Below are positions 1 through 64,000 of a DNA stretch of 64,000 nucleotides, piece by piece (within the stretch, counting starts at the first letter, position 1; every line of letters starts with the position of its first letter). Under the pieces are notes generated by a model. That model did not search any database and was not told the origin of the DNA. It worked only from the letters and a program-made list of their open reading frames with translations. The DNA is from Candidatus Moraniibacteriota bacterium. GTDB taxonomy: Bacteria > Patescibacteriota > Minisyncoccia > Moranbacterales > UBA1568. A program made the position numbers and the translations under genes. The DNA lies in contig JAAXXG010000005.1 in NCBI GenBank assembly GCA_013334575.1, positions 3,080 through 67,079 of the forward strand. The letters are read 5' to 3'.

Positions 1-372
1 TTGCACGCTGACCGGTAAGGCCTCTTTCCAGATGATTCCCGCAAGCTTTCCCCGCTCCAGCCCGTCCAGTCGATCCGTAATCCTCGCAACCGCCGGACGG
101 ATAGCTCCGACCAGCCTGTCGATCGCGCCGAGGAACCGTTTCCGTTCTTCCATGCCGAGTTTCGCGAACGACTCGCCTTCGGCTTCGGGATCTTCGAAAT
201 CGCCGGATAAAAGCTTGGCCGCTGCAAAACGCGCCTCGATATAGTCACTCGGAAACACCCCTTCCTGCTCGAGCATCTGAAGTTGTTGCGCGCAGGAGTC
301 AAGAAAGACGCGCCTTCTCCGACTCCGTTCCTGTTCCGCTATCGATGAAGCGCCTACGAACTCCCGTTCCAT
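1..372 (-). CDS. Hypothetical protein, 3' end runs off the window
   Basis: Manual translation from ATG at 372: MEREFVGASSIAEQERSRRRRVFLDSCAQQLQMLEQEG...; open to position 1; directly downstream of pyk. Confidence 0.65.
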   Translation of the reverse strand, partial: MEREFVGASSIAEQERSRRRRVFLDSCAQQLQMLEQEGVFPSDYIEARFAAAKLLSGDFEDPEAEGESFAKLGMEERKRFLGAIDRLVGAIRPAVARITDRLDGLERGKLAGIIWKEALPVSVQ

Positions 373-381
373 GTCGGTCCG

Positions 382-1812
382 TTAGCGTATTTCCCGTATT
401 CCGACAAGACGCATCATGTCGCGCTCGCCGGGGACGCGCCCAAGGAAGACTACCGCCTGGTCTCCGGCCGCGAGACCACCGTCCTCTTTGGCCCGATCGA
501 CCATCTTATCGATGAACGAATCAAGGTTCCGGTCACCCTCGAAAAGGTACGGCCGCGCACCCCACAGCAACGCGAGCCGGTTGTAGGTCGTGCGGTCGTT
601 CGTGGCGACAAGGATACCGGTATCGGGACGGAAGTGCGAGGCGAGCTTCGCCGTGTACCCGCTCATGGACAGGAGCAGGATCGCCTTCGTCCGGAAGCTC
701 TTGGCCAGCTCGTACACGCTGCGGATCAGCATCGCGTATTCGGAATGGACGTTGAGATCAAGCGCGTCGTACACGTCGTCGAATGGCGATTCCTCGGTCT
801 TCGTAATGATTTCCCGCATCATGGCAACCGTCTCGACGGGATACTTTCCCATCGCCGATTCCTCGGAAAGCATCACCGCATCCGCATGGTCCACGACCGC
901 GTTCGTCACGTCGCTCACCTCGGCACGGGTCGGGATAGGCTCCTCCACCATGGATTTCATCATCTGCGTGGCGACGATGACCGGCTTGAGCGCCATGAGG
1001 CTGCGCCGCACGATATCCTTCTGCAGCAGGGTCACTTCGGCTTCCGGCATCTCGATACCCAGATCGCCGCGCGCGACCATGACCGCATCCGTGGCGCCGA
1101 TCACCTCGTCGAGGTTGCGGATCGCCTCCCTGCGTTCGATCTTCGAGACGATCTCCGGCAGCGCGACGCCCTCCGGAAGCATCTCCTTCATCGTCTCACG
1201 GGCACGATCGATATCCTTCGCGGATCCCACGAACGAGAGCCCGACATACTCGACCCCCTCCCCGAGCACGAACGCGAGATCGCGAAGATCCTTCTCCGAC
1301 AGGACCGGCAGGTCGAACGCGGAATCGGGAAGATTGACCCCCTTCCGTGGCCGTATCACGGCGTCGTTCTTCGCTTCGGCGGTCGCGAATCCCCCGTCCC
1401 GGCCGGTCACGACGAGTCGGATGGTCCCGTCCTGGATCAGCACCTCGTGACCCGCTTCGAGCGAATCCGAGATTCCGGCCACATCGAGGACTATAGTCGC
1501 TTCCTTGGAATCGGCAAGCGCCTCCATATGCGCCGTGTCGGAAATACGGACGGACTGTCCGGCAGCGACCGGAATCTCCGTTTCGTTCCCCACGCGGATC
1601 CGCGGTCCCTGCAGATCGGCCAGGATACCGATCGGCGTCGACAATTCTTCGGAAAGCTCGCGCACGCGGCCGATGACCGCCTTGTGCCAGGCATGCTCGT
1701 TATGGGAGAAGTTGAGCCGGACGACGTTCATTCCGGCGCGGACGAGTTCCCGGAGCGTGTCTTTGGACTCCGAAGCGGGACCGATGGTCGCGACGATCTT
1801 GGTGTTTTTCAT
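382..1812 (-). CDS. pyk: Pyruvate kinase
   Basis: TKIVATIGPAS, RLNFSH, DLQGPRIR, MVARGDLGIE, ATQMMKSM, PTRAEVSDV, AVMLSEESAMG motifs. Confidence 0.98.
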   Translation of the reverse strand: MKNTKIVATIGPASESKDTLRELVRAGMNVVRLNFSHNEHAWHKAVIGRVRELSEELSTPIGILADLQGPRIRVGNETEIPVAAGQSVRISDTAHMEALADSKEATIVLDVAGISDSLEAGHEVLIQDGTIRLVVTGRDGGFATAEAKNDAVIRPRKGVNLPDSAFDLPVLSEKDLRDLAFVLGEGVEYVGLSFVGSAKDIDRARETMKEMLPEGVALPEIVSKIERREAIRNLDEVIGATDAVMVARGDLGIEMPEAEVTLLQKDIVRRSLMALKPVIVATQMMKSMVEEPIPTRAEVSDVTNAVVDHADAVMLSEESAMGKYPVETVAMMREIITKTEESPFDDVYDALDLNVHSEYAMLIRSVYELAKSFRTKAILLLSMSGYTAKLASHFRPDTGILVATNDRTTYNRLALLWGARPYLFEGDRNLDSFIDKMVDRAKEDGGLAAGDQAVVFLGRVPGERDMMRLVGIREIR

Positions 1813-1981
1813 AGGATGTTTTTGGAGGTTTCGTTTCTTGCGGGAGCCCTTTTCCGAAAGGATACCTCCGTAGAGACAGGATACTTCCCATCATTACCAG
1901 TATAATCCGCGCCCCGTGAAAAGAAAAACTGCCATGCCGTTTGTCGGCTATGGCAGTCTTCTGTGGAATTTCGTCGGCCTT

Positions 1982-2410
1982 TCATTCAAAAGGTACCGGC
2001 GCCCCCAAAAACACCTCGAGTGAAGCATGAAGAAGCCGCCCTTCCCGAACGATGGCCTCGGGCGACCAGTCCTGATCGCACGACCAGGATGCCGATTGTC
2101 TGATCGCCGTCTTCAATCGCTCAGTTCTCAGGGCTTCGATACTACTCCCCGAGACAGGAAGTTCGCTCAACGCCATTTCGACATTCAACGAATCAGCCAT
2201 GATACCGGCGAGGGCGACGAGTCGCCGTTCGGAAAGATCGGGGATTTCGGCTCGTTCACGAAGTAGCGCTTCAAGGGATTGCCGCAGAAGCCTCCAGCCG
2301 GCCGTCCCGGGCAGGATATCGAGATGGTCGGCATACTCCCTCAGGAGCAATTCATGCTCCAGTCGCAGCTCTACGGCCGGCAATACGGCGTTATTATTAC
2401 CTCGTTTCAT
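1982..2410 (-). CDS. Hypothetical protein (accessory), start probably MKRGNNN
   Basis: ORF preceded by AAAGGAG Shine-Dalgarno; bounded by terminator-like hairpins at ~1925-1960 and ~2500-2529. Confidence 0.55.
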   Translation of the reverse strand: MKRGNNNAVLPAVELRLEHELLLREYADHLDILPGTAGWRLLRQSLEALLRERAEIPDLSERRLVALAGIMADSLNVEMALSELPVSGSSIEALRTERLKTAIRQSASWSCDQDWSPEAIVREGRLLHASLEVFLGAPVPFE

Positions 2411-2556
2411 GATGATATTCTCCTTTTTGAAGGTTCGAAAAAATAATCCATTGTTAAGACCGTCGATACTACCATCGATGTCAAATCGCGTCAAGAATGC
2501 GAAAACCACCCGGAGTCGGGCGGTTTTCGTATCGATATCGAACCGAACGCACGAAC

Positions 2557-3057
2557 CTAGTTCGTATACATGTCCTTCACCTGGAAAAGGATGTACCAGC
2601 CGATGATCGCGCCGACGAGGCCGCCGATCACGTTGAACGACAGGATGTTCCCCACGAGACCGACGAGCGTCGCGTAGTACGAGAGTCGCCAGCCGCGCGC
2701 CGAGCGGGCGAAGAGTCCGGGAATCGCCAACAGGTCGAGCACGAGCGAGATCGCCGCGAAGACGAACGAGATGAATGCTGCAACGCCGTAGTGTCCGCCG
2801 AGGAGCGCGAACGGGGCAAGCAGGGCCGACAGTCCGAGTCCGGCCAGAAGTGCCGGCACCGCGATGATCGCCATCACGATCACGAGATACGGGGCGACCT
2901 TCACGATAAGGTCCTTTCCGTTCTGGGGAATGGCGAACGGCGCCTTCTTCACCATATACTCGTCGAGGATCGCTTCAAGCTGCGCAAGGACGCCCTTCAT
3001 GTCCGACGACGCGGTTCCTTCCGTCTTCTTTTCCTCCGTCTTCGTCTCTTCCGACAT
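2557..3057 (-). CDS. Conserved hypothetical multi-pass membrane protein
   Basis: MSEETKTEEKK start; 3-4 hydrophobic helices; strong coding-type codon bias. Confidence 0.8.
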   Translation of the reverse strand: MSEETKTEEKKTEGTASSDMKGVLAQLEAILDEYMVKKAPFAIPQNGKDLIVKVAPYLVIVMAIIAVPALLAGLGLSALLAPFALLGGHYGVAAFISFVFAAISLVLDLLAIPGLFARSARGWRLSYYATLVGLVGNILSFNVIGGLVGAIIGWYILFQVKDMYTN

Positions 3058-3068
3058 ATCCGTTGCGA

Positions 3069-3545
3069 TTACAGGATTATTCCTTCCGATTCCAGGATAC
3101 TCCCCTCCTCGATTTCCCGCAAAATCTCTTCGGGGACGGGATTGCGTTTCGGACTCACTCCCGGATACCGCCACGCACTGATAACCCGCAGAGAGCAGTT
3201 AACAGATAATGGATAACGGGAATCCCCAGATGCCGAGTTATTTGTTTTCTGCTTCTTGTTAACTGATTTCCGTTGAGCATACATCACCCATATCTCCTGC
3301 GCCCAGGTCTCCTTACCATCCTTGCGTTTCACGGAAGAAGGCTGCATCACGGCGACGGTATCCTTGGCGATACCCTCCTCGCGCCGCTTCGGATTCCGGA
3401 TAACCGACCGAACGCGCTGCGCGGACAGTCCGTACTGTTTCATCTTGAACTCGGCATGCCGGGTGAACAGGACGTCCGAACGGAGCGCCGCCCCCTTTTG
3501 CCGGCGCTCCCGAGCCATATTCACGAAATCCCGATAATCGGACAT
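3069..3545 (-). CDS. Hypothetical protein, DUF4258/BrnT-like fold suspected
   Basis: FTRHAEFKMKQYGLS...IRNP and IISAWRYPG-like segments resemble the DUF4258 pattern; carries an internal AT-rich insert. Confidence 0.6.
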   Translation of the reverse strand: MSDYRDFVNMARERRQKGAALRSDVLFTRHAEFKMKQYGLSAQRVRSVIRNPKRREEGIAKDTVAVMQPSSVKRKDGKETWAQEIWVMYAQRKSVNKKQKTNNSASGDSRYPLSVNCSLRVISAWRYPGVSPKRNPVPEEILREIEEGSILESEGIIL

Positions 3546-3611
3546 AAGGGATAGCGATAGGAATCAGGCTTTCAAAAAACGAGGAGATACGTCTTTTTGA
3601 TTCTTTCTTCG

Positions 3612-4526
3612 TTATTCCCCGTCCTCCCCGACCCGCTCGCCGAGCAGGGCCGCGATGCGCTCCTCGACCGGCGGATGGGTCATGAACAGCTTCGCGACCT
3701 TCCGCCCCTTGAAAGGATTCGCGATATAAAGATGTGCGGTCGCACGGTTCGCGGCCTCGAGCGGCTCCGTATCCGCGGATATCTTGCGCAGGGCCGAGGC
3801 AAGCCCTTCGGGATATCGGGTCAGGAGCGCTCCCGACGCGTCGGCGAGGAACTCGCGCTTGCGCGAGATGGCAAGCTGCATAAGCATCGCCGCAAGCGGC
3901 GCGAGAATCGAGAGCGCGAGCGCGAGCAGAAAGAAAATCATCTGAAGCTGCCCGTCGCCTTCCCGATCGTCGCGACGGCGCCCTCCTCCGTACCAGACCA
4001 TGTTCCTGAACCAGTCGGCCAGAAGAGCCACGAATCCGACCAGTACGACGACGACCGTCGAAAGGAGCGTATCCCGGTTCCCGATGTGCGAGAGCTCGTG
4101 CGCGGCGACTCCCTCGATTTCCGACCGGTCGAGGCGCGACAGGAGTCCTGCCGTGAAACAGATGACTCCGTGTTCGGGATCCCGCCCCGTCGCGAAGGCG
4201 TTCATGGCGGTATCGTCGATAACATAGATCCGCGGCATCGGAAGTCCGGCCGCGATGGAAAGGTTCTCGACGACCCGGAACAGCTCACGGTCGTCGTCCG
4301 GACCGATCGGTCGCGCGCCGCTCATGGACAGGACGATCTTATCGCTCCACCAGTACGAGCCGAAGCTCATAAGCGCGGAAAAGATGACCGCGAACGGCAG
4401 TATGCCCGGCGCATCGAGCGCCTGCGCGAATACGTACCCGGCACCGATGACCAGGACGAGAAACCCGGTCATATAGACCCAGGTAAGCGACGTATTGCGA
4501 TCGTAACTCGTATAGACGGATGCCAT
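3612..4526 (-). CDS. htpX: HtpX-like M48 zinc metalloprotease
   Basis: NAFATG, HELSH (HExxH), SRKREFLADA, THPPVEERI; downstream of lemA. Confidence 0.95.
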   Translation of the reverse strand: MASVYTSYDRNTSLTWVYMTGFLVLVIGAGYVFAQALDAPGILPFAVIFSALMSFGSYWWSDKIVLSMSGARPIGPDDDRELFRVVENLSIAAGLPMPRIYVIDDTAMNAFATGRDPEHGVICFTAGLLSRLDRSEIEGVAAHELSHIGNRDTLLSTVVVVLVGFVALLADWFRNMVWYGGGRRRDDREGDGQLQMIFFLLALALSILAPLAAMLMQLAISRKREFLADASGALLTRYPEGLASALRKISADTEPLEAANRATAHLYIANPFKGRKVAKLFMTHPPVEERIAALLGERVGEDGE

Positions 4527-4610
4527 AGACGGAAACGTTAGGAAGAAGAAAGGAGCGCCCACGCGCCCCTCCTTTATAGCCGATTCGGAACCGACTTTCC
4601 AGGGAGCGCC

Positions 4611-5162
4611 CTAGAACGAGACCTCGACCGGCTTCTTCGCCGCCTCCTCCTCGAGCTCGAAGAAGTCACGCTTCCGGAAACTGAACATCGAGGCCGCGAT
4701 ATTGGTCGGGAACGACTCGATCATGGTATCGAGATCGCGAACGTTCGCGTTATAGAAACGGCGGGCGGACTGGATCTTGTTCTCCGTGTCCGACAGCTCA
4801 CGCTGAAGCTCGAGAAAGTTCTCGTTCGCCTTCAGTTCCGGATAGTTCTCCGCGACCGCGAACAGGCTCTTGAGCGTCCCGGAAAGAGCGTTCTCCGCCT
4901 CCATCTTGGCATGCGCATCACCGGCAGCCATCGCGCGCGTGCGTGCCTCGGTCACCTTCTCGAAGACACCGGACTCGTGCGCGGCATACCCCTTCACGGT
5001 GTTGACCAGGTTCGGAATGAGGTCATATCGACGCTTGAGCTGCACGTCGATATCGCTCCAGGACTCGTCGGTGCGGTTCTTGAGCGTGACAAGGCGATTG
5101 TAAGCGATCGCCGCCCACGCCGCGACCGCGACGATGACAACGAGAAGTATGGGCATATTCAT
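4611..5162 (-). CDS. lemA: LemA family protein
   Basis: IDVQLKRRYDLIPNLV, ENYPELKAN, ARRFYN motifs. Confidence 0.96.
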   Translation of the reverse strand: MNMPILLVVIVAVAAWAAIAYNRLVTLKNRTDESWSDIDVQLKRRYDLIPNLVNTVKGYAAHESGVFEKVTEARTRAMAAGDAHAKMEAENALSGTLKSLFAVAENYPELKANENFLELQRELSDTENKIQSARRFYNANVRDLDTMIESFPTNIAASMFSFRKRDFFELEEEAAKKPVEVSF

Positions 5163-5274
5163 ACGGTTTCAGATACGAATTATCCGGACACGCCCAGTAT
5201 AGCCGAAGGCTCCGGACGGGGCAAACCCGGAAAAACGGGGTATAATCCGGTACGGAACCGCATAAACATCGCCT

Positions 5275-6957
5275 ATGGAACCGAGACAAACCGCGCGCCG
5301 TCTTTTGAAAAAAAGCCTCCGTGCCACGAAGTCGTTCGTCGCGACGATCGAAGACGCGCAACTCTCTCCAACCCTGTTCATCGCGACGTTCCTTGCTATC
5401 GTCATATCGCGGATCCTCATCGAGACCGTCCTCTCGGGATTCGCACCTCGGTCAGATTCATCCTTCTTCCTCCTCTTCGCACACTACTTTCTCGAATTCC
5501 TCTTCACGCTGCTCCTTCTGATCCCTATCGTCCGCCGGGCCGGTAGCGTGACGCTCCGCGCCGCCGCGAACGTCTCCCTTCTCGCGTTCCTGCTCGTCCT
5601 CACGCCGCCGATAACCGACGCGATCATCTCGGGCGGCGCCGCCCTTCTTTCCACGTACGAGGTCGGCAGTCTCACCGAACTGTTCCGCTCGTTCATCGGC
5701 TTTTTCGATTCGACGCCGGATTCAGGGATTACCTATGGCATCCGTCTCGAGGTCGCCCTCTCGGCCGTCGGAATAGCCGGGTATACGCTCATACGAAGCC
5801 GGAAACGGGGCCCGCTCCGCGCACTCGCGGCAGCCGTCGCAACATATTCCGTCCTGTTCGTCGTCTCGACATTGCCCGCCTGGATCGCGATCCTGTTTCT
5901 CGGTCCCTCGAAAGGGTTTCTCTCGGTAACCGGAGCCGACGCGATCGGAATGTTCTTCTCGCCTCGCCAACTCTTCTCCCTGCCCGTCCCAAGTCTTTTC
6001 GACGCGACGCATGTCACGATGATCCTCGTCTATTCGGTCCTGCTACCCGTCGTCGTCGCTGCGATCCTGTTCCGGTTCGAGCGGACCTATTTCCTCGCTC
6101 TCCTGAAAAACGTCCGATGGCCGCAGGTTTTGTGGCACGGAGGACTGCTGTTCCTGGGAGGCACCCTGGCGATCGTCTATGCGGGCGCCGACCAGTCGTT
6201 CTCGCCATTCGAGCTAATCGCGACCGCGGTCATGTCGATAGCAGTCGTCTGCGCCTGGCTCGCCTCGGTCGTCGCCAACGATCTTGCCGACCGCAGGATA
6301 GACGAGGTGACGAACGCGAAACGGCCGCTTCCGACCCGCGATATCCCGGCCGCGCTCTACCGCGAAATCGGGGTGTTCTTCTTCGCCGGTTCCATCCTAC
6401 TTTCGCTTTCCGTCTCATCAAAGGCAGCCTTGCTCATCCTCGCATATCAGGGAATCGCCTGGATCTACTCCGTTCCGCCTCTTCGGCTCAAGCGGATACC
6501 GGTCATAGCTACACTCCTCTCCGCCGCCGCCGGCATGACGATCCTCTTCGCCGGATACGAGTTCGCCTCGCCGATAGCCTCCATATCGCCGATCCCCTCC
6601 TCCCTGCTCGTCTATCTTTTCATCTGTTACGCCGTCACCATCCCGCTCAAGGACTTCAAGGACATGGAGGGCGATCGGAAAGACGGCGTCATCACGATTC
6701 CGGTCCTACTCGGAGAGGAACGGGCGAGATTCCTGGTCGGAATCCTATTGTTCTTCTGCTATGCCGTAAGCCCCATCGCATTGCACGACGCCGGACTGTT
6801 CGTTCCCGCCTTCCTGTTCGCAAGCCTCTCCTTTCTCTCGGTCCGCCGGGCGAACCGGCCTGGCAGCCGATGGGGATCGTTCCGATCGCTCCCGGCCTGG
6901 AACATGTTCTTCATCATCCTATACGGCTGCATCACCGCGGTCTTCCTCCTGAACTGA
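5275..6957 (+). CDS. UbiA-family prenyltransferase with long N-terminal membrane extension
   Basis: NDLADRRIDEVTNAKRPLP and KDFKDMEGDRKDG Asp-rich motifs, YSVPPLRLK; many TM helices. Confidence 0.85.
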   Translation: MEPRQTARRLLKKSLRATKSFVATIEDAQLSPTLFIATFLAIVISRILIETVLSGFAPRSDSSFFLLFAHYFLEFLFTLLLLIPIVRRAGSVTLRAAANVSLLAFLLVLTPPITDAIISGGAALLSTYEVGSLTELFRSFIGFFDSTPDSGITYGIRLEVALSAVGIAGYTLIRSRKRGPLRALAAAVATYSVLFVVSTLPAWIAILFLGPSKGFLSVTGADAIGMFFSPRQLFSLPVPSLFDATHVTMILVYSVLLPVVVAAILFRFERTYFLALLKNVRWPQVLWHGGLLFLGGTLAIVYAGADQSFSPFELIATAVMSIAVVCAWLASVVANDLADRRIDEVTNAKRPLPTRDIPAALYREIGVFFFAGSILLSLSVSSKAALLILAYQGIAWIYSVPPLRLKRIPVIATLLSAAAGMTILFAGYEFASPIASISPIPSSLLVYLFICYAVTIPLKDFKDMEGDRKDGVITIPVLLGEERARFLVGILLFFCYAVSPIALHDAGLFVPAFLFASLSFLSVRRANRPGSRWGSFRSLPAWNMFFIILYGCITAVFLLN

Positions 6958-7019
6958 GATGACTACCTTCCGGCGCGCTCCGTTCCATAGCAAAGAATGG
7001 ACCTGCGGATCGGCAAAAG

Positions 7020-7045
7020 AAAAAGACCGGGTACCCGGTCTTTTT
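7020..7045. terminator. Bidirectional intrinsic terminator
   Basis: AAAAAGACCGGGTACCCGGTCTTTTT between convergent UbiA and rsmA genes. Confidence 0.8.
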
Positions 7046-7056
7046 CGCATCCGTAT

Positions 7057-7866
7057 TCAGGAACGCGATTCCCCGATCCGACCGACGAGGCCTATCCAGT
7101 CCGCAACGGACAGCTCCTGCGCCCGAATCCTCGTATCAAGCCCCATTCCGGACAAGATCGCCTCTACCTCTCCGCGAGGAATCCGCCGACTTGAGGAAAG
7201 ATTGTTCGCGAGCGTCTTGCGCCGGGCAGCGAACCCGGCCCGCGCGAGACCGAACAGTTTCCGGTCGTCCTCCTTGAGAAACGGCCTCTGCGGCACCAGC
7301 TTTACGACCGCACTGTCGACATTCGGCTCCGGAAAGAACGCCGTCCGCGGAACGAACAGTTCCTTCGATACCGTCGCGTAGTACTGTGCCATGAGCGACA
7401 GAAGGCTCATGCTTCCCGAGGGTGCGGCCAACCGGTCGGCGACCTCCTCCTGAACCATGAGAACGATCCGCTCCGGCCGTATCGGAAGCGACAGCAAAAG
7501 ACGGATGATCGGCGCCGTAATGTAGTACGGGATATTCGCGACGACCTTGTATGCCCCGTCCTCAAAACCGGATTCCCGAAGCAGCGCGGCGACATCCAGC
7601 TCGAGGATGTTCCCTTCGAGGAGCGACAGGTTCGCGGACGCGGCGAAGGTCTCGCCGAGACGGGTCACGAGGTCGCGGTCGAGTTCCACGGCCAGCACCG
7701 ACGCTGCCCGCTCCAGGAGATGCGACGTAAGGGCTCCCGTACCGGGGCCTATCTCAAGGATCCGGTCTTCCGGTCGGACATCGGCGACGGAAAGGATTCC
7801 CTCGACGATATCCGTGTCCCGAAGAAAGTTCTGCCCGAGCGATTTTTTTGCTTTCACCTGTTCCAT
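7057..7866 (-). CDS. rsmA: 16S rRNA m6,2A dimethyltransferase RsmA/KsgA
   Basis: KKSLGQNFL, EIGPGTG, VANIPYYIT, RRKTL motifs. Confidence 0.97.
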   Translation of the reverse strand: MEQVKAKKSLGQNFLRDTDIVEGILSVADVRPEDRILEIGPGTGALTSHLLERAASVLAVELDRDLVTRLGETFAASANLSLLEGNILELDVAALLRESGFEDGAYKVVANIPYYITAPIIRLLLSLPIRPERIVLMVQEEVADRLAAPSGSMSLLSLMAQYYATVSKELFVPRTAFFPEPNVDSAVVKLVPQRPFLKEDDRKLFGLARAGFAARRKTLANNLSSSRRIPRGEVEAILSGMGLDTRIRAQELSVADWIGLVGRIGESRS

Positions 7867-7911
7867 ATGCCCTTATGATATCTCATTCTCGCCCCTTCGC
7901 CAGCGTCGAAC

Positions 7912-8857
7912 CTAATTGAGCACCGGTTCGACCTTCACTTCGATCACGCCGGAACCGAGCGAGGCGATCTTCTCGAAGGCGACCTTGTCGAGGTCGATGA
8001 TCCGCCCCTTGCCGTACGGACCACGGTCGTTTATGACCACGATGACCGACTTTCCGTTCGCCGGATTCGTAACCCGCGCATAGCTCCCCAAAGGAAGCGA
8101 GAGGCTCGCGGCCGCAAGTTTCCCCGTGTACGAATACCAGGTACCGAGCCCCTTGTCCGCCTTTCCGACCTTGACGTACGTCCCCTGGACGACGACTTCG
8201 GCCACCGGCTCCTTCGTCACTTCGGTACCGAGCAGCTTCCGCGAGACCTCCTTTCCGTCATGATAGCTTACGCGGTACCGATAAGTACGGACACCGTTCT
8301 CCCCCTTCGTCTCAACGACTTTTTTCCGCCAGCTGAGCGAATCATCCTCCTTCGTCTTCGTCTCGTAGGCGATCTTCTTATCCGCGGACTCCTCGCGCAC
8401 TTCGACACGGATCACCGTAAGTTTCGCCCGTCTTCCGACCAACAGGGTTTCCTCGGCCGGATCGGCAAGATCGTCCTCACGAAGCGAAATGCCCGCCTCG
8501 ATAAGTGCCCCTCCGACGCTCCGCGCATCCGTCGAAAGATCCTTCGTTTCCCCGTCCGCAGTCACCCGAAGTTCCTTCCTCCGGGAAACCGTCACCCGCA
8601 TACCGGACGAAAGCGGCGTCTCCCGGGAAGGGATGACGGTATCGTCCGGAGAGAGTCCGTCGATCGACGTGTCGACCAGGCTCCCGATCGTCTCCGCCGT
8701 GACCCGCTCGAACGTCATAGGAAACCCGTCGAGGATGATCGTCACATCCTTCGATCGGGACGGGTCATAAATCCGATTCTTCCCATGGGACAGCAAAAAA
8801 ACGGCGCCGATCGCGCCTCCTATCAACAGAACAGGAATGAAAAACCGTCTCCTCATA
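7912..8857 (-). CDS. YabE-like cell-wall enzyme: DUF348 + G5 + RlpA-like double-psi barrel
   Basis: N-terminal TM, DUF348-like repeats, G5 (KGENGVR...EPVAEVVVQGT), C-terminal INDRGPY...IIDL; upstream of rsmA like yabE. Start uncertain. Confidence 0.85.
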
Positions 8858-8898
8858 CGTCTTTTAGGGTACCCGAAAAGAAGGTGAAAGAAAAGCAC

Positions 8899-9192
8899 TC
8901 ACGATGGAGTGCTTCCCGTACGTTTGTAGCGTATAACCTGATATACAAGCAGATATGCGACCAGGGCACCCGATGCCTGAGAGTATCCGAGATAATAATC
9001 AGGCGTCTGCTTTGTCCAGGCATATCCGGCCCACAGGGAGTAAGCCAGCGCTCCGACATACGGAATAGACGGAGAAAATCCTTCCGTGCTTTTCCGCTTG
9101 TAATTCTTCCAGGCCTGCAAAGCCAAACTGCCGACGACCGCAATTGAAACAAGTGCGACAAGCATTCCAAGGATGTTGTTAACGTTCTCCAC
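8899..9192 (-). CDS. SemiSWEET/PQ-loop-like small transporter
   Basis: 97 aa, 3 TM; LQAWKNYKRKSTEGFS resembles PQxxKxxxxKSTxxxS, plus LWAGY; AGGAGG upstream of GTG. Confidence 0.65.
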   Translation of the reverse strand: MENVNNILGMLVALVSIAVVGSLALQAWKNYKRKSTEGFSPSIPYVGALAYSLWAGYAWTKQTPDYYLGYSQASGALVAYLLVYQVIRYKRTGSTPS

Positions 9193-9291
9193 CCCCCCTC
9201 CTTTTGTTTACGTGTTTAAAGAAAGAAACATGATTCTAATCCGCGAAGACCGTATCGACAAGCTGCCGATATTTACCCGGAAGGCCTTTCT

Positions 9292-10815
9292 TTACTCGCT
9301 CCGGAACCGGTACTGCAGCGCCTCGGCGACATGTGCCGGCGTGATGTCATCCATATCGGCAAGATCGGCGATAGTCCGTGCGACCTTGAGGATACGATGG
9401 TAGCTCCGCGCGGAAAGCCGCAGTTCCGAGACCGCGCGGCGGAGCAGTTCCCTGGACGGATCATCGAGCACGCAGTGCGTCCGGATAAGCTCCGGGCCCA
9501 TCTCGCTGTTCGTCAGCACCCCGGAATCACGGAGGCGGACGATCTGCCGCGCCCGCGCCGACTCCACCCGCCCGCGTATCTCGGCGCTCGATTCACCTTT
9601 CGGGCCATCCTCGAGCTTCTCGATCTTCTGCCGCGGAACGGAGACCTGCAGGTCTATCCGATCCAGGATCGGGCCGGAAATCTTCTCCTTATACCGGTTC
9701 ACCTGAAACGGCGAACACGAACACATGCGCTCCGGATCGCCGGCATAGCCGCACGGGCAGGGATTCATGGCGGCGACCAGGGTGAAACGTGCCGGAAACC
9801 GACTCGTGCCCCTGATCCTGGACACCGAGACATGTCCGTCTTCGAGCGGCTGGCGCAAGTTCTCCAACACGGCCTTCGGAAACTCCGCGAACTCATCCAG
9901 AAAAAGGACGCCGCGATGCGCAAGGCTCACCTCACCGGGCTTCGGAACGCTTCCACCGCCGACAAGCGAGATCGCCGAAGCGCTATGATGCGGTGAACGG
10001 AACGGCCGGCGGTCGACAAGCGCCTTCCCGCCTCCGAGTTTTCCGGCCACGGAGAAGATCTTGGTCACTTCGAGACTCTCCGAAAGGGAGAGGGCCGGCA
10101 TGATAGTCGGAAGCGCACGGGCCAGCAGAGTCTTTCCCGAACCGGGCGGCCCCACGAGTATCGCGTTATGTCCGCCGGCTGCGGCGATCTCGAGCGCGCG
10201 CTTGGCATGTTCCTGCCCCCGCACTTCGGACATGTCCATCCCCTCGTTTTTATCCTCCCGTCTTTCGCTTTCGTCCTTTACGAAGGGCTCGATCCGCTCC
10301 CGACCCAGAAGATGGGAAACGAGCGAGAACAGATTCCGAACGGGATAGACCGTAAGGTCCGGGATAAGCGAGGCTTCCTCGACGTTCTCCGTCGGGACAT
10401 AGAGTTCAGCAAAACCGGCATCGCGGGCGAACACTGCCGCCGAAATGACGCCGTTTACGCGCCGCACCGCCCCGTCGAGCGCGAGCTCGCCGAGAAACAG
10501 TTTTCCTTTCGGATCGAACTCGAGCTGACCGGTCGCCCGGAGGTATCCGAGTGCGATCGGCAAATCATACACCGGCCCCTGCTTCGGCAGGTCCGCCGGC
10601 GCAAGGTTCACCGTGATCCGGCCGTTCTGATGCGGAGGCTTGAAACCGCTGTTCTTTATCGCGGAACTCACGCGGTCGCGTGATTCCTTGACGGAGGCGT
10701 CCGGAAGTCCGACCAGGGTGAAGGCGTGTAATCCCTGCGACAGCACGTCGACTTCGGCTTCCACCGCCACCCCGTCGAGTCCCACCGTCGCGACCGAATA
10801 GATCCGTGCTGGCAT
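9292..10815 (-). CDS. comM: YifB/ComM Mg-chelatase-like AAA+ ATPase
   Basis: ITVNLAPADLPK, GPPGSGKT, RPFRSPHH, LAHRGVLFLDE, NPCPCG motifs. Confidence 0.95.
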   Translation of the reverse strand: MPARIYSVATVGLDGVAVEAEVDVLSQGLHAFTLVGLPDASVKESRDRVSSAIKNSGFKPPHQNGRITVNLAPADLPKQGPVYDLPIALGYLRATGQLEFDPKGKLFLGELALDGAVRRVNGVISAAVFARDAGFAELYVPTENVEEASLIPDLTVYPVRNLFSLVSHLLGRERIEPFVKDESERREDKNEGMDMSEVRGQEHAKRALEIAAAGGHNAILVGPPGSGKTLLARALPTIMPALSLSESLEVTKIFSVAGKLGGGKALVDRRPFRSPHHSASAISLVGGGSVPKPGEVSLAHRGVLFLDEFAEFPKAVLENLRQPLEDGHVSVSRIRGTSRFPARFTLVAAMNPCPCGYAGDPERMCSCSPFQVNRYKEKISGPILDRIDLQVSVPRQKIEKLEDGPKGESSAEIRGRVESARARQIVRLRDSGVLTNSEMGPELIRTHCVLDDPSRELLRRAVSELRLSARSYHRILKVARTIADLADMDDITPAHVAEALQYRFRSE

Positions 10816-10848
10816 AGTTGCTCTTTATTCTCACTATATCATACGGTG

Positions 10849-11223
10849 TCACCCGTCCGATCGTTCGGACAGATATGCGAACACGAACCATACGGCACCC
10901 ACGGTAAGCCAGACATCGGCGAGATTGAAAGCCGGAAACCAGGAGACGACCGAGAAATCCCGGACACATCCCCACAGGATACGATCGACGAGATTTCCGA
11001 TTCCTCCGGCAAGAATGAATATGAGAGGCAGCCTTCCGTACCGCATATCTCCCCGAAACGATACGACCGCAAGACCTCCGAGCACGATCGCCGAGACGGC
11101 CGCGTACGTCGACGAGTCACCGGAAACGCCCAACGGCCCGAACGGATTGCACGACGAACCCGGGTGCCCCATGAAGACCGCCTTTATGGACAGATCCGAA
11201 AACAAAAGGGCCGCGAACGCCAT
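10849..11223 (-). CDS. lspA: Lipoprotein signal peptidase II (start uncertain)
   Basis: AGGIGNLVDRI...VRDF...FPAFNLADV catalytic Asp motifs. Confidence 0.85.
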   Translation of the reverse strand: MAFAALLFSDLSIKAVFMGHPGSSCNPFGPLGVSGDSSTYAAVSAIVLGGLAVVSFRGDMRYGRLPLIFILAGGIGNLVDRILWGCVRDFSVVSWFPAFNLADVWLTVGAVWFVFAYLSERSDG

Positions 11224-11275
11224 CGCGTCACGACCCTTTTCCGTCGATGGGACATGGTACCTCACCTTCATCACG

Positions 11276-11629
11276 CTAAGCCTTCGCGCAGGATATGCAC
11301 TCCTTTGCGGCCGGATACGCTCGGAGACGACCCTCCTCGATTTCCTGACCGCATTCGGCACAGATACCATAGGTCCCGGCCTCGATTCGTCCAAGCGCTT
11401 CCTTCACCTCGTTAAGCTGACTTTCCAGATTCTCCTCGAGCGCCACGTTATCGGAGTACTGTTCGACCTCGGTCGCGTTATCATCCCGGTCCGTGCCGAT
11501 ATCCTCGTATCGAGCCTCGTACTCGCCGTCTTTCTTGTCCGCAAACAAGCCGAGTTCGGATTCGAGCCGACTCTTCGAGGCGAGCAATGCCGCCTTCATC
11601 TCCTCGCGGAACGCTTCGGTCATGGTCAT
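11276..11629 (-). CDS. TraR/DksA C4 zinc-finger protein
   Basis: Coiled coil with DRDDNA (DxxDxA), GTYGICAECG...RLRAYPAAKECISC. Confidence 0.92.
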   Translation of the reverse strand: MTMTEAFREEMKAALLASKSRLESELGLFADKKDGEYEARYEDIGTDRDDNATEVEQYSDNVALEENLESQLNEVKEALGRIEAGTYGICAECGQEIEEGRLRAYPAAKECISCAKA

Positions 11630-11714
11630 ATCGTTGCAATTTCCGGTTACGAGGTCATTGTACGCCCCAAAATCCCCGAAGTAAAGCCACATGAAAACAC
11701 CGGGGCCGGAGCGA

Positions 11715-12113
11715 TCAGATGAATATCCCTTCGAAATGTCTGATATTCGGATCCTTCTCCCCGACCCGAAAGACGATCAGAACGGCATCGAAACGGTATG
11801 ATACATCCCGCTTCCCTCGTTCCCGGAGATACTCCTCGGCGACCCTGGCCAATTTCCTAAGTTTCGAAGGCGTAATCGCCTCCTCGGGAAAGACCTCTTC
11901 CACCGAGGCATCGGCAATACGAGCCTTCACTTCCACGAAGACGATTCCCCTATCGTCCGAAGCGACGATATCGACTTCGCCCACCGCTTTCCCCCGCCCG
12001 TTACGATAGTTCCGTTCCAGTATACGGTACCCCTTTGAACGCAGATATCGGGCGGCCGCATCCTCGCCGCGCCTACCGGTCTCGTCCCGAAGGTGGAATC
12101 TCCGCGTCATCAT
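11715..12113 (-). CDS. yraN: YraN family (UPF0102) nuclease-like protein
   Basis: GRRGEDAAARYLRSKGYRILERNY, GEVDIVA, FVEVKAR, RFDAV. Confidence 0.95.
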   Translation of the reverse strand: MMTRRFHLRDETGRRGEDAAARYLRSKGYRILERNYRNGRGKAVGEVDIVASDDRGIVFVEVKARIADASVEEVFPEEAITPSKLRKLARVAEEYLRERGKRDVSYRFDAVLIVFRVGEKDPNIRHFEGIFI

Positions 12114-12149
12114 ATTGGCATGATATCCCGTTCAGGCATTCCAGCCAAC

Positions 12150-12171
12150 AAAAAAACGCCCTCTCAGGCAT
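12150..12171 (-). terminator. Intrinsic terminator ending the candidate large RNA
   Basis: Minus strand ATGCCT-GAGA-GGGCGT (GNRA loop, G-U pairs) followed by a T-tract. Confidence 0.7.
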
Positions 12172-12747
12172 CCGCTTACCGCACCCGCCGCTTCCGTCTC
12201 CGCCCGACAGCCCTCCGTATGGATATTGTTGGGTTGTCGGGCGCCAGGCCCGTAGTCCAAATAAATAAATATATGACTGGAGCACCGACGCCCGACCGCA
12301 TGTCCCAACACGCGATCCTGCGATATAACCCTTCGGGTGATGAGGGTATCTATCGTCAATAAAGACCTCGTGTAGTTTGTGGATATGCTTTTCCCTTTTG
12401 CCGTCTTGTCTGACTTTTCGACAGCTTTTTTCTTTCACCGTTCTCTGGCGCTTGGCCTTTGGAGTAAAAAGAACGGATTTTCCCTTTTTGTTTTTGTATA
12501 AACGCGCCGAGTATTTATTGTTTCGGCGTTGTTTATGTTTGTTTTGGGTCCCCGTGTCAGATCCGGGGCGACGGAAGAGGGATCTCGTACTCGCGGAACG
12601 GAACGTGAGCGGTCCGCGTGCCGATCCGCGAGTACAAGGAACTTCCATACTTGAACAGTGAAAGAGGTCTCAGCCACAAACAGGGGGAGTATCGTGGCTG
12701 AAACTTCTTTCCCCGTTCACTCGTTCTCGGGTTTTCAACGTACTTAC
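12150..12747 (-). ncRNA. Candidate large (~600 nt) structured non-coding RNA of unknown family
   Basis: No credible ORF; sigma70 promoter upstream and terminator downstream; at least 8 stem-loops separated by A-rich linkers. Confidence 0.65.
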
Positions 12748-12753
12748 AGGTCC

Positions 12754-12782
12754 ATTATAGCATGCGAAACGACGAGGGTCAA
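12754..12782 (-). promoter_or_regulatory. sigma70-type promoter TTGACC-N17-TATAAT
   Basis: Reverse complement of 12754-12782 reads TTGACC CTCGTCGTTTCGCATGC TATAAT. Confidence 0.8.
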
Positions 12783-12916
12783 TCGTAACATGCATTCCAC
12801 TCAGCATTCATCGGGAATTTCGGACACTCGCACGATCATGAACGGAAGTCTGCCGGTTCATGTCCGAAAAAGAAGTCGCCCACTTTCTTTTCGTTCCCCG
12901 TTCAAGCCGTTTTCCG

Positions 12917-13987
12917 TCACTTCTGTATCGCACGACCGAGCACGGCGCGGAACGAATCCTTGCTCGTTCCGACGACAAGACGATCGCCGAGAAGCATGTA
13001 GTCGAACGAAAGATCCGAATCGGACGAGATGATAGCGAAGCGGGTCTTCGACGCGCCGAAAGATCCGTCGCGAAACGCCGCCTGCGACGGAACGTTCGTA
13101 TCTGCCGTATACAGGACCGGAGCGAATGCCGACGGCATAGCCGATTCGGTCTCCGGCGCCTCGGAAAGAAGGATGTTCCGCATCGCCTCCTTATCCTTTA
13201 CGGAAAGAGCCAATGCGCGACGGACACCGCCGGCCTCCGGAATCATATAGACGGAAAACGATTCATCCAGATCGGACAGCACGGTCTCCGGCACCTTAAG
13301 GCCGAGCAGATAGGCGAATCGCGAGAACGCGATAGGGTTGTTATCCGTATCGCGGACGAGGAATTCCACGGGAACGAGCGGAGACATGGAAGAAACTCCC
13401 GTGGCCGCCTTGTCCAATACCGACAGTATCGCCTCACGTGACGACGACTCCGTGTCGATATTGAGGTAGTTCGGCTTTGATGCGGAGTATGTTCCGGCAT
13501 CTTCGACCCCGAGGTCTCCCGACCGAGTCGGAGAAACGGCCTGCTCCGCTACATTTCCCGCTTCCCGGACGTCGGCATTCCGATTCGTCATATACGCGAA
13601 TGCCGCCACACCGAGCACCGCCAGGGCGACCAGGGCCCCGATCAGTCGCAGGTTCTCACGCTTCGGAACGAACATCGAAAGAGAGGAAAGAAATGCGAGA
13701 GGATTCGTCTTCTCGCCGCCTTTTGACCGATTTCCGGAAACGGATGCCGGCGCAACGGCTCCATCCGCCGAAGCATCCGCGCCAAGAAACGGATTCCCGG
13801 CAAGAGCCGAACCGCCGCGTGCCGCGCTCACATCGTCATGATCCGACTCCTTCGAGGTCTTCCCCTTGCCGGAAAGCTCGTCGAGATCATCCTGCATCAC
13901 GCGAACATGACGAAGATCCTCGACCGGAACCGCATTCGGATCATCCTGATGGCTGTGCTTATCGAAAATCTCCTTAAGATCGCTCAT
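12917..13987 (-). CDS. Hypothetical single-pass membrane protein
   Basis: 356 aa; disordered acidic N-terminus, one TM (LIGALVALAVLGVAAFAYM), extracytoplasmic domain. Confidence 0.75.
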   Translation of the reverse strand: MSDLKEIFDKHSHQDDPNAVPVEDLRHVRVMQDDLDELSGKGKTSKESDHDDVSAARGGSALAGNPFLGADASADGAVAPASVSGNRSKGGEKTNPLAFLSSLSMFVPKRENLRLIGALVALAVLGVAAFAYMTNRNADVREAGNVAEQAVSPTRSGDLGVEDAGTYSASKPNYLNIDTESSSREAILSVLDKAATGVSSMSPLVPVEFLVRDTDNNPIAFSRFAYLLGLKVPETVLSDLDESFSVYMIPEAGGVRRALALSVKDKEAMRNILLSEAPETESAMPSAFAPVLYTADTNVPSQAAFRDGSFGASKTRFAIISSDSDLSFDYMLLGDRLVVGTSKDSFRAVLGRAIQK

Positions 13988-14088
13988 AGGGCCATGCTTG
14001 ACGGTAACGGCTCCAGTATATCACCGTCGCAAGCGGAAAAAAAGCGGCGCCCGGCGCGCCGCTTCCTTTTCTCCTCCGAGAGAGGCCG

Positions 14089-16224
14089 CTATTCCTGCGT
14101 CCCTTCGGTCTCTTCGCGCTTGAGCGCCATCCGACGGGAGAGGTTGATGCGACCCTGAGCGTCGATCTCCTTGACGACGACCGGAACGACATCACCCACC
14201 TTCACGATGTCTTCCACCTTCTCGACGCGGTAATCCGCGAGTTCCGAGATATGGATAAGCCCTTCCTGGTTCGGCAGGACCTCGGCGAAGGCGCCGAAGT
14301 TCATCAGCCGGGTAATACGGCCCTGGAACAGCTCTCCGGCCTTCACCTCGCGGGTCAGGTTGCGGATCCATTCCGTGGCCTCCTTGGCGCTCGTTTCGTC
14401 GGTCGAGGTGATGAAGACCGAGCCATCATCCTCGATGTCGATCGATACCCCCGTCTCGTCGATGATCCGGTTGATCATCTTGCCGCCGGGCCCGATGACA
14501 TCGCGGATCTTGTCCGGGTTGATACGCAGCGTGATAATGCGCGGCGCGTACGGAGACATCTCCTTGCGCGGCTCAGGAAGCGCCTCGAGCATCTTCCCGA
14601 GAATGAAGAGCCGGCTTTCCTTGGCCTGCGTAAGCGCCTCGGCAAGGCGCTCAGGCGTCAATCCGTCGATCTTCACGTCCATCTGCATCGCGGTGATACC
14701 GTCAGCCGTCCCGGCAACCTTGAAGTCCATGTCGCCGAAGTGATCCTCGAGACCCTGGATGTCCGAGAGTACGCGGTATTCCCCATCGCCCTCGATGATA
14801 CCCATCGCGATGCCCGCGACCGGCTTCCGGATCGGAACGCCCGCGTCCATGAGTGAGAGCGTGGAGCCGCAGGTCGAAGCCATCGACGAGGAGCCGTTGG
14901 ATTCGAGCACCTCGGAAACGAGGAGGATGGTGTACGGGAACTCCTCCTGCGGCGGAAGCACTGGCAGGAGCGCCTTTTCGGCGAGCGCCCCATGTCCGAT
15001 TTCGCGCCGTCCGGGGCCGCGCATCGGCCGGACCTCTCCCACGGAATACGGCGGGAAGTTGTAGAAGTGCATGTAGCGCTTCTTCATATCCACTTCCATG
15101 GTATCGACGATCATCTGGTCGCCGGGAGCGCCCAAGGTCGTCACGGTCAGTGCCTGCGTTTCGCCGCGGGTGAAGAGTCCCGTCCCGTGCGTTCGCGGAA
15201 GCACGCCGACATGCGCCGAGATCGGACGGATCTCGTCCATCTTGCGTCCGTCCGGACGGCGTCCCTCGCGGAGGACCTTCTCGTGCAAGATCTCATCGGA
15301 AAGTTCGTCCATCACCAGATGCGAGATCTCGCCGAGCGAGCCCGCCTCGGCCGGATACTTTTCGGCGACATACGCCTTCATCTTCTCCTCGATCGCCCCG
15401 AGCGCCGCATACTTCTCCTCCTTCTTCTTGTCGGAGAACAGCGCATCGGCGAGTCCCTCGTTCCGAAGGAACGCCTTCAAGTCCTCATCGAAACCCTCCG
15501 GCCCCGAAAGCACGATCGCCTTCGCCTTCGGCCTGCCGATCTCGGCACGGATATCCTCGATGAACCGCGCGATCTTCTGGACGTTCTCGAATCCGAACCG
15601 GAACGCCGCGGCCATGTCGGCTTCCGGAAGTTCGTTCGAACCGGCCTCGATCATGTTGATCTTGTCCTTCGTGCCGGAGAGGACGAGATCGAGTGTGTTT
15701 CCGCCGTTTTCCCGTTCCTCCGTCGAGGGGTTGAGCACGAATTCCCCGTTGATCCGCCCGACGCGGACAGCCGCGACCGGCCCGTTCCACGGGATGTCGG
15801 AAATAGCAAGTGCCGCCGACGCTGCGATGATCGCGACGATGTCCGGATCGTTCTCTCCGTCGATCGAAAGCACGGTCGCGACGACCTGTACCTCGCTGCG
15901 CATCCGCCCATCGAACAGCGGGCGTATCGTGCGATCGACCGCGCGACCCGAGAGGATCGCGTCGTCCGACGGCCGACCCTCACGCTTGATAAAGCGGGAT
16001 CCCTTTATCTTTCCAGCCGCGTAATACCGCTCCTCGTAATCGACCATGAGCGGGAAATACCCGCGAGACTGCCCTGCGCTCTTGGACATGACCGCCGTCG
16101 CGAGGACGACCGTCTCGCCGTAGCGAACCGTCACCGCCCCGTTCGCCTGCTTCGCGAGCAGACCGGTCGAGATGCGGAGCTCCCGGCCGCCCAACTGGAG
16201 CGACCAGCTCTTCAGTTCCTGCAT
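14089..16224 (-). CDS. pnp: Polyribonucleotide nucleotidyltransferase (PNPase)
   Basis: FIKREGRPS, RRPDGR, FTRGETQ, RREIGHG, SNGSSSMAS, GDMDFKVAGT, KH and S1 domains. Confidence 0.98.
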   Translation of the reverse strand: MQELKSWSLQLGGRELRISTGLLAKQANGAVTVRYGETVVLATAVMSKSAGQSRGYFPLMVDYEERYYAAGKIKGSRFIKREGRPSDDAILSGRAVDRTIRPLFDGRMRSEVQVVATVLSIDGENDPDIVAIIAASAALAISDIPWNGPVAAVRVGRINGEFVLNPSTEERENGGNTLDLVLSGTKDKINMIEAGSNELPEADMAAAFRFGFENVQKIARFIEDIRAEIGRPKAKAIVLSGPEGFDEDLKAFLRNEGLADALFSDKKKEEKYAALGAIEEKMKAYVAEKYPAEAGSLGEISHLVMDELSDEILHEKVLREGRRPDGRKMDEIRPISAHVGVLPRTHGTGLFTRGETQALTVTTLGAPGDQMIVDTMEVDMKKRYMHFYNFPPYSVGEVRPMRGPGRREIGHGALAEKALLPVLPPQEEFPYTILLVSEVLESNGSSSMASTCGSTLSLMDAGVPIRKPVAGIAMGIIEGDGEYRVLSDIQGLEDHFGDMDFKVAGTADGITAMQMDVKIDGLTPERLAEALTQAKESRLFILGKMLEALPEPRKEMSPYAPRIITLRINPDKIRDVIGPGGKMINRIIDETGVSIDIEDDGSVFITSTDETSAKEATEWIRNLTREVKAGELFQGRITRLMNFGAFAEVLPNQEGLIHISELADYRVEKVEDIVKVGDVVPVVVKEIDAQGRINLSRRMALKREETEGTQE

Positions 16225-16427
16225 AGCCGTCGTCCCGGCTCGGAACGACGAAGACCCGAAACGCAAAAAGGAGAGAAGAAAGGCTTTTCCTGCCTCTTTT
16301 TTGAGTTTGAGCCGCCGCGATCCGCCCGAGAATATGAATGATTACCTTCACCGCCACTCTAGGGGGAAGCGGAATGAAAGTCAATGAAGGCGCCCCGCGT
16401 GGGACGCCTTCGTGAAAATCAATCCCC

Positions 16428-16934
16428 TTATCTCCCTCCGAGCAGGAACTTCCTCCGGTCCGAGGAGAGATTCAGGAATTCGTCGGCGATCTCGACGAGC
16501 TTCCCGCTCGCGGATTCCGAGAACCCGACCACCTCGACCCGGCACCCGAAGGTACTCTGGAGGTATTCGACGAGCGGAATGTAGTCCCCGTCACCCGAAG
16601 CGAGAATGATCACATCGAGCTTGGGCGCCATCTTTACCGCATCCACCGTGATACCGACGTCCCAGTCCCCTTTCTTGGACCCGTCCGGAAAGATCTGCAG
16701 GTCCTTCGTCTTTACGTCGTACCCGTAGGTACCGATCGTCTCGAAGAACTTCTCTTCGGTCGCCTCGGCCGTCGAGATGCCGTAGGCGATGGCGCGGATA
16801 AGCTTTCGTCCCGCGACCGTCTCCGTAAGGACGTTCTTGAAATTGACCTTCTTCTTATAGACCACCTTCGCGCTGTGATAGAGGTTCGAGACGTCCACGA
16901 ACACTCCGACGCGCTGTTCTGCCAGTTTTGCCAT
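16428..16934 (-). CDS. NYN domain (LabA/DUF88) protein
   Basis: VFVDVSNLY, KKGDWDVGITVD, SGDGDYIPLV. Confidence 0.92.
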   Translation of the reverse strand: MAKLAEQRVGVFVDVSNLYHSAKVVYKKKVNFKNVLTETVAGRKLIRAIAYGISTAEATEEKFFETIGTYGYDVKTKDLQIFPDGSKKGDWDVGITVDAVKMAPKLDVIILASGDGDYIPLVEYLQSTFGCRVEVVGFSESASGKLVEIADEFLNLSSDRRKFLLGGR

Positions 16935-16958
16935 ACATGTATGAATAAGACCTTATCA

Positions 16959-17060
16959 ACATCATCCCGAGCGAAGTCGGGGGATCCGTGCGATAAGTAT
17001 AACAGATTCCTCCACTCGAAGACTCCCCCTGCATTCGCCGGGCTCCGGGTCGGAATGACA
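16959..17060. repeat. Palindromic REP/MITE-like intergenic element
   Basis: CATCATCCCGAGCGAAGTCGGGGGATCC ... GATTCCTCCACT ... GGTCGGAATGACA; ends are imperfectly complementary. Confidence 0.5.
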
Positions 17061-17138
17061 ATCACTACTGAAAAGATTTCCCCGAAAACCTCCGGGTTCG
17101 CCGGAAACAAAGCGCCGCCCATACGGGCGGCCTCCGCG

Positions 17139-17402
17139 CTAGAGCGCGAGCTTCTTCCGAAGACCCTTCGCCGCCTTCTCGTCCGTCTTCTCGAGATAGG
17201 CGAGGAGCTTCTTGCGCTTGGCGACCATCTTGAGGAGGCCGCGGCGGGAATGGAAGTCCTGCTTGTTCTTCTTGAGATGGGCCGTAAGCCGCTTGATCTT
17301 CTCCGTGAACATCGCGATCTGGTACTCCGGCGAGCCGGTGTCCTTGTCGTGCCGGACGACTTCCTTGGTCACCCGGACTTTCTGCGCATGCGTGAGCGCC
17401 AT
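17139..17402 (-). CDS. rpsO: 30S ribosomal protein S15
   Basis: [10 protein letters not shown]...[29 protein letters not shown]. Confidence 0.98.
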
Positions 17403-17578
17403 ACCGTTACGTAAGCCATACCGCCGTGCCGTGACGACTGTCACGCGATCCCGAAGGACCTCCACCCGCACCGCTGTACGCTTCACCCTATGAAATTAAC
17501 CTCCACACGATAACACGAGTACGAAATGTTGGCAAGTTATTGCAAAAAAACCATAAGTAATCTTGGCAAGACTACTGA

Positions 17579-17902
17579 TTAGTCAGTCATTTCGATTGTC
17601 TTTTCAGATTTTGTTTCATGAACCTTCTTCCAAAAATATACCATAAAACCGACTAAAACTACTGTGAACAGAGAAAAGCAAATCGCGCTAAACAACAACG
17701 CCCCCTCAGCAGGCTCCGGCAGACTCAAATAGGCCGTCCAAAAACTAACGGCTGTTGATAAGCAAATTGAAGCGAGACCAGAAAATATTTCATATGACCT
17801 CAAATCATTTCCTTGAACAAGCTCAATGCGCATGATCGAAGGCATGCCCACTTTGATGACCGGGTGGCAATTCACTGAATGTATTGCGACCTTGCTTTTC
17901 AT
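17579..17902 (-). CDS. Low-GC hypothetical protein with two TM helices
   Basis: 107 aa, two hydrophobic segments; AT-rich island. Confidence 0.7.
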   Translation of the reverse strand: MKSKVAIHSVNCHPVIKVGMPSIMRIELVQGNDLRSYEIFSGLASICLSTAVSFWTAYLSLPEPAEGALLFSAICFSLFTVVLVGFMVYFWKKVHETKSEKTIEMTD

Positions 17903-17923
17903 AGAAACCGTTTTTTCACTACA

Positions 17924-18691
17924 TTATTCAGAAGATTCCGAACAGTACTTTTCCGAGAAAACCTTGATTTCAGATCGTAAGTCCTTCAAGGCACCATCCA
18001 AAATTGCCTCATCAACGGACTCTGATTTCGGGATTACTAGTCTTACTCCGCCCTTGAAGACGAACTCGTGGTACCTTTCCATAGAGACAATCTCCTTCAC
18101 GGATTCAGAAGGGGTCTCGTTTTCAGTAGCAAAATTTCCCAGCTTCTCAGACTCGACAGGGCCTTGAATGTCTGAGTCTAACTCAGTAACCTCATCAGGA
18201 TTTATAACTATGTCATTCTTAAGTAATCCAGAATAAATCAAGGATTCTCGAAACGTCTCCGAGGCCTCCTTAGCAACACTTGGGGTTATCTTCTCTCGAA
18301 TGAAAATATTGTCTAGCATGGCAGGAAGCGCCTGATTTTGAAACCGCTCAATGAAATTCATGTAGAGCTTGGGCGTCTTTATTGCCTGAATTATGGCCAA
18401 CCGCTTCTCAGACTCATTTATCGGATTAAGAATGTGACGTGCTAGTTCGCTCTGGTTATACGCATTTCCAGTACGATCGAGTAATCCATAGTGAACTAAC
18501 GCTGCAACCTTTCTGGCAGCTGGACCTGATAGCCGGTCGTGTCCAATTCCGCGAGCAACCATATCTCTAGAATATGGTCCCTTTCCGAGCTCTCTCGAAA
18601 GCTTCCCCGAAAGTTCAATAGCCTTCTCCAGAGTCAAGGATGGGTATGCAACGCTGCGACTCCTTACTTTTGACATAATTGCTTCTTCCAT
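17924..18691 (-). CDS. Low-GC hypothetical protein, probable N-terminal winged-HTH
   Basis: YPSLTLEKAIEL...SRDMVARGIG...AARKVAALVHYGLLDRTGNAY resembles a wHTH; 255 aa. Confidence 0.75.
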   Translation of the reverse strand: MEEAIMSKVRSRSVAYPSLTLEKAIELSGKLSRELGKGPYSRDMVARGIGHDRLSGPAARKVAALVHYGLLDRTGNAYNQSELARHILNPINESEKRLAIIQAIKTPKLYMNFIERFQNQALPAMLDNIFIREKITPSVAKEASETFRESLIYSGLLKNDIVINPDEVTELDSDIQGPVESEKLGNFATENETPSESVKEIVSMERYHEFVFKGGVRLVIPKSESVDEAILDGALKDLRSEIKVFSEKYCSESSE

Positions 18692-18714
18692 AGTACTTTT
18701 ACAATTAGCTTAAC

Positions 18715-18752
18715 ACCTACCTAATGGTAGGTTTTATCGCGTGCCTTGTCAA
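18715..18752 (-). promoter_or_regulatory. Promoter TTGACA-N17-TACCAT overlapped by palindromic operator ACCTACC-N4-GGTAGGT
   Basis: -35 at 18747-18752, -10 at 18724-18729, palindrome at 18715-18732. Confidence 0.65.
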
Positions 18753-18826
18753 GCTTGCCTTTAATAAGCCATATATTAATTAAAATAATAGTTATATACT
18801 CTGCTTCTGTAAGTTACGGATAATTG

Positions 18827-18853
18827 AAAAAACCCGCCTTTCGGCGGGCTTTC
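18827..18853. terminator. Intrinsic terminator after gyrA
   Basis: AAAAAACCCGCC-TTTC-GGCGGGCTTTC. Confidence 0.75.
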
Positions 18854-18875
18854 GTTTTCTTATCTTCCGTTCCCC

Positions 18876-18910
18876 GTTGTCAGTTGTCAGTTGTCAGTTG
18901 TCAGTTGTAA
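18876..18910. repeat. Heptamer tandem repeat (GTTGTCA)x4 + GTTGTAA
   Basis: Directly visible between the gyrA stop and its terminator. Confidence 0.9.
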
Positions 18911-18921
18911 GCTCCCCGATA

Positions 18922-21378
18922 TCAGAGCATCGTAAACGCTCCGACCTTGTCGCCCGCCTGGGGCTTCATGACGCGGACACCCTGCGTGACGCGAGAGAGA
19001 AGCGGAACGGAATTGAACGGGATCCGAATGATCGTCCCCTTCTCGGAGGTAAGAATCAGATCGTCCTCGATATTGCCCATCGAGGTGATCGCAGCTCCCA
19101 CGAGTTTGCCGGTCTTGTCGGTCACCTTCATCGTCTTGATGCCGGAGCCGCCACGCTTCTGGACCTTGTAGTGTTTCAGCTCGGACCGCTTTCCGAGGCC
19201 GTTCTGTGAGAGGATCAGCAGTTCGAGCCCCTTCTCCCCCTTGGCGATGACATCCATCGCGACCACCTCGTCCCCGTCAACGAGCCGGATACCGCGGACT
19301 CCCGCCGCGGAGCGGCCCATAGCGCGAACATCGGTCTCCTTGAACCGGATCGCCTGACCGTCCTGGGTCGTCAGGATGATGTCGTCCCCGCCGGTCGTCG
19401 GACGGACCCAGTTAAGGAGGTCGCCCTTCTCGAGGTTGATGGCGATGAGTCCGGAGCGACGCACGTTCTCGAACTCCTCGATCTTCGTCTTCTTGACCGT
19501 TCCTCCGCGGGTCGCCATGAAAAGATACTTCGTATCGTCACCCTTCTTCCGGGCTACCATCTCGGTAATCTTCTCTTCGGGGCTGATCTGGATGAAATTC
19601 ACGACCGCGGCACCCTTGGCCGTCCGCGAGGACTCGGGAATCTCGTACGCCTTGAGCTGGAAGACCTTTCCGGTGTTCGTGAAGAACATGAGGTCCGCAT
19701 GCGTCTCGAGCGAGAGCACCATGGAGATCTTATCCTCGTCCTTCGTGACCGCGCCGATAACCCCCTTGCCGCCGCGCTTCTGCACGCGGTAGACGGAGGG
19801 GTTCATCCGCTTGATGTAACCGTCCTCGGAAAGCGTGATGATGGCGTCCTCGTTCGGAATAAGGTCCTCCTGCTTGAACTCGCCCACGCCGCCACGGACG
19901 ATCTTCGTCTTCCGGGCGTCCCCGTACTTGTCACGGACCTCGATGAGTTCGTCCTTCACGACGCCGAGCAGCTTCTCGCGGCTCCCCAGAAGGTCCTCGA
20001 GGTGCGCGATGAGCTTGCGCTTTTCCTCGAGTTCGTCTTCGATTTTCTGCCGCTCAAGGCCGGAGAGCGTCTGCAGCCGCATCTCGAGGATCGCGGTCGC
20101 CTGCCGTTCGGAAAGCCGGAAGTTCTTCTGCAGGTTTCCGTGCGCCTCCTCCTTGGTCTTCGACTTCTTGATGGTCGAGATGATCTCGTCGATATGGTCG
20201 AGCGCCTTCTTGAGCCCCTCGAGGATATGCGCCCGGTCCTTCGCCTTCTCCAACTCGTACTTGGTCCGCCGGGTCACCACCTGCTCTCGGTGCGCCACAT
20301 AGTGCTCGAGTATAGGCTTGAGACCGAGAACCTGCGGATCGATCCCGTCGACCAGCGCGAGCATGTTGACGTTGAAGTTCTTCTGCAGGTCGGTCAGGGA
20401 GTAGAGCCGGTTGAGGACCTTCTGGGGATAGGCGTCCTTCTTCAGCTCGACGACGATCCGTACGCCGTCCTTGTCGGACTCGTCGCGCAGGTCGCGTATA
20501 CCCTGAATCTTCCCGTCCTTCACGAGCTCGGCGATCTTCTCGATGAGCGTGGCCTTGTTGGTCGCATACGTCATTTCCGAGACGACGATCTGGTACGCTC
20601 CAGCCTTGGTCTCGACGATGTCGGCCTTGGCGCGGGTCACGATCTTACCTCGGCCAGTCGCGTATGCCTCGCGGATATCCGCCTGATTGTACGCGATACC
20701 GCCCGTCGGGAAGTCCGGCCCCTTGACGAATCCCAGGAGGTCGTCGACGCTCGCGTCCGGGTGGTCGATCAGGTGGCAGATGCCGTCGACGAGCTCGCCA
20801 AGATTATGCGGGGCGATGTTCGTCGCCATACCGACCGCGATACCGACCGTCCCATTGAGAAGCAATTGCGGCAGCTTGGCCGGAAGCACCGTCGGCTCCT
20901 GGTGAACCCCGTCGAAGTTCGGCACGAAATCGACCGTGTCCTTCTCGATGTCGACCAGCATCTCCTCGGCGATCTGGGCGAGTTTGGCCTCGGTGTAGCG
21001 GTAGGCGGCGGCGCTGTCGCCATCCATCGAACCGAAGTTCCCCTGTCCCCAGACAAGCGGGTAGCGAAGCGAGAAATCCTGTGCCATGCGGACCATCGTG
21101 TCGTACACGGCCGTGTCACCGTGCGGGTGATACTTGCCAAGCACCTCGCCGACGACCGTCGCCGACTTCCGAAATTTGGCCCCGGACCTGAGTCCCGTTG
21201 ACCACATCGAGTAGAGGATGCGGCGATGAACCGGCTTAAGACCGTCCCGCACGTCCGGAAGCGCCCGCGAGACGATGACACTCATCGCGTAGTCGAGGTA
21301 CGACTGACGGACCTCGTCGGTAATCTGTCGGGGCTCTATCCTCCCGTGGATATCGACTTCGTTTCTCACCTCTTCCAT
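18922..21378 (-). CDS. gyrA: DNA gyrase subunit A
   Basis: [38 protein letters not shown], GyrA-box QKRGGKG. Confidence 0.98.
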
Positions 21379-21417
21379 ATGGCCGTTCGGTTATCGTGAT
21401 TCGTTCCGTCCACTACC

Positions 21418-21699
21418 CTATCGTGTCGCCCCCGTCCCGATTCCCTCGCCGAGATACGGCTTGGCGGCGGAACGTGACGCGGAATCCTCCTCCGTATCCC
21501 CGAACACCGTCGGCGCCGCGGACTTCCGAAGCGTATCGGCATCGGCGGGAATGGATTTTCGAAGACTGTCCCGCAGAGTCACCACCCAGAGCAGCACTAT
21601 CATCGTCATGACGACGGCTACCATCGCCCACACGTACCGGACACGGACATGCTCCGGCTCGCGCCGGATACGATCGACCCGCTCATGAATGGAATTCAT
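21418..21699 (-). CDS. Small membrane-anchored hypothetical protein
   Basis: 93 aa with one TM; sits in the operon between the MBL gene and gyrA. Confidence 0.7.
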   Translation of the reverse strand: MNSIHERVDRIRREPEHVRVRYVWAMVAVVMTMIVLLWVVTLRDSLRKSIPADADTLRKSAAPTVFGDTEEDSASRSAAKPYLGEGIGTGATR

Positions 21700-21706
21700 A
21701 TCCGTT

Positions 21707-22366
21707 TCAGGACTTCTGCAGGAAGACTATCTCCATGCTCTTCCCATCGAGGTCCTTCTTCTTGAAATTGAGTTTCGGAAGATCCTCGGCGACCTTGCAT
21801 CCGGTCTCACGACAGAAAGTCTCGCGGCCTTCGGCGGAGATAGACGCTCCGGAAAGCGCGTAGTGCATCGGAATGACCAGTTTTGGCTCTATGTCACGGA
21901 TGATGCCGTCTATCTTCTTCGGATCGAGCGCCTCGCCGCCGCCGACCGGAACGAAAAGGATATCGACATCGCCGATGCGCTCCACCGTCTTCTCGTCGAG
22001 CGGGTGTCCGATCGCGCCCAAATAGGCGAGACGGACATCTTCGGAATCGAAGACGAAAACCGTGTTCTGCCCGCGATCGACACCGCCGTTCTGATCCCTG
22101 AAGGACGGATAACCGAGTATTCCCACTCCCTTGGCGGCAAATTCGCCGGGCGTGTGGATAATGACCGGATCATCCTTCAATCCGGACAGAGCGTCGTCTG
22201 CGGGATCGAGATGCGACAGAAGAACGATATCGGCATGACCGAACGGCGACCGGATACTGGTCGACTTTCCCGGAAGGTCCGTAAAGATAACCACGTCCTC
22301 GGTGGCGCGTCCGGCGGGCTTGGTCGTGATCTTGAAGCAGTAGTCGCCGTAGTACTGGATGTTCAT
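21707..22366 (-). CDS. MBL-fold metallo-hydrolase (degenerate metal site)
   Basis: PGEF, LAYLG, IDILFVPVGG, PKLVIPMHY; the HxHxDH motif is not intact. Confidence 0.8.
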   Translation of the reverse strand: MNIQYYGDYCFKITTKPAGRATEDVVIFTDLPGKSTSIRSPFGHADIVLLSHLDPADDALSGLKDDPVIIHTPGEFAAKGVGILGYPSFRDQNGGVDRGQNTVFVFDSEDVRLAYLGAIGHPLDEKTVERIGDVDILFVPVGGGEALDPKKIDGIIRDIEPKLVIPMHYALSGASISAEGRETFCRETGCKVAEDLPKLNFKKKDLDGKSMEIVFLQKS

Positions 22367-22584
22367 GGCAGTCTGTCATGACTGAAAAAGGCCGTACCGG
22401 CCACATCAAGTCTAGCATGCCGCGTTTCTCCCTGCCAAGAGTCACCCCTCTGCCCCGGACTTGCCAGAATGCGCGATACGATGTATCATTTCCCGTACGC
22501 TTTTCCCGGCTGTCAGGGAAACCGTCAGGCGGGCATTAATCCCATAATGGAGCCTTTTCCGCCGGGCTCCGACCGCAGAAGCAT

Positions 22585-23739
22585 ATGAGTACCGCAAAAA
22601 AGCAGGATCTTGAGACCCTCCTCTCGGAGGACACCGTCATCATCCCGGCTATCGGAGACGTCGTCACCGGAACGGTGATCCATGTCTCGTCGAATCATGC
22701 CCTCGTCGACCTCGGCCCCCTCGGGACCGGCGTCGTCCTCGGCAAGGAGATGAAGAGCGGCCTCGGCGGCAACGCCAAGCTCCGCGTCGGCGAGGAAGTG
22801 AGCGGAACGCTCATGAGCTTCGAGAACGAGGACGGCGATATCGAGATCTCCATCCGTGAAGCTTCCTACGAGAAGTCCTGGGAAGACCTTATCGACAAGC
22901 TCGAGAACAAGATTGTCATCGAGACGAAGGTGCTCGATGCCAACAAGGGCGGCCTCATGGTCGAACTCAACGGCATCATGGGCTTCCTCCCGGTCTCCCA
23001 GCTCGCCAACGAGCACTATCCGCGCGTCGAGGACGGCGACAAGAACAAGATCCTGGAACTGCTCCGCGCCCTCATCGGCCAGACGATCAGCGTCCGGCTT
23101 CTCGACGTGGACCGCGAGAACGAGAAGCTCATCGTGAGCGAAAAGGCGGCTCAGAGCGAGCGTGACCGCGAGCTCATCAACCGGCTCCGTGTCGGCGACG
23201 AGATCGAGGGAGAGGTATCCGGCGTCGTCGACTTCGGCGCGTTCGTCAAGTTCGACGCCCCGATTTCCGAGGACGGAAAGAAGGCCGGACAGAAGCTCGA
23301 GGGACTCGTCCACATCTCCGAACTCGCCTGGCAGCTGATCGACGACCCGCGCGAGATCGTGAAGACCGGCGACCAGGTCCGCGCCAAGATCATCGGCATC
23401 GAGGAGACCCGCATCTCGCTTTCCATGAAGGCCCTCAAGGAGGACCCGTGGACCAAGGTGGCAGAACGGTACGCGGTCAACCAGACGGTCACCGGCAAGA
23501 TCGACAAGATCAACCACTTCGGAGCCTTCGTCTATCTCGACAAGGACATCCACGGCCTCGCGCACGTCTCCGAGTTCCACGATGTCTACCCGGGACGCAA
23601 GATGGAAGACGTCTTCCGTGTCGGCGAGACCTACGACTGGAAGATCCTCTCGATCGAGCCGCGCGCCCACCGCATGGGACTCCTCCCCATCAAGGAAGGC
23701 AAACGGAAGAAGGATTCCGGGGAACAGGACGAGAAATAG
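22585..23739 (+). CDS. rpsA: 30S ribosomal protein S1 (four S1 domains)
   Basis: GFLPVSQL, DFGAFV, GLVHISEL, GLAHVSE repeats. Confidence 0.92.
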   Translation: MSTAKKQDLETLLSEDTVIIPAIGDVVTGTVIHVSSNHALVDLGPLGTGVVLGKEMKSGLGGNAKLRVGEEVSGTLMSFENEDGDIEISIREASYEKSWEDLIDKLENKIVIETKVLDANKGGLMVELNGIMGFLPVSQLANEHYPRVEDGDKNKILELLRALIGQTISVRLLDVDRENEKLIVSEKAAQSERDRELINRLRVGDEIEGEVSGVVDFGAFVKFDAPISEDGKKAGQKLEGLVHISELAWQLIDDPREIVKTGDQVRAKIIGIEETRISLSMKALKEDPWTKVAERYAVNQTVTGKIDKINHFGAFVYLDKDIHGLAHVSEFHDVYPGRKMEDVFRVGETYDWKILSIEPRAHRMGLLPIKEGKRKKDSGEQDEK

Positions 23740-23807
23740 CTTCGGACCGGGTCCCGCCGCGCGCGGGACCCTTTCGTTTCGGGAAACATCGACATAAGGC
23801 CAGGAAT

Positions 23808-24386
23808 ATGAACGCTTCAAACCTCTTCATCCTTTCGGGACCGTCCGGTGCCGGCGAGGATTCCATCATCGACGGGCTCTCGAAGAGACTCCCTACCGAA
23901 CGTGTCATAACGACGACGACGAGAGTGCCCCGAAAGGGCGAATCGGAGGGTATGCCGTACTACTTCGTCTCCCGCGAAACGTTCGAATCACGCATCGACG
24001 CGGGAGAATTCGCAGAATGGGCGGAAGAATACAACGGAAACTTCTACGGCGTCGCCATGGCCGAGCTCGAGCGCGTGATTTCATCGGGCAGGATCGGCAT
24101 CTGGAAGATAGAATGGAAGGGCGTCATGACGGCTAAGAGACTCTTCCCAGAAATTATCGCCATCCTCATAACCGCTCCGCTTTCAAGCATTGAGGCGCGT
24201 ATCCGGAACCGGGATAACGCATCCGATGCATACATCGCGGAACGTATGGCGTATACGGAAGAGTGGATGCGACATACGGAAATCTATGACTACACGATCG
24301 AAAACCGCGACGGAGAGCTCGAAAGAGCCGTCTCGGAAGCGGAAAACATCATCCGTGCGTGCCTCTCCCGCACAGACGGACGCTAA
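23808..24386 (+). CDS. gmk: Guanylate kinase-like protein
   Basis: ILSGPSGAGED, TTTRVPRKGESEGMPYYFVS, FAEWAEEYNGNFYG; P-loop Lys replaced by Glu. Confidence 0.85.
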   Translation: MNASNLFILSGPSGAGEDSIIDGLSKRLPTERVITTTTRVPRKGESEGMPYYFVSRETFESRIDAGEFAEWAEEYNGNFYGVAMAELERVISSGRIGIWKIEWKGVMTAKRLFPEIIAILITAPLSSIEARIRNRDNASDAYIAERMAYTEEWMRHTEIYDYTIENRDGELERAVSEAENIIRACLSRTDGR

Positions 24387-25386
24387 GGACTGGCGACCGA
24401 CCTCCTACGAAGGGCGGTCGTTCCTGAAGCGTGTCCGGACTCGTGACACGGATAACCGGCTCCTCGGTTCCGACACCTCGGTACTCATCGCGGTCTCAGG
24501 CGGACCGGACAGCGTCGCCTTGCTCCATTTTTTCCTGTACCTCCGGGATAAGCTCCGACTCCGGATCGGCATCGCCCACGTGAACTACCGTCTCCGCGGA
24601 AAGGATTCGGGCCAAGACGAGCTTCTGGTCCGCGAATATGCCTCCCGATACGATATCCCCTTCTTCCTCGCTCGTCCGCACCGAGCCGCATCGTCAAACG
24701 AGGAAACGCTTCGGGATATCCGTTATGCATTCTTCGATCGTATCGCCAAGAAAGAAGGGTTCGATTCGATCGCGGTAGCCCACACGGCGGACGACCAGGT
24801 CGAGACCATCCTGATCCGACTCCTCCGTGGAACCGGACCGGAAGGATTGACCGGTATGCGACCGCGAAAAGATCGCGTCATCCGCCCCTTTCTCAGCACG
24901 ACAAAGCGGGAAGTCCTTTCGTTCCTTGAAACGGAACGGATAGAATACCGGGAAGACGCTTCTAATCGGGACCTCTCCATCCTTCGAAACCGCATCCGAC
25001 ACGAACTCATCCCTCTCCTCGAGCGTGACTACCGGCCGGGAGTCTCGAAGGCTATCGTTCGACTGGCTTCCATAACGGCACGAACACGGAGCGAGAGCGG
25101 TGACGCACCTATTTCGCTCCGTATGGACGAAGTACGATCCGATACCTCTTCCTTCTCACGCGACGACTACCTTGGCCTGACGGAGAACGGCCGTGCCGAA
25201 ACGCTTCGGAGCCTGTTCAGACGACTCTCCGGAACCGGGAAAAACCCCTCCGAGACATTCGTCCGCGAGGCAGATAGGCTCATCCGGAGCGAATCTCCGA
25301 AAATCCGCGTTTTTACGTCAAAACGGTTGAGTATAAGGGTCAGAGGTGATAAAGTAAGCATGATACGGACGGAACATAACGTATAA
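24355..25386 (+). CDS. tilS: tRNA(Ile)-lysidine synthetase (start uncertain)
   Basis: AVSGGPDS, AHVNYRLRG, AHTADDQVET, IRPFL, RNRIRHELIP. Confidence 0.93.
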   Translation: MRASPAQTDAKDWRPTSYEGRSFLKRVRTRDTDNRLLGSDTSVLIAVSGGPDSVALLHFFLYLRDKLRLRIGIAHVNYRLRGKDSGQDELLVREYASRYDIPFFLARPHRAASSNEETLRDIRYAFFDRIAKKEGFDSIAVAHTADDQVETILIRLLRGTGPEGLTGMRPRKDRVIRPFLSTTKREVLSFLETERIEYREDASNRDLSILRNRIRHELIPLLERDYRPGVSKAIVRLASITARTRSESGDAPISLRMDEVRSDTSSFSRDDYLGLTENGRAETLRSLFRRLSGTGKNPSETFVREADRLIRSESPKIRVFTSKRLSIRVRGDKVSMIRTEHNV

Positions 25387-25402
25387 CCTTCAGACCAACG
25401 CT

Positions 25403-27265
<1,863 letters not shown>

Positions 27266-27439
27266 GCAGCGGAGACCGTTCATCAGACGAAGCGCCGACA
27301 CGCATAGTCGGCGCTTTTTCGACTCCGCTTCTTCGGCTCATCGGAGGTGTCTTCCGAAGCCCCTCTTCACAAGCTCTCCGTATCGTGCTACAAAGGAATT
27401 CGGAGCGATACGGCGGAATGAGATGCTCCGACGGTATGT

Positions 27440-27513
27440 GGGCGGCTAGCTCAGTTGGTTAGAGCGCCACATTGACATTGTGGAGGTCACAAGTTCGAAT
27501 CTTGTGTCGCCCA
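27440..27513 (+). tRNA. tRNA-Val(GAC)
   Basis: Cloverleaf; anticodon arm CCACA-TTGACAT-TGTGG; GTTCGAAT T-loop; no encoded CCA. Confidence 0.95.
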
Positions 27514-27525
27514 CATACCGCATAA

Positions 27526-27550
27526 GAAAAACCGGCAATGCCGGTTTTTC
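27526..27550. terminator. Bidirectional terminator
   Basis: GAAAAACCGGCAATGCCGGTTTTTC. Confidence 0.8.
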
Positions 27551-27579
27551 TATATCCGAAAGACTGCCTGCAGATACTA

Positions 27580-28599
27580 TCAACGCACTCCGACCGGAGC
27601 GACCCCTCCTTGCTTCGTGGTACTTATCTGCGTCGTAAGCTGCTGGTTAAGTTCGGATGAATAGGCTGCTCCGCGTCCAAGCGTCTGGTTCGCAAGATCG
27701 ATCCTGGAACCGATCTGGGCGTCGACACTCGCTACCTCACGAAGCAGCTTCGACTGGATACTGCCAAGACCGTTCTGAATGACATTCGTTATCATCCGGT
27801 TCGCAAGCGTTGCTATCGCGCCGCTTATCAGTTCGCTCGGATTCTGCGCCTCCGCTATGATCTTGTTTCCGATATCCTGGACGTTCGAAACGATCTGACC
27901 GATCGTACTTCCCGGAAGAATGGTGTTTCCGTTGGCATCCTTGACCCCTTTATATCCGGACGCCATCGCCTGAACCTGGGCTGCCTGGGTATTCTTCGCA
28001 TTTTCTTCCATCACGAAACGCTCCGCTCTCAGCGAATATCCGATCGGATCGCTTCCGGTCGAAAACATTTCCGACAAGACGCGAAAATCCCCACTTCCTA
28101 TGGATGTGATCGGATCACCGCTCAATTCGCTCAGCCTCGCCGTCGAACCGACCGTCCCCGATCCGCCGGAAAGGTGAAGATCGGCGATCTTCGAGAGCTT
28201 CGACTCGTACGAGCCGCTCGATCCGGCCGCATTGAATCCGCTCGCCCTCCCCTGCAGGGTCAATGGTTTAAACGTGCTTTCGTAAGCCAGCTTCGTCTTC
28301 TGCTGCGACTCACCATAAAGATACTGCCTCCAATCGGTAATGATCAGTGATTGCTTCGTCGAATTTCCGACGACCATGCTCATCACGCGGGTATTGAGAA
28401 GGCTGATCGTCGTCGATTTCAGCGTTGCAAGCAGGACGCCGTCGATTTGTGCCTGAATCTTCTCCAGAGTCTGCTTCAGAATGGCCGCCGGAATCGCATC
28501 GCCCCATGCGTAAGCCGGCCGGGCCGAGAGTGACAGGACGCAGACCAGCAACAGCGCCACCGCGACGGGACGAGTTTTTTTTGAGGATGTCTGTTTCAT
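27580..28599 (-). CDS. Secreted hypothetical protein
   Basis: Signal peptide ending ARPAYA; S/G/Q-rich helical body. Confidence 0.75.
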   Translation of the reverse strand: MKQTSSKKTRPVAVALLLVCVLSLSARPAYAWGDAIPAAILKQTLEKIQAQIDGVLLATLKSTTISLLNTRVMSMVVGNSTKQSLIITDWRQYLYGESQQKTKLAYESTFKPLTLQGRASGFNAAGSSGSYESKLSKIADLHLSGGSGTVGSTARLSELSGDPITSIGSGDFRVLSEMFSTGSDPIGYSLRAERFVMEENAKNTQAAQVQAMASGYKGVKDANGNTILPGSTIGQIVSNVQDIGNKIIAEAQNPSELISGAIATLANRMITNVIQNGLGSIQSKLLREVASVDAQIGSRIDLANQTLGRGAAYSSELNQQLTTQISTTKQGGVAPVGVR

Positions 28600-28621
28600 A
28601 CGCCGATGCTTGAGCGTGATA

Positions 28622-29629
28622 TTACTGAAGCTCGAGCGGGATAGACGTTATCCCGTAGTCGGAAAGCTTCGACTGCACGTCGGTCACGAACACACCGACC
28701 ACTCCGAGCAGCCCTTGAACCTTTGAAAGCGTCTTGATCGTCATTACCGGATCATCCTGTATCGAATCACCGACGTCGTCCTTCAGTTTCGCCATGTACG
28801 TCGCAAGCTTGAGCGCCTTAACGTGCGTGTCGAGCATCTGCTGAGGAACTTCGACTTCGTTGATCTGCTCGAGCATACGCTGCCCGCTCTCCACATAGGT
28901 ATCCAACGAAGAGACATTCCCCATCGAGACGGCGGTGATCGCCTCGTTCGCAAACGACTCCGATACGCTCTGCAATTCGCTCTGGTTCGTGATCTGAACC
29001 GGAGAGTTGCTCGCAAAGATGAAGGAGACGGTCGTAAGATACTCCGTTATATCCTCCTTGATGCGCTCTTTTCGCTTCGATTCCGAGAGCCCGGCATAGG
29101 TCTCATCCTTGACTTTGATAGCGCTCAAATCGACATCCGGGAGCGAGACTTCTTCGGCTCCGCCGGATATTTCCTGCGCGATGGATGTCAGATCCTCTAT
29201 CGACACCTCGGTGGTACCGTCAGATGTCACGTTTGACTCCGACGCCTTCACCAAGGCAGCCAATTTTTCGCTTACCGTGTCCGTCAAATTGTCACCACCC
29301 ATTCCGCCCGACGAAGTCTCATCCCTTTTTTCAGCCTTTGTTTCCTGTACGATTTTATCGCCAGGCGCAGCTTTCAACGGATCGTACCCTCCCCGGATCT
29401 CCACGCCGTCAGAATATCCGTCACTATCGGTATCCCGATTCGCCGGATCCGTTCCATATAGCCGCTCTTCCGCGCCAGTTAGGCCGTCCTGATCGGAATC
29501 ATCCACGATATTCGCGGCACGCATCTCCTCCGCCGATGTCACGAAAATGCCGTACCCGATAGCGACAAGACACGCTAACAGAAGAAAATCGGCACGAAGA
29601 CCACCCACCAGGTTCTTCATTCGATTCAT
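28622..29629 (-). CDS. Membrane-anchored protein with bacterial TSP3-like Ca-binding repeats
   Basis: DSDQDGLTGAEERLYGTDPANRDTDSDGYSDGVEIRGGYDPL after an N-terminal TM. Confidence 0.8.
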   Translation of the reverse strand: MNRMKNLVGGLRADFLLLACLVAIGYGIFVTSAEEMRAANIVDDSDQDGLTGAEERLYGTDPANRDTDSDGYSDGVEIRGGYDPLKAAPGDKIVQETKAEKRDETSSGGMGGDNLTDTVSEKLAALVKASESNVTSDGTTEVSIEDLTSIAQEISGGAEEVSLPDVDLSAIKVKDETYAGLSESKRKERIKEDITEYLTTVSFIFASNSPVQITNQSELQSVSESFANEAITAVSMGNVSSLDTYVESGQRMLEQINEVEVPQQMLDTHVKALKLATYMAKLKDDVGDSIQDDPVMTIKTLSKVQGLLGVVGVFVTDVQSKLSDYGITSIPLELQ

Positions 29630-29796
29630 ATCAATAGGTAATTTTGTTTATCGATACTGTACCACTTTTTTTTCTCTTTTACCAGTTCATGGTTCATTAT
29701 GATCTTTTTACCACTTTATGTAATAAAATATATATTTTGTCAATAATCAACAAATCCACCAGAAACACTTTTCTATAATATGCTTTTCTTTACGAT

Positions 29797-30271
29797 TGTT
29801 CCACGTGGAACATTTCCTCATATCATGTGAAAATCTATATAAATCATTTTCTATAAATATGTTTCAATCTATTCTTACGATATCTGCAAATTTATTATTG
29901 TTCCACGTGGAACATTTTTTCATATCCCACGATCACAGTTATTCATTCTTAAATAATATATAACTCTACATGTTCCACGTGGAACATTCAGCAATTTAAT
30001 TCTTAAACGAGGAAGCGTATATTGATGATAGTGCATATTGTTCCACGTGGAACATTTACCATATTTATGATTAAGAAATTTGTTCCACGTGGAACAAATA
30101 TTTACTAAAAAGATTCATTTAAAATATCAAATGTTCCACGTGGAACAAATTCAAAATTGGTTGATATTCCTTACATTGTTCCACGTGGAACAATGACATT
30201 TATTGATAGTAGAAAATAATATCCGACCAAATTTTCATTACTGAATCTTATTAAATGTTCCACGTGGAACA
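29797..30271. repeat. parS: Array of 8 parS (ParB-binding) palindromes
   Basis: TGTTCCACGTGGAACA at 29797, 29899, 29971, 30039, 30081, 30132, 30177 and 30256 in very AT-rich DNA; fits the chromosomal parS consensus. Confidence 0.9.
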
Positions 30272-30315
30272 ATATATATAATTGACATATATAGTGTTCT
30301 GTGTTTTTATGACTG

Positions 30316-30344
30316 TTGACGGGAGCCTCTTCTCCGGTTAAAAT
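30316..30344 (+). promoter_or_regulatory. sigma70 promoter for tRNA-Ala
   Basis: TTGACG-N17-TAAAAT ending 9 nt before the tRNA. Confidence 0.7.
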
Positions 30345-30353
30345 TGCCTCATT

Positions 30354-30426
30354 GGGCCTGTAGCTTAGTTGGTAGAGCGCCTCCATGGCATGGAGGAGGT
30401 CAGGAGTTCGAGTCTCCTCAGGTCCA
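30354..30426 (+). tRNA. tRNA-Ala(GGC)
   Basis: Cloverleaf; CCTCC-ATGGCAT-GGAGG; G3:U70 pair. Confidence 0.95.
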
Positions 30427-30477
30427 CACCCATACCGTATTCATGCCATTTTGACGCTCTATACGGCCATCGGTTCC

Positions 30478-30549
30478 GCCTCGATAGCTCAATGGATAGA
30501 GCGAATCCGTCCTAAGGATGAGATCTAGGTTCGATTCCTAGTCGGGGCA
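30478..30549 (+). tRNA. tRNA-Arg(CCT)
   Basis: Cloverleaf; anticodon loop GTCCTAA; GGTTCGATTCC. Confidence 0.92.
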
Positions 30550-30641
30550 CAAAAAACCTTTCTCAGGCGAATACGACCCATCTTTGACAAAATACCGAGA
30601 TTGCGCGACAATGCTCCGATTAGACACCGAAAGGAAACTCC

Positions 30642-30974
30642 ATGTCGCGAAGAATCCTGCAAATCAACGAGCTCCTTCGGGAGCGGCTCGGCGAAATCAT
30701 CCTTCGGGAGGTCAGTTTCAAGCCGGGAGTACTCGCCACTTTAACGAAGGTCTCCGTCTCACGGGATCTCCGCCATGCATCGGTACATATCAGCCCGTTC
30801 CCGGAGACGGAAAGCGAATACGTGATGCGAACGCTCGAGCACGAACGAAAGCGCATCCAAAAAATCCTGCACGGGGGACTTCATATGAAACCGCTGCCGG
30901 CCATCGCGTTCCTTACGGATACGACGGAGCGGGAAGCCGACATCGTGGAACGGATCCTCCGGGACCTGGACTGA
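30642..30974 (+). CDS. rbfA: Ribosome-binding factor A
   Basis: MSRRILQINELLRERLGEII...KVSVSRDLRHASV...PAIAFLTD. Confidence 0.9.
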   Translation: MSRRILQINELLRERLGEIILREVSFKPGVLATLTKVSVSRDLRHASVHISPFPETESEYVMRTLEHERKRIQKILHGGLHMKPLPAIAFLTDTTEREADIVERILRDLD

Positions 30975-31001
30975 CGTATTTTTCGGAGTTATACACCGGT
31001 T

Positions 31002-31967
31002 ATGCGAGAGTACCTCACGGAATTCCGAAACATCGACTACGTCATCCGGAATGCGGAGAAAATACTCCTCTTCGCTCATACCCGGCCCGATTCCGACACC
31101 GTCGGAGCGAATATCGCCCTTCAGGAACACATAGAGACTCTCGGGAAGCAGGTAGACATCGCCTGTCAGGACGTCTTTCCGGAGTTTGCCAAGGCGCTGT
31201 TTCCCTCCACGAAGTTCATCACGCCGGATCAGCTCGATTTCGGAGAATACGACGCGTTTATCGCGTCGGACAGCGTGAATCGCGGTTTTCATGCCGTCCG
31301 CAACCGGATTTCTGAAGAGAAGGTCGTCATCCTGATCGATCATCACCCCATAGAGGACCCCGAGGGGGACGTCATCATCATCGATACCGGATTCTCGTCC
31401 GCCTGTGAAATCGTCTATCGCTACTTCGAGTTCGCGAATGTGCGCTTATCGCATCGGATGGCAACCGCCCTCCTGCTCGGAATCCTGGGGGATACCGGAA
31501 ATTTACAACACTCCTCGACGACTCCCGCGACCTTTTCCGCCGCGGCAGCACTTATCCGAAGCGGCGCCCAACTTCCGAAGATCACGAATGACGTCTTCTC
31601 GAACAACAAAATCAGCACGCTTAAGCTGTGGGGGAGGGCACTTTCCCGAGCTCGCATCAATCCGCAGAACGGGATGATCTATTCCGCGATCACGGGACGA
31701 GACATCGAGGAACTCGGAAACCCTTCGACCGAGGATCTCTACATCGCTTCCGCGCTTCTCAATAACGTTCCGGATTCACGTTTCTCGCTTCTCTTCTATC
31801 AGATTTCTCCCGATTCGGTCCGCGGCAGCCTCCGTACGGAGCCTCACAAGGGAGTGGATGTCTCCGCTATCGCCCAGTCCCTCGGCGGCGGGGGGCACAA
31901 GTATGCGAGCGGTTTCGAGATTCCCGGCCGGATCGTCGAGACGGAAAATGGCTGGGAGGTGCGGTAA
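31002..31967 (+). CDS. nrnA: DHH-family phosphoesterase (NrnA-like)
   Basis: HTRPDSD, IDHH, GILGDTG, GGGGHKYASG. Confidence 0.92.
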   Translation: MREYLTEFRNIDYVIRNAEKILLFAHTRPDSDTVGANIALQEHIETLGKQVDIACQDVFPEFAKALFPSTKFITPDQLDFGEYDAFIASDSVNRGFHAVRNRISEEKVVILIDHHPIEDPEGDVIIIDTGFSSACEIVYRYFEFANVRLSHRMATALLLGILGDTGNLQHSSTTPATFSAAAALIRSGAQLPKITNDVFSNNKISTLKLWGRALSRARINPQNGMIYSAITGRDIEELGNPSTEDLYIASALLNNVPDSRFSLLFYQISPDSVRGSLRTEPHKGVDVSAIAQSLGGGGHKYASGFEIPGRIVETENGWEVR

Positions 31968-31987
31968 AACGGAGTTATCAACCACTT

Positions 31988-32593
31988 ATGAACGATGCGG
32001 TTTCCGACATCAAGAAACGTCTCCTGCTCGACCTGAACGGACGCATGTCGGAAGACTGCGTATGTTCGCTACGCCGTACCGCGACGCAGGCCGTGCCCGG
32101 AGCGGGGAATGCCTCAGCGGAGGTCCTATTCATCGGCGAAGCCCCGGGTAAGAACGAGGATCTGCAGGGAGTGCCGTTCGTAGGCGCAGCCGGAAAGTTC
32201 CTCGACGAGATGCTCGACTCGATCGGGATGAGGCGCGACGACATCTATATCACGAACATCGTCAAATATCGGCCGCCGGATAACCGCGATCCGCTTCCGG
32301 AAGAGATCCGGGACTGTTCCGAATGGCTGCACGAGCAGATCGGGATCATCGATCCTCTTCTGATCGTAACGCTCGGACGGCACGCTATGAACCATTTCTT
32401 CCCGGACCTGCGCATATCGGAGTCTCACGGAAAGGCTTTTCGCAGGGAATTCCCGCAAGGAAGGGCTCAAGTCTTTTACGCGCTCTATCATCCGGCGGCT
32501 GCGCTGTACAACGGGGGAATGCGCGAAACGCTCAAGCAGGACTTCCTCCGAATCCCGGCGCTCTTACGTAAACTCCGCCCTGAGCGTGAATAA
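31988..32593 (+). CDS. Uracil-DNA glycosylase, family 4-like
   Basis: FIGEAPG, PFVGAAG, YRPPDNRDP, YHPAAALY. Confidence 0.93.
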   Translation: MNDAVSDIKKRLLLDLNGRMSEDCVCSLRRTATQAVPGAGNASAEVLFIGEAPGKNEDLQGVPFVGAAGKFLDEMLDSIGMRRDDIYITNIVKYRPPDNRDPLPEEIRDCSEWLHEQIGIIDPLLIVTLGRHAMNHFFPDLRISESHGKAFRREFPQGRAQVFYALYHPAAALYNGGMRETLKQDFLRIPALLRKLRPERE

Positions 32594-32672
32594 ACGGAGG
32601 ACAACCGCCTTCATGCGCGTTTCGTTGACGTTCCGTGACCGTTTCTGGTACCCTGGGTTTGTTTTGAGGTAC

Positions 32673-32743
32673 GGTCCGATGGCCGAGTGGTCAGGCACGG
32701 GTCTGCAAAACCCTTCACGGCGGTTCGATTCCGCCTCGGACCT
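32673..32743 (+). tRNA. tRNA-Cys(GCA)
   Basis: Cloverleaf; anticodon loop CTGCAAA; U discriminator. Confidence 0.93.
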
Positions 32744-32775
32744 CAAGCAAATGAATCGGCCCTTTGAGCGGATAT

Positions 32776-32859
32776 GCCGCGGTGGTGGAACTGGTAGACA
32801 CAGGAGACTTAAAATCTCCCGGCCGCAAGGCCATGCGGGTTCGATTCCCGCCTGCGGCA
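32776..32859 (+). tRNA. tRNA-Leu(TAA)
   Basis: GGAGA-CTTAAAA-TCTCC; long variable arm GGCC-GCAA-GGCC. Confidence 0.95.
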
Positions 32860-32896
32860 CAAGAGTCGATGGCGATTTCCGAAACAAAACGAACAC

Positions 32897-35689
32897 ATGG
32901 CTCTCTGCCACAGCCTCCGCTGCGAACATTCCGTGACGCCGCTTGGCGTCGACGAACCGAATCCGCTTCTCGAATGGCACATCGAAAGCGAACAAGCCGG
33001 CTTTCTTCAGACGGCCTATCGGATTCAGGCAGCCCTTTCGAAGGAAGTCCTCGAACAGGAGCGTGACCTCACATGGGATACGGGAGAGGTCGAATCGTGG
33101 CACACGTTCGATATCCCGTACGAGGGTCTTCCCATCGCAAGCGCGCAACGTTATTTCTGGCGGGTCGCATCCCGGAATCAGGACGGCATATGGACGCCAT
33201 GGAGTAAGACTAGCTGGTGGGAAACCGGCCTTCTCAGGACCGAGGACTGGCACGCAAAGTTCATCGAACCTGGAAAGGAGGACGGCGTCGGCGCCGAGCG
33301 TCCGGCACCATATTTCCGCGCCGTGTTCGATATCGACCAGCCGATCAAGTCCGCAAGGGCATATGTGTCCTGTCACGGCATATATGAACTTTCCCTCAAC
33401 GGAGCACCCGTCGGAGACGCGGTATTCGCTCCGGGGTATACGAATTACCCCGATAGACTCCAATACCAGACCTACGATGTGACGGAATTTGTCCGCTCCG
33501 GAGGCAATGCCGTCGGCATGATTGTCGGCGACGGATGGTACAGAGGACGACTCGGTATCACCTCGCAGCGGGATACGTATGGCACCGTTCTGGGCGCGCT
33601 ACTACACCTCGACATCCTTCATACTGACGGGACTCATACGGTCGTGGCAACCGGGGAGGACTGGAAGTACGCGTTCGGCCCCATCAGAAATTCCGATTTG
33701 AAGGACGGCGAGACCTACGATGCCAGACTGGAATTCGACGGGTGGGATATTTTCGGATTCGATGATTCCGACTGGAAACCGGCTCAAGTCGCCGAACACA
33801 GGCTCGGCACGCTCGTGGCCTCGTCCGCCCCTCCGGTCAGGCGGAAGGAGCGCTTTCGACCGATCAACATCACGAAGTGTTCCCACGACACGTTTCTCCT
33901 CGATTTCGGTCAGAATATCGCCGGACGCGTCCGATTCCGGATTACAGGACCCCGTGGAACACGCGTCCGGATCCGACACGGAGAGACGCTCGACCAGAAC
34001 GGGCGACTCTCGCTCAAACATCTGCAGCCGACCGCGCCAGGCCTCCCGAAACTCCGCCAGGAAGACCTTTACATACTGAAAGGGGATGATTCGGAGGAAT
34101 ATGAGCCGCGATTCACATACCATGGATTCCGCTACGCGGAAGTCTCTGGATGGCCGTCGGACATTCTCGTTGCCGATTCATTCGAAGCGATCGCGATACG
34201 TACCGACTTTGAACGAACGGGCTATTTCCGCTGTTCGGATCCGGACCTGAACCGCCTGTATCGAAACATCCTCTGGAGCATGCGGGGAAATTCCGTCGAT
34301 ATCCCGACGGACTGCCCGACCCGTGAACGATCAGGATGGACCGCGGACGCGCATTTGTTCGCTGCGACTGCCACCTACGCTTACGATACCAGGACTTTCT
34401 ACGAAAAGTGGCTCTCTGACCTTTACTCGGACCAGCATCCGGACGGCCTCGTTCCGGATACGATTCCGGATCCGGGAGGCGCCCGCGCGAACGCCGTTTC
34501 CAGAATAACGGACGGATCATCAGGCTGGGGAGATGCGGCCGTCATCATACCATGGATACTCTATTCGCAAACCGGAGACCACCGAATCCTGGAGCGACAA
34601 TACCGCAGCATGAAGAACTGGGTCGACTACGGGAAAAAAAGGTTGTCGAGAACGGGATGGTCTCACCGGATGAACCCCGTCGAGCGCCTGAACGCATCCC
34701 GAATGCATCGGGAGCCGTATATCCTGGACAGCGGCTATCATTGGGGAGAATGGCTCCGTCCTGGCGAACGAAAGTCAGTCCCTCTCACGATGGGAAAGAA
34801 CATCCTGCTCGATGACCGCAGCGAAAGCGTAGCTGCGACCGCCTATCTGGCACATTCGGCCGACCTCCTCTCGCGCATCGCGAACATACTAGATGTTCCC
34901 GACGACGCCAGACGCTATTCGGAACTGTTCGATCACATTCGAAAGGCGTATTCCGAAGAGTTCATAAGAGATGGCCGCATGAACCCGGACGATCAGTCCG
35001 TGTACGTCAGGACGCTCGCCTTCTCCCTGGCACCCGACGCACTCCGGCCGATGCTTGCGAAGCGGCTCAATGAACTCGTCGAACACGGCGGCTACCATCC
35101 GGATACGGGCTTCCTTTCAACCGCATACCTTCTCGAGGCGCTCAACGATGCCGGATTCGCGGATACCGCCTACCGGCTCCTGAAGACGGACACGTACCCC
35201 TCCTGGCTCCATCAGATCAGAAACGGCGCAACGACCATCTGGGAAAGCTGGGATGGGATAGACAGCAAAGGGCAGGCGCATTTTTCGCACAATCACACGG
35301 CGCTGGGATCCATCGGACGATGGTTTTTCGAATCCATCGCGGGAATAAAGGTCGACGCCACGAAAGATGATCCCACCGTCTTCCGCATCGCTCCCGCTCT
35401 TGGCGGCGGATTGACATATGCCGCCGCGACGTATCATTCGCCATTCGGGATCGTCCGAACACGCTGGGACCTCATGGAAGACCGTTCGGCACGACTCCTT
35501 GTTTCCATCCCGCCAAATACGAGAGCGGAAATCAGCTTTCCAACACAAGATCGAGACACCATAACCGAATCCGGTTTTCCTGTACACGGCCGAAAGGACA
35601 TCCTCCCTATCCGTCGAGAAGAAACGCGATCCGACTACCTTGTCGTAAGCGGCACATATGTCTTCGAGTGGCCGCATGAAAGGAAGTAA
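32897..35689 (+). CDS. GH78 alpha-L-rhamnosidase
   Basis: DFGQNIAG, PRFTYHGFRY, PTDCPTRERSGWTAD, GATTIWESWD, SHNH. Confidence 0.93.
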   Translation: MALCHSLRCEHSVTPLGVDEPNPLLEWHIESEQAGFLQTAYRIQAALSKEVLEQERDLTWDTGEVESWHTFDIPYEGLPIASAQRYFWRVASRNQDGIWTPWSKTSWWETGLLRTEDWHAKFIEPGKEDGVGAERPAPYFRAVFDIDQPIKSARAYVSCHGIYELSLNGAPVGDAVFAPGYTNYPDRLQYQTYDVTEFVRSGGNAVGMIVGDGWYRGRLGITSQRDTYGTVLGALLHLDILHTDGTHTVVATGEDWKYAFGPIRNSDLKDGETYDARLEFDGWDIFGFDDSDWKPAQVAEHRLGTLVASSAPPVRRKERFRPINITKCSHDTFLLDFGQNIAGRVRFRITGPRGTRVRIRHGETLDQNGRLSLKHLQPTAPGLPKLRQEDLYILKGDDSEEYEPRFTYHGFRYAEVSGWPSDILVADSFEAIAIRTDFERTGYFRCSDPDLNRLYRNILWSMRGNSVDIPTDCPTRERSGWTADAHLFAATATYAYDTRTFYEKWLSDLYSDQHPDGLVPDTIPDPGGARANAVSRITDGSSGWGDAAVIIPWILYSQTGDHRILERQYRSMKNWVDYGKKRLSRTGWSHRMNPVERLNASRMHREPYILDSGYHWGEWLRPGERKSVPLTMGKNILLDDRSESVAATAYLAHSADLLSRIANILDVPDDARRYSELFDHIRKAYSEEFIRDGRMNPDDQSVYVRTLAFSLAPDALRPMLAKRLNELVEHGGYHPDTGFLSTAYLLEALNDAGFADTAYRLLKTDTYPSWLHQIRNGATTIWESWDGIDSKGQAHFSHNHTALGSIGRWFFESIAGIKVDATKDDPTVFRIAPALGGGLTYAAATYHSPFGIVRTRWDLMEDRSARLLVSIPPNTRAEISFPTQDRDTITESGFPVHGRKDILPIRREETRSDYLVVSGTYVFEWPHERK

Positions 35690-35691
35690 CT

Positions 35692-35721
35692 GAAAAGACC
35701 CCGGTCAGACGGGGTCTTTTC
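35692..35721. terminator. Bidirectional terminator
   Basis: GAAAAGACCCCG-GTCAGA-CGGGGTCTTTTC. Confidence 0.8.
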
Positions 35722-35750
35722 CTTGGATATACGATCGGATCACGGCGATA

Positions 35751-36362
35751 TCAGTCGAGGACGACCTGCGCGACAAGGTGCCGTCGGCCGAACGCAAAGG
35801 CCTCTTTCTTGGTCTCCATGTAGATATCGAAGCGGTTTCCCTTTATCGCGCCGCCGCGATCCTCGCACCGGAAGACCCCGAGCCCGTCGATATCGATCTT
35901 GGCACCGAAAGGAAACTGCGGGGGACATGCGAGCGTACGGTTCTCCGCGACACGGAGACCGGAAGCGGTGACGCCGTCGGACTTTCCGCACTCATCGGCG
36001 GATGCGGTATATGCCGACGCATTTATCTCGAACGCCCCTTCGGGAAGCGCCTCCCAACGGTCAAGCTGCTTCTGCTTCCATCGTGCGAGGATGCGCTCCT
36101 CGGGCGAGGGAGTCGCGCGCTCTTCGGATACGGTCGACCGATCCGCCTCCGGAAGACCGAAGGCCGTCTTCAGCGAAAAGATGTCGTCGATACTCATCCG
36201 AGACGAGCTCTGCCCGTTCGACAGAGCATCGGAACGGTCGTCTACGGATTCGGCATTCGCGGCGTTCGCCCATGACAGGATCACTATCGATAGGACGAAC
36301 GCCAGACGTTTACCATGCATACGATACTGACAGTGCTTATCCAAGCCCTCCGCTTGGGCCAT
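35751..36362 (-). CDS. Secreted 3D-domain (MltA-like) cell-wall protein; start probably MHGKRL
   Basis: ASAYT...TASG...PFGAKI...EDRGGAIKGNRFDIY. Confidence 0.88.
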   Translation of the reverse strand: MAQAEGLDKHCQYRMHGKRLAFVLSIVILSWANAANAESVDDRSDALSNGQSSSRMSIDDIFSLKTAFGLPEADRSTVSEERATPSPEERILARWKQKQLDRWEALPEGAFEINASAYTASADECGKSDGVTASGLRVAENRTLACPPQFPFGAKIDIDGLGVFRCEDRGGAIKGNRFDIYMETKKEAFAFGRRHLVAQVVLD

Positions 36363-36504
36363 GCTCCCAGGTTTTTCCGAGCATAACTGACAATGCTAGC
36401 ACATATTTGTAATAATGTCAATATTGCGAAGCAGGGGAAAACACGAAAGAATCATGATATGATTTGAAACAAGCCAAAAAGCATCCTAAGGAGGGGATGA
36501 CCTC

Positions 36505-36648
36505 ATGGCAAGAATAGCCCAAAAGCAACGCCACGTCGTTCCTCGCGGAGCCCGGAAGTCCGGGAAGTTTCCGTGCAAATGGCGAGTGTCCGGGAAACGA
36601 TTCCGAATCGTCGAGAGAGCAGATCGGAGCCGAAAGAATCTGGAATGA
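36505..36648 (+). CDS. Small basic hypothetical protein (47 aa)
   Basis: AAGGAGG SD at 36488; MARIAQKQRHVVPRGARKSGKFPCKWRVSGKRFRIVERADRSRKNLE; followed by terminator AGAAAAGCCCTTGAACAAGGGCTTTTCT. Confidence 0.5.
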   Translation: MARIAQKQRHVVPRGARKSGKFPCKWRVSGKRFRIVERADRSRKNLE

Positions 36649-36772
36649 CCTCGCCAAACCAAAAAGAAAAGCCCTTGAACAAGGGCTTTTCTCACTTATA
36701 CACGGGATATCAACCTTCGGAATCCTCTTATTCGGAATAGTCGAAGCAAAATGCCGGATTCAACGAACGCAG

Positions 36773-36985
36773 CTAGAATTTTCCATCCAGATATTTACCC
36801 GCGACACTGAGTGCAAACGACGGCAGGATGATGAAAACAGTGATCATGAGAAACCGGATAAACATCTCCTGAAGCGGCGTATCGGGCTGATCCGGACCGA
36901 AAGGCCCGATCAGTATCATCGTTATCCCTATGAGACCAAAAGCGATCGAGGCGTAAATAAACACCCTTGTTGCGATCCTTTGCAT
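36773..36985 (-). CDS. Small two-TM membrane protein
   Basis: 70 aa with two clear hydrophobic helices. Confidence 0.7.
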   Translation of the reverse strand: MQRIATRVFIYASIAFGLIGITMILIGPFGPDQPDTPLQEMFIRFLMITVFIILPSFALSVAGKYLDGKF

Positions 36986-37071
36986 GACAAGTCAAAAACA
37001 ATGATTGCACTGATTGTAGCACAAAGAGACACCGGATATGACAGCAAACCCAAAATAAACCCAATTGCCCC

Positions 37072-37167
37072 TTACGCCCCACGTCCGCAGCGTATCGCCC
37101 CCTCGAACGCGGCAAGCGTATTCTCGGGCGCATATCCGGACGCCTCTCGACGAGCGATAATCGGCAT
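37072..37167 (-). pseudogene. Glycerophosphodiester phosphodiesterase N-terminal remnant
   Basis: MPIIARREASGYAPENTLAAFEGAIRCGRGA* matches the GDPD motif IIAHRGASGYAPENTLAAF with HRG changed to RRE and an early stop. Confidence 0.75.
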
Positions 37168-37306
37168 ACGCCTATTTTCATAAGCATACGTCCTTCTCCC
37201 TCACAAGTTATGCTCGGAATATTCCGCAAAATATATCCCCCGGCATCCTATATGGACCCGGGGGATAACACATTAGATCCGACCGGCGCCGGATAACCAG
37301 CTTCTT

Positions 37307-38065
37307 CTACCTGGCTCCGAGCGTGATTGCGGGAAGGACCGAATCCTCGATCCGCTTCAATCGCTCGTAACGGTCAGGCTTGCCGAAATCGATTACGTAT
37401 CTGTTCATGCCGACAACGGCATCTACAAGACCTCTTGAAACGAACAACGGAAGCAATTCCCGCTCAAGCGACAGTTGTGATGTCCGTTCGCCGAAAGTCT
37501 CGAAGTTTTCGAGAACAAACCGCCTGTTCATGATATAGCACCCCGTACTACTCGCATTGTCCCAGCGGATCCTCCGTTCACCCTTCCCTTCGTCGAAACC
37601 GATAACTAGATTGTCGCGAACGGTTATCGCTCCGCAGTTCTGCACCATATCGTCATTTTTCGTCAGAACGGCGGTAATCTGGGAGCGTCTCATCACGTGT
37701 ATTTCGGCAATACGACGCACATCCACGTCGCTGACGACGGTATCGCCGTTACATACGAAGATGAGCTCGTTGGACGCCCGGGTAGCTGCAAGGCGGATAG
37801 CACCGCCAGTCCCCAACGGAGACTGCTCTCCGACGACACGAATGCCCATCCCTCTCCAAACCTCCTGTCTGAAAATAGACGAGATGCCATCAGAATTATG
37901 ACCGGCAGCGATGATTATCTCGTTACAGACTCCCATCAACCAGAGCACCTGGTGGACGATGAATGGAGAGCCATTAAATTCGAGAACCGCCTTCGGAACA
38001 CCCTTACAGACTCCCTCCATCCTCGTTCCTAAGCCGCCAGCGAGAATAATGCCCGTTATGCTCAT
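37307..38065 (-). CDS. Sugar-phosphate nucleotidyltransferase (NTP_transferase, HddC-like)
   Basis: ILAGGLGTRM...PK, PLGTGGAI, CNGDT, SLERELLP, IDFGKP; GGAGGAGG SD. Confidence 0.88.
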   Translation of the reverse strand: MSITGIILAGGLGTRMEGVCKGVPKAVLEFNGSPFIVHQVLWLMGVCNEIIIAAGHNSDGISSIFRQEVWRGMGIRVVGEQSPLGTGGAIRLAATRASNELIFVCNGDTVVSDVDVRRIAEIHVMRRSQITAVLTKNDDMVQNCGAITVRDNLVIGFDEGKGERRIRWDNASSTGCYIMNRRFVLENFETFGERTSQLSLERELLPLFVSRGLVDAVVGMNRYVIDFGKPDRYERLKRIEDSVLPAITLGAR

Positions 38066-38139
38066 GTTAAGATCCTCCTCCGTTTAAGGTTCCTTTCGAT
38101 TCGTCTTATACAATTTCTACCCATGTAAAACAACATAAT

Positions 38140-38168
38140 ATTATAAATTAATAACTTTTATTTGTCAA
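38140..38168 (-). promoter_or_regulatory. Consensus sigma70 promoter TTGACA-N17-TATAAT
   Basis: Exact consensus upstream of the nucleotidyltransferase. Confidence 0.8.
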
Positions 38169-38319
38169 TATTTTCAGGCACTTCTTACTGTGCAACCGAA
38201 AAGACCGCTTGTTCACCTCATCTTTTTCCTCAACAATTTTCTGCGACACCCGGAATATTCTTGGCTTAGACGGAATCAACCGGAAGGGCTGCAGCGAAAA
38301 CCTCATAATCGGTAGCTAT

Positions 38320-38460
38320 CGCCCCCTTTGGCCCGGAGCAGAGTCTGGAAAATCTGGATTTCCTCACACTCGCTTCTTCCCGTTCGGCTCCAGTTCCCCA
38401 TAAGAAAGAAGAAAAGTCTCATATGAGCCTCTTCTTTCCTTTGGGCTGGGCAGTGGATGC
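38320..38460. repeat. Degenerate copy of the tRNA-Gly-associated repeat unit
   Basis: GCCCGGAGCAGAGTCTGGAAAATCTGGATTTCCTCACACTCGCTTCTTCCCGTTCGGCTCC aligns with 39290-39395; followed by a hairpin. Confidence 0.65.
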
Positions 38461-38472
38461 TATTGGAATCCA

Positions 38473-39054
38473 TTATTTGCAAAACAATGCCTTAACCCGC
38501 TCATAATCTTTGAGCACTTCCGTTCTTACTTCGTCAAAAAATATCTTGTCATTGTAATCGCGCTCGATCTTTGAGAGGGCCCATGAGGCAATCTCTTCGG
38601 AAGACTTGCCGGCTCTTCCCATGGCTTCACGCACATAATCATAAAAATTTGTTGACAAGTGAGCGACCGCATCAGCGGTTGCCATGACTTTTCCTTCACT
38701 TGTTACCGGCGCCTTCCCATCGCGACACCCATGGTGATTTATCGCGTCAATTACTGTTGCGATTTCCCGATCTGGAAAACCAGCATCTTTTAATAAGGTT
38801 TCTGCAATTTCCCGACTTCTCTTGGTATGCCTTTCGTCAAAGCGGCTCATCTCAGCATCGGCAATGTCATGAAGCATACCTGCGGCCATGGCCAATTCTT
38901 CCTTTGCGTGGATTTTCTTCGCTATTGCCTCGGCATAATTCACAACGACAAAAACATGGTTTTGGAAAAGCCAATCCGCCCAATCAGCACGATCAGGATT
39001 CTTTGCTTCGTAGAGCTGACAAACTTTTTCTTTCAGGAAATCAATCTTTTTCAT
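38473..39054 (-). CDS. HD-domain phosphohydrolase (low GC)
   Basis: NHVFVV, MLHDIAD, HHG, ADAVAH. Confidence 0.88.
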   Translation of the reverse strand: MKKIDFLKEKVCQLYEAKNPDRADWADWLFQNHVFVVVNYAEAIAKKIHAKEELAMAAGMLHDIADAEMSRFDERHTKRSREIAETLLKDAGFPDREIATVIDAINHHGCRDGKAPVTSEGKVMATADAVAHLSTNFYDYVREAMGRAGKSSEEIASWALSKIERDYNDKIFFDEVRTEVLKDYERVKALFCK

Positions 39055-39073
39055 ATATGAAATATATCATGAA

Positions 39074-39437
39074 CATGCTTCCCGTTCGACTTCCAGAACT
39101 CCAGCAAAACTAAAAATCACCCCGATGCGGAGTGATTTTTAGTTTCCTGAGCGGGTAACGGGAGTCCTCCGTGATCCAACCTGCCTTGACGGCGTGACAG
39201 GCGCGGAGCCAGGGTGCTACACACAGGAAGCGAAATGCATATGAGAGGGTAACGGGAGTTTCGTCCTCGGCGCCTGGTGGCGCCTCGTAGTCCGGGGCAG
39301 AGCCGGATACTCGGACTTCCTCGCATCCGTCTACACTCGATTCGCTCGCCTCCGCTCGCATCTCGCTTCTGCCCGTTCGACTCCCGTTACCCTCAGAAAA
39401 CCAAAAACTCCCCGAATGGGGAGTTTTGGTTCTTTTG
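39074..39437. repeat. Direct and inverted repeats of the tRNA-Gly 3' end with terminator-like hairpins (att-like)
   Basis: TGAGCGGGTAACGGGAGTC at 39148 (exact copy of the tRNA end), TGAGAGGGTAACGGGAGT at 39242, inverted GTTCGACTCCCGTTACCCTCA at ~39375. Confidence 0.8.
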
Positions 39438-39509
39438 AGCGGGTAACGGGAGTCGAACCCGTATTTCGTCCTTGGCAAGGACGCGTAATAGCCGCTATAC
39501 GATACCCGC
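39438..39509 (-). tRNA. tRNA-Gly(GCC)
   Basis: GCGGGTA...CGTCC-TTGCCAA-GGACG...GGTTCGACTCC. Confidence 0.95.
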
Positions 39510-39559
39510 TTACTTCCTGGACATGCTACCGACTTTCCCTCCATCCGGCAAGAGGAGTG

Positions 39560-39632
39560 TGGGACTGGCTGGATTCGAACCAGCGACCAAGCGGTTATGA
39601 GCCGCCTGCTCTAACCGCTGAGCTACAGTCCC
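39560..39632 (-). tRNA. tRNA-CAT, probably Ile2 (TilS substrate)
   Basis: Anticodon loop CTCATAA; paired G1-C72 and no GGG/CCC anticodon stem, so not the initiator; elongator Met not excluded. Confidence 0.85.
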
Positions 39633-39699
39633 GGCCCCATCGCGGATCGGAAACGGTGGATAAACGGTGATATTCCCGAGTTATCCACAGGATTTCCTG

Positions 39700-39771
39700 T
39701 GCCTGGAGACAGAATCGAACTGTCGACACGAGGATTTTCAGTCCTCTGCTCTACCACTGAGCTACCCAGGC
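39700..39771 (-). tRNA. tRNA-Phe(GAA)
   Basis: GAGGA-CTGAAAA-TCCTC. Confidence 0.95.
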
Positions 39772-39861
39772 GACTTTCCCCATTATACACGCTTTCTGTG
39801 CACGCTCAAGGACTCGTCCAGCATTCGCCGGACGCCCCGCGAATGCGGGGCGAACCCCGTG

Positions 39862-39935
39862 TGCACGCTGAGAGATTCGAACTCCCGACCCCCTCGGTGT
39901 AAACGAGGTGCTCTAACCAACTGAGCTAAGCGTGC
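39862..39935 (-). tRNA. tRNA-Val(TAC)
   Basis: CCTCG-TTTACAC-CGAGG. Confidence 0.95.
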
Positions 39936-40126
39936 GGCCCATTCAACCGTCAGTATAATCGACCCCGAGAATCATGCAACCCGGACAACGAAAGAGGGTG
40001 GCCTTCCACCCTCGCTGCGTTCGGTTGTTGTCCAGGTGAGCCCGCCTCGCTTCGCTGCGGCCTTCTCGTCCTCCCGCACGTCGAATCGTCGACGTGCTTC
40101 CTGGCCACTCTCACTCCGTTCGATTG

Positions 40127-40210
40127 TGCCCAGGAGAGGACTCGAACCTCCAATCCCTTGCGGGAACTAGCACCTCAAGCTAGCGCGTATACCAATTCCG
40201 CCACCTGGGC
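40127..40210 (-). tRNA. tRNA-Leu(GAG)
   Basis: CTAGC-TTGAGGT-GCTAG; variable arm CCC-GCAA-GGG. Confidence 0.95.
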
Positions 40211-40226
40211 AGGTGGGGGAAGGAAA

Positions 40227-40700
40227 CTATTCCTCCTTCCCGGCTTCCGACACGACCTCGGCTTCCGCACCTTCCTGGCTCGCCACATCCTCGGCGACCT
40301 CCGGTTCCATCTCTTCCTGGGACTTCACGCCTCCCTTGCCGACCTTGAGCGCTACCTCCTTCAGTTTGCGGCGGAGGAGCTTCGCGGACTTCTCGCGGAC
40401 ATAGTAGAGCTTCGCGCGGCGCGAACGGGTGCTCTTCACGACCTCGATCTTCTCGATATTGGGGGAATAGAGCGGGAAAACGATCTCGACCCCGGTCCCG
40501 AACGAAACCTTCCGGACCGTCACGGTCGGCGACGAGCTCTGCCCACCGCGCATCGCGATGACCATACCCTGGAAGACCTGGGTACGCTCCTTTCCGCCCT
40601 CGACGATACGGCGATAGACCTTCACGACGTCCCCGGAATGAAGCTCCGGAACGTCCTTGGTGCGGCGAGCCGCGTTGAATGCGATGAGATCCTTGTGCAT
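40227..40700 (-). CDS. rplS: 50S ribosomal protein L19 with acidic C-terminal tail
   Basis: GDVVKV..RIVEGGKERTQVFQG, TVRKVSFGTGVE, RRAKLYYVR. Confidence 0.97.
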   Translation of the reverse strand: MHKDLIAFNAARRTKDVPELHSGDVVKVYRRIVEGGKERTQVFQGMVIAMRGGQSSSPTVTVRKVSFGTGVEIVFPLYSPNIEKIEVVKSTRSRRAKLYYVREKSAKLLRRKLKEVALKVGKGGVKSQEEMEPEVAEDVASQEGAEAEVVSEAGKEE

Positions 40701-40764
40701 ACGGTTATGTCCTCATTCCAAGCGGTTTCCGTCTCGGAAATACGGTATGATAGAAAAAAGCGAA

Positions 40765-41766
40765 TCAGGCCCCGCCATGCCGATTCGAAGCCTCATCAGG
40801 ATAGCCCGCTTCTTCCGCGCCGTCAAGAGCTCCGAGAAATTCCCGGAAGTCCGGGGGAAGCGGCGCCTCGAAGACGAGATCGCGCCCTTCGAAAGGGAAC
40901 GAGAGCCGAAACGCGTGCAGCAACTGCCTATCTGGCATGCCTTCGCGACGCATCTGACGACCGCCGTAGAGCCGGTCTCCCATGACCGGGTTCCCGATCG
41001 CGGCGAGATGGATCCGGATCTGATGAGTCCTTCCGGTCTTCGGGAAGATTTCCAACAGGTCGGCATCGCAATACCTGCCGATAACGCGGTACTCCGTCAC
41101 CGCATCGCGGACCTTGCCGGAAATCTCGGACGGATCCTTCACGACCTGTCGCCTCAGCGTTCCGGTCCGCGCAGCCAACGGCAGATCGATGACGCCCGAC
41201 TCCTCGCGCACGCGTCCGCTTACGAGAGCCAGATATGTCTTCCGGATTACACGGGAACCGAACAAGTCTCGCAGACGTTCGTACGCGGAAACCGTCTTCG
41301 CCAATACCACGACACCGCTCGTATTCCGGTCGAGCCGATGAACGATTCCGGGCCGCAGCGGATGAGAGCCGACCTCGCGCATGGACGGGTATTCCGCGGC
41401 AATGCGGTTCGCGACGGTTCCGGTCGTGTCGGTGCCTCCGGGATGCATCTGCACTCCGGCCGGTTTGTCGATGACAAGCAGGTCCCTATCCTCATACAGG
41501 ATATCGAACGGAACGTCCGGATTCGGCGTAAGCGTCTCCTCGACCCGCTCCGGAAGCCTCGATTCGACCCGGTCACCCATCCGGACGCGCTTCCGCGGCT
41601 CGGCTACCGGTTTACCGTTTACCGATACCAGACCCGACTCGATACCCTCACGAACCTCCCTGCGCGAGCGACCGCACGAACGCGACCCATCCGAGAGAAA
41701 GGCGTCGAGGCGCTTTCCGGAATCACGCTCCGGCACGACGAACGTTTCGCAAATCATCGGGTCCAT
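40765..41766 (-). CDS. RluA/RluD-family pseudouridine synthase
   Basis: S4 domain, DKPAG, HRLDRNTSG, TGRTHQIR, GDRLYG. Confidence 0.95.
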   Translation of the reverse strand: MDPMICETFVVPERDSGKRLDAFLSDGSRSCGRSRREVREGIESGLVSVNGKPVAEPRKRVRMGDRVESRLPERVEETLTPNPDVPFDILYEDRDLLVIDKPAGVQMHPGGTDTTGTVANRIAAEYPSMREVGSHPLRPGIVHRLDRNTSGVVVLAKTVSAYERLRDLFGSRVIRKTYLALVSGRVREESGVIDLPLAARTGTLRRQVVKDPSEISGKVRDAVTEYRVIGRYCDADLLEIFPKTGRTHQIRIHLAAIGNPVMGDRLYGGRQMRREGMPDRQLLHAFRLSFPFEGRDLVFEAPLPPDFREFLGALDGAEEAGYPDEASNRHGGA

Positions 41767-41986
41767 ACGGTCACGACATACATCGAAATCGGATTCTACG
41801 ACGGGTTCCGGCTTATGGCAAGGAAAATTTAACCCTGGTAAGTTTGAGCATCATGAGGACGCACCTGAAGGAAGTGACATCGGAATGTCCCCGACGAACA
41901 TCGACTCTCCGCACATACGCCTGCCTCTTTGACACCCATTGTACTGCCGAACTATCATGAAGCCGTAATCGGTATCACGCAATACT

Positions 41987-42616
41987 ATGTCTTGCGAACA
42001 GTGCGCCTGCGGTTCCGAATGCTGCGAATCCGAATGGGACGAAACCTTCGTCGGTCCCGTCATCGGAGAGGAAATCCCCGATTTCGAAGGGGAGATCTTC
42101 CATCAGGAAGCGTTCCGGAAGGTGAGGCTCTCGGACTATCGGGGGACGTGGCTCATTCTCTTCTTCTATCCGGCGGATTTCACGTTCGTCTGCCCGACGG
42201 AACTCGAGGACCTCGCCGAAAACTATGCGAAGTTCCGGGAGCTCGGCGCGGAGATCCTCTCCGTCAGCACCGATACGGTCTTCGTCCATAAGGCGTGGCA
42301 CGATCATTCCGAAGCCATCAGGAAGGTGGACTATCCCATGTTCGCCGATCCGACCGGCATGCTTACCAGGATGCTCGGCGTATATATCCCCGACGAGGGA
42401 GTCGCCCTGCGCGGAACCTTTATCGTGGATCCGGACGGCATCCTTCAGTCGTTCGAGGTGAATGCCAATACTATCGGGCGAAGTTCCGACGAGCTCCTGC
42501 GAAAGCTGCAAGCGGCGCAGTTCGTCCGGGAACACGGCGGGGAAGTCTGCCCGGCCAAGTGGAAACCGGGTGCCAAGACGCTCAAGCCGGGAATCGACCT
42601 CGTCGGGAAGATCTGA
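41987..42616 (+). CDS. ahpC: 2-Cys peroxiredoxin
   Basis: FYPADFTFVCPTE, GEVCPAKW. Confidence 0.96.
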   Translation: MSCEQCACGSECCESEWDETFVGPVIGEEIPDFEGEIFHQEAFRKVRLSDYRGTWLILFFYPADFTFVCPTELEDLAENYAKFRELGAEILSVSTDTVFVHKAWHDHSEAIRKVDYPMFADPTGMLTRMLGVYIPDEGVALRGTFIVDPDGILQSFEVNANTIGRSSDELLRKLQAAQFVREHGGEVCPAKWKPGAKTLKPGIDLVGKI

Positions 42617-42635
42617 TCTAAATACGAAAACCGAT

Positions 42636-43211
42636 ATGTACGAGCCACAAGACTTCTCACGGCTTCTCGGGGCGTCTGGATTCTCGGACACTCTTCTTTC
42701 GGACCACTTCAAACTCTACGAGGGGTACGTGAAGAACGTGAATACGGTCGTAGAGCGATTAAAGACGATCGAGCCCGGCTCGATCGAGGGTTCGGAGCTC
42801 CGACGTCGCTTCGGCTGGGAATGGAACGGCATGAGACTTCATGAGCTCTACTTCGGAAACCTCACGTCCGCACCCGAACCGCTCGATCCGGAATCCGGAC
42901 TTGCGAAAGCGATCGTAGGACGGTTCGGGAGTCTCGACGGGTTTTTGCAGGATTTCCGGAGAGCCGGCACCATGCGCGGCATCGGCTGGGTCGTTCTCGC
43001 ATACGACCTGCCGTCGGGAGAACTCTTCAACCTCTGGATCAACGAGCACGACGGAGGACACCTCTCCGGCACGACACCGCTTCTCGTCATGGACGTCTTC
43101 GAACACGCATACCTGAGGGATTACGGCCTGGCGCGGGCCGATTACGTCGACGCGTTCATGAACGCCGTTGATTGGCATACCGTGCTATCGAGGTATTCCC
43201 ACGCATCGTGA
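42636..43211 (+). CDS. Fe/Mn superoxide dismutase family protein
   Basis: HFKLYEGY, LHELYF, GIGWVVL, DVFEHAY ligand motifs. Confidence 0.92.
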   Translation: MYEPQDFSRLLGASGFSDTLLSDHFKLYEGYVKNVNTVVERLKTIEPGSIEGSELRRRFGWEWNGMRLHELYFGNLTSAPEPLDPESGLAKAIVGRFGSLDGFLQDFRRAGTMRGIGWVVLAYDLPSGELFNLWINEHDGGHLSGTTPLLVMDVFEHAYLRDYGLARADYVDAFMNAVDWHTVLSRYSHAS

Positions 43212-43220
43212 CCCGCACCG

Positions 43221-43246
43221 AAACCCCGGCCCAGCCGGGGTTTTTT
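43221..43246 (+). terminator. Terminator after ahpC-sod
   Basis: AAACCCCGGC-CCA-GCCGGGGTTTTTT. Confidence 0.8.
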
Positions 43247-43292
43247 GAGGATGCGGAAGATGGTATACTGAAAACGAACATAAAACCGTCGT

Positions 43293-44261
43293 ATGACAAT
43301 CTTCCATAAAACCGTTTCCCGACTCCTCATCGCGTTCCTTGTCGTTTTTATGCTCGCCTCGGTCCGTCCGGCGTTCGCTGCCGACGGATTCACGTACGAG
43401 CCGCTTGAACCGATTCCAGGAGCGGAAGACGCCGCGAAGCTTCCCGACTACATCACCGGTATCTACAAATTCGCCCTGTGGGCCGTCGGTATCGCTGCCA
43501 TGTTCATGATCACGATCGGCGGAGGCATGTATCTTACGAGCGCCGGAAACACTTCCGCGATGGGAAACGCGAAAGGCGTCATTACCGACGCGATCATCGG
43601 GCTCGTACTCGCGCTCTTCGCGTGGTTTCTGCTCAATCTCATCAATCCAAGCATCCTCAGCGGCGACCTTTCCGTCTTCAGCACGGTCGGAGTCGCTTCA
43701 TCCGGCAGTCAGGCAGCAGGCGGAACGACGTCAGGAGCAACGGGCACTTCAGGTCAGGGCGCCGTCAGTACCGTCAATCAAGCCTCGACTCTTTCCGCAG
43801 CCGCGGCCGCAAAGGCGCTTCTTGCGAGCTCCAACGTGACCATCAGTTCTTCCGGCGACTGTAAATCCGCTTCCGGCGCCGTATCACCTTCTTCGAATCT
43901 CACGGAGATGTCCTCCGGAAAGGCGATGACCACCTGTCATGACGGTTGTAAATCCGGCAGCCTCTGCACCGGATCGAGCTATGCGAACGCCACGCTTCTC
44001 AATGCTCTTTTCACCGCTTCAAACTCCGCATCCCTTACGATAAACAGCCTTGCGGGAGGCGATCATTCTGCGGGCTCCGCCCATTATTCCGGGAACGCCG
44101 CCGACATCGATCTTCCGAATGCCGCCCTTACCTCCTATCTCCAGAAGAGCAGCTCGACGACCTGCACCTATAAGGGTGGCGCACAGTATCGCGTGAACGG
44201 CGTCTACTGGTGGTACGAAGACTCGTCGCATATCCACGTACAGATGACCCCTCTCTGCTAA
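43293..44261 (+). CDS. CPR-type pilin (TrbC/VirB2-like) fused to an M15/LAS-type peptidase-like domain
   Basis: Signal peptide; YITGIYKFALWAVGIAAMFMITIGGGMYLTSAGN...AK..I..AIIGLVL...INP pilin pattern; C-terminal SAHYSGNAAD (H-x6-D) and HIH. Confidence 0.75.
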   Translation: MTIFHKTVSRLLIAFLVVFMLASVRPAFAADGFTYEPLEPIPGAEDAAKLPDYITGIYKFALWAVGIAAMFMITIGGGMYLTSAGNTSAMGNAKGVITDAIIGLVLALFAWFLLNLINPSILSGDLSVFSTVGVASSGSQAAGGTTSGATGTSGQGAVSTVNQASTLSAAAAAKALLASSNVTISSSGDCKSASGAVSPSSNLTEMSSGKAMTTCHDGCKSGSLCTGSSYANATLLNALFTASNSASLTINSLAGGDHSAGSAHYSGNAADIDLPNAALTSYLQKSSSTTCTYKGGAQYRVNGVYWWYEDSSHIHVQMTPLC

Positions 44262-44283
44262 CCGATTCCCAGGCTTCCATCCC

Positions 44284-45435
44284 ATGAAAAAGGTCTTTAC
44301 CGTTTCCATCGCGCTGTTTGCAGTCACGCTTTTGTTCGTAGGGGCGTATTACCTTATCTTCCGGAAGACGGGGAATACCGCAATCGTAGACGCGACGAAA
44401 CACGAAGAGTCGAGACAGGAAACGGAACAGGCATTCCTCGAGGGAGCGACCGAATCAGACATCGTTGCCGTGACGGATTTTGCCGTCATAGGTGCCACCG
44501 ACCTGGACGAATCGCATCTCGCCTATTTCCACGGCCGGAATCTGAAGCGATCGACTCTTGGAGGCGGCGCCGAGGAGATCCTCATTGATAATCTTCCCGG
44601 AACGGCAGCCGACGCTTCGTGGTCACCGGACCGAAGCAAGGTTCTCGTCCTCCTTGGTACGGAATCCGGCGATCGCTGGCATCTCGTCACGCTTTCCGAT
44701 CGGAAGGTGACACCGCTCCGAAACGGGATATCCTCTCCGAAATGGTCGAATCTCTCCGAGAGGATCTACTATTCCTACACTGATCCGGGAACCGGAAAAG
44801 CGGAACTCGACTCGGCAAAGCCCGACGGGACCGACTGGAAAAAGATCTCGAGTCTCACGTCTCCGACGAGCTTCCTTCAGACGATACCCTCTTCGGCAAC
44901 CCTTTCGTTCTGGAGCCGACCGTCCGCCTTCGAGGAGACGTCTATGTCCATCGTCCCCGCGACCGGAGGCGAGCCTAGGCGGATATTCTCTGGAAAGTTC
45001 GGTGCGGACTACCTTTGGTCTCCGGACGGCTCGAAGGTTCTTATCAGCAATACCGTGACGAAGGGGGGGGCCGATGTCCGGCTCGGGATAGCGAACCGTG
45101 ACGGTGGCGAGTTTCGCACACTCCTTGTGCCGACCATCGTTTCAAAAGCCGTTTGGTCCAAGGATGGAAAGACTGTTTATTATGCACTTCCTCTTTCCAT
45201 TCCGGAAAATTCCGTCCTTCCGAACGACTATTACAACCGACCCATCCATACGCAGGACTCCTTCTGGAAAATCGATACGTCTACAGGTAAAAGCGAACGC
45301 ATCATAGATCCCGAGGCGATCGGAGGAACATACGACAGCATCGATCCGTTCATGGATCAGAGCCAGAGCTATCTTTTTTTCACGGACCGGACGAGCGGCA
45401 AACTCTTCCGCATAAGACTGAACGCATCCTCCTGA
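44284..45435 (+). CDS. Membrane-anchored TolB-like beta-propeller protein
   Basis: N-terminal TM; WSPDRSK, WSPDGSK, WSKDGK repeats. Confidence 0.8.
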   Translation: MKKVFTVSIALFAVTLLFVGAYYLIFRKTGNTAIVDATKHEESRQETEQAFLEGATESDIVAVTDFAVIGATDLDESHLAYFHGRNLKRSTLGGGAEEILIDNLPGTAADASWSPDRSKVLVLLGTESGDRWHLVTLSDRKVTPLRNGISSPKWSNLSERIYYSYTDPGTGKAELDSAKPDGTDWKKISSLTSPTSFLQTIPSSATLSFWSRPSAFEETSMSIVPATGGEPRRIFSGKFGADYLWSPDGSKVLISNTVTKGGADVRLGIANRDGGEFRTLLVPTIVSKAVWSKDGKTVYYALPLSIPENSVLPNDYYNRPIHTQDSFWKIDTSTGKSERIIDPEAIGGTYDSIDPFMDQSQSYLFFTDRTSGKLFRIRLNASS

Positions 45436-46646
45436 CCCGTATCCCGAGGATTCCACATGCTTCCCGCGGCGGCTATCATGCCCAGTAGAGCGAAATATCC
45501 CATTGAAAGATCGTTTCGTAACAGCGGAGTATCAACCGATCCGTGGACGACAAAAGCGACAAGAACAGCAAGATACAACGCCCCCTCGCGCATGAGCATG
45601 GGGGCGTTTTCGCGGCAAAGGATGCGGAACGATACCCGGAACGCTCCTACCGTGAGTACGGCGAAGCCGGAAAGCCCGAGTAATCCGGTTCCAAGCCAAA
45701 CCGAAAGGACGACGTTGTTCGGATGAGGAACGGCCCACTCGAGATATCTGGGAAATAACGGCTGCAGTGCGAGGTATTCGGCCTCGAAATTCCGAAGGCC
45801 GATACCGGTGATCGGATGTTCGACGATCATTCTCCCTGCCGCGTTCCAGATCATCACCCGCGAAGCGACCGAGTTCCTGACCTCGCCGCTTCCCAGTCTC
45901 GTGACCGTCCCATTCATAAACAGGAACGTCGCGCCAAAAACCAAAACGGCGATGATGGCGGATGCGATGACAAGTCGTCGGGGTTTCGAAGCCGACAGGA
46001 GCCAAAGGAATCCGAATCCGGCCAGTATCGCGACATACGCACCTTCGGAGCCGGTCCGAAGGACGGCAACGGAAATAAGAATCGTTCCGGCCGCGGCAAG
46101 CAATCCATTACGCCTCAGGGAAGCGGTCGCGGCGAGGTATGTTCCGAAAAATATTCCGGCCTCAAGAAACATAGCCAGATGGTTCGGCGACGGATAGAAC
46201 GATGATAGCCTTCCATCATAAGTCATCGACGAAAATCGCCCCCCGAAAAAGGATACGGCACTGACCACGACTATCCCGAAAAACCACCACGTGATCATTC
46301 GATGCCGGACAACCCTGTCGACTGCTGTCGAGCTAAGAAGAAAGCCGAGACCCAGTGGGAAGACGATCCAGCTCTTCACCGCGCCAAGCGCCTCGCGATC
46401 CGCTCCGCCGACATATGCGGTAAGGATCGCCCCGACCATCAGAAGCAGTATCCCGGAGACAAGCCAAAACGGGGTATGAAATCGTCGTGTGGAGCCGTTA
46501 CGAAATCCGAACAGAAACACGATACCAGACAAGAAAACGAGCGCTTCCGGAACGTATATCGGGATATCGGCGATCGTAAACCGGACCTGAGCGAGCGGTA
46601 AGGAAAGGAAGACGAGCCGGAGAAGGATTTCGAGTAAGAGACTCAT
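45369..46646 (-). CDS. O-antigen ligase/Wzy-like membrane protein
   Basis: Multi-TM; SPNHLA, R..IW..A..MI..HPITGIG, HPNN. Confidence 0.88.
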   Translation of the reverse strand: MSLLLEILLRLVFLSLPLAQVRFTIADIPIYVPEALVFLSGIVFLFGFRNGSTRRFHTPFWLVSGILLLMVGAILTAYVGGADREALGAVKSWIVFPLGLGFLLSSTAVDRVVRHRMITWWFFGIVVVSAVSFFGGRFSSMTYDGRLSSFYPSPNHLAMFLEAGIFFGTYLAATASLRRNGLLAAAGTILISVAVLRTGSEGAYVAILAGFGFLWLLSASKPRRLVIASAIIAVLVFGATFLFMNGTVTRLGSGEVRNSVASRVMIWNAAGRMIVEHPITGIGLRNFEAEYLALQPLFPRYLEWAVPHPNNVVLSVWLGTGLLGLSGFAVLTVGAFRVSFRILCRENAPMLMREGALYLAVLVAFVVHGSVDTPLLRNDLSMGYFALLGMIAAAGSMWNPRDTGQEDAFSLMRKSLPLVRSVKKR

Positions 46647-47938
46647 ATGATACCGGGGTGTTTTTCTCGCTGACCGACTTCCTGCCGATCCGCCATCGAA
46701 AGTAACAGGAGTAGAACCGGAAGGATGTGCACCGAATACAGCGGCATTTCGAAAAGAGCGTGACCCGAAAAGACGGCCAGAGATACCGAGATCGCGAACA
46801 TTGGACCGCTCGCGGATCTCTTCGTCTCCCGTATCGCGGAGAAAATCGCAAGAAGGAAGACGGATGCTCCGAGAATTCCGGACTCCGTCGCGATATCAAG
46901 CGGAAGATCATGGACATAGATCGGCTCACGGTATTCCGCCGTCGGTTTGACGACGAGAGGATAATTTCCAGGCCCGTACCCGAACGGATTCCGTCGGATA
47001 TGACCGAGAGATTCCGCATAGAGACTCATCCTCGCATTGTTCGAACCGTCCGAAGAAGAGAAAGCGGATACGAAACGATCACGGACCTGCGGCAGAAGGA
47101 AAAGAACGGACACGAAGACCGTCGCGAAGGAAAAAAGGATGAGTACCGTCTTCGGTCGGAATCGGACCGATCCGATCCTTGTCGAAAGGAAAACACCCGA
47201 TCCGACGACAAGCCCGATATACCCCCCTCGCGAGAAGGTCAGCAGGTCCGCAATCAGTAACATTCCCGAAAAAACCGCATACATCACCTTCCGGGCGAGG
47301 CGTCGCTCCGAGAACGCATACGAACAGGAAAGCGGGAGCGCCATGCCGAAATAGAACGCGGCGATATGAGGATCCGGAAAGAACGCACTCGCACGAAGTA
47401 CGGTCGAACCTCCGATATTGGCTAAAAGACTGGGATACCTGGCAACCGCATCGGAAAACGACGGCCCAAGGAAGACGGGAAGTACGGCTCCGGTCCAGAA
47501 GTCGAACAAACGGCTCACCCCGAAGATATACTGAGAACACCACTCCGCTATCGCGACGAATGCCGCGACGGCGGCACCGACAACGAATGGACGTACGAGA
47601 CGATCGCCGGAGACCCCCTCCTGACGCAATCCCGAAAAGAGAGGAAAGAGAGGGAAAAACGACAGTAAAAACAGGACCCGTCGAACCGCCCACACCGTAT
47701 TTTCCGCCCAGAGAACCGAAAGAAAAGTAATCGAAAGGTATATCGCCAAAAATATCGCGATCCGCGACCATGGGATATGAAGACGTCGCCGAATAAGGCT
47801 TACCGAAAGGAAAAGCAGAAAGAGTATCGGAGCAAACGCTCTCGAAAAAGGAAGATCGACACCAGGGTACGGAGAAAGCGCGACCTGGAAAGGCAGGAGA
47901 ACGAGAAAGGACTGTGTCAGAAAGAGAAGAACGTTCAT
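46643..47938 (-). CDS. O-antigen ligase/Wzy-like membrane protein
   Basis: Multi-TM; FPDPH, TFSRGGY, PFGYGPGNY, VHD..L.IATESGILG. Confidence 0.88.
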   Translation of the reverse strand: MNVLLFLTQSFLVLLPFQVALSPYPGVDLPFSRAFAPILFLLFLSVSLIRRRLHIPWSRIAIFLAIYLSITFLSVLWAENTVWAVRRVLFLLSFFPLFPLFSGLRQEGVSGDRLVRPFVVGAAVAAFVAIAEWCSQYIFGVSRLFDFWTGAVLPVFLGPSFSDAVARYPSLLANIGGSTVLRASAFFPDPHIAAFYFGMALPLSCSYAFSERRLARKVMYAVFSGMLLIADLLTFSRGGYIGLVVGSGVFLSTRIGSVRFRPKTVLILFSFATVFVSVLFLLPQVRDRFVSAFSSSDGSNNARMSLYAESLGHIRRNPFGYGPGNYPLVVKPTAEYREPIYVHDLPLDIATESGILGASVFLLAIFSAIRETKRSASGPMFAISVSLAVFSGHALFEMPLYSVHILPVLLLLLSMADRQEVGQREKHPGII

Positions 47939-48744
47939 ACCATCATAATTCGCGATCGCAACCGTCGCAGCAAGGCTGCCTCCCATCCCGGCCTATGCTT
48001 GTTGAAATATCTGTCCTGAGCTCCGTAATAAGCGCTTTTCTGTTCCTCGTGAGACCGGAAGCTCGCTCCTCCGCGATGAAGAAAAGAGATTCCTGGATGA
48101 AATACGGTCCTATATCCGCGCTTCCGGGAACGGATACAGAAATCCATATCCTCGAAATACAGGAAGAATCCCTCATCAAAACCGCCGAGATCTCGGAAGA
48201 GTGCGCTCCGAACGAACAGAGCGCCACCGCTCACCCAACCGACGGACACGGCATAATCGTACTCCCAGTACTTCCGAAGGAAGGAAGGTTTCAGCTTTCC
48301 AATGAGAATTCTCAAGAGATTCGCCGGATATCCGACACTCCACGGCTCGGGATTTCCGAAACCATCTACCAGACGGGCGCCGAGAACGCCTACTTCCGGA
48401 TGCGACCGAAAGAAGCGCGCCGGTAAATCGAACGAACCGTGAAGATGTTCAGTATCTGGATTCAGGAACAATAGGAATTCGCCAGAGGCCTGACCCGCTG
48501 CACGGTTCGCGGCCGCGCCGAATCCGAGATTCTCCGTAGCTACGATAACCGAGACGGGGAAGATGCCGGATAAGGCCTCCAGTCGTTCCCTCTCTTCCGG
48601 ATCGTTTCCTACGATAATCACTTCGATCGAACCCTCGGAAGCCTGCAGGGTCGAACAAAGAGACCGGAGCGACCTCTCAAGAAGTCCGGCACTCCGGTAA
48701 CTTACGAATATGACCGACAATTCAGGCTGTCCGGGAGTCGGCAT
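47935..48744 (-). CDS. GT2 glycosyltransferase
   Basis: NLGFGAAAN, LNPD, GGFDEGFFLYFEDMDFC. Confidence 0.92.
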   Translation of the reverse strand: MPTPGQPELSVIFVSYRSAGLLERSLRSLCSTLQASEGSIEVIIVGNDPEERERLEALSGIFPVSVIVATENLGFGAAANRAAGQASGEFLLFLNPDTEHLHGSFDLPARFFRSHPEVGVLGARLVDGFGNPEPWSVGYPANLLRILIGKLKPSFLRKYWEYDYAVSVGWVSGGALFVRSALFRDLGGFDEGFFLYFEDMDFCIRSRKRGYRTVFHPGISFLHRGGASFRSHEEQKSAYYGAQDRYFNKHRPGWEAALLRRLRSRIMMV

Positions 48745-49585
48745 AAGCGGAGGAAACGGGAAGAGCCTCCTTCTTTCCCCGCGATACATCGATAGCGTTC
48801 TTCACCTTCCGAAGCCGAAGGTATGCCCATACCCACGGTCGGAAGTACCACGGCGTATGCCTCACAAAAAAACGCACACCGGAACGGACCAGCCAGTATG
48901 TCTTCTCCGGATTGGATACGCTCTGTTCTTCATGGACGACTTCGGCTTCCGGAACGACCAGTAACCGGTATCCTTTCCGTTTTGCGCGTACCGAATAATC
49001 GGCATCCTCATAATACAGGAAATAGCCCTCATCCAGCAGACCGACCCGTTCAATCGCAGACTTCGGCAATAACAGGGCACACCCCGAAAGATATCCGGTC
49101 CGATATGGCTCTTTTCCGTGCTTTTTTCTCTGCTCGACATGGACAGTCCGCATCCGGAGAAAATCGATCTTCCCGCCGGAAAACCATGTCTTTCCGTCTT
49201 TTTTTCGGATGATCGGACTCAGAAGAGAACGGCTTCCACCGGAAACAGCCACGGAGACCAGCCTTGAAAGCGTACTTCGATGACAGACGGCATCGTTATT
49301 GAGAAGGAAAAGGTATGCCGCACCGCGCGAAAGGGCGAACCGAATACCGACATTCATACCGGCCGCGAATCCGACATTATCCGGATTCAGGATGAAATGA
49401 GCTTTTGGGAAAAGCCTCTTTGCTTCCTCGATCGATCCGTCTTTCGAGGCATTATCAACGACAACGACCTCGAAATTATCGTATGAAAGCGAAAAAACCG
49501 AACGGAGAGCGGCTACTAACCGCGTCCGGCCGTCGAAATTGAGGATAATGACGAATACCTTCGGAGATGACCCCATGCCCTCCAT
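48722..49585 (-). CDS. GT2 glycosyltransferase
   Basis: VVDNASKD, NVGFAAGMN, LNND, YFLYYEDAD. Confidence 0.93.
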   Translation of the reverse strand: MEGMGSSPKVFVIILNFDGRTRLVAALRSVFSLSYDNFEVVVVDNASKDGSIEEAKRLFPKAHFILNPDNVGFAAGMNVGIRFALSRGAAYLFLLNNDAVCHRSTLSRLVSVAVSGGSRSLLSPIIRKKDGKTWFSGGKIDFLRMRTVHVEQRKKHGKEPYRTGYLSGCALLLPKSAIERVGLLDEGYFLYYEDADYSVRAKRKGYRLLVVPEAEVVHEEQSVSNPEKTYWLVRSGVRFFVRHTPWYFRPWVWAYLRLRKVKNAIDVSRGKKEALPVSSAYADSRTA

Positions 49586-49609
49586 GATATCATCCGGAAC
49601 GGATGTTTT

Positions 49610-51061
49610 CTAGAGGACTTCCTCGACGAACGCCGCCTCGCGTTCCGACCGCTTCGAGAAGAGACCGGCGACTTCACCGCTTGTAACAGCCCTCAGAAAC
49701 CAAAGCGCTGCCAGATACGCCAAAACACCCAATAGACCGGCGAGGACGAACGGAATTCCCCTTACGAAGAAGAGGACGCACGCCATCAGCATCGCCGATA
49801 GGGTTACCCGGCCGATTTTCGCGAACGAGGGACGGTATCCGAGCAATCTGAAGGTCAGGATTCCCGTTACGAGAGCCACGACGATCTCGGTAGCGAGGGA
49901 AGTCGTCGCGGCTCCGAGGTACGAATACCGCGGAATAAGTATCAGGTTCGCGACGATATTCCCCAACGCGACGAAAAACAGCGTCTTCATGAGGTCCTTC
50001 TGCCGATTCCCGACGACGAGGAGCATGTTGAAGAAGCTTCCGAAAAAGATGAAGGCAAGCGATACGATCAGAAGCTCGAGAACGGGAACGGAATCCTCGA
50101 ATCCGCTCCCGGAAACGATCCCGATGACCTGATCCGAAAAGAAGAGTCCTCCGAGAACGATCGGCGCGGCGATGATCGTGAAAACCCGGAAAGTCGTATC
50201 GGCTATGCCGCGAAAGGCCTCCTTATCGACGGAGAGCGCCCTCGAAAGAAGTGGGAGGATCAGACCGGCAAGAAGTGCCGGGAAAAATGTCAGGTTTTCC
50301 ATGACCTTATACGCCACCCCGTACGTTCCGACCGCGGAACTTCCCTTCAAGACCGAGAGGAGGATGGTGTCCATCTTGAAGTAGAAGAACGTGATGAGCG
50401 CGCTTCCGCCAAGCGGGAGAGAATCGCTCAGGAACCGTTTCCAGAAGGGGACGTCCACGACGAGACGGAAACGGACGTATTTCCGACTCAGTACGAGTGC
50501 TATCACGGCATTGAACGACAATGAGAGGATGAGGGTGGACGCGATACCGAGGAATCCCAAGTCGAATCGCACGACCGCATAGACACCAAGCACCTGCACC
50601 ACCTTCCCCATGAACTCGGTCATCGCGATCCGATCCATGGCGATATTCTTCTGAAAGACACCGTTAAGGAATATCGAGAACGACGAGAAGAGGATCGCGA
50701 CAGCGGCGATCCAAATGCCGATCTTCACCGGAAGCGGATAGGAGAAGAGGGGGAGGAGAAGAGGGACGATACACGTCAGCGCTGCGGACACCGTAAGTCG
50801 CAATGACGCGACCCGACCGAGTATACCGACCTCGTCGGCGCCCTCGCGGGATATCTCACGGGCCGTGATCGAACCGATACCGAAGTCCGCTATGGCTGCG
50901 AAAAATGCGAAAAATGCGAGTACCGTAGCATAGTCACCGAACCCGTCCTTTCCGAGATATCCGGTTATAAGCCGAATCGAAACCAGCGACAGGACAACCG
51001 TCGTCACGACCTTCATGGCCGAGTTGAAGACGATATTGTAGGCGATTTTTCTCGTCGACAT
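49610..51061 (-). CDS. Wzx-like polysaccharide flippase
   Basis: About 12-14 TM; YLGKDGFG, DTILLS, LIPRYSYLGAA. Confidence 0.9.
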   Translation of the reverse strand: MSTRKIAYNIVFNSAMKVVTTVVLSLVSIRLITGYLGKDGFGDYATVLAFFAFFAAIADFGIGSITAREISREGADEVGILGRVASLRLTVSAALTCIVPLLLPLFSYPLPVKIGIWIAAVAILFSSFSIFLNGVFQKNIAMDRIAMTEFMGKVVQVLGVYAVVRFDLGFLGIASTLILSLSFNAVIALVLSRKYVRFRLVVDVPFWKRFLSDSLPLGGSALITFFYFKMDTILLSVLKGSSAVGTYGVAYKVMENLTFFPALLAGLILPLLSRALSVDKEAFRGIADTTFRVFTIIAAPIVLGGLFFSDQVIGIVSGSGFEDSVPVLELLIVSLAFIFFGSFFNMLLVVGNRQKDLMKTLFFVALGNIVANLILIPRYSYLGAATTSLATEIVVALVTGILTFRLLGYRPSFAKIGRVTLSAMLMACVLFFVRGIPFVLAGLLGVLAYLAALWFLRAVTSGEVAGLFSKRSEREAAFVEEVL

Positions 51062-51166
51062 AGAGGTACCGTATAGGCATCATTGTACGGTCGGGTCCGA
51101 CAAATGGCAAATGAAAAGGCCTGTCGGCGCGACACGGTCCGACAGGCCAGTCCTTGTTATTGCATC

Positions 51167-51652
51167 TCAGGAGAAAACCGCTTTCGGTTTCACGACTACC
51201 CTCCGATCCTCACCCTTCCCGACGCTACCCGTCTCAACCCGCTCGCTTGCCGAAAGTACCGCGTGAACCACTTTCCGTTCGTAAGAGGACATGGGGCGCA
51301 TCTGTATCGGACGTCCAGTCGCGACCGCCTCGTGAGCCGCGTCCTCGGCATCATGACGGAGATGCCGCTTCTTTTCCTTCCAATACCGGTTCACGTCAAT
51401 TCCGAAATCCGCATGTTCCCGGTATTTCCGTCGGACAATCGTCTGGATAAGATGCTGGAAGGAAAACAACCCCACTCCTCGCTGTCCTATGAGTACCTTC
51501 GAGTCGCTCCTATCAACCGTTACCGAGAACATGACCGGCTCACGGTCACCGGAACCGGCATACACGTCTATTTTTGCGTCCCGAATCCCCATCGTCTCCA
51601 ATATTTCCCTTATGGTCGATGAGACAGCTTCTTGAAACTCCCGTTCATTCAT
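51167..51652 (-). CDS. jag: Jag/EloR-like KH + R3H protein (short form)
   Basis: LIGQRG, PMSSYERKVVH, SVGKGEDRRVVV. Confidence 0.9.
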   Translation of the reverse strand: MNEREFQEAVSSTIREILETMGIRDAKIDVYAGSGDREPVMFSVTVDRSDSKVLIGQRGVGLFSFQHLIQTIVRRKYREHADFGIDVNRYWKEKKRHLRHDAEDAAHEAVATGRPIQMRPMSSYERKVVHAVLSASERVETGSVGKGEDRRVVVKPKAVFS

Positions 51653-51664
51653 ACTCGTTGACGG

Positions 51665-52408
51665 TTATTCACTCGCCTTATCCCCCGCTCCGGAACGGAG
51701 CACGTACCACTGCTGTACGATAGCAAACGCGGTGGAGACGACCCAATACAACGAAAGTGCCGATGGAAACCGGATTCCGATGAACAGAGTCAGAACCGGC
51801 CCCATATAGAGCATCTGCTTGTTCATAATCGTCGCGAAATCCGGCTCCCCGCCATTCTTCGAGGGCTTCTCTTTCCCGTTCTGACCCAGGGAAAGCATCT
51901 TCATCTGATAGAACTGACCTATCGCCGCGAGTACCGCAAACGCGATACTCGGCTTTGCAAGGTCTGCCAATCCGAAGAATGCACCGGAAAGAAGCCCGGG
52001 ATCAGCCACGAAACGGTAGAGAATACCGCCATCGACACGGAATCCGGTCTCCGATATATGCATGATGACGCTGTATATCGTGATCAGGAACACGATCTGG
52101 ATTACGATCGGAAGGCATCCCATCACCGGATTCACTTTGTGTTTCCGATAGAGTTCCATGATTTCACGCGACTGCCGTTCCTTGTCATCCTTGTAACGTT
52201 CCTGGACCTCCTTCATCTTCGGCTGCAGTTCCTGCATCTTCCGCTGCGCCTCGATCTGCTGCTTCGAAAGCGAAAGAAAGACGAGCTTGATAACGAGCGT
52301 CGAAGCGATGATCGCCAGACCGAAATTCGCGACCGGAAACAGTCCGGCAAAAAAGACCAGCAGATTATAGACCGGCTGATACACGAGAGCGGTGAATATC
52401 TCATTCAT
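51665..52408 (-). CDS. yidC: Membrane protein insertase YidC/Oxa1
   Basis: LQPKMKEVQERYK, NPVMGCLP, LSLYWVVS. Confidence 0.95.
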   Translation of the reverse strand: MNEIFTALVYQPVYNLLVFFAGLFPVANFGLAIIASTLVIKLVFLSLSKQQIEAQRKMQELQPKMKEVQERYKDDKERQSREIMELYRKHKVNPVMGCLPIVIQIVFLITIYSVIMHISETGFRVDGGILYRFVADPGLLSGAFFGLADLAKPSIAFAVLAAIGQFYQMKMLSLGQNGKEKPSKNGGEPDFATIMNKQMLYMGPVLTLFIGIRFPSALSLYWVVSTAFAIVQQWYVLRSGAGDKASE

Positions 52409-52766
52409 ACTGTTTTCGTCCGGAAAAACCGGAATTTATGGCTTTTACAAGCCCTTCAATATCATTCATCGTCGAAACCAGACCCACTCCACCCTCCGGC
52501 TTCCGCTTAAAGGATAGCACTACATACGCATTCGAAGGAAACCCACCAAGAAACGGCTTGATCGATTCGGAGAGGATTCTCCTGGCACGGTTCCGATCGG
52601 TCGCCAGGCGAAAGGTCTTTTTTGCCGAAACACAGGCGATTTTAGTCGTATCATCCACATTGAAAAGGATCCGAGCACTGACGTTTCCGAAGAAAAAGGG
52701 CTTTCCGTAACGAAAAGCCTTCTGCACCGAGAGAGGATTTTTGAGCCGATAAACACGCGGCACCAT
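52401..52766 (-). CDS. rnpA: RNase P protein
   Basis: RLK..., ATDRNRARR (RNR motif); lies between rpmH and yidC. Confidence 0.85.
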   Translation of the reverse strand: MVPRVYRLKNPLSVQKAFRYGKPFFFGNVSARILFNVDDTTKIACVSAKKTFRLATDRNRARRILSESIKPFLGGFPSNAYVVLSFKRKPEGGVGLVSTMNDIEGLVKAINSGFSGRKQYE

Positions 52767-52774
52767 ACCGATCC

Positions 52775-52909
52775 CTACACGGACAACTTCTTTCTCCCTT
52801 TCTGCCGGCGGCTCCGGATGACATTCCGACCACCAACCGTACTCATCCGCTCCAAAAACCCGTGACGACGGGTCCTTCTCCTGGTTTTCGGCTGATATGT
52901 ACGCTTCAT
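52775..52909 (-). CDS. rpmH: 50S ribosomal protein L34 (missing from the ORF track)
   Basis: Manual translation [44 protein letters not shown]. Confidence 0.97.
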
Positions 52910-53147
52910 AACAGTATATGGATAGAAAACTTTCCCTCTTCGGAGGGTCGAATAACAGGATACTTCATATTTCGTATCTCGTCAATGCCATACCGTTCCC
53001 ACCCGAAACCACTGAAAATATTCGCTCTCTTTCATATGAAATAGCTACTTTCATCTCTTTCAAGACTTCATATCAACTTATACACCTATTATTCACCGGT
53101 CATCGTGACCAGGATATATCCGCGTGTTATAATCTGCATCACGGCAT

Positions 53148-54578
53148 ATGAACCACCAGGAACTCTGGAAATCCGTCCTCGGGCAGATCGAGCTTTCCAT
53201 TTCGAAGGCTAATTTCGTCACCTGGTTCCAGAACACATCGATCCTCTCTATCGAAGACGGATCCGTCGTTATCAGCGTCCCGAACGGATTCGCCAAGGAA
53301 TGGCTTGAAAATAAATATAATCACACCATCATACAGTCGCTCCGCTCGTTTGAAGGAGACGCGGTACGCTCTATACGCTGCGTCATATCCGGCCCACAGA
53401 CCATAAAGAAATCGATCGACGCCATAACACAGCCCGTACAACAGATCGACATCGCTTCGAAATCCTCCCCGCTTCCACCTCGCATACAACCGTTCAATCC
53501 CACCGCTCCCGTCCCTACACCAAAACTGGCGACGGCGATGTTCCATGAATCGAATCTCAATCCGCGATACACTTTCGACGACTACGTCGTCGCCGAAAAC
53601 AACGAACTCGCCCATGCGGCCTGTGTCGCCGTTTCCAGGAATCTCGGTCAACTTTACAATCCGCTCTTCATCTACGGCGGCGTAGGACTCGGGAAAACCC
53701 ACCTCCTCCAGGCACTCGGAAACGAAGTGAAGCGGCAGCACCCTGAAAAGACGATCAAATACATCACTTCCGAGCGTTTCACGAGCGAACTCGTCGATTC
53801 CATCAAGAACCAGAAGACCGACAAGTTCAAGGAATACTACCAGCAGATGGACCTCCTCATCATCGACGACGTCCAGTTTCTTTCCGGCCGGGAAAAGACT
53901 CAGAACGAATTTTTTCACATCTTCAACGCCCTCTACCAGATCAACAAACAGATCGTGATATCAAGCGATCGCCCCCCGAAATCGATTCCTACCCTCGAAG
54001 ACCGTCTCCGATCCCGATTCGAAGGAGGAATGATCACCGATATTAGCCAGCCGAACGAAGAAACCAGACTCGCTATCCTTAAGAAGAAAGTGATCGAAAA
54101 AGGCGTTTCCATAGACGAGGAATCCCTCAGGTTCATCGCGGAAAACATCACCCAGAACATCCGGGAAATCGAAGGGGCGCTTAATCGCGTCATCGCCTAC
54201 TCGGAATTCTACAAGACACCTCCGTCGATATCACTCGTTGAAAAGGTGCTCTCCCAGCTCATTATTCAGAATAAGAAGACCATTAGCACCGAGGATATCG
54301 TTTCAGCTACCGAGAAGCTCTTTTCGGTCACCAAGGACGATCTCCTGAAAAAAGGACGGAAGAAAGGCATCGCACATGCGAGGCAGGTTGCGATGTACCT
54401 CATGCGAAGCGAACTCAGCATGCCGTTCTCCTCGATTGGCGACTATTTCGGTGGACGAGATCATACGACCGCTCTCCATGCATTCGAAAAGATATCCGCC
54501 GACATCGAAAAGAATCTCCGTCTCAAGGGTGATATTTCGACTCTAAAAAATGAGCTGTACCATCAAAATGGTGGATAA
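53148..54578 (+). CDS. dnaA: Chromosomal replication initiator DnaA
   Basis: YNPLFIYGGVGLGKTHL, DDVQF, RLRSRF, GGRDHTT. Confidence 0.99.
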   Translation: MNHQELWKSVLGQIELSISKANFVTWFQNTSILSIEDGSVVISVPNGFAKEWLENKYNHTIIQSLRSFEGDAVRSIRCVISGPQTIKKSIDAITQPVQQIDIASKSSPLPPRIQPFNPTAPVPTPKLATAMFHESNLNPRYTFDDYVVAENNELAHAACVAVSRNLGQLYNPLFIYGGVGLGKTHLLQALGNEVKRQHPEKTIKYITSERFTSELVDSIKNQKTDKFKEYYQQMDLLIIDDVQFLSGREKTQNEFFHIFNALYQINKQIVISSDRPPKSIPTLEDRLRSRFEGGMITDISQPNEETRLAILKKKVIEKGVSIDEESLRFIAENITQNIREIEGALNRVIAYSEFYKTPPSISLVEKVLSQLIIQNKKTISTEDIVSATEKLFSVTKDDLLKKGRKKGIAHARQVAMYLMRSELSMPFSSIGDYFGGRDHTTALHAFEKISADIEKNLRLKGDISTLKNELYHQNGG

Positions 54579-54820
54579 GTTGTGGATTAACCAGGATTCG
54601 ACCTGGAGAGAGCGTGAATAAATAACCGACTTATCTACACAAATAAAATGGATCCTCTCCATATACACCATTCGGTGTATATCGAAAATAGAAACGTGCT
54701 CACGAACCGTACAGAAAAAACACTTCTACGGAGCCAAAAATCGAAAATCTCCACTTATCCACTCCGCTAATAATCATAATAAAATATATATATATAATAT
54801 ATATAATAATACCTATAACC
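54570..54820. other. oriC: Probable oriC (DnaA boxes + AT-rich DUE)
   Basis: DnaA-box-like GTGGATAA (54571), TGTGGATTA (54581), TTATCTACA (54631), TTATCCACT (54755), then TAATAATCATAATAAAATATATAT...; C-rich to G-rich switch on the + strand. Confidence 0.75.
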
Positions 54821-54843
54821 CGTGGAGGGATCAGTATACGTCT

Positions 54844-55995
54844 ATGAAAATCATCTGTACTCAAGAAAATCTCTCGAAAGCACTGTCTTACCTTGAACGG
54901 GCTACAGGAAAGCAATCGACTTTGCCTATTCTTTCCAACTTCCTTCTCAGAGTCGATCACGGTCGCCTGAAGCTATCTTCGACGAATCTTGAAATCGGGG
55001 TGACTGCGACGGTAAACGCGAAGATCGAGGGGGTGGGTGAGATCGCGGCGCCGGTGAAGATCATATCCAATTTCGTCGGGAATCTTCCTGGGGATGATGT
55101 CGTATCGATCGATGTGCAAGGGAATTCCGTTTCGGTCGCGTCGGGCGGCTATGATATGCGTGTCCGAGGGCTCGATTCGAAAGATTTCCCTATCATTCCG
55201 GAAAGGAAAGGTGAACATTCCTTTCTGCTGCCCGCTCAGGATCTGAAAACGGCCCTGCAGCGCATTCTCCCGTGTGCCTCATCGAATGAAAGTCGCCTGG
55301 AGTTGACCGGTATCAGTATGCAGTTTCTGAAGGGGGAGGTCCACCTTGCTGCGACGGACAGCTTCAGGCTTGCCGAACAGGTTCTCCGTCTTCCAGATGA
55401 TGTCGGATCGGAGGGGTATGAGGTGTTCCGGGATCAGAATCCGTCTCTTATTCTCCCTCATATCACCATGCAGGAGCTTTCCAGGATCATCTCTCCTGAG
55501 ACTGTTTCCGTGTTCGTGGCATTCGAGGAGAATCAGGTGTTTTTCGATATCGACGGGGTATCGATTGTTTCACGGGTTATTAATGGAAAATATCCCGATT
55601 ATAAGCAGATTCTTCCGAAAGAGTTCTCGTATGTCGCCAGACTTTCCCGGGATGAGTTTCTTCGGGCTGTCAGGATGGCGGGAGTATTTGCGTCTCAGAT
55701 GACCGGAGAGATGATGATCGTGGTCTCTCCGGAGAAGGGTGAAGTGCAGGTTTCCGCCAGGTCGTCCGAGATTGGTGAGAATCGTACGGTTATAAAGGCC
55801 GAGGTGTCCGGAGGGGATCCGGTTCAGATCGTCTTTAATCCCCGTTATGTGATTGATGGCTTGAACGCGGTCTCTTCCGAAGTGGTTGCGTTCCTCCTGA
55901 ATTCCTCGTCGACTCCGGCTGGGTTCAGGTCGGTTGGCTCTGACGGGATTGAAGATCCTTTCTTCCTTTATATCGCGATGCCTATCAGGAAATAG
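54844..55995 (+). CDS. dnaN: DNA polymerase III beta clamp
   Basis: LPILSN, STNLE, ATDSFRL, GKYPDY, FNPRY, AMPIR. Confidence 0.97.
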   Translation: MKIICTQENLSKALSYLERATGKQSTLPILSNFLLRVDHGRLKLSSTNLEIGVTATVNAKIEGVGEIAAPVKIISNFVGNLPGDDVVSIDVQGNSVSVASGGYDMRVRGLDSKDFPIIPERKGEHSFLLPAQDLKTALQRILPCASSNESRLELTGISMQFLKGEVHLAATDSFRLAEQVLRLPDDVGSEGYEVFRDQNPSLILPHITMQELSRIISPETVSVFVAFEENQVFFDIDGVSIVSRVINGKYPDYKQILPKEFSYVARLSRDEFLRAVRMAGVFASQMTGEMMIVVSPEKGEVQVSARSSEIGENRTVIKAEVSGGDPVQIVFNPRYVIDGLNAVSSEVVAFLLNSSSTPAGFRSVGSDGIEDPFFLYIAMPIRK

Positions 55996-56018
55996 GTATC
56001 GATTGAAAGAGGACTCCT

Positions 56019-56324
56019 ATGAAGAGACTTGGGGACATGATGAGCGGTCCGGTGTCCGTTGCGGGCGGTAGGGCGCCTCGGAGAGCTGTTGTCGCGGACG
56101 AAAAGACGGTTTTTTTCCTGGCTGAGCGGGTGATAGGCGGTATGTATGGCGATCGTGGTCGGGAGAATCTGAAGCCGCGGTTTTTTCGTAACGGAAAGTT
56201 GTTTATCGCCTGTTCCGGTCCGTTATGGGCGAATGAGTTGTGGATCGGACGGGAGGCGTTTCGGGAACGTATAAACCGCGAGCTGGGAAGCGACGGAGTA
56301 AGGGGGGTCGGCGTATCCGACTAA
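56019..56324 (+). CDS. DUF721/DciA-like protein
   Basis: Position after dnaN; GKLFIAC..PLWANEL...RERIN pattern. Confidence 0.7.
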   Translation: MKRLGDMMSGPVSVAGGRAPRRAVVADEKTVFFLAERVIGGMYGDRGRENLKPRFFRNGKLFIACSGPLWANELWIGREAFRERINRELGSDGVRGVGVSD

Positions 56325-56387
56325 GGGGGATGATAAAAAGACGGCTTGAGCCGCCTTTTTATCATTGAGCCGCCTTGCCTTTTCGGG

Positions 56388-58952
56388 TCACCAGCTTACC
56401 GAGACGCTTGACTCACGTCCGTCCTCATTCCCGTTATCATCCTTCACGATCGCTTCTATGTGGATCGTAGAATGATTCTTCCCATCCGGGACCTGATAGG
56501 TCGTCTCCAGCGAATCATTGCTTGTCGAGGCGATCTCGTTCCCGTCGGCAAGGATCCGGAGTGAACTGATGCCGTACGGTGCCTCCGTCTTTGCCTTAAC
56601 GGTAAACGATTGTCCTGCGGAATCCGGAGTGGAAAGGCTTACTTTCGCCTTATAGTCGGAGAAATCACTCTCCTTACACTCGTCTTCCGGCGCTCCTCCG
56701 GTAACTCCACCCTTCACTTTGTTCTTCTTGTACCATTCCTTGACACCGTCTTCCCATCGTTTGAACTGAGGATCGTTTTCCGGATGCTCAGGCTTCGTTC
56801 CAAGCGGGTCGTTTCGGTCGATGTAGTAGAGGATAGTGTGCGTGTTGACGAAATCCTTCTTGTCAGCCTTGCTGTCGGGGCAGTACTTGTTCGCAAGACA
56901 GTATTTGTCCTTTCCGGGAATCTTACAGACCTTCACGTTCTCTTCCTGATCAAGTTTTCCGTCAAGAAGGGGCTTCTTCATCCATTCCGCATCCTTGTTT
57001 TCCTCGAAATAGGAATCCTTGGAATATTCGGGAAACTTTTCTATTGCCTGATTCTTGAGCGCGAAATCGATGAATTTCCGGAAGATCGGCGCCGCGACAT
57101 TGACACCGTCCGCGCCGGTTCTCATGGGAGAATTGTCGTTGTTTCCGGCCCAGACGCCGACGGCTATCTGCGGAGTGAATCCGACCGTCCAGCCGTCACG
57201 GAACTCGTTCGTCGTCCCGGTCTTCGCCGCGACGGGTCTATCGTCGAACCGGAGGGGACTGTTTGTCCCGAAAACCGGAGCCCGATAGTCGTTCGTGGAC
57301 ATGACATGGTCGAGCATGGCGACGTATTTCTCGTCGACAACCCGTTCTCCCGTGGTATCCTGATACTGTTCCAGGACGTTTCCTTTCGTATCTTCGATCC
57401 GGAGAATCGCCGTCTTATCGCGTCGTACGCCGCCTTGGGCAAGCGTCGAGTAGGCGTTCACGTGGTCAAGTAGGGTAATTTCTCCGCCTCCGAGGACAAG
57501 GGAGAGTCCGTATCGGTCCGGATCGTTGAGACTGGTGATCCCGAGGCTCTTCGCGAACGCGACCGCATCCTTCGCGCCGACAAGATACAGGGTCTTAACC
57601 GCTGGTATGTTGAGGGACTGGGCGAGCGTTTCCTTCATGGGGAGCGGTCCTCGGAATTTTCCGTCGTAGTTTTGCGGGGTATAGTCCTTCCCGTCATCGG
57701 TCGAAAAGTTCGTCTCGGTGTCGTAGAGGATCGTTTCGGGGCTGTAGCCCTTGGTGAAGGCGTCGAGATAGACGTACGGTTTGAAGGACGATCCCGGCTG
57801 ACGTTCCCTGATCGCCACGTTTACTTGGCCGTCAATCGACTTATCGAAATAGTCGCGCGAGCCGACCATGGTAAGAATCTGCCCCGTCTTCGGGTCCATG
57901 GCGACGAGCGCCGCGTTCTCGGCGTTCCAGCGCTTCTCGTTATCGAGTGCCTGGTCGCGTACGAGTCGTTCGGCTTCCTGTTGTTTGTCCCAGTCGAGCG
58001 TGGTATAGACCTTGAGACCCATGGATTCCACTCCTTCGCCGTATTTCTGCGAGAGATAGTCCTTTACGTACATCACGAAGTGCGGTGCCGCGATGATATC
58101 CTTCTGTGTCTGTATCCGGTCGAGAGTCTTTTCCGCGACGGCCGAGTCGGCCTCTTCCTGGGAGATATAGCCGAGCTTCGCCATTTGCTGGAGCACCCTG
58201 TCCTTCCGGGCAATCAGTTGTTCGGTATGCGATCCATACGGCGAATAATAAGTCGGCGCGTTCGGGAGCGACGCGAGTACGGCCGCTTCGTCGAGCGAGA
58301 GATCCTTGGCGGACTTTCCGAAGAATGTCTGCGCCGCAGCCTCGATGCCGTAGGCGTTCGATCCGTACGGGATCTCGTTGAGGTACATCGCGAGGATCTC
58401 GTCCTTGTCGAATTTCTGCTCGATCTCGATCGAGAGGATGACCTCCTTCACTTTTCGGATGACCGTCTTTTCGTTCGAGAGAAGGGAATTCTTCACGAAC
58501 TGCTGCGTGATGGTCGATCCGCCTTGTGCCGCGCCACCTTTCACGACATCCTTGAAGACGGCCCGGAGGATAGAGGAGAGCTTGATGCCGTGGTGCGAGT
58601 AGAAATCCTGGTCCTCGAGGACGATTGTCGCGATCTGGACGCTTTTCGGGATATCGGCAAACGCGACGATAGTCCTTTTTTCCTCGCCGTGAACGTCATA
58701 GAGCAGGTGTTCGCCGGATCGGTCGTAAATCTTCGTGGATTCCGGTATGACGCGAGAGTTGACCTTCCCGGGGCTCGGCAAATCCTTCGCGACCCATGCG
58801 AAGAGCGCGATCGCGATGATGAACACCGTTCCGGCGCCCCAAAGGGCTATACGCCCGAGGATTTTCGGCCATTCGCGCCTGTCAGCTTCGGACAATCTGC
58901 GCCACCTGCCGTCCGATGGCCGGAATCGGTCAAAAAGTCTTTTCATAAGCAA
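56388..58952 (-). CDS. Class A penicillin-binding protein (PBP1A family) with C-terminal Ig-like domain
   Basis: EDQDFYSHHG, GGSTITQQ, RKVKE; SSFK, SLN, KTGT. Confidence 0.96.
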   Translation of the reverse strand: MLMKRLFDRFRPSDGRWRRLSEADRREWPKILGRIALWGAGTVFIIAIALFAWVAKDLPSPGKVNSRVIPESTKIYDRSGEHLLYDVHGEEKRTIVAFADIPKSVQIATIVLEDQDFYSHHGIKLSSILRAVFKDVVKGGAAQGGSTITQQFVKNSLLSNEKTVIRKVKEVILSIEIEQKFDKDEILAMYLNEIPYGSNAYGIEAAAQTFFGKSAKDLSLDEAAVLASLPNAPTYYSPYGSHTEQLIARKDRVLQQMAKLGYISQEEADSAVAEKTLDRIQTQKDIIAAPHFVMYVKDYLSQKYGEGVESMGLKVYTTLDWDKQQEAERLVRDQALDNEKRWNAENAALVAMDPKTGQILTMVGSRDYFDKSIDGQVNVAIRERQPGSSFKPYVYLDAFTKGYSPETILYDTETNFSTDDGKDYTPQNYDGKFRGPLPMKETLAQSLNIPAVKTLYLVGAKDAVAFAKSLGITSLNDPDRYGLSLVLGGGEITLLDHVNAYSTLAQGGVRRDKTAILRIEDTKGNVLEQYQDTTGERVVDEKYVAMLDHVMSTNDYRAPVFGTNSPLRFDDRPVAAKTGTTNEFRDGWTVGFTPQIAVGVWAGNNDNSPMRTGADGVNVAAPIFRKFIDFALKNQAIEKFPEYSKDSYFEENKDAEWMKKPLLDGKLDQEENVKVCKIPGKDKYCLANKYCPDSKADKKDFVNTHTILYYIDRNDPLGTKPEHPENDPQFKRWEDGVKEWYKKNKVKGGVTGGAPEDECKESDFSDYKAKVSLSTPDSAGQSFTVKAKTEAPYGISSLRILADGNEIASTSNDSLETTYQVPDGKNHSTIHIEAIVKDDNGNEDGRESSVSVSW

Positions 58953-59007
58953 AAATCAGCTTTTGTAGGCTGATTTTACCATGAAACAAGTAAAAAATCC
59001 ATCTATG

Positions 59008-59952
59008 TCAAATACCTGTCGAAGCCTTTCTTCCAAGGGATTTCAGTGTCCGACGTATGAATTCCTCGTAATCCATATCTTCTGATGGGAATCCTATCTG
59101 ATCGTTCAACTCGAAGACGAACGGTGTTTTTCCGCCCGCAACTCCGAAATCTATCGAATAGAGAGGGAGGTCGAACTCAGTATCTATACTTTCCTGTATT
59201 TCTGAAACCCGATCAAGAATGAAGGCCGGGATTTCTTTTAGCGGGACTTCCCGAATCGATCCTCCCTGGGCGACATTCGCAAGAAAGGAGCCTTCTTTCG
59301 GGGTCCGAACATGACAAAGGACGATTTGTCCCTCAACGATGATAATCCTAAGGTCATGTCGGCCATCGATGACACCAGGAATCCCTTTGGAGGTGTCGAC
59401 GAATTCCTGTAAGGAATACTCTTTTTCCGGTTCGAGTGTCGAAAGGGCTATTTCCGAAGCCGGTCCGATGAGGATCCCGTTTCCCTGCATGCCTTTCGAG
59501 GGTTTCAGGACAACGATATCCCCAGCATCGAATTCGTCGAGTGCGGATCGAAGCTCCTCTTTGCTCCGGATAGTGATGTTTTTCGGCATGAAATCGGAAA
59601 GATGTCCGTACATGGCGTTTTTGTCGTTGCAAAGACGCTTGAAAACGATGCTATTCAAGGTTTTTTTACCGATTTTCTCGGGAGGGAAGGAAAGTCCGCC
59701 GCTTCGGTCGAATATTGCATCGGCGTCAATCGACCCATAATCCAAGAAGGTGCCGGAGTCATACCGATACGCGTTCCTGAATGTCAGCGGGGATTCGTAA
59801 TTTTCCTTTCCGCTCGCAACGAACATATCGAAACCGAGTTCCGTTCCGAGTTCGAAAAGGCGATGATAAACCATCTTCTTTTTCCCGAACGTCGCGAACG
59901 GATCTCCGCCTATCGTCCGCCGGTGAAAATACATCACTATCTTTTTTCGCAT
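59008..59952 (-). CDS. ATP-grasp ligase (RimK/YheC-D-like)
   Basis: CNDK, VLKPSKGMQGNGI, QEFV, DLRII, ANVAQGG, FELN. Confidence 0.85.
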   Translation of the reverse strand: MRKKIVMYFHRRTIGGDPFATFGKKKMVYHRLFELGTELGFDMFVASGKENYESPLTFRNAYRYDSGTFLDYGSIDADAIFDRSGGLSFPPEKIGKKTLNSIVFKRLCNDKNAMYGHLSDFMPKNITIRSKEELRSALDEFDAGDIVVLKPSKGMQGNGILIGPASEIALSTLEPEKEYSLQEFVDTSKGIPGVIDGRHDLRIIIVEGQIVLCHVRTPKEGSFLANVAQGGSIREVPLKEIPAFILDRVSEIQESIDTEFDLPLYSIDFGVAGGKTPFVFELNDQIGFPSEDMDYEEFIRRTLKSLGRKASTGI

Positions 59953-60848
59953 GAAACAAGGTATTTTGCGAGCTCTGAAATTTCGGGGGACACTGTCTCG
60001 TCGGTGGTGAAAGCGGGGCAGCTGTTAACTTCGAATATGAATGGTCCGCGTTCCGGATGATCCACTATATCGACTCCGGCAATCTCGATATCCGTAATTT
60101 CCGCGCCGAGGACGGCGGCCATCCTCACCTCCTCCCGGACCTTGGACGGGTCGATGAATTCCTCATCCGCTCCAAGGTGGACGTTGTTCCGGAATTCCTC
60201 TTTCCCGGAACGGGTTTTCTTTTCCGCTACGGAAACATGATTTCCCATGACGAGAAGGCGATATTCGAATGTATTCGGTATGAATTCCTGCAGGAAAATC
60301 TCCCTTCCACCGTTGTTTTCAAGCCGGTCGCATATGATTTTTGAGAGTTCTTCCCCTGTTTTCGCTAGAAATACACCGGATCCCTGCGAGGAATTCGTCT
60401 CTTTCACGACGATTGGAAAGCCGAGGAACGCGATGGCGTTTTCCCTTTGCTGTCCGGAATATCCCGCCGAATGATATGTTTTCGGAACGGGTGCTCCGCT
60501 CAGGGCGAGATTGAAGATCTGGATGATTTTCGCCATATCCGAAGCGTCCTTGGTCCGATTATGGAATCCGTCCAGGAATCTGACCCCTTTCCGTTCCGAG
60601 AGGCGACAGAGCATGTGCGCCAACCCTCTGTACTTCCCGACTTTTCTCGGGTATATAGTCGTCCATTCGTCGACGGGCTTTTCTTCAACTCGTATCTCGA
60701 CACTCCCTTTTTCTATGAAGACCTCGAGATCCTCGAAACTGGAGACGGAATAAGGGGTGCCGTCTTCGGAGAGCTTTTCACCGAGTGCGTCGAGAAATCC
60801 TGTCATTTTCGGTCCCGTCTCTCTTTTGCTTTTCAATATGAGCAACAT
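59937..60848 (-). CDS. RimK-family ATP-grasp ligase
   Basis: PVPKT, FPIVVK..SSQGSGV, QEFIP, FRNNVHLG, AGVDI, FEVNSCP. Confidence 0.9.
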   Translation of the reverse strand: MLLILKSKRETGPKMTGFLDALGEKLSEDGTPYSVSSFEDLEVFIEKGSVEIRVEEKPVDEWTTIYPRKVGKYRGLAHMLCRLSERKGVRFLDGFHNRTKDASDMAKIIQIFNLALSGAPVPKTYHSAGYSGQQRENAIAFLGFPIVVKETNSSQGSGVFLAKTGEELSKIICDRLENNGGREIFLQEFIPNTFEYRLLVMGNHVSVAEKKTRSGKEEFRNNVHLGADEEFIDPSKVREEVRMAAVLGAEITDIEIAGVDIVDHPERGPFIFEVNSCPAFTTDETVSPEISELAKYLVSCEKR

Positions 60849-60861
60849 AGGTTCTTGATCG

Positions 60862-62256
60862 TTATTTACTGACGTCGACGAGAAATTTTCTGAGGCTTTT
60901 CCGTCCGATGATGACGGGGTATTCCAACCCGGTCCGATCTATCGCGGAAACCTTCGCTGGAATGATCACCTGGTCGATCGAGAGGTCGATCCGGAACATG
61001 GGCCGATAACTTGTGCCGTGTGACGATTTGATTTGGGCCGTATCGGCAAGGTCGGGTATTCCGGAAAAAAGGACCTCGCGTTCCCGTTTTGAGAGGTCAT
61101 TGAGGACGTCGCGGTCTCCCATGCGATTCTCAAACAGCGCTATGGCATCCCTAAAGCCGAGCTTGCGGGCGAGTTCCGTGTCTACGGAAGTCGAGTCGGC
61201 TCCCGTGTCTATCTTGGCCTCGACCGTGATTTCCTTTCCGTCCTTTCCGAAGAGGCGAACCTTTTCTACGGACCCGATGACACGCTTTCCGGAGAGTTCC
61301 TCGATTTCCTCCTCGATCTCTCCGCCGAAGAGGTTCTTCCCGAGGAGGATGCCTCGCTCGGTCGTCTTCACCTTGAGGCCTTTCACACGATCCAGCCGAC
61401 CTTTGAGTCCCGTGAGGTTGGCGATCTGTATGGAGAGGCCCGGACGGGCGTTAAGTTCGAGAAGGACCGGTCCGCGGTCCCGGTCGATAGCGATGTCCGC
61501 GCCGAGGAAACCGAGTCCGGAAACGGACTGCGATTCCACCGCGATGCGGAGGATCTCGTTCCAGTAGGGGATGCGGATACCGGAGAGGGCGAGCCGTGTC
61601 CCGGGGACATAGTCGATGAGATGCGATTTCCCGACGACGGCCGAGGTCGTCGTTCCGGTCGCGAGGTCGATCCCGGTCCCGATGGCACCCTGCTGAAGGT
61701 TGGCTTTTCCGTCGGATTCTCGCGTCGGGAGGCGGAGCATAGCCATGACGGGGACGCGGTTGAAGACGATGACGCGGATGTCGGGGATGCCCTTGTACGC
61801 GTACGGCTTGAAGAGCTTAAGCAGCTTCAGTCTCTCCTCGAAGAAAGCGATATCAGGAGTATTCGTCAGTGAGAACGATCCGTCGAGGATGTTTCGGATA
61901 TGCGTACGGAGGTCTTCGACGGTCACCACGGCGCCGCTCGCCTTCACCCAGGCGTCGTTCCGGCCGCGTTTCCGACCGTAGACGATGAGGATTCCTTCTC
62001 CGCCGAATCCGCGGTTCGGTTTGAGCGCGAAGCTTCCCGGAAGCGACGACCAGTCGAAGTCTTCGAGTTCGGCATGGGTGCGGATACGGGCGATAAGACC
62101 CGGGACCGGAAGCCCGTTCTTCCGGAGAAGCCGCTTCGCGCGCAGCTTATTGTCCGCGAACTCGCGTCCGCTCCGCTTGTTAAGCGGGCGGATGTAGTCG
62201 AGGTTTCGGGCGTTCATCCCGAGCAGTTCCCGGCTGTTTCGAAGGAGTTCGAACAT
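60862..62256 (-). CDS. Alpha-L-glutamate-ligase-like ATP-grasp fused to a RimB-like aspartic peptidase
   Basis: LGMNARNLDYI, MAMLRLPT..SDGKANLQQG, LELNARPGLSIQIAN; C-terminal AKIDTGADSTS...YPVIIGR. Confidence 0.9.
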   Translation of the reverse strand: MFELLRNSRELLGMNARNLDYIRPLNKRSGREFADNKLRAKRLLRKNGLPVPGLIARIRTHAELEDFDWSSLPGSFALKPNRGFGGEGILIVYGRKRGRNDAWVKASGAVVTVEDLRTHIRNILDGSFSLTNTPDIAFFEERLKLLKLFKPYAYKGIPDIRVIVFNRVPVMAMLRLPTRESDGKANLQQGAIGTGIDLATGTTTSAVVGKSHLIDYVPGTRLALSGIRIPYWNEILRIAVESQSVSGLGFLGADIAIDRDRGPVLLELNARPGLSIQIANLTGLKGRLDRVKGLKVKTTERGILLGKNLFGGEIEEEIEELSGKRVIGSVEKVRLFGKDGKEITVEAKIDTGADSTSVDTELARKLGFRDAIALFENRMGDRDVLNDLSKREREVLFSGIPDLADTAQIKSSHGTSYRPMFRIDLSIDQVIIPAKVSAIDRTGLEYPVIIGRKSLRKFLVDVSK

Positions 62257-62263
62257 AGGTCTG

Positions 62264-62920
62264 TCACTTCTGCCGGAGGACGGTCAGGAATCGGAAGTAC
62301 TCCGTGAGCCGGAGGCCGGTCCATTTTCCGAGGACGACGTTGAGCGGGATGGTGAGGAGGACTGTCCAGGGATGCGCGAGGATGAATCGGACGAACGCCG
62401 GCCAGGAGATAAGCGCGTAGCCGACGAGGGAGATGGCAAGCGTCTCCGCGGCGAGGATGACCGCGGCGCGGGTGCCCTTTTCGAGCTGGACGGCGACGAA
62501 CTTCTCCGTGATGGTGATCATGATGAGGAGCGGGAAGATCGAGACCGACGCGAGTCCGGTGCGGTGTGTCGCCCCGCCAAGGACCAGGATGCCGAGCATC
62601 GAGAAGGAGATTACCGAGAGGGTGATGGCTACGCGGGGGAGATACAGGAGCCGGAACCGCCGGAGGACGTACCGGGTTACCATACCGATCAGGATGACGC
62701 TTCCGAAGATGGCGATGCCGTATTTAAGCCCGTTCGGGTCGAACGCGAGCAGGGCGAACGTGACGATGGACGGCGCATAGATGCCGAACGCTTTGATACC
62801 GACGACCTGTCGGAAGAACGAGGCGAGTGTCGCGACGACGGGGAGCAGGAGAAGAAGTGCCATCGTCTGAGCGGGTACGTTCTGACCGACGATGAATTCG
62901 GTGATCGGGCTGTAGTCCAT
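62264..62920 (-). CDS. 7TM domain of the inactive-transglutaminase-associated family
   Basis: RQVVGIKAFGIYAP, LLYLPR, SIFPLLIM..TE, WTGLRLTEYFRF. Confidence 0.85.
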   Translation of the reverse strand: MDYSPITEFIVGQNVPAQTMALLLLLPVVATLASFFRQVVGIKAFGIYAPSIVTFALLAFDPNGLKYGIAIFGSVILIGMVTRYVLRRFRLLYLPRVAITLSVISFSMLGILVLGGATHRTGLASVSIFPLLIMITITEKFVAVQLEKGTRAAVILAAETLAISLVGYALISWPAFVRFILAHPWTVLLTIPLNVVLGKWTGLRLTEYFRFLTVLRQK

Positions 62921-62986
62921 ACGGTTCTTCGTGCGTCTTATGCGTTTCCATTATCCCCGTATCCGGAACGCGCCGCAAGCGAAGCG

Positions 62987-63472
62987 TCATCGACAGAGTC
63001 GCGATTTCCGCGAGAATGCGTGACAGAGTCCGATGGCGAGCGCGTCGGCGGTGTCGTCCGGCTTCGGTATCGCCGGAAGCCGTAGGACGTTCTTCGTCAT
63101 GAACTGCATCTGCCGTTTCTCGGCGGAGCCGTATCCGGTGAGTGCCTGCTTGACCTGATTAGGGGTATAACCGGATATGATAACACCGAAACGATTCAAT
63201 GTCAAGAGTATGACGCCTCTTGCCTGGGCGACCGCGATAGCCGTTTTGGCGTTGTTCGAAAAGAAAAGTTCTTCGACAGCGGCCTCTTCCGGTTGGTGGA
63301 CCGTGAGAATCTTCTCGAGGTCGTCTGCCAGGGTACGGAGTCGGGTCGCGGGATCGAGATCCTTGTCGGTCGAGATATGGCCGTAGGCGACCGCGGAGAC
63401 GTTACCGGAGCGTTCCTCGAGAACGCCCCAGCCGATGGTGGCCGTGCCGGGATCGATACCGATGATGCGCAT
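62987..63472 (-). CDS. ruvC: Holliday junction resolvase RuvC
   Basis: IGIDPG, AVEELFF, QARGV, DDTADALA. Confidence 0.97.
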   Translation of the reverse strand: MRIIGIDPGTATIGWGVLEERSGNVSAVAYGHISTDKDLDPATRLRTLADDLEKILTVHQPEEAAVEELFFSNNAKTAIAVAQARGVILLTLNRFGVIISGYTPNQVKQALTGYGSAEKRQMQFMTKNVLRLPAIPKPDDTADALAIGLCHAFSRKSRLCR

Positions 63473-63517
63473 ATCTTCGGAACTTATTCCGTCTTTCGTC
63501 CGTAACGGCGTCCGTCG

Positions 63518-64000
63518 TCAGCCGTGGGTGTTTTCCAGGTTATCCCAGACGGTCTGGACATCCGCGTGGTCCTCGAGTATCTCGAGAAGTCGATCAAGCG
63601 CGTTCCATTCTTCGTCCGTCACGGTGACGCGTTGGGTCGGGAGGAATGAAAGGGAGGCGGAAGTAACGGTAAATCCGGCCGTTTCGAGCGATTCCTTGGC
63701 CGACTGGAGGGACTCCTGCGGTACGTAGGCGTAGAGCGAACCGTCCGCACGCTCGATATCCTCCGCTCCGGCCTCGATGGCGGCGAGTTCGGCTTCGTCC
63801 GGATCGCGTCCGTCAAGGGAGATTTCGATTTCTCCGACAGGACGGAAGAGATAAGAAACCGATCCTTCGGGGACGATCTTCCCGCCGTTCTTCGTGAGCA
63901 GGGTCCGGACCTCTCCGAATGTTCTGTTCCGATTGTCTGTCGCAGTGCCGATGAGAAGGGCGACCTGCCCCGGTCCGTAGGCCTCGTAGACGAGTTCCTC
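63518..64000 (-). CDS. yebC: YebC/PmpR family protein, 5' end outside the window
   Basis: Manual translation EELVYEAYGPGQVALLI...TDNRNRT...GSVSYLF...LEDHADVQTVWDN; upstream of ruvC. Confidence 0.93.
   Translation of the reverse strand, partial: EELVYEAYGPGQVALLIGTATDNRNRTFGEVRTLLTKNGGKIVPEGSVSYLFRPVGEIEISLDGRDPDEAELAAIEAGAEDIERADGSLYAYVPQESLQSAKESLETAGFTVTSASLSFLPTQRVTVTDEEWNALDRLLEILEDHADVQTVWDNLENTHG

Follow-up and report, generated by a model that had tools for sequence, protein, structure and literature searches.

We found that the minus strand of the window (the whole stretch of DNA analyzed, 64,000 nt of contig JAAXXG010000005.1 from a Moranbacterales genome) almost certainly carries a non-coding RNA gene, in which two competing helices are predicted to share one strand, and which has relatives in several Patescibacteria lineages. 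The RNA apparently represents an undescribed family of large bacterial RNA, new in family and in fold, and its function may still prove to be of a known kind. The first-pass annotation, made from this single sequence, had called a large, structured, stand-alone RNA that was possibly restricted to CPR bacteria. Homologues with compensatory changes were found, and in the searches made they came from Patescibacteria only.

Locus and non-coding character

The gene and its surroundings are as follows.

12917-13987 (-): upstream neighbor, a 356-aa protein with a hydrophobic segment, without Pfam match and DUF3352-like by lead only
12873-12886 (no strand): palindromic operator-like motif upstream of the promoter, at the place of a DnaA box in other lineages
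12754-12782 (-): promoter, sigma-70-type with extended -10, TTGACC-17-TATAAT
12150-12747 (-): RNA gene, about 598 nt, with the start put 7 nt past the -10 box
12731-12743 (-): 5' boxA-like motif, by likeness to rRNA leader motifs
12150-12171 (-): intrinsic terminator (to 12173 as hairpin plus T-tract), by sequence and as a conserved end in relatives
11276-12113 (-): downstream neighbors, as context: yraN (UPF0102) at 11715-12113 and a DksA/TraR zinc-finger gene at 11276-11692

The promoter and terminator named at first pass are both in place: TTGACC-N17-TATAAT at 12782-12754 has 11 of 12 consensus matches and TG ahead of the -10 box, and a hairpin with its T-tract occupies 12173-12150. Among 117 loci of the order Moranbacterales, a promoter pattern stands at the equivalent place in 115 and a terminator-like end (hairpin plus T5) in 99. 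The RNA in these loci measures 399-779 nt (median 525), with ends that were set automatically and are too long or too short in some cases. Further upstream are rpsO, an NYN-domain gene and pnp, followed by the gene of the 356-aa protein; after yraN and the DksA/TraR gene come lspA and a Mg-chelatase-like ATPase gene. The dnaA gene lies ∼40 kb from the locus in a host genome of 1.13 Mb (99% complete). Elsewhere in the window (17579-18691, minus strand), two ORFs (107 and 255 aa) located between rpsO and gyrA look unlike their neighbors.

The 356-aa gene is directly upstream of the RNA in 109/117 order loci and is probably context, not a dedicated RNA partner. The latter role is unsupported, as the gene is class-wide (122/151 class genomes) and is replaced in other classes. 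In the atlas, the protein is surrounded by hypothetical proteins of Minisyncoccota, and DUF3352 is no more than a weak lead; at locus L407 the gene in the equivalent upstream place matches DUF3352. The upstream position is often taken, in other classes, by a gene with a DinG-type helicase C-terminal domain (PF13307), sometimes as a weak match; such genes were seen at eight of the loci scanned (L401, L402, L403, L410, L422, L450, L453, and L456).

The palindrome at 12873-12886 is possibly the operator of some regulator. It recurs by a loose pattern in at least 28 of the 62 loci in the host's family, and a strict pattern has one further occurrence in the host genome, on contig C7. A consensus-based DnaA-box pattern was present within 330 bp upstream of the RNA in 33/55 order loci outside the host's family and in 11/20 other-lineage loci, against a background across loci of 0.06 per 330 bp; DnaA boxes were found in none of the 62 loci of the host's family.

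For the 601-nt minus strand, the computed folding energy is -233.7 kcal/mol, compared with -181.6 ± 7.0 in 20 shuffles (z = -7.45). ORFs of 75-191 aa overlap the RNA region. In close relatives they are broken by stops and frameshifts without a conserved frame, which agrees with the first-pass view that the transcript has no credible ORF, and only 294 of the 1740 indels in a 62-sequence family alignment are multiples of three. The novelty of the RNA was checked against Rfam, and no family of Rfam 15, a collection that covers ROOL, GOLLD, OLE, raiA, HEARO, introns and riboswitches, was found for it. At gathering score, the only families in the window are 10 tRNAs; a scan of positions 12000-13000 gave short hairpin families (best E 0.16). 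A scan of 45 related loci with Rfam 15 (20 from the order, 5 from the class, and 20 more, 19 of them from other classes) yielded no family match; all that appeared were one tRNA and isolated hairpin matches below threshold.

The hallmarks of tmRNA, RNase P RNA and rRNA, reported missing at first pass, are indeed missing, and all three genes lie elsewhere in the genome. The host tmRNA is on contig C7, ARAGORN detects none here even at lowered threshold, and the T-loop pattern occurs in 0/117 order loci. The host RNase P RNA is on contig C2 (RF00010, 102.3 bits), and the CR-I motif is present in 0/117. The 16S and 23S rRNA genes are on contigs C19 and C11. The RNase P RNAs of CPR bacteria can be diverged, according to the accessible text of PMC8172020. 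SRP RNA was also rejected, with no Rfam match here; the SRP M-domain (PF02978) has no match in the host genome at its 99% completeness. For a T-box or riboswitch leader, the scans gave no Rfam match, and the downstream genes vary.

Conserved structure and competing helices

The structure was examined in 44 of the 117 order sequences, picked for diversity and ordinary architecture. Across its 54 pairs, 92.6% of 2366 cells are paired, a level reached by 0 of 500 shuffles, and slid partners gave 37-40%; the pairs had been assigned by eye on these same sequences and the relatives are not independent, so the figures are not probabilities. When mutual information was calculated without any model, true pairs, the long-range pair 88-312 among them, already headed the list. 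Compensatory changes were found in 42 of the 54 pairs among the 44 homologues, and the RNA call made at first pass is strengthened by them. The elements of the structure in the window are listed below.

12707-12718 (-): strand A, pairing with strand B in the early fold; 87.3% paired, 8/12 pairs compensated
12670-12701 (-): P1 upper hairpin, with a C-rich loop at 12681-12689; 91.4% paired, 8/9 pairs compensated
12653-12664 (-): strand B, with A or C as partner
12587-12636 (-): inserted hairpin, in the host genome only among those aligned
12550-12568 (-): P3 hairpin, 94.1% paired; its loop (12556-12560) supplies the 5' side of kissing loop PK1
12529-12545 (-): A-rich linker 1 of the AAAAYAAAAAYAAA type, unpaired; the best phylum-wide sequence mark
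12505-12528 (-): P4, a variable hairpin, absent or extended in relatives
12478-12496 (-): A-rich linker 2; two linkers are present in 89/117 loci
12468-12474 (-): internal boxA-like GTTCTTT, nearly invariant, able to pair with the start of strand C
12432-12443 (-): strand C, long-range partner of B; 92.8% paired, 8/12 pairs compensated
12410-12414 (-): 3' half of PK1, in the loop of P6, by covariation
12298-12388 (-): P7/P8 multi-helix domain; P7 (12382-12388/12298-12304) is 84.3% paired
12369-12373 with 12308-12312 (-): P8, 99.5% paired
12237-12295 (-): P9, a GC-rich stem with a small bulge, a short upper stem and an AU-rich loop

Strand B can pair upstream with strand A or, 220 nt downstream, with strand C, and strands A and C, which nearly repeat each other, vary in concert with B. 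Because the A:B and B:C helices both covary on the shared strand, the RNA is predicted to have two coupled states, and we concluded from the alignment that the competing helices are a conserved folding switch. The two duplexes have similar computed energies (mean -16.0 for A:B vs -16.7 for B:C), B:C being the stronger in 26/44 sequences. When A is paired with B, the beginning of C is able to form a helix with the GTTCTTT tract (294/308 cells paired, 0 both-side changes). For the host genome the early fold is lower in computed energy (-233.7 vs -222.8, with the kissing loop left out). The kissing loop PK1, formed by the P3 and P6 loops, is paired in 219/220 cells, with 5/5 pairs compensated. 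Both the kissing loop and the strand switch are features that a single-sequence reading could not see and that comparison of relatives reveals.

The helices listed at first pass all occur in the minimum-energy fold, but not all of them describe the family: 12584-12638 is an insertion found in the host genome only (13 aligned homologues), and the base of the first hairpin and the 12438-12476 helix, although predicted, belong to just one of the two alternative folds. The doubled CAAAA(A)GGGAAAA (12478-12490 and 12389-12400) singled out earlier is unconserved; the conserved sequence is instead the linker AAAAYAAAAAYAAA, present in 111/117 order loci and in two copies in 89/117.

P9 (93.2% paired, 6/8 pairs compensated) is the structure common to all relatives found. 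The P7/P8 domain ends in the conserved loop TCACCCG (12334-12340), with CACCC in 115/117 order loci. The P1 loop CCCCCT is present in 83/117 and lost in 34/117, and it is also seen in another class (L408, L419, L421, L458, and L453). Sequence conservation is mainly in unpaired or non-covarying parts, i.e., the linkers, the two loops and the internal boxA-like tract; as these are conserved though unpaired, the pattern is that expected for binding sites. In the most diverged family of the order (L158-L160, L480, and L481) the CACCC loop motif is duplicated, which suggests that the single-stranded sequence itself may be recognized. A second pseudoknot, between 12305-12309 and 12228-12233, is uncertain: it is kept in the host's family, and order-wide 174/215 cells are paired.

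Distribution in Moranbacterales and other Patescibacteria

BLAST-type searches detected the RNA in 13 of 41 relatives and in 79 of 107 genomes of the host's family. Covariance model R1, which covers the 3' core of the RNA and was built from one family, found it in 121/151 order genomes and in all 12 families, with one copy per genome apart from reverse-strand echoes of a hairpin. The weakest family gave 3/20 with R1 and 9/22 with a P9 model, as diverged copies; seven extra copies in this family carry the linker and loops. An exact 17-base loop pattern matched at least 120 stretches in the named genome collection. Among the 80 stretches listed, 54 match R1 and 21 are chance matches; by title, 29 are Moranbacteria or Moraniibacteriota and 10 are Patescibacteria or Parcubacteria group. 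The same upstream gene accompanies the RNA in 53 of the 54 R1-matching stretches, so other taxon labels on such stretches were read as wrong or the contigs as misbinned. A 3-kb contig labeled archaeal (L216) has the full RNA and the upstream gene, and is probably misbinned.

Outside the order, R1 matched 0/145 class genomes. This null reflects the sensitivity limit of the model, since shorter relatives were later found by synteny and P9 models. The regions downstream of the 356-aa gene were read in 62 class genomes outside the order, and ∼17 promoter-to-terminator units of ∼110-430 nt were found there, with the P9 hairpin, a boxA-like tract in 14/17, the DnaA-box pattern in 16/17 and the linker in only 1/17; many other class genomes are without any gap at that place. 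We are less sure that these short forms are homologous to the RNA, as this would rest on P9 and position. Two loci of another order found with an order-only profile (L197 and L208) have the promoter, strand B, linker, strand C, and P9. Another order also has a ∼430-nt promoter-to-terminator unit without clear P9 upstream of a dksA-like gene (L201:605-1100, minus strand; folding z only -1.74 for the part tested). Class matches L380, L386, L388-L396, and L398 of model R2 looked on reading like chance and were left uncounted.

Two short P9 models matched 24/151 and 34/151 phylum genomes, with 5/14 in one small class; P9 model R3 was partly trained on the first P9-model matches and missed the window's own copy, which marks the sensitivity of the short models as low. 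Many families in the phylum sample had no match, several of them at 0/4 to 0/6 with the short P9 model, a weak model; phylum matches L404, L416, L423, and L459 looked on reading like chance and were left uncounted. The 34 matches outside the class were read, and 30 of them (30 genomes, 16 families) have an A-rich linker upstream, compared with 27/202 background windows. In these relatives the parts come in the same order, and strand B has a second possible partner. Of 22 testable cases, 11 had a complement for the kissing loop in which the letters differ, and an internal boxA-like tract near the linker was seen in only 12/34 matches. The order-only profile also matched 5' parts (L408, E 6e-11; L419, 2e-9; L458, 2e-8; L421, 6e-8), with no match on shuffled controls. 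Relatives in other lineages shrink to 270-480 nt. From the linker, the part order and the profile matches outside the class, we concluded that the RNA family spans at least three Patescibacteria classes and, on present data, should not be called universal. The earlier reading underestimated this range, as the RNA appears order-wide with relatives in other classes.

Possible role of the RNA

The 5' motif resembles 16S/23S leader motifs of the host genome and of four other Patescibacteria genomes, and this likeness to the rRNA leaders of the same bacteria supports the first-pass reading of a BoxA-like start. GYTCTTTAANA is given as the gamma-proteobacterial boxA consensus in the accessible text of PMC5725501; compared with it, the 5' motif has ≤2 mismatches in 68/117 order loci and ≤1 mismatch in only 13/117, and the internal tract has ≤1 mismatch in 73/117. 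NusB is encoded in the host genome. The RNA may be made as an rRNA-type, boxA-dependent transcript with putative NusB/NusE sites. Like a pre-rRNA leader, as far as the available sources describe one, it has a strong promoter, boxA-like motifs, local leader helices and a long-range domain-closing helix; unlike a leader, it has no rRNA inside, and the 16S and 23S genes are on other contigs. In rRNA, boxA and leader-trailer helices guide folding (PMC10250234, in the portion consulted). The host 16S and 23S genes seem unlinked (contigs C19 and C11; loci L035 and L037), with a terminator-like hairpin behind the 16S gene, and with its own promoter and a long structured leader for the 23S gene. The unlinked arrangement has been described for CPR (PMC8172020, available portion). 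Separately, rRNA genes longer than the models were seen in L425, L426, L431, and L432 (16S of 1660 and 1582 nt; 23S of 3819 and 5438 nt), which likely contain insertions or introns.

Our preferred reading, held tentatively, is that a stable RNA, produced by a NusB/NusE-bearing complex, acts as scaffold or decoy by exposing unpaired tracts rich in A and in C, with strand exchange during its formation. Synthesis would start at the strong promoter by an rRNA-type complex with NusB/NusE on boxA. The early local fold would pair A with B and the internal boxA-like tract with C. Strand exchange would then form B:C, with the kissing loop between P3 and P6 as a lock; binding of NusB/NusE or some other protein to the internal boxA tract is a plausible trigger. 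In the resulting fold a ring would be closed, and the unpaired A-rich repeats, the C-rich loops and P9 would be displayed as binding sites. The most likely job of the RNA would be to act, in a stable ribonucleoprotein, as scaffold or decoy for transcription or translation proteins that bind single-stranded RNA. In many lineages, the DnaA box upstream would link synthesis to the state of replication. No gene tracking the RNA was found among the neighbors of the order, class and other-class loci. The nearest analogue in genomic behavior is the raiA motif RNA, likewise a widespread orphan structured RNA gene with a fixed neighborhood and probably not cis-acting (PMC5737381, accessible text); it differs in phylum, size and fold.

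An RNA-only multimer or cage like ROOL or GOLLD, in which the kissing loop, strands A, B, and C, and the A-rich tracts would bridge copies, seems unlikely, though its size, kissing loop, long-range helices and A-rich tracts all fit. By the accessible portions of the sources, ROOL averages 581 nt (PMC5737381, PMC12286853), the covarying kissing loops of ROOL/GOLLD proved to be intermolecular bridges (PMC12286853), and these RNAs share with ours the large, multi-junction, pseudoknotted architecture. However, ROOL/GOLLD are described there in prophages and phages near tRNAs with an unconserved linker (PMC12286853, PMC5737381), whereas the new RNA is chromosomal, syntenic, single-copy and not phage- or tRNA-linked, and the linker is its most conserved sequence. 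It also has boxA-like motifs, a covarying strand switch, no Rfam match and much smaller relatives. Three exact-match pattern scans of viral collections gave 22, 9, and 1 stretches, read as chance matches since none extended beyond the pattern; distant copies could escape such scans. OLE RNA resembles the new RNA in its ∼600 nt, its own promoter and terminator and its position beside the gene of a membrane-anchored protein. Unlike the OLE case, there is no Rfam match, and the neighboring membrane protein is without Pfam match, class-wide and replaced in other classes; OLE was rejected as no dedicated OapA-type membrane partner lies beside the RNA.

We consider it improbable that the RNA is a ribozyme or another catalytic or processing RNA reaching its active fold by strand exchange. 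The complex conserved core, the pseudoknot, the multi-helix junctions and the single copy would suit such an RNA, but few positions are invariant phylum-wide and the P7/P8 domain differs considerably from class to class; hallmark patterns of RNase P and of group II introns occur in 0/117 and 3/117 loci, and there is no Rfam ribozyme match. About equally improbable is a trans-acting regulator that pairs by its C-rich loops with ribosome-binding sites or rRNA. Staphylococcal RNAs use C-rich loops for such pairing, and the two conserved loops here (83/117 and 115/117) resemble halves of the 16S 3' tail. Yet their G-rich complements are not enriched before the starts of 802 genes in the host genome (AGGGG, 12 vs 14; GGGTG-R, 4 vs 6), one genome that keeps the same loop lacks the best 16S match, located near position 253 (L427/L408), and the P1 loop is lost in those 34 loci.

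A cis-acting leader or attenuator for yraN-dksA-lspA, with the switch as regulator, appears still more doubtful. It would account for the two-state fold and for the yraN or dksA-like gene that, in most loci, follows the RNA on the same strand. The switch, however, is ∼250 nt from the terminator with no visible anti-terminator, the downstream genes vary in identity, distance and strand (opposite-strand in L158-L160, L171, and L403), and yraN has its own promoter-like site (a weak match ahead of the yraN/DksA genes at 12148-12120).

A highly diverged 6S RNA acting as RNA-polymerase decoy is very unlikely. 6S RNA is a ∼180-nt rod with a central bubble, found as one per genome. The long-range helix, the strand switch and the lack of a 6S match in the host genome would speak for it; against it, the new RNA is branched, pseudoknotted and 500-600 nt long, recognizable 6S genes occur in 21/151 phylum genomes (5 above the Rfam cut-off, L460-L464), and genome G451 holds a 6S match (E 6e-6) together with this RNA on another contig. 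We give hardly any weight to a reverse-transcriptase template, with the A-rich repeat copied as in a retron, a DRT or telomerase. The ring closed by the long-range helix holds an unpaired 6-nt repeat, and the host genome has one RT, but RTs are patchy (72/151 order genomes, with 0 to 8 copies each), no RT is present in ten near-complete genomes of the family that do carry the RNA, the complementary DNA repeat is absent from the host genome, and no RT is among the annotated neighbors. The host RT itself is a stand-alone 443-aa protein (L334:1060-2391, contig C2). Finally, a protein-coding gene, or DNA palindromes without RNA function, would draw on the overlapping ORFs and can practically be dismissed, refuted by the stops and frameshifts in relatives and by the G-U-tolerant, strand-specific covariation and the kissing loop.

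The literature covered, including 2026 genome-language-model preprints (10.64898/2026.10.21.760802, 2026.09.15.751765, and 2026.09.22.753630; main texts, and few subscription journals), contains no description of this RNA that we could find. In the reduced genomes of these tiny, host-dependent bacteria, about half of the usual ribosome biogenesis factors remain (PMC12641178, accessible text). Genomes of ∼0.6-1.3 Mb that have shed much machinery still retain this single-copy RNA over at least three classes, and such retention points to a basic function. As a single copy in most order genomes, it behaves as a housekeeping gene, and being kept as such in many Patescibacteria lineages, it probably has a basic job in the cell. 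The comparison brings RNAs that had been noticed separately in single lineages together as one family sharing a core and names positions to mutate, and the fold lends itself to in vitro tests that need no culture of the organism. To our knowledge, large structured bacterial RNAs are few, and every solved case brought new biochemistry. It is conceivable, if far from assured, that this is a housekeeping RNA class that, by its single copy, strong promoter and vertical inheritance across classes, behaves in genomes like tmRNA, RNase P RNA or 6S RNA, and whose Nus-driven switch and DnaA-linked transcription would couple gene expression to replication or dormancy by new biochemistry.
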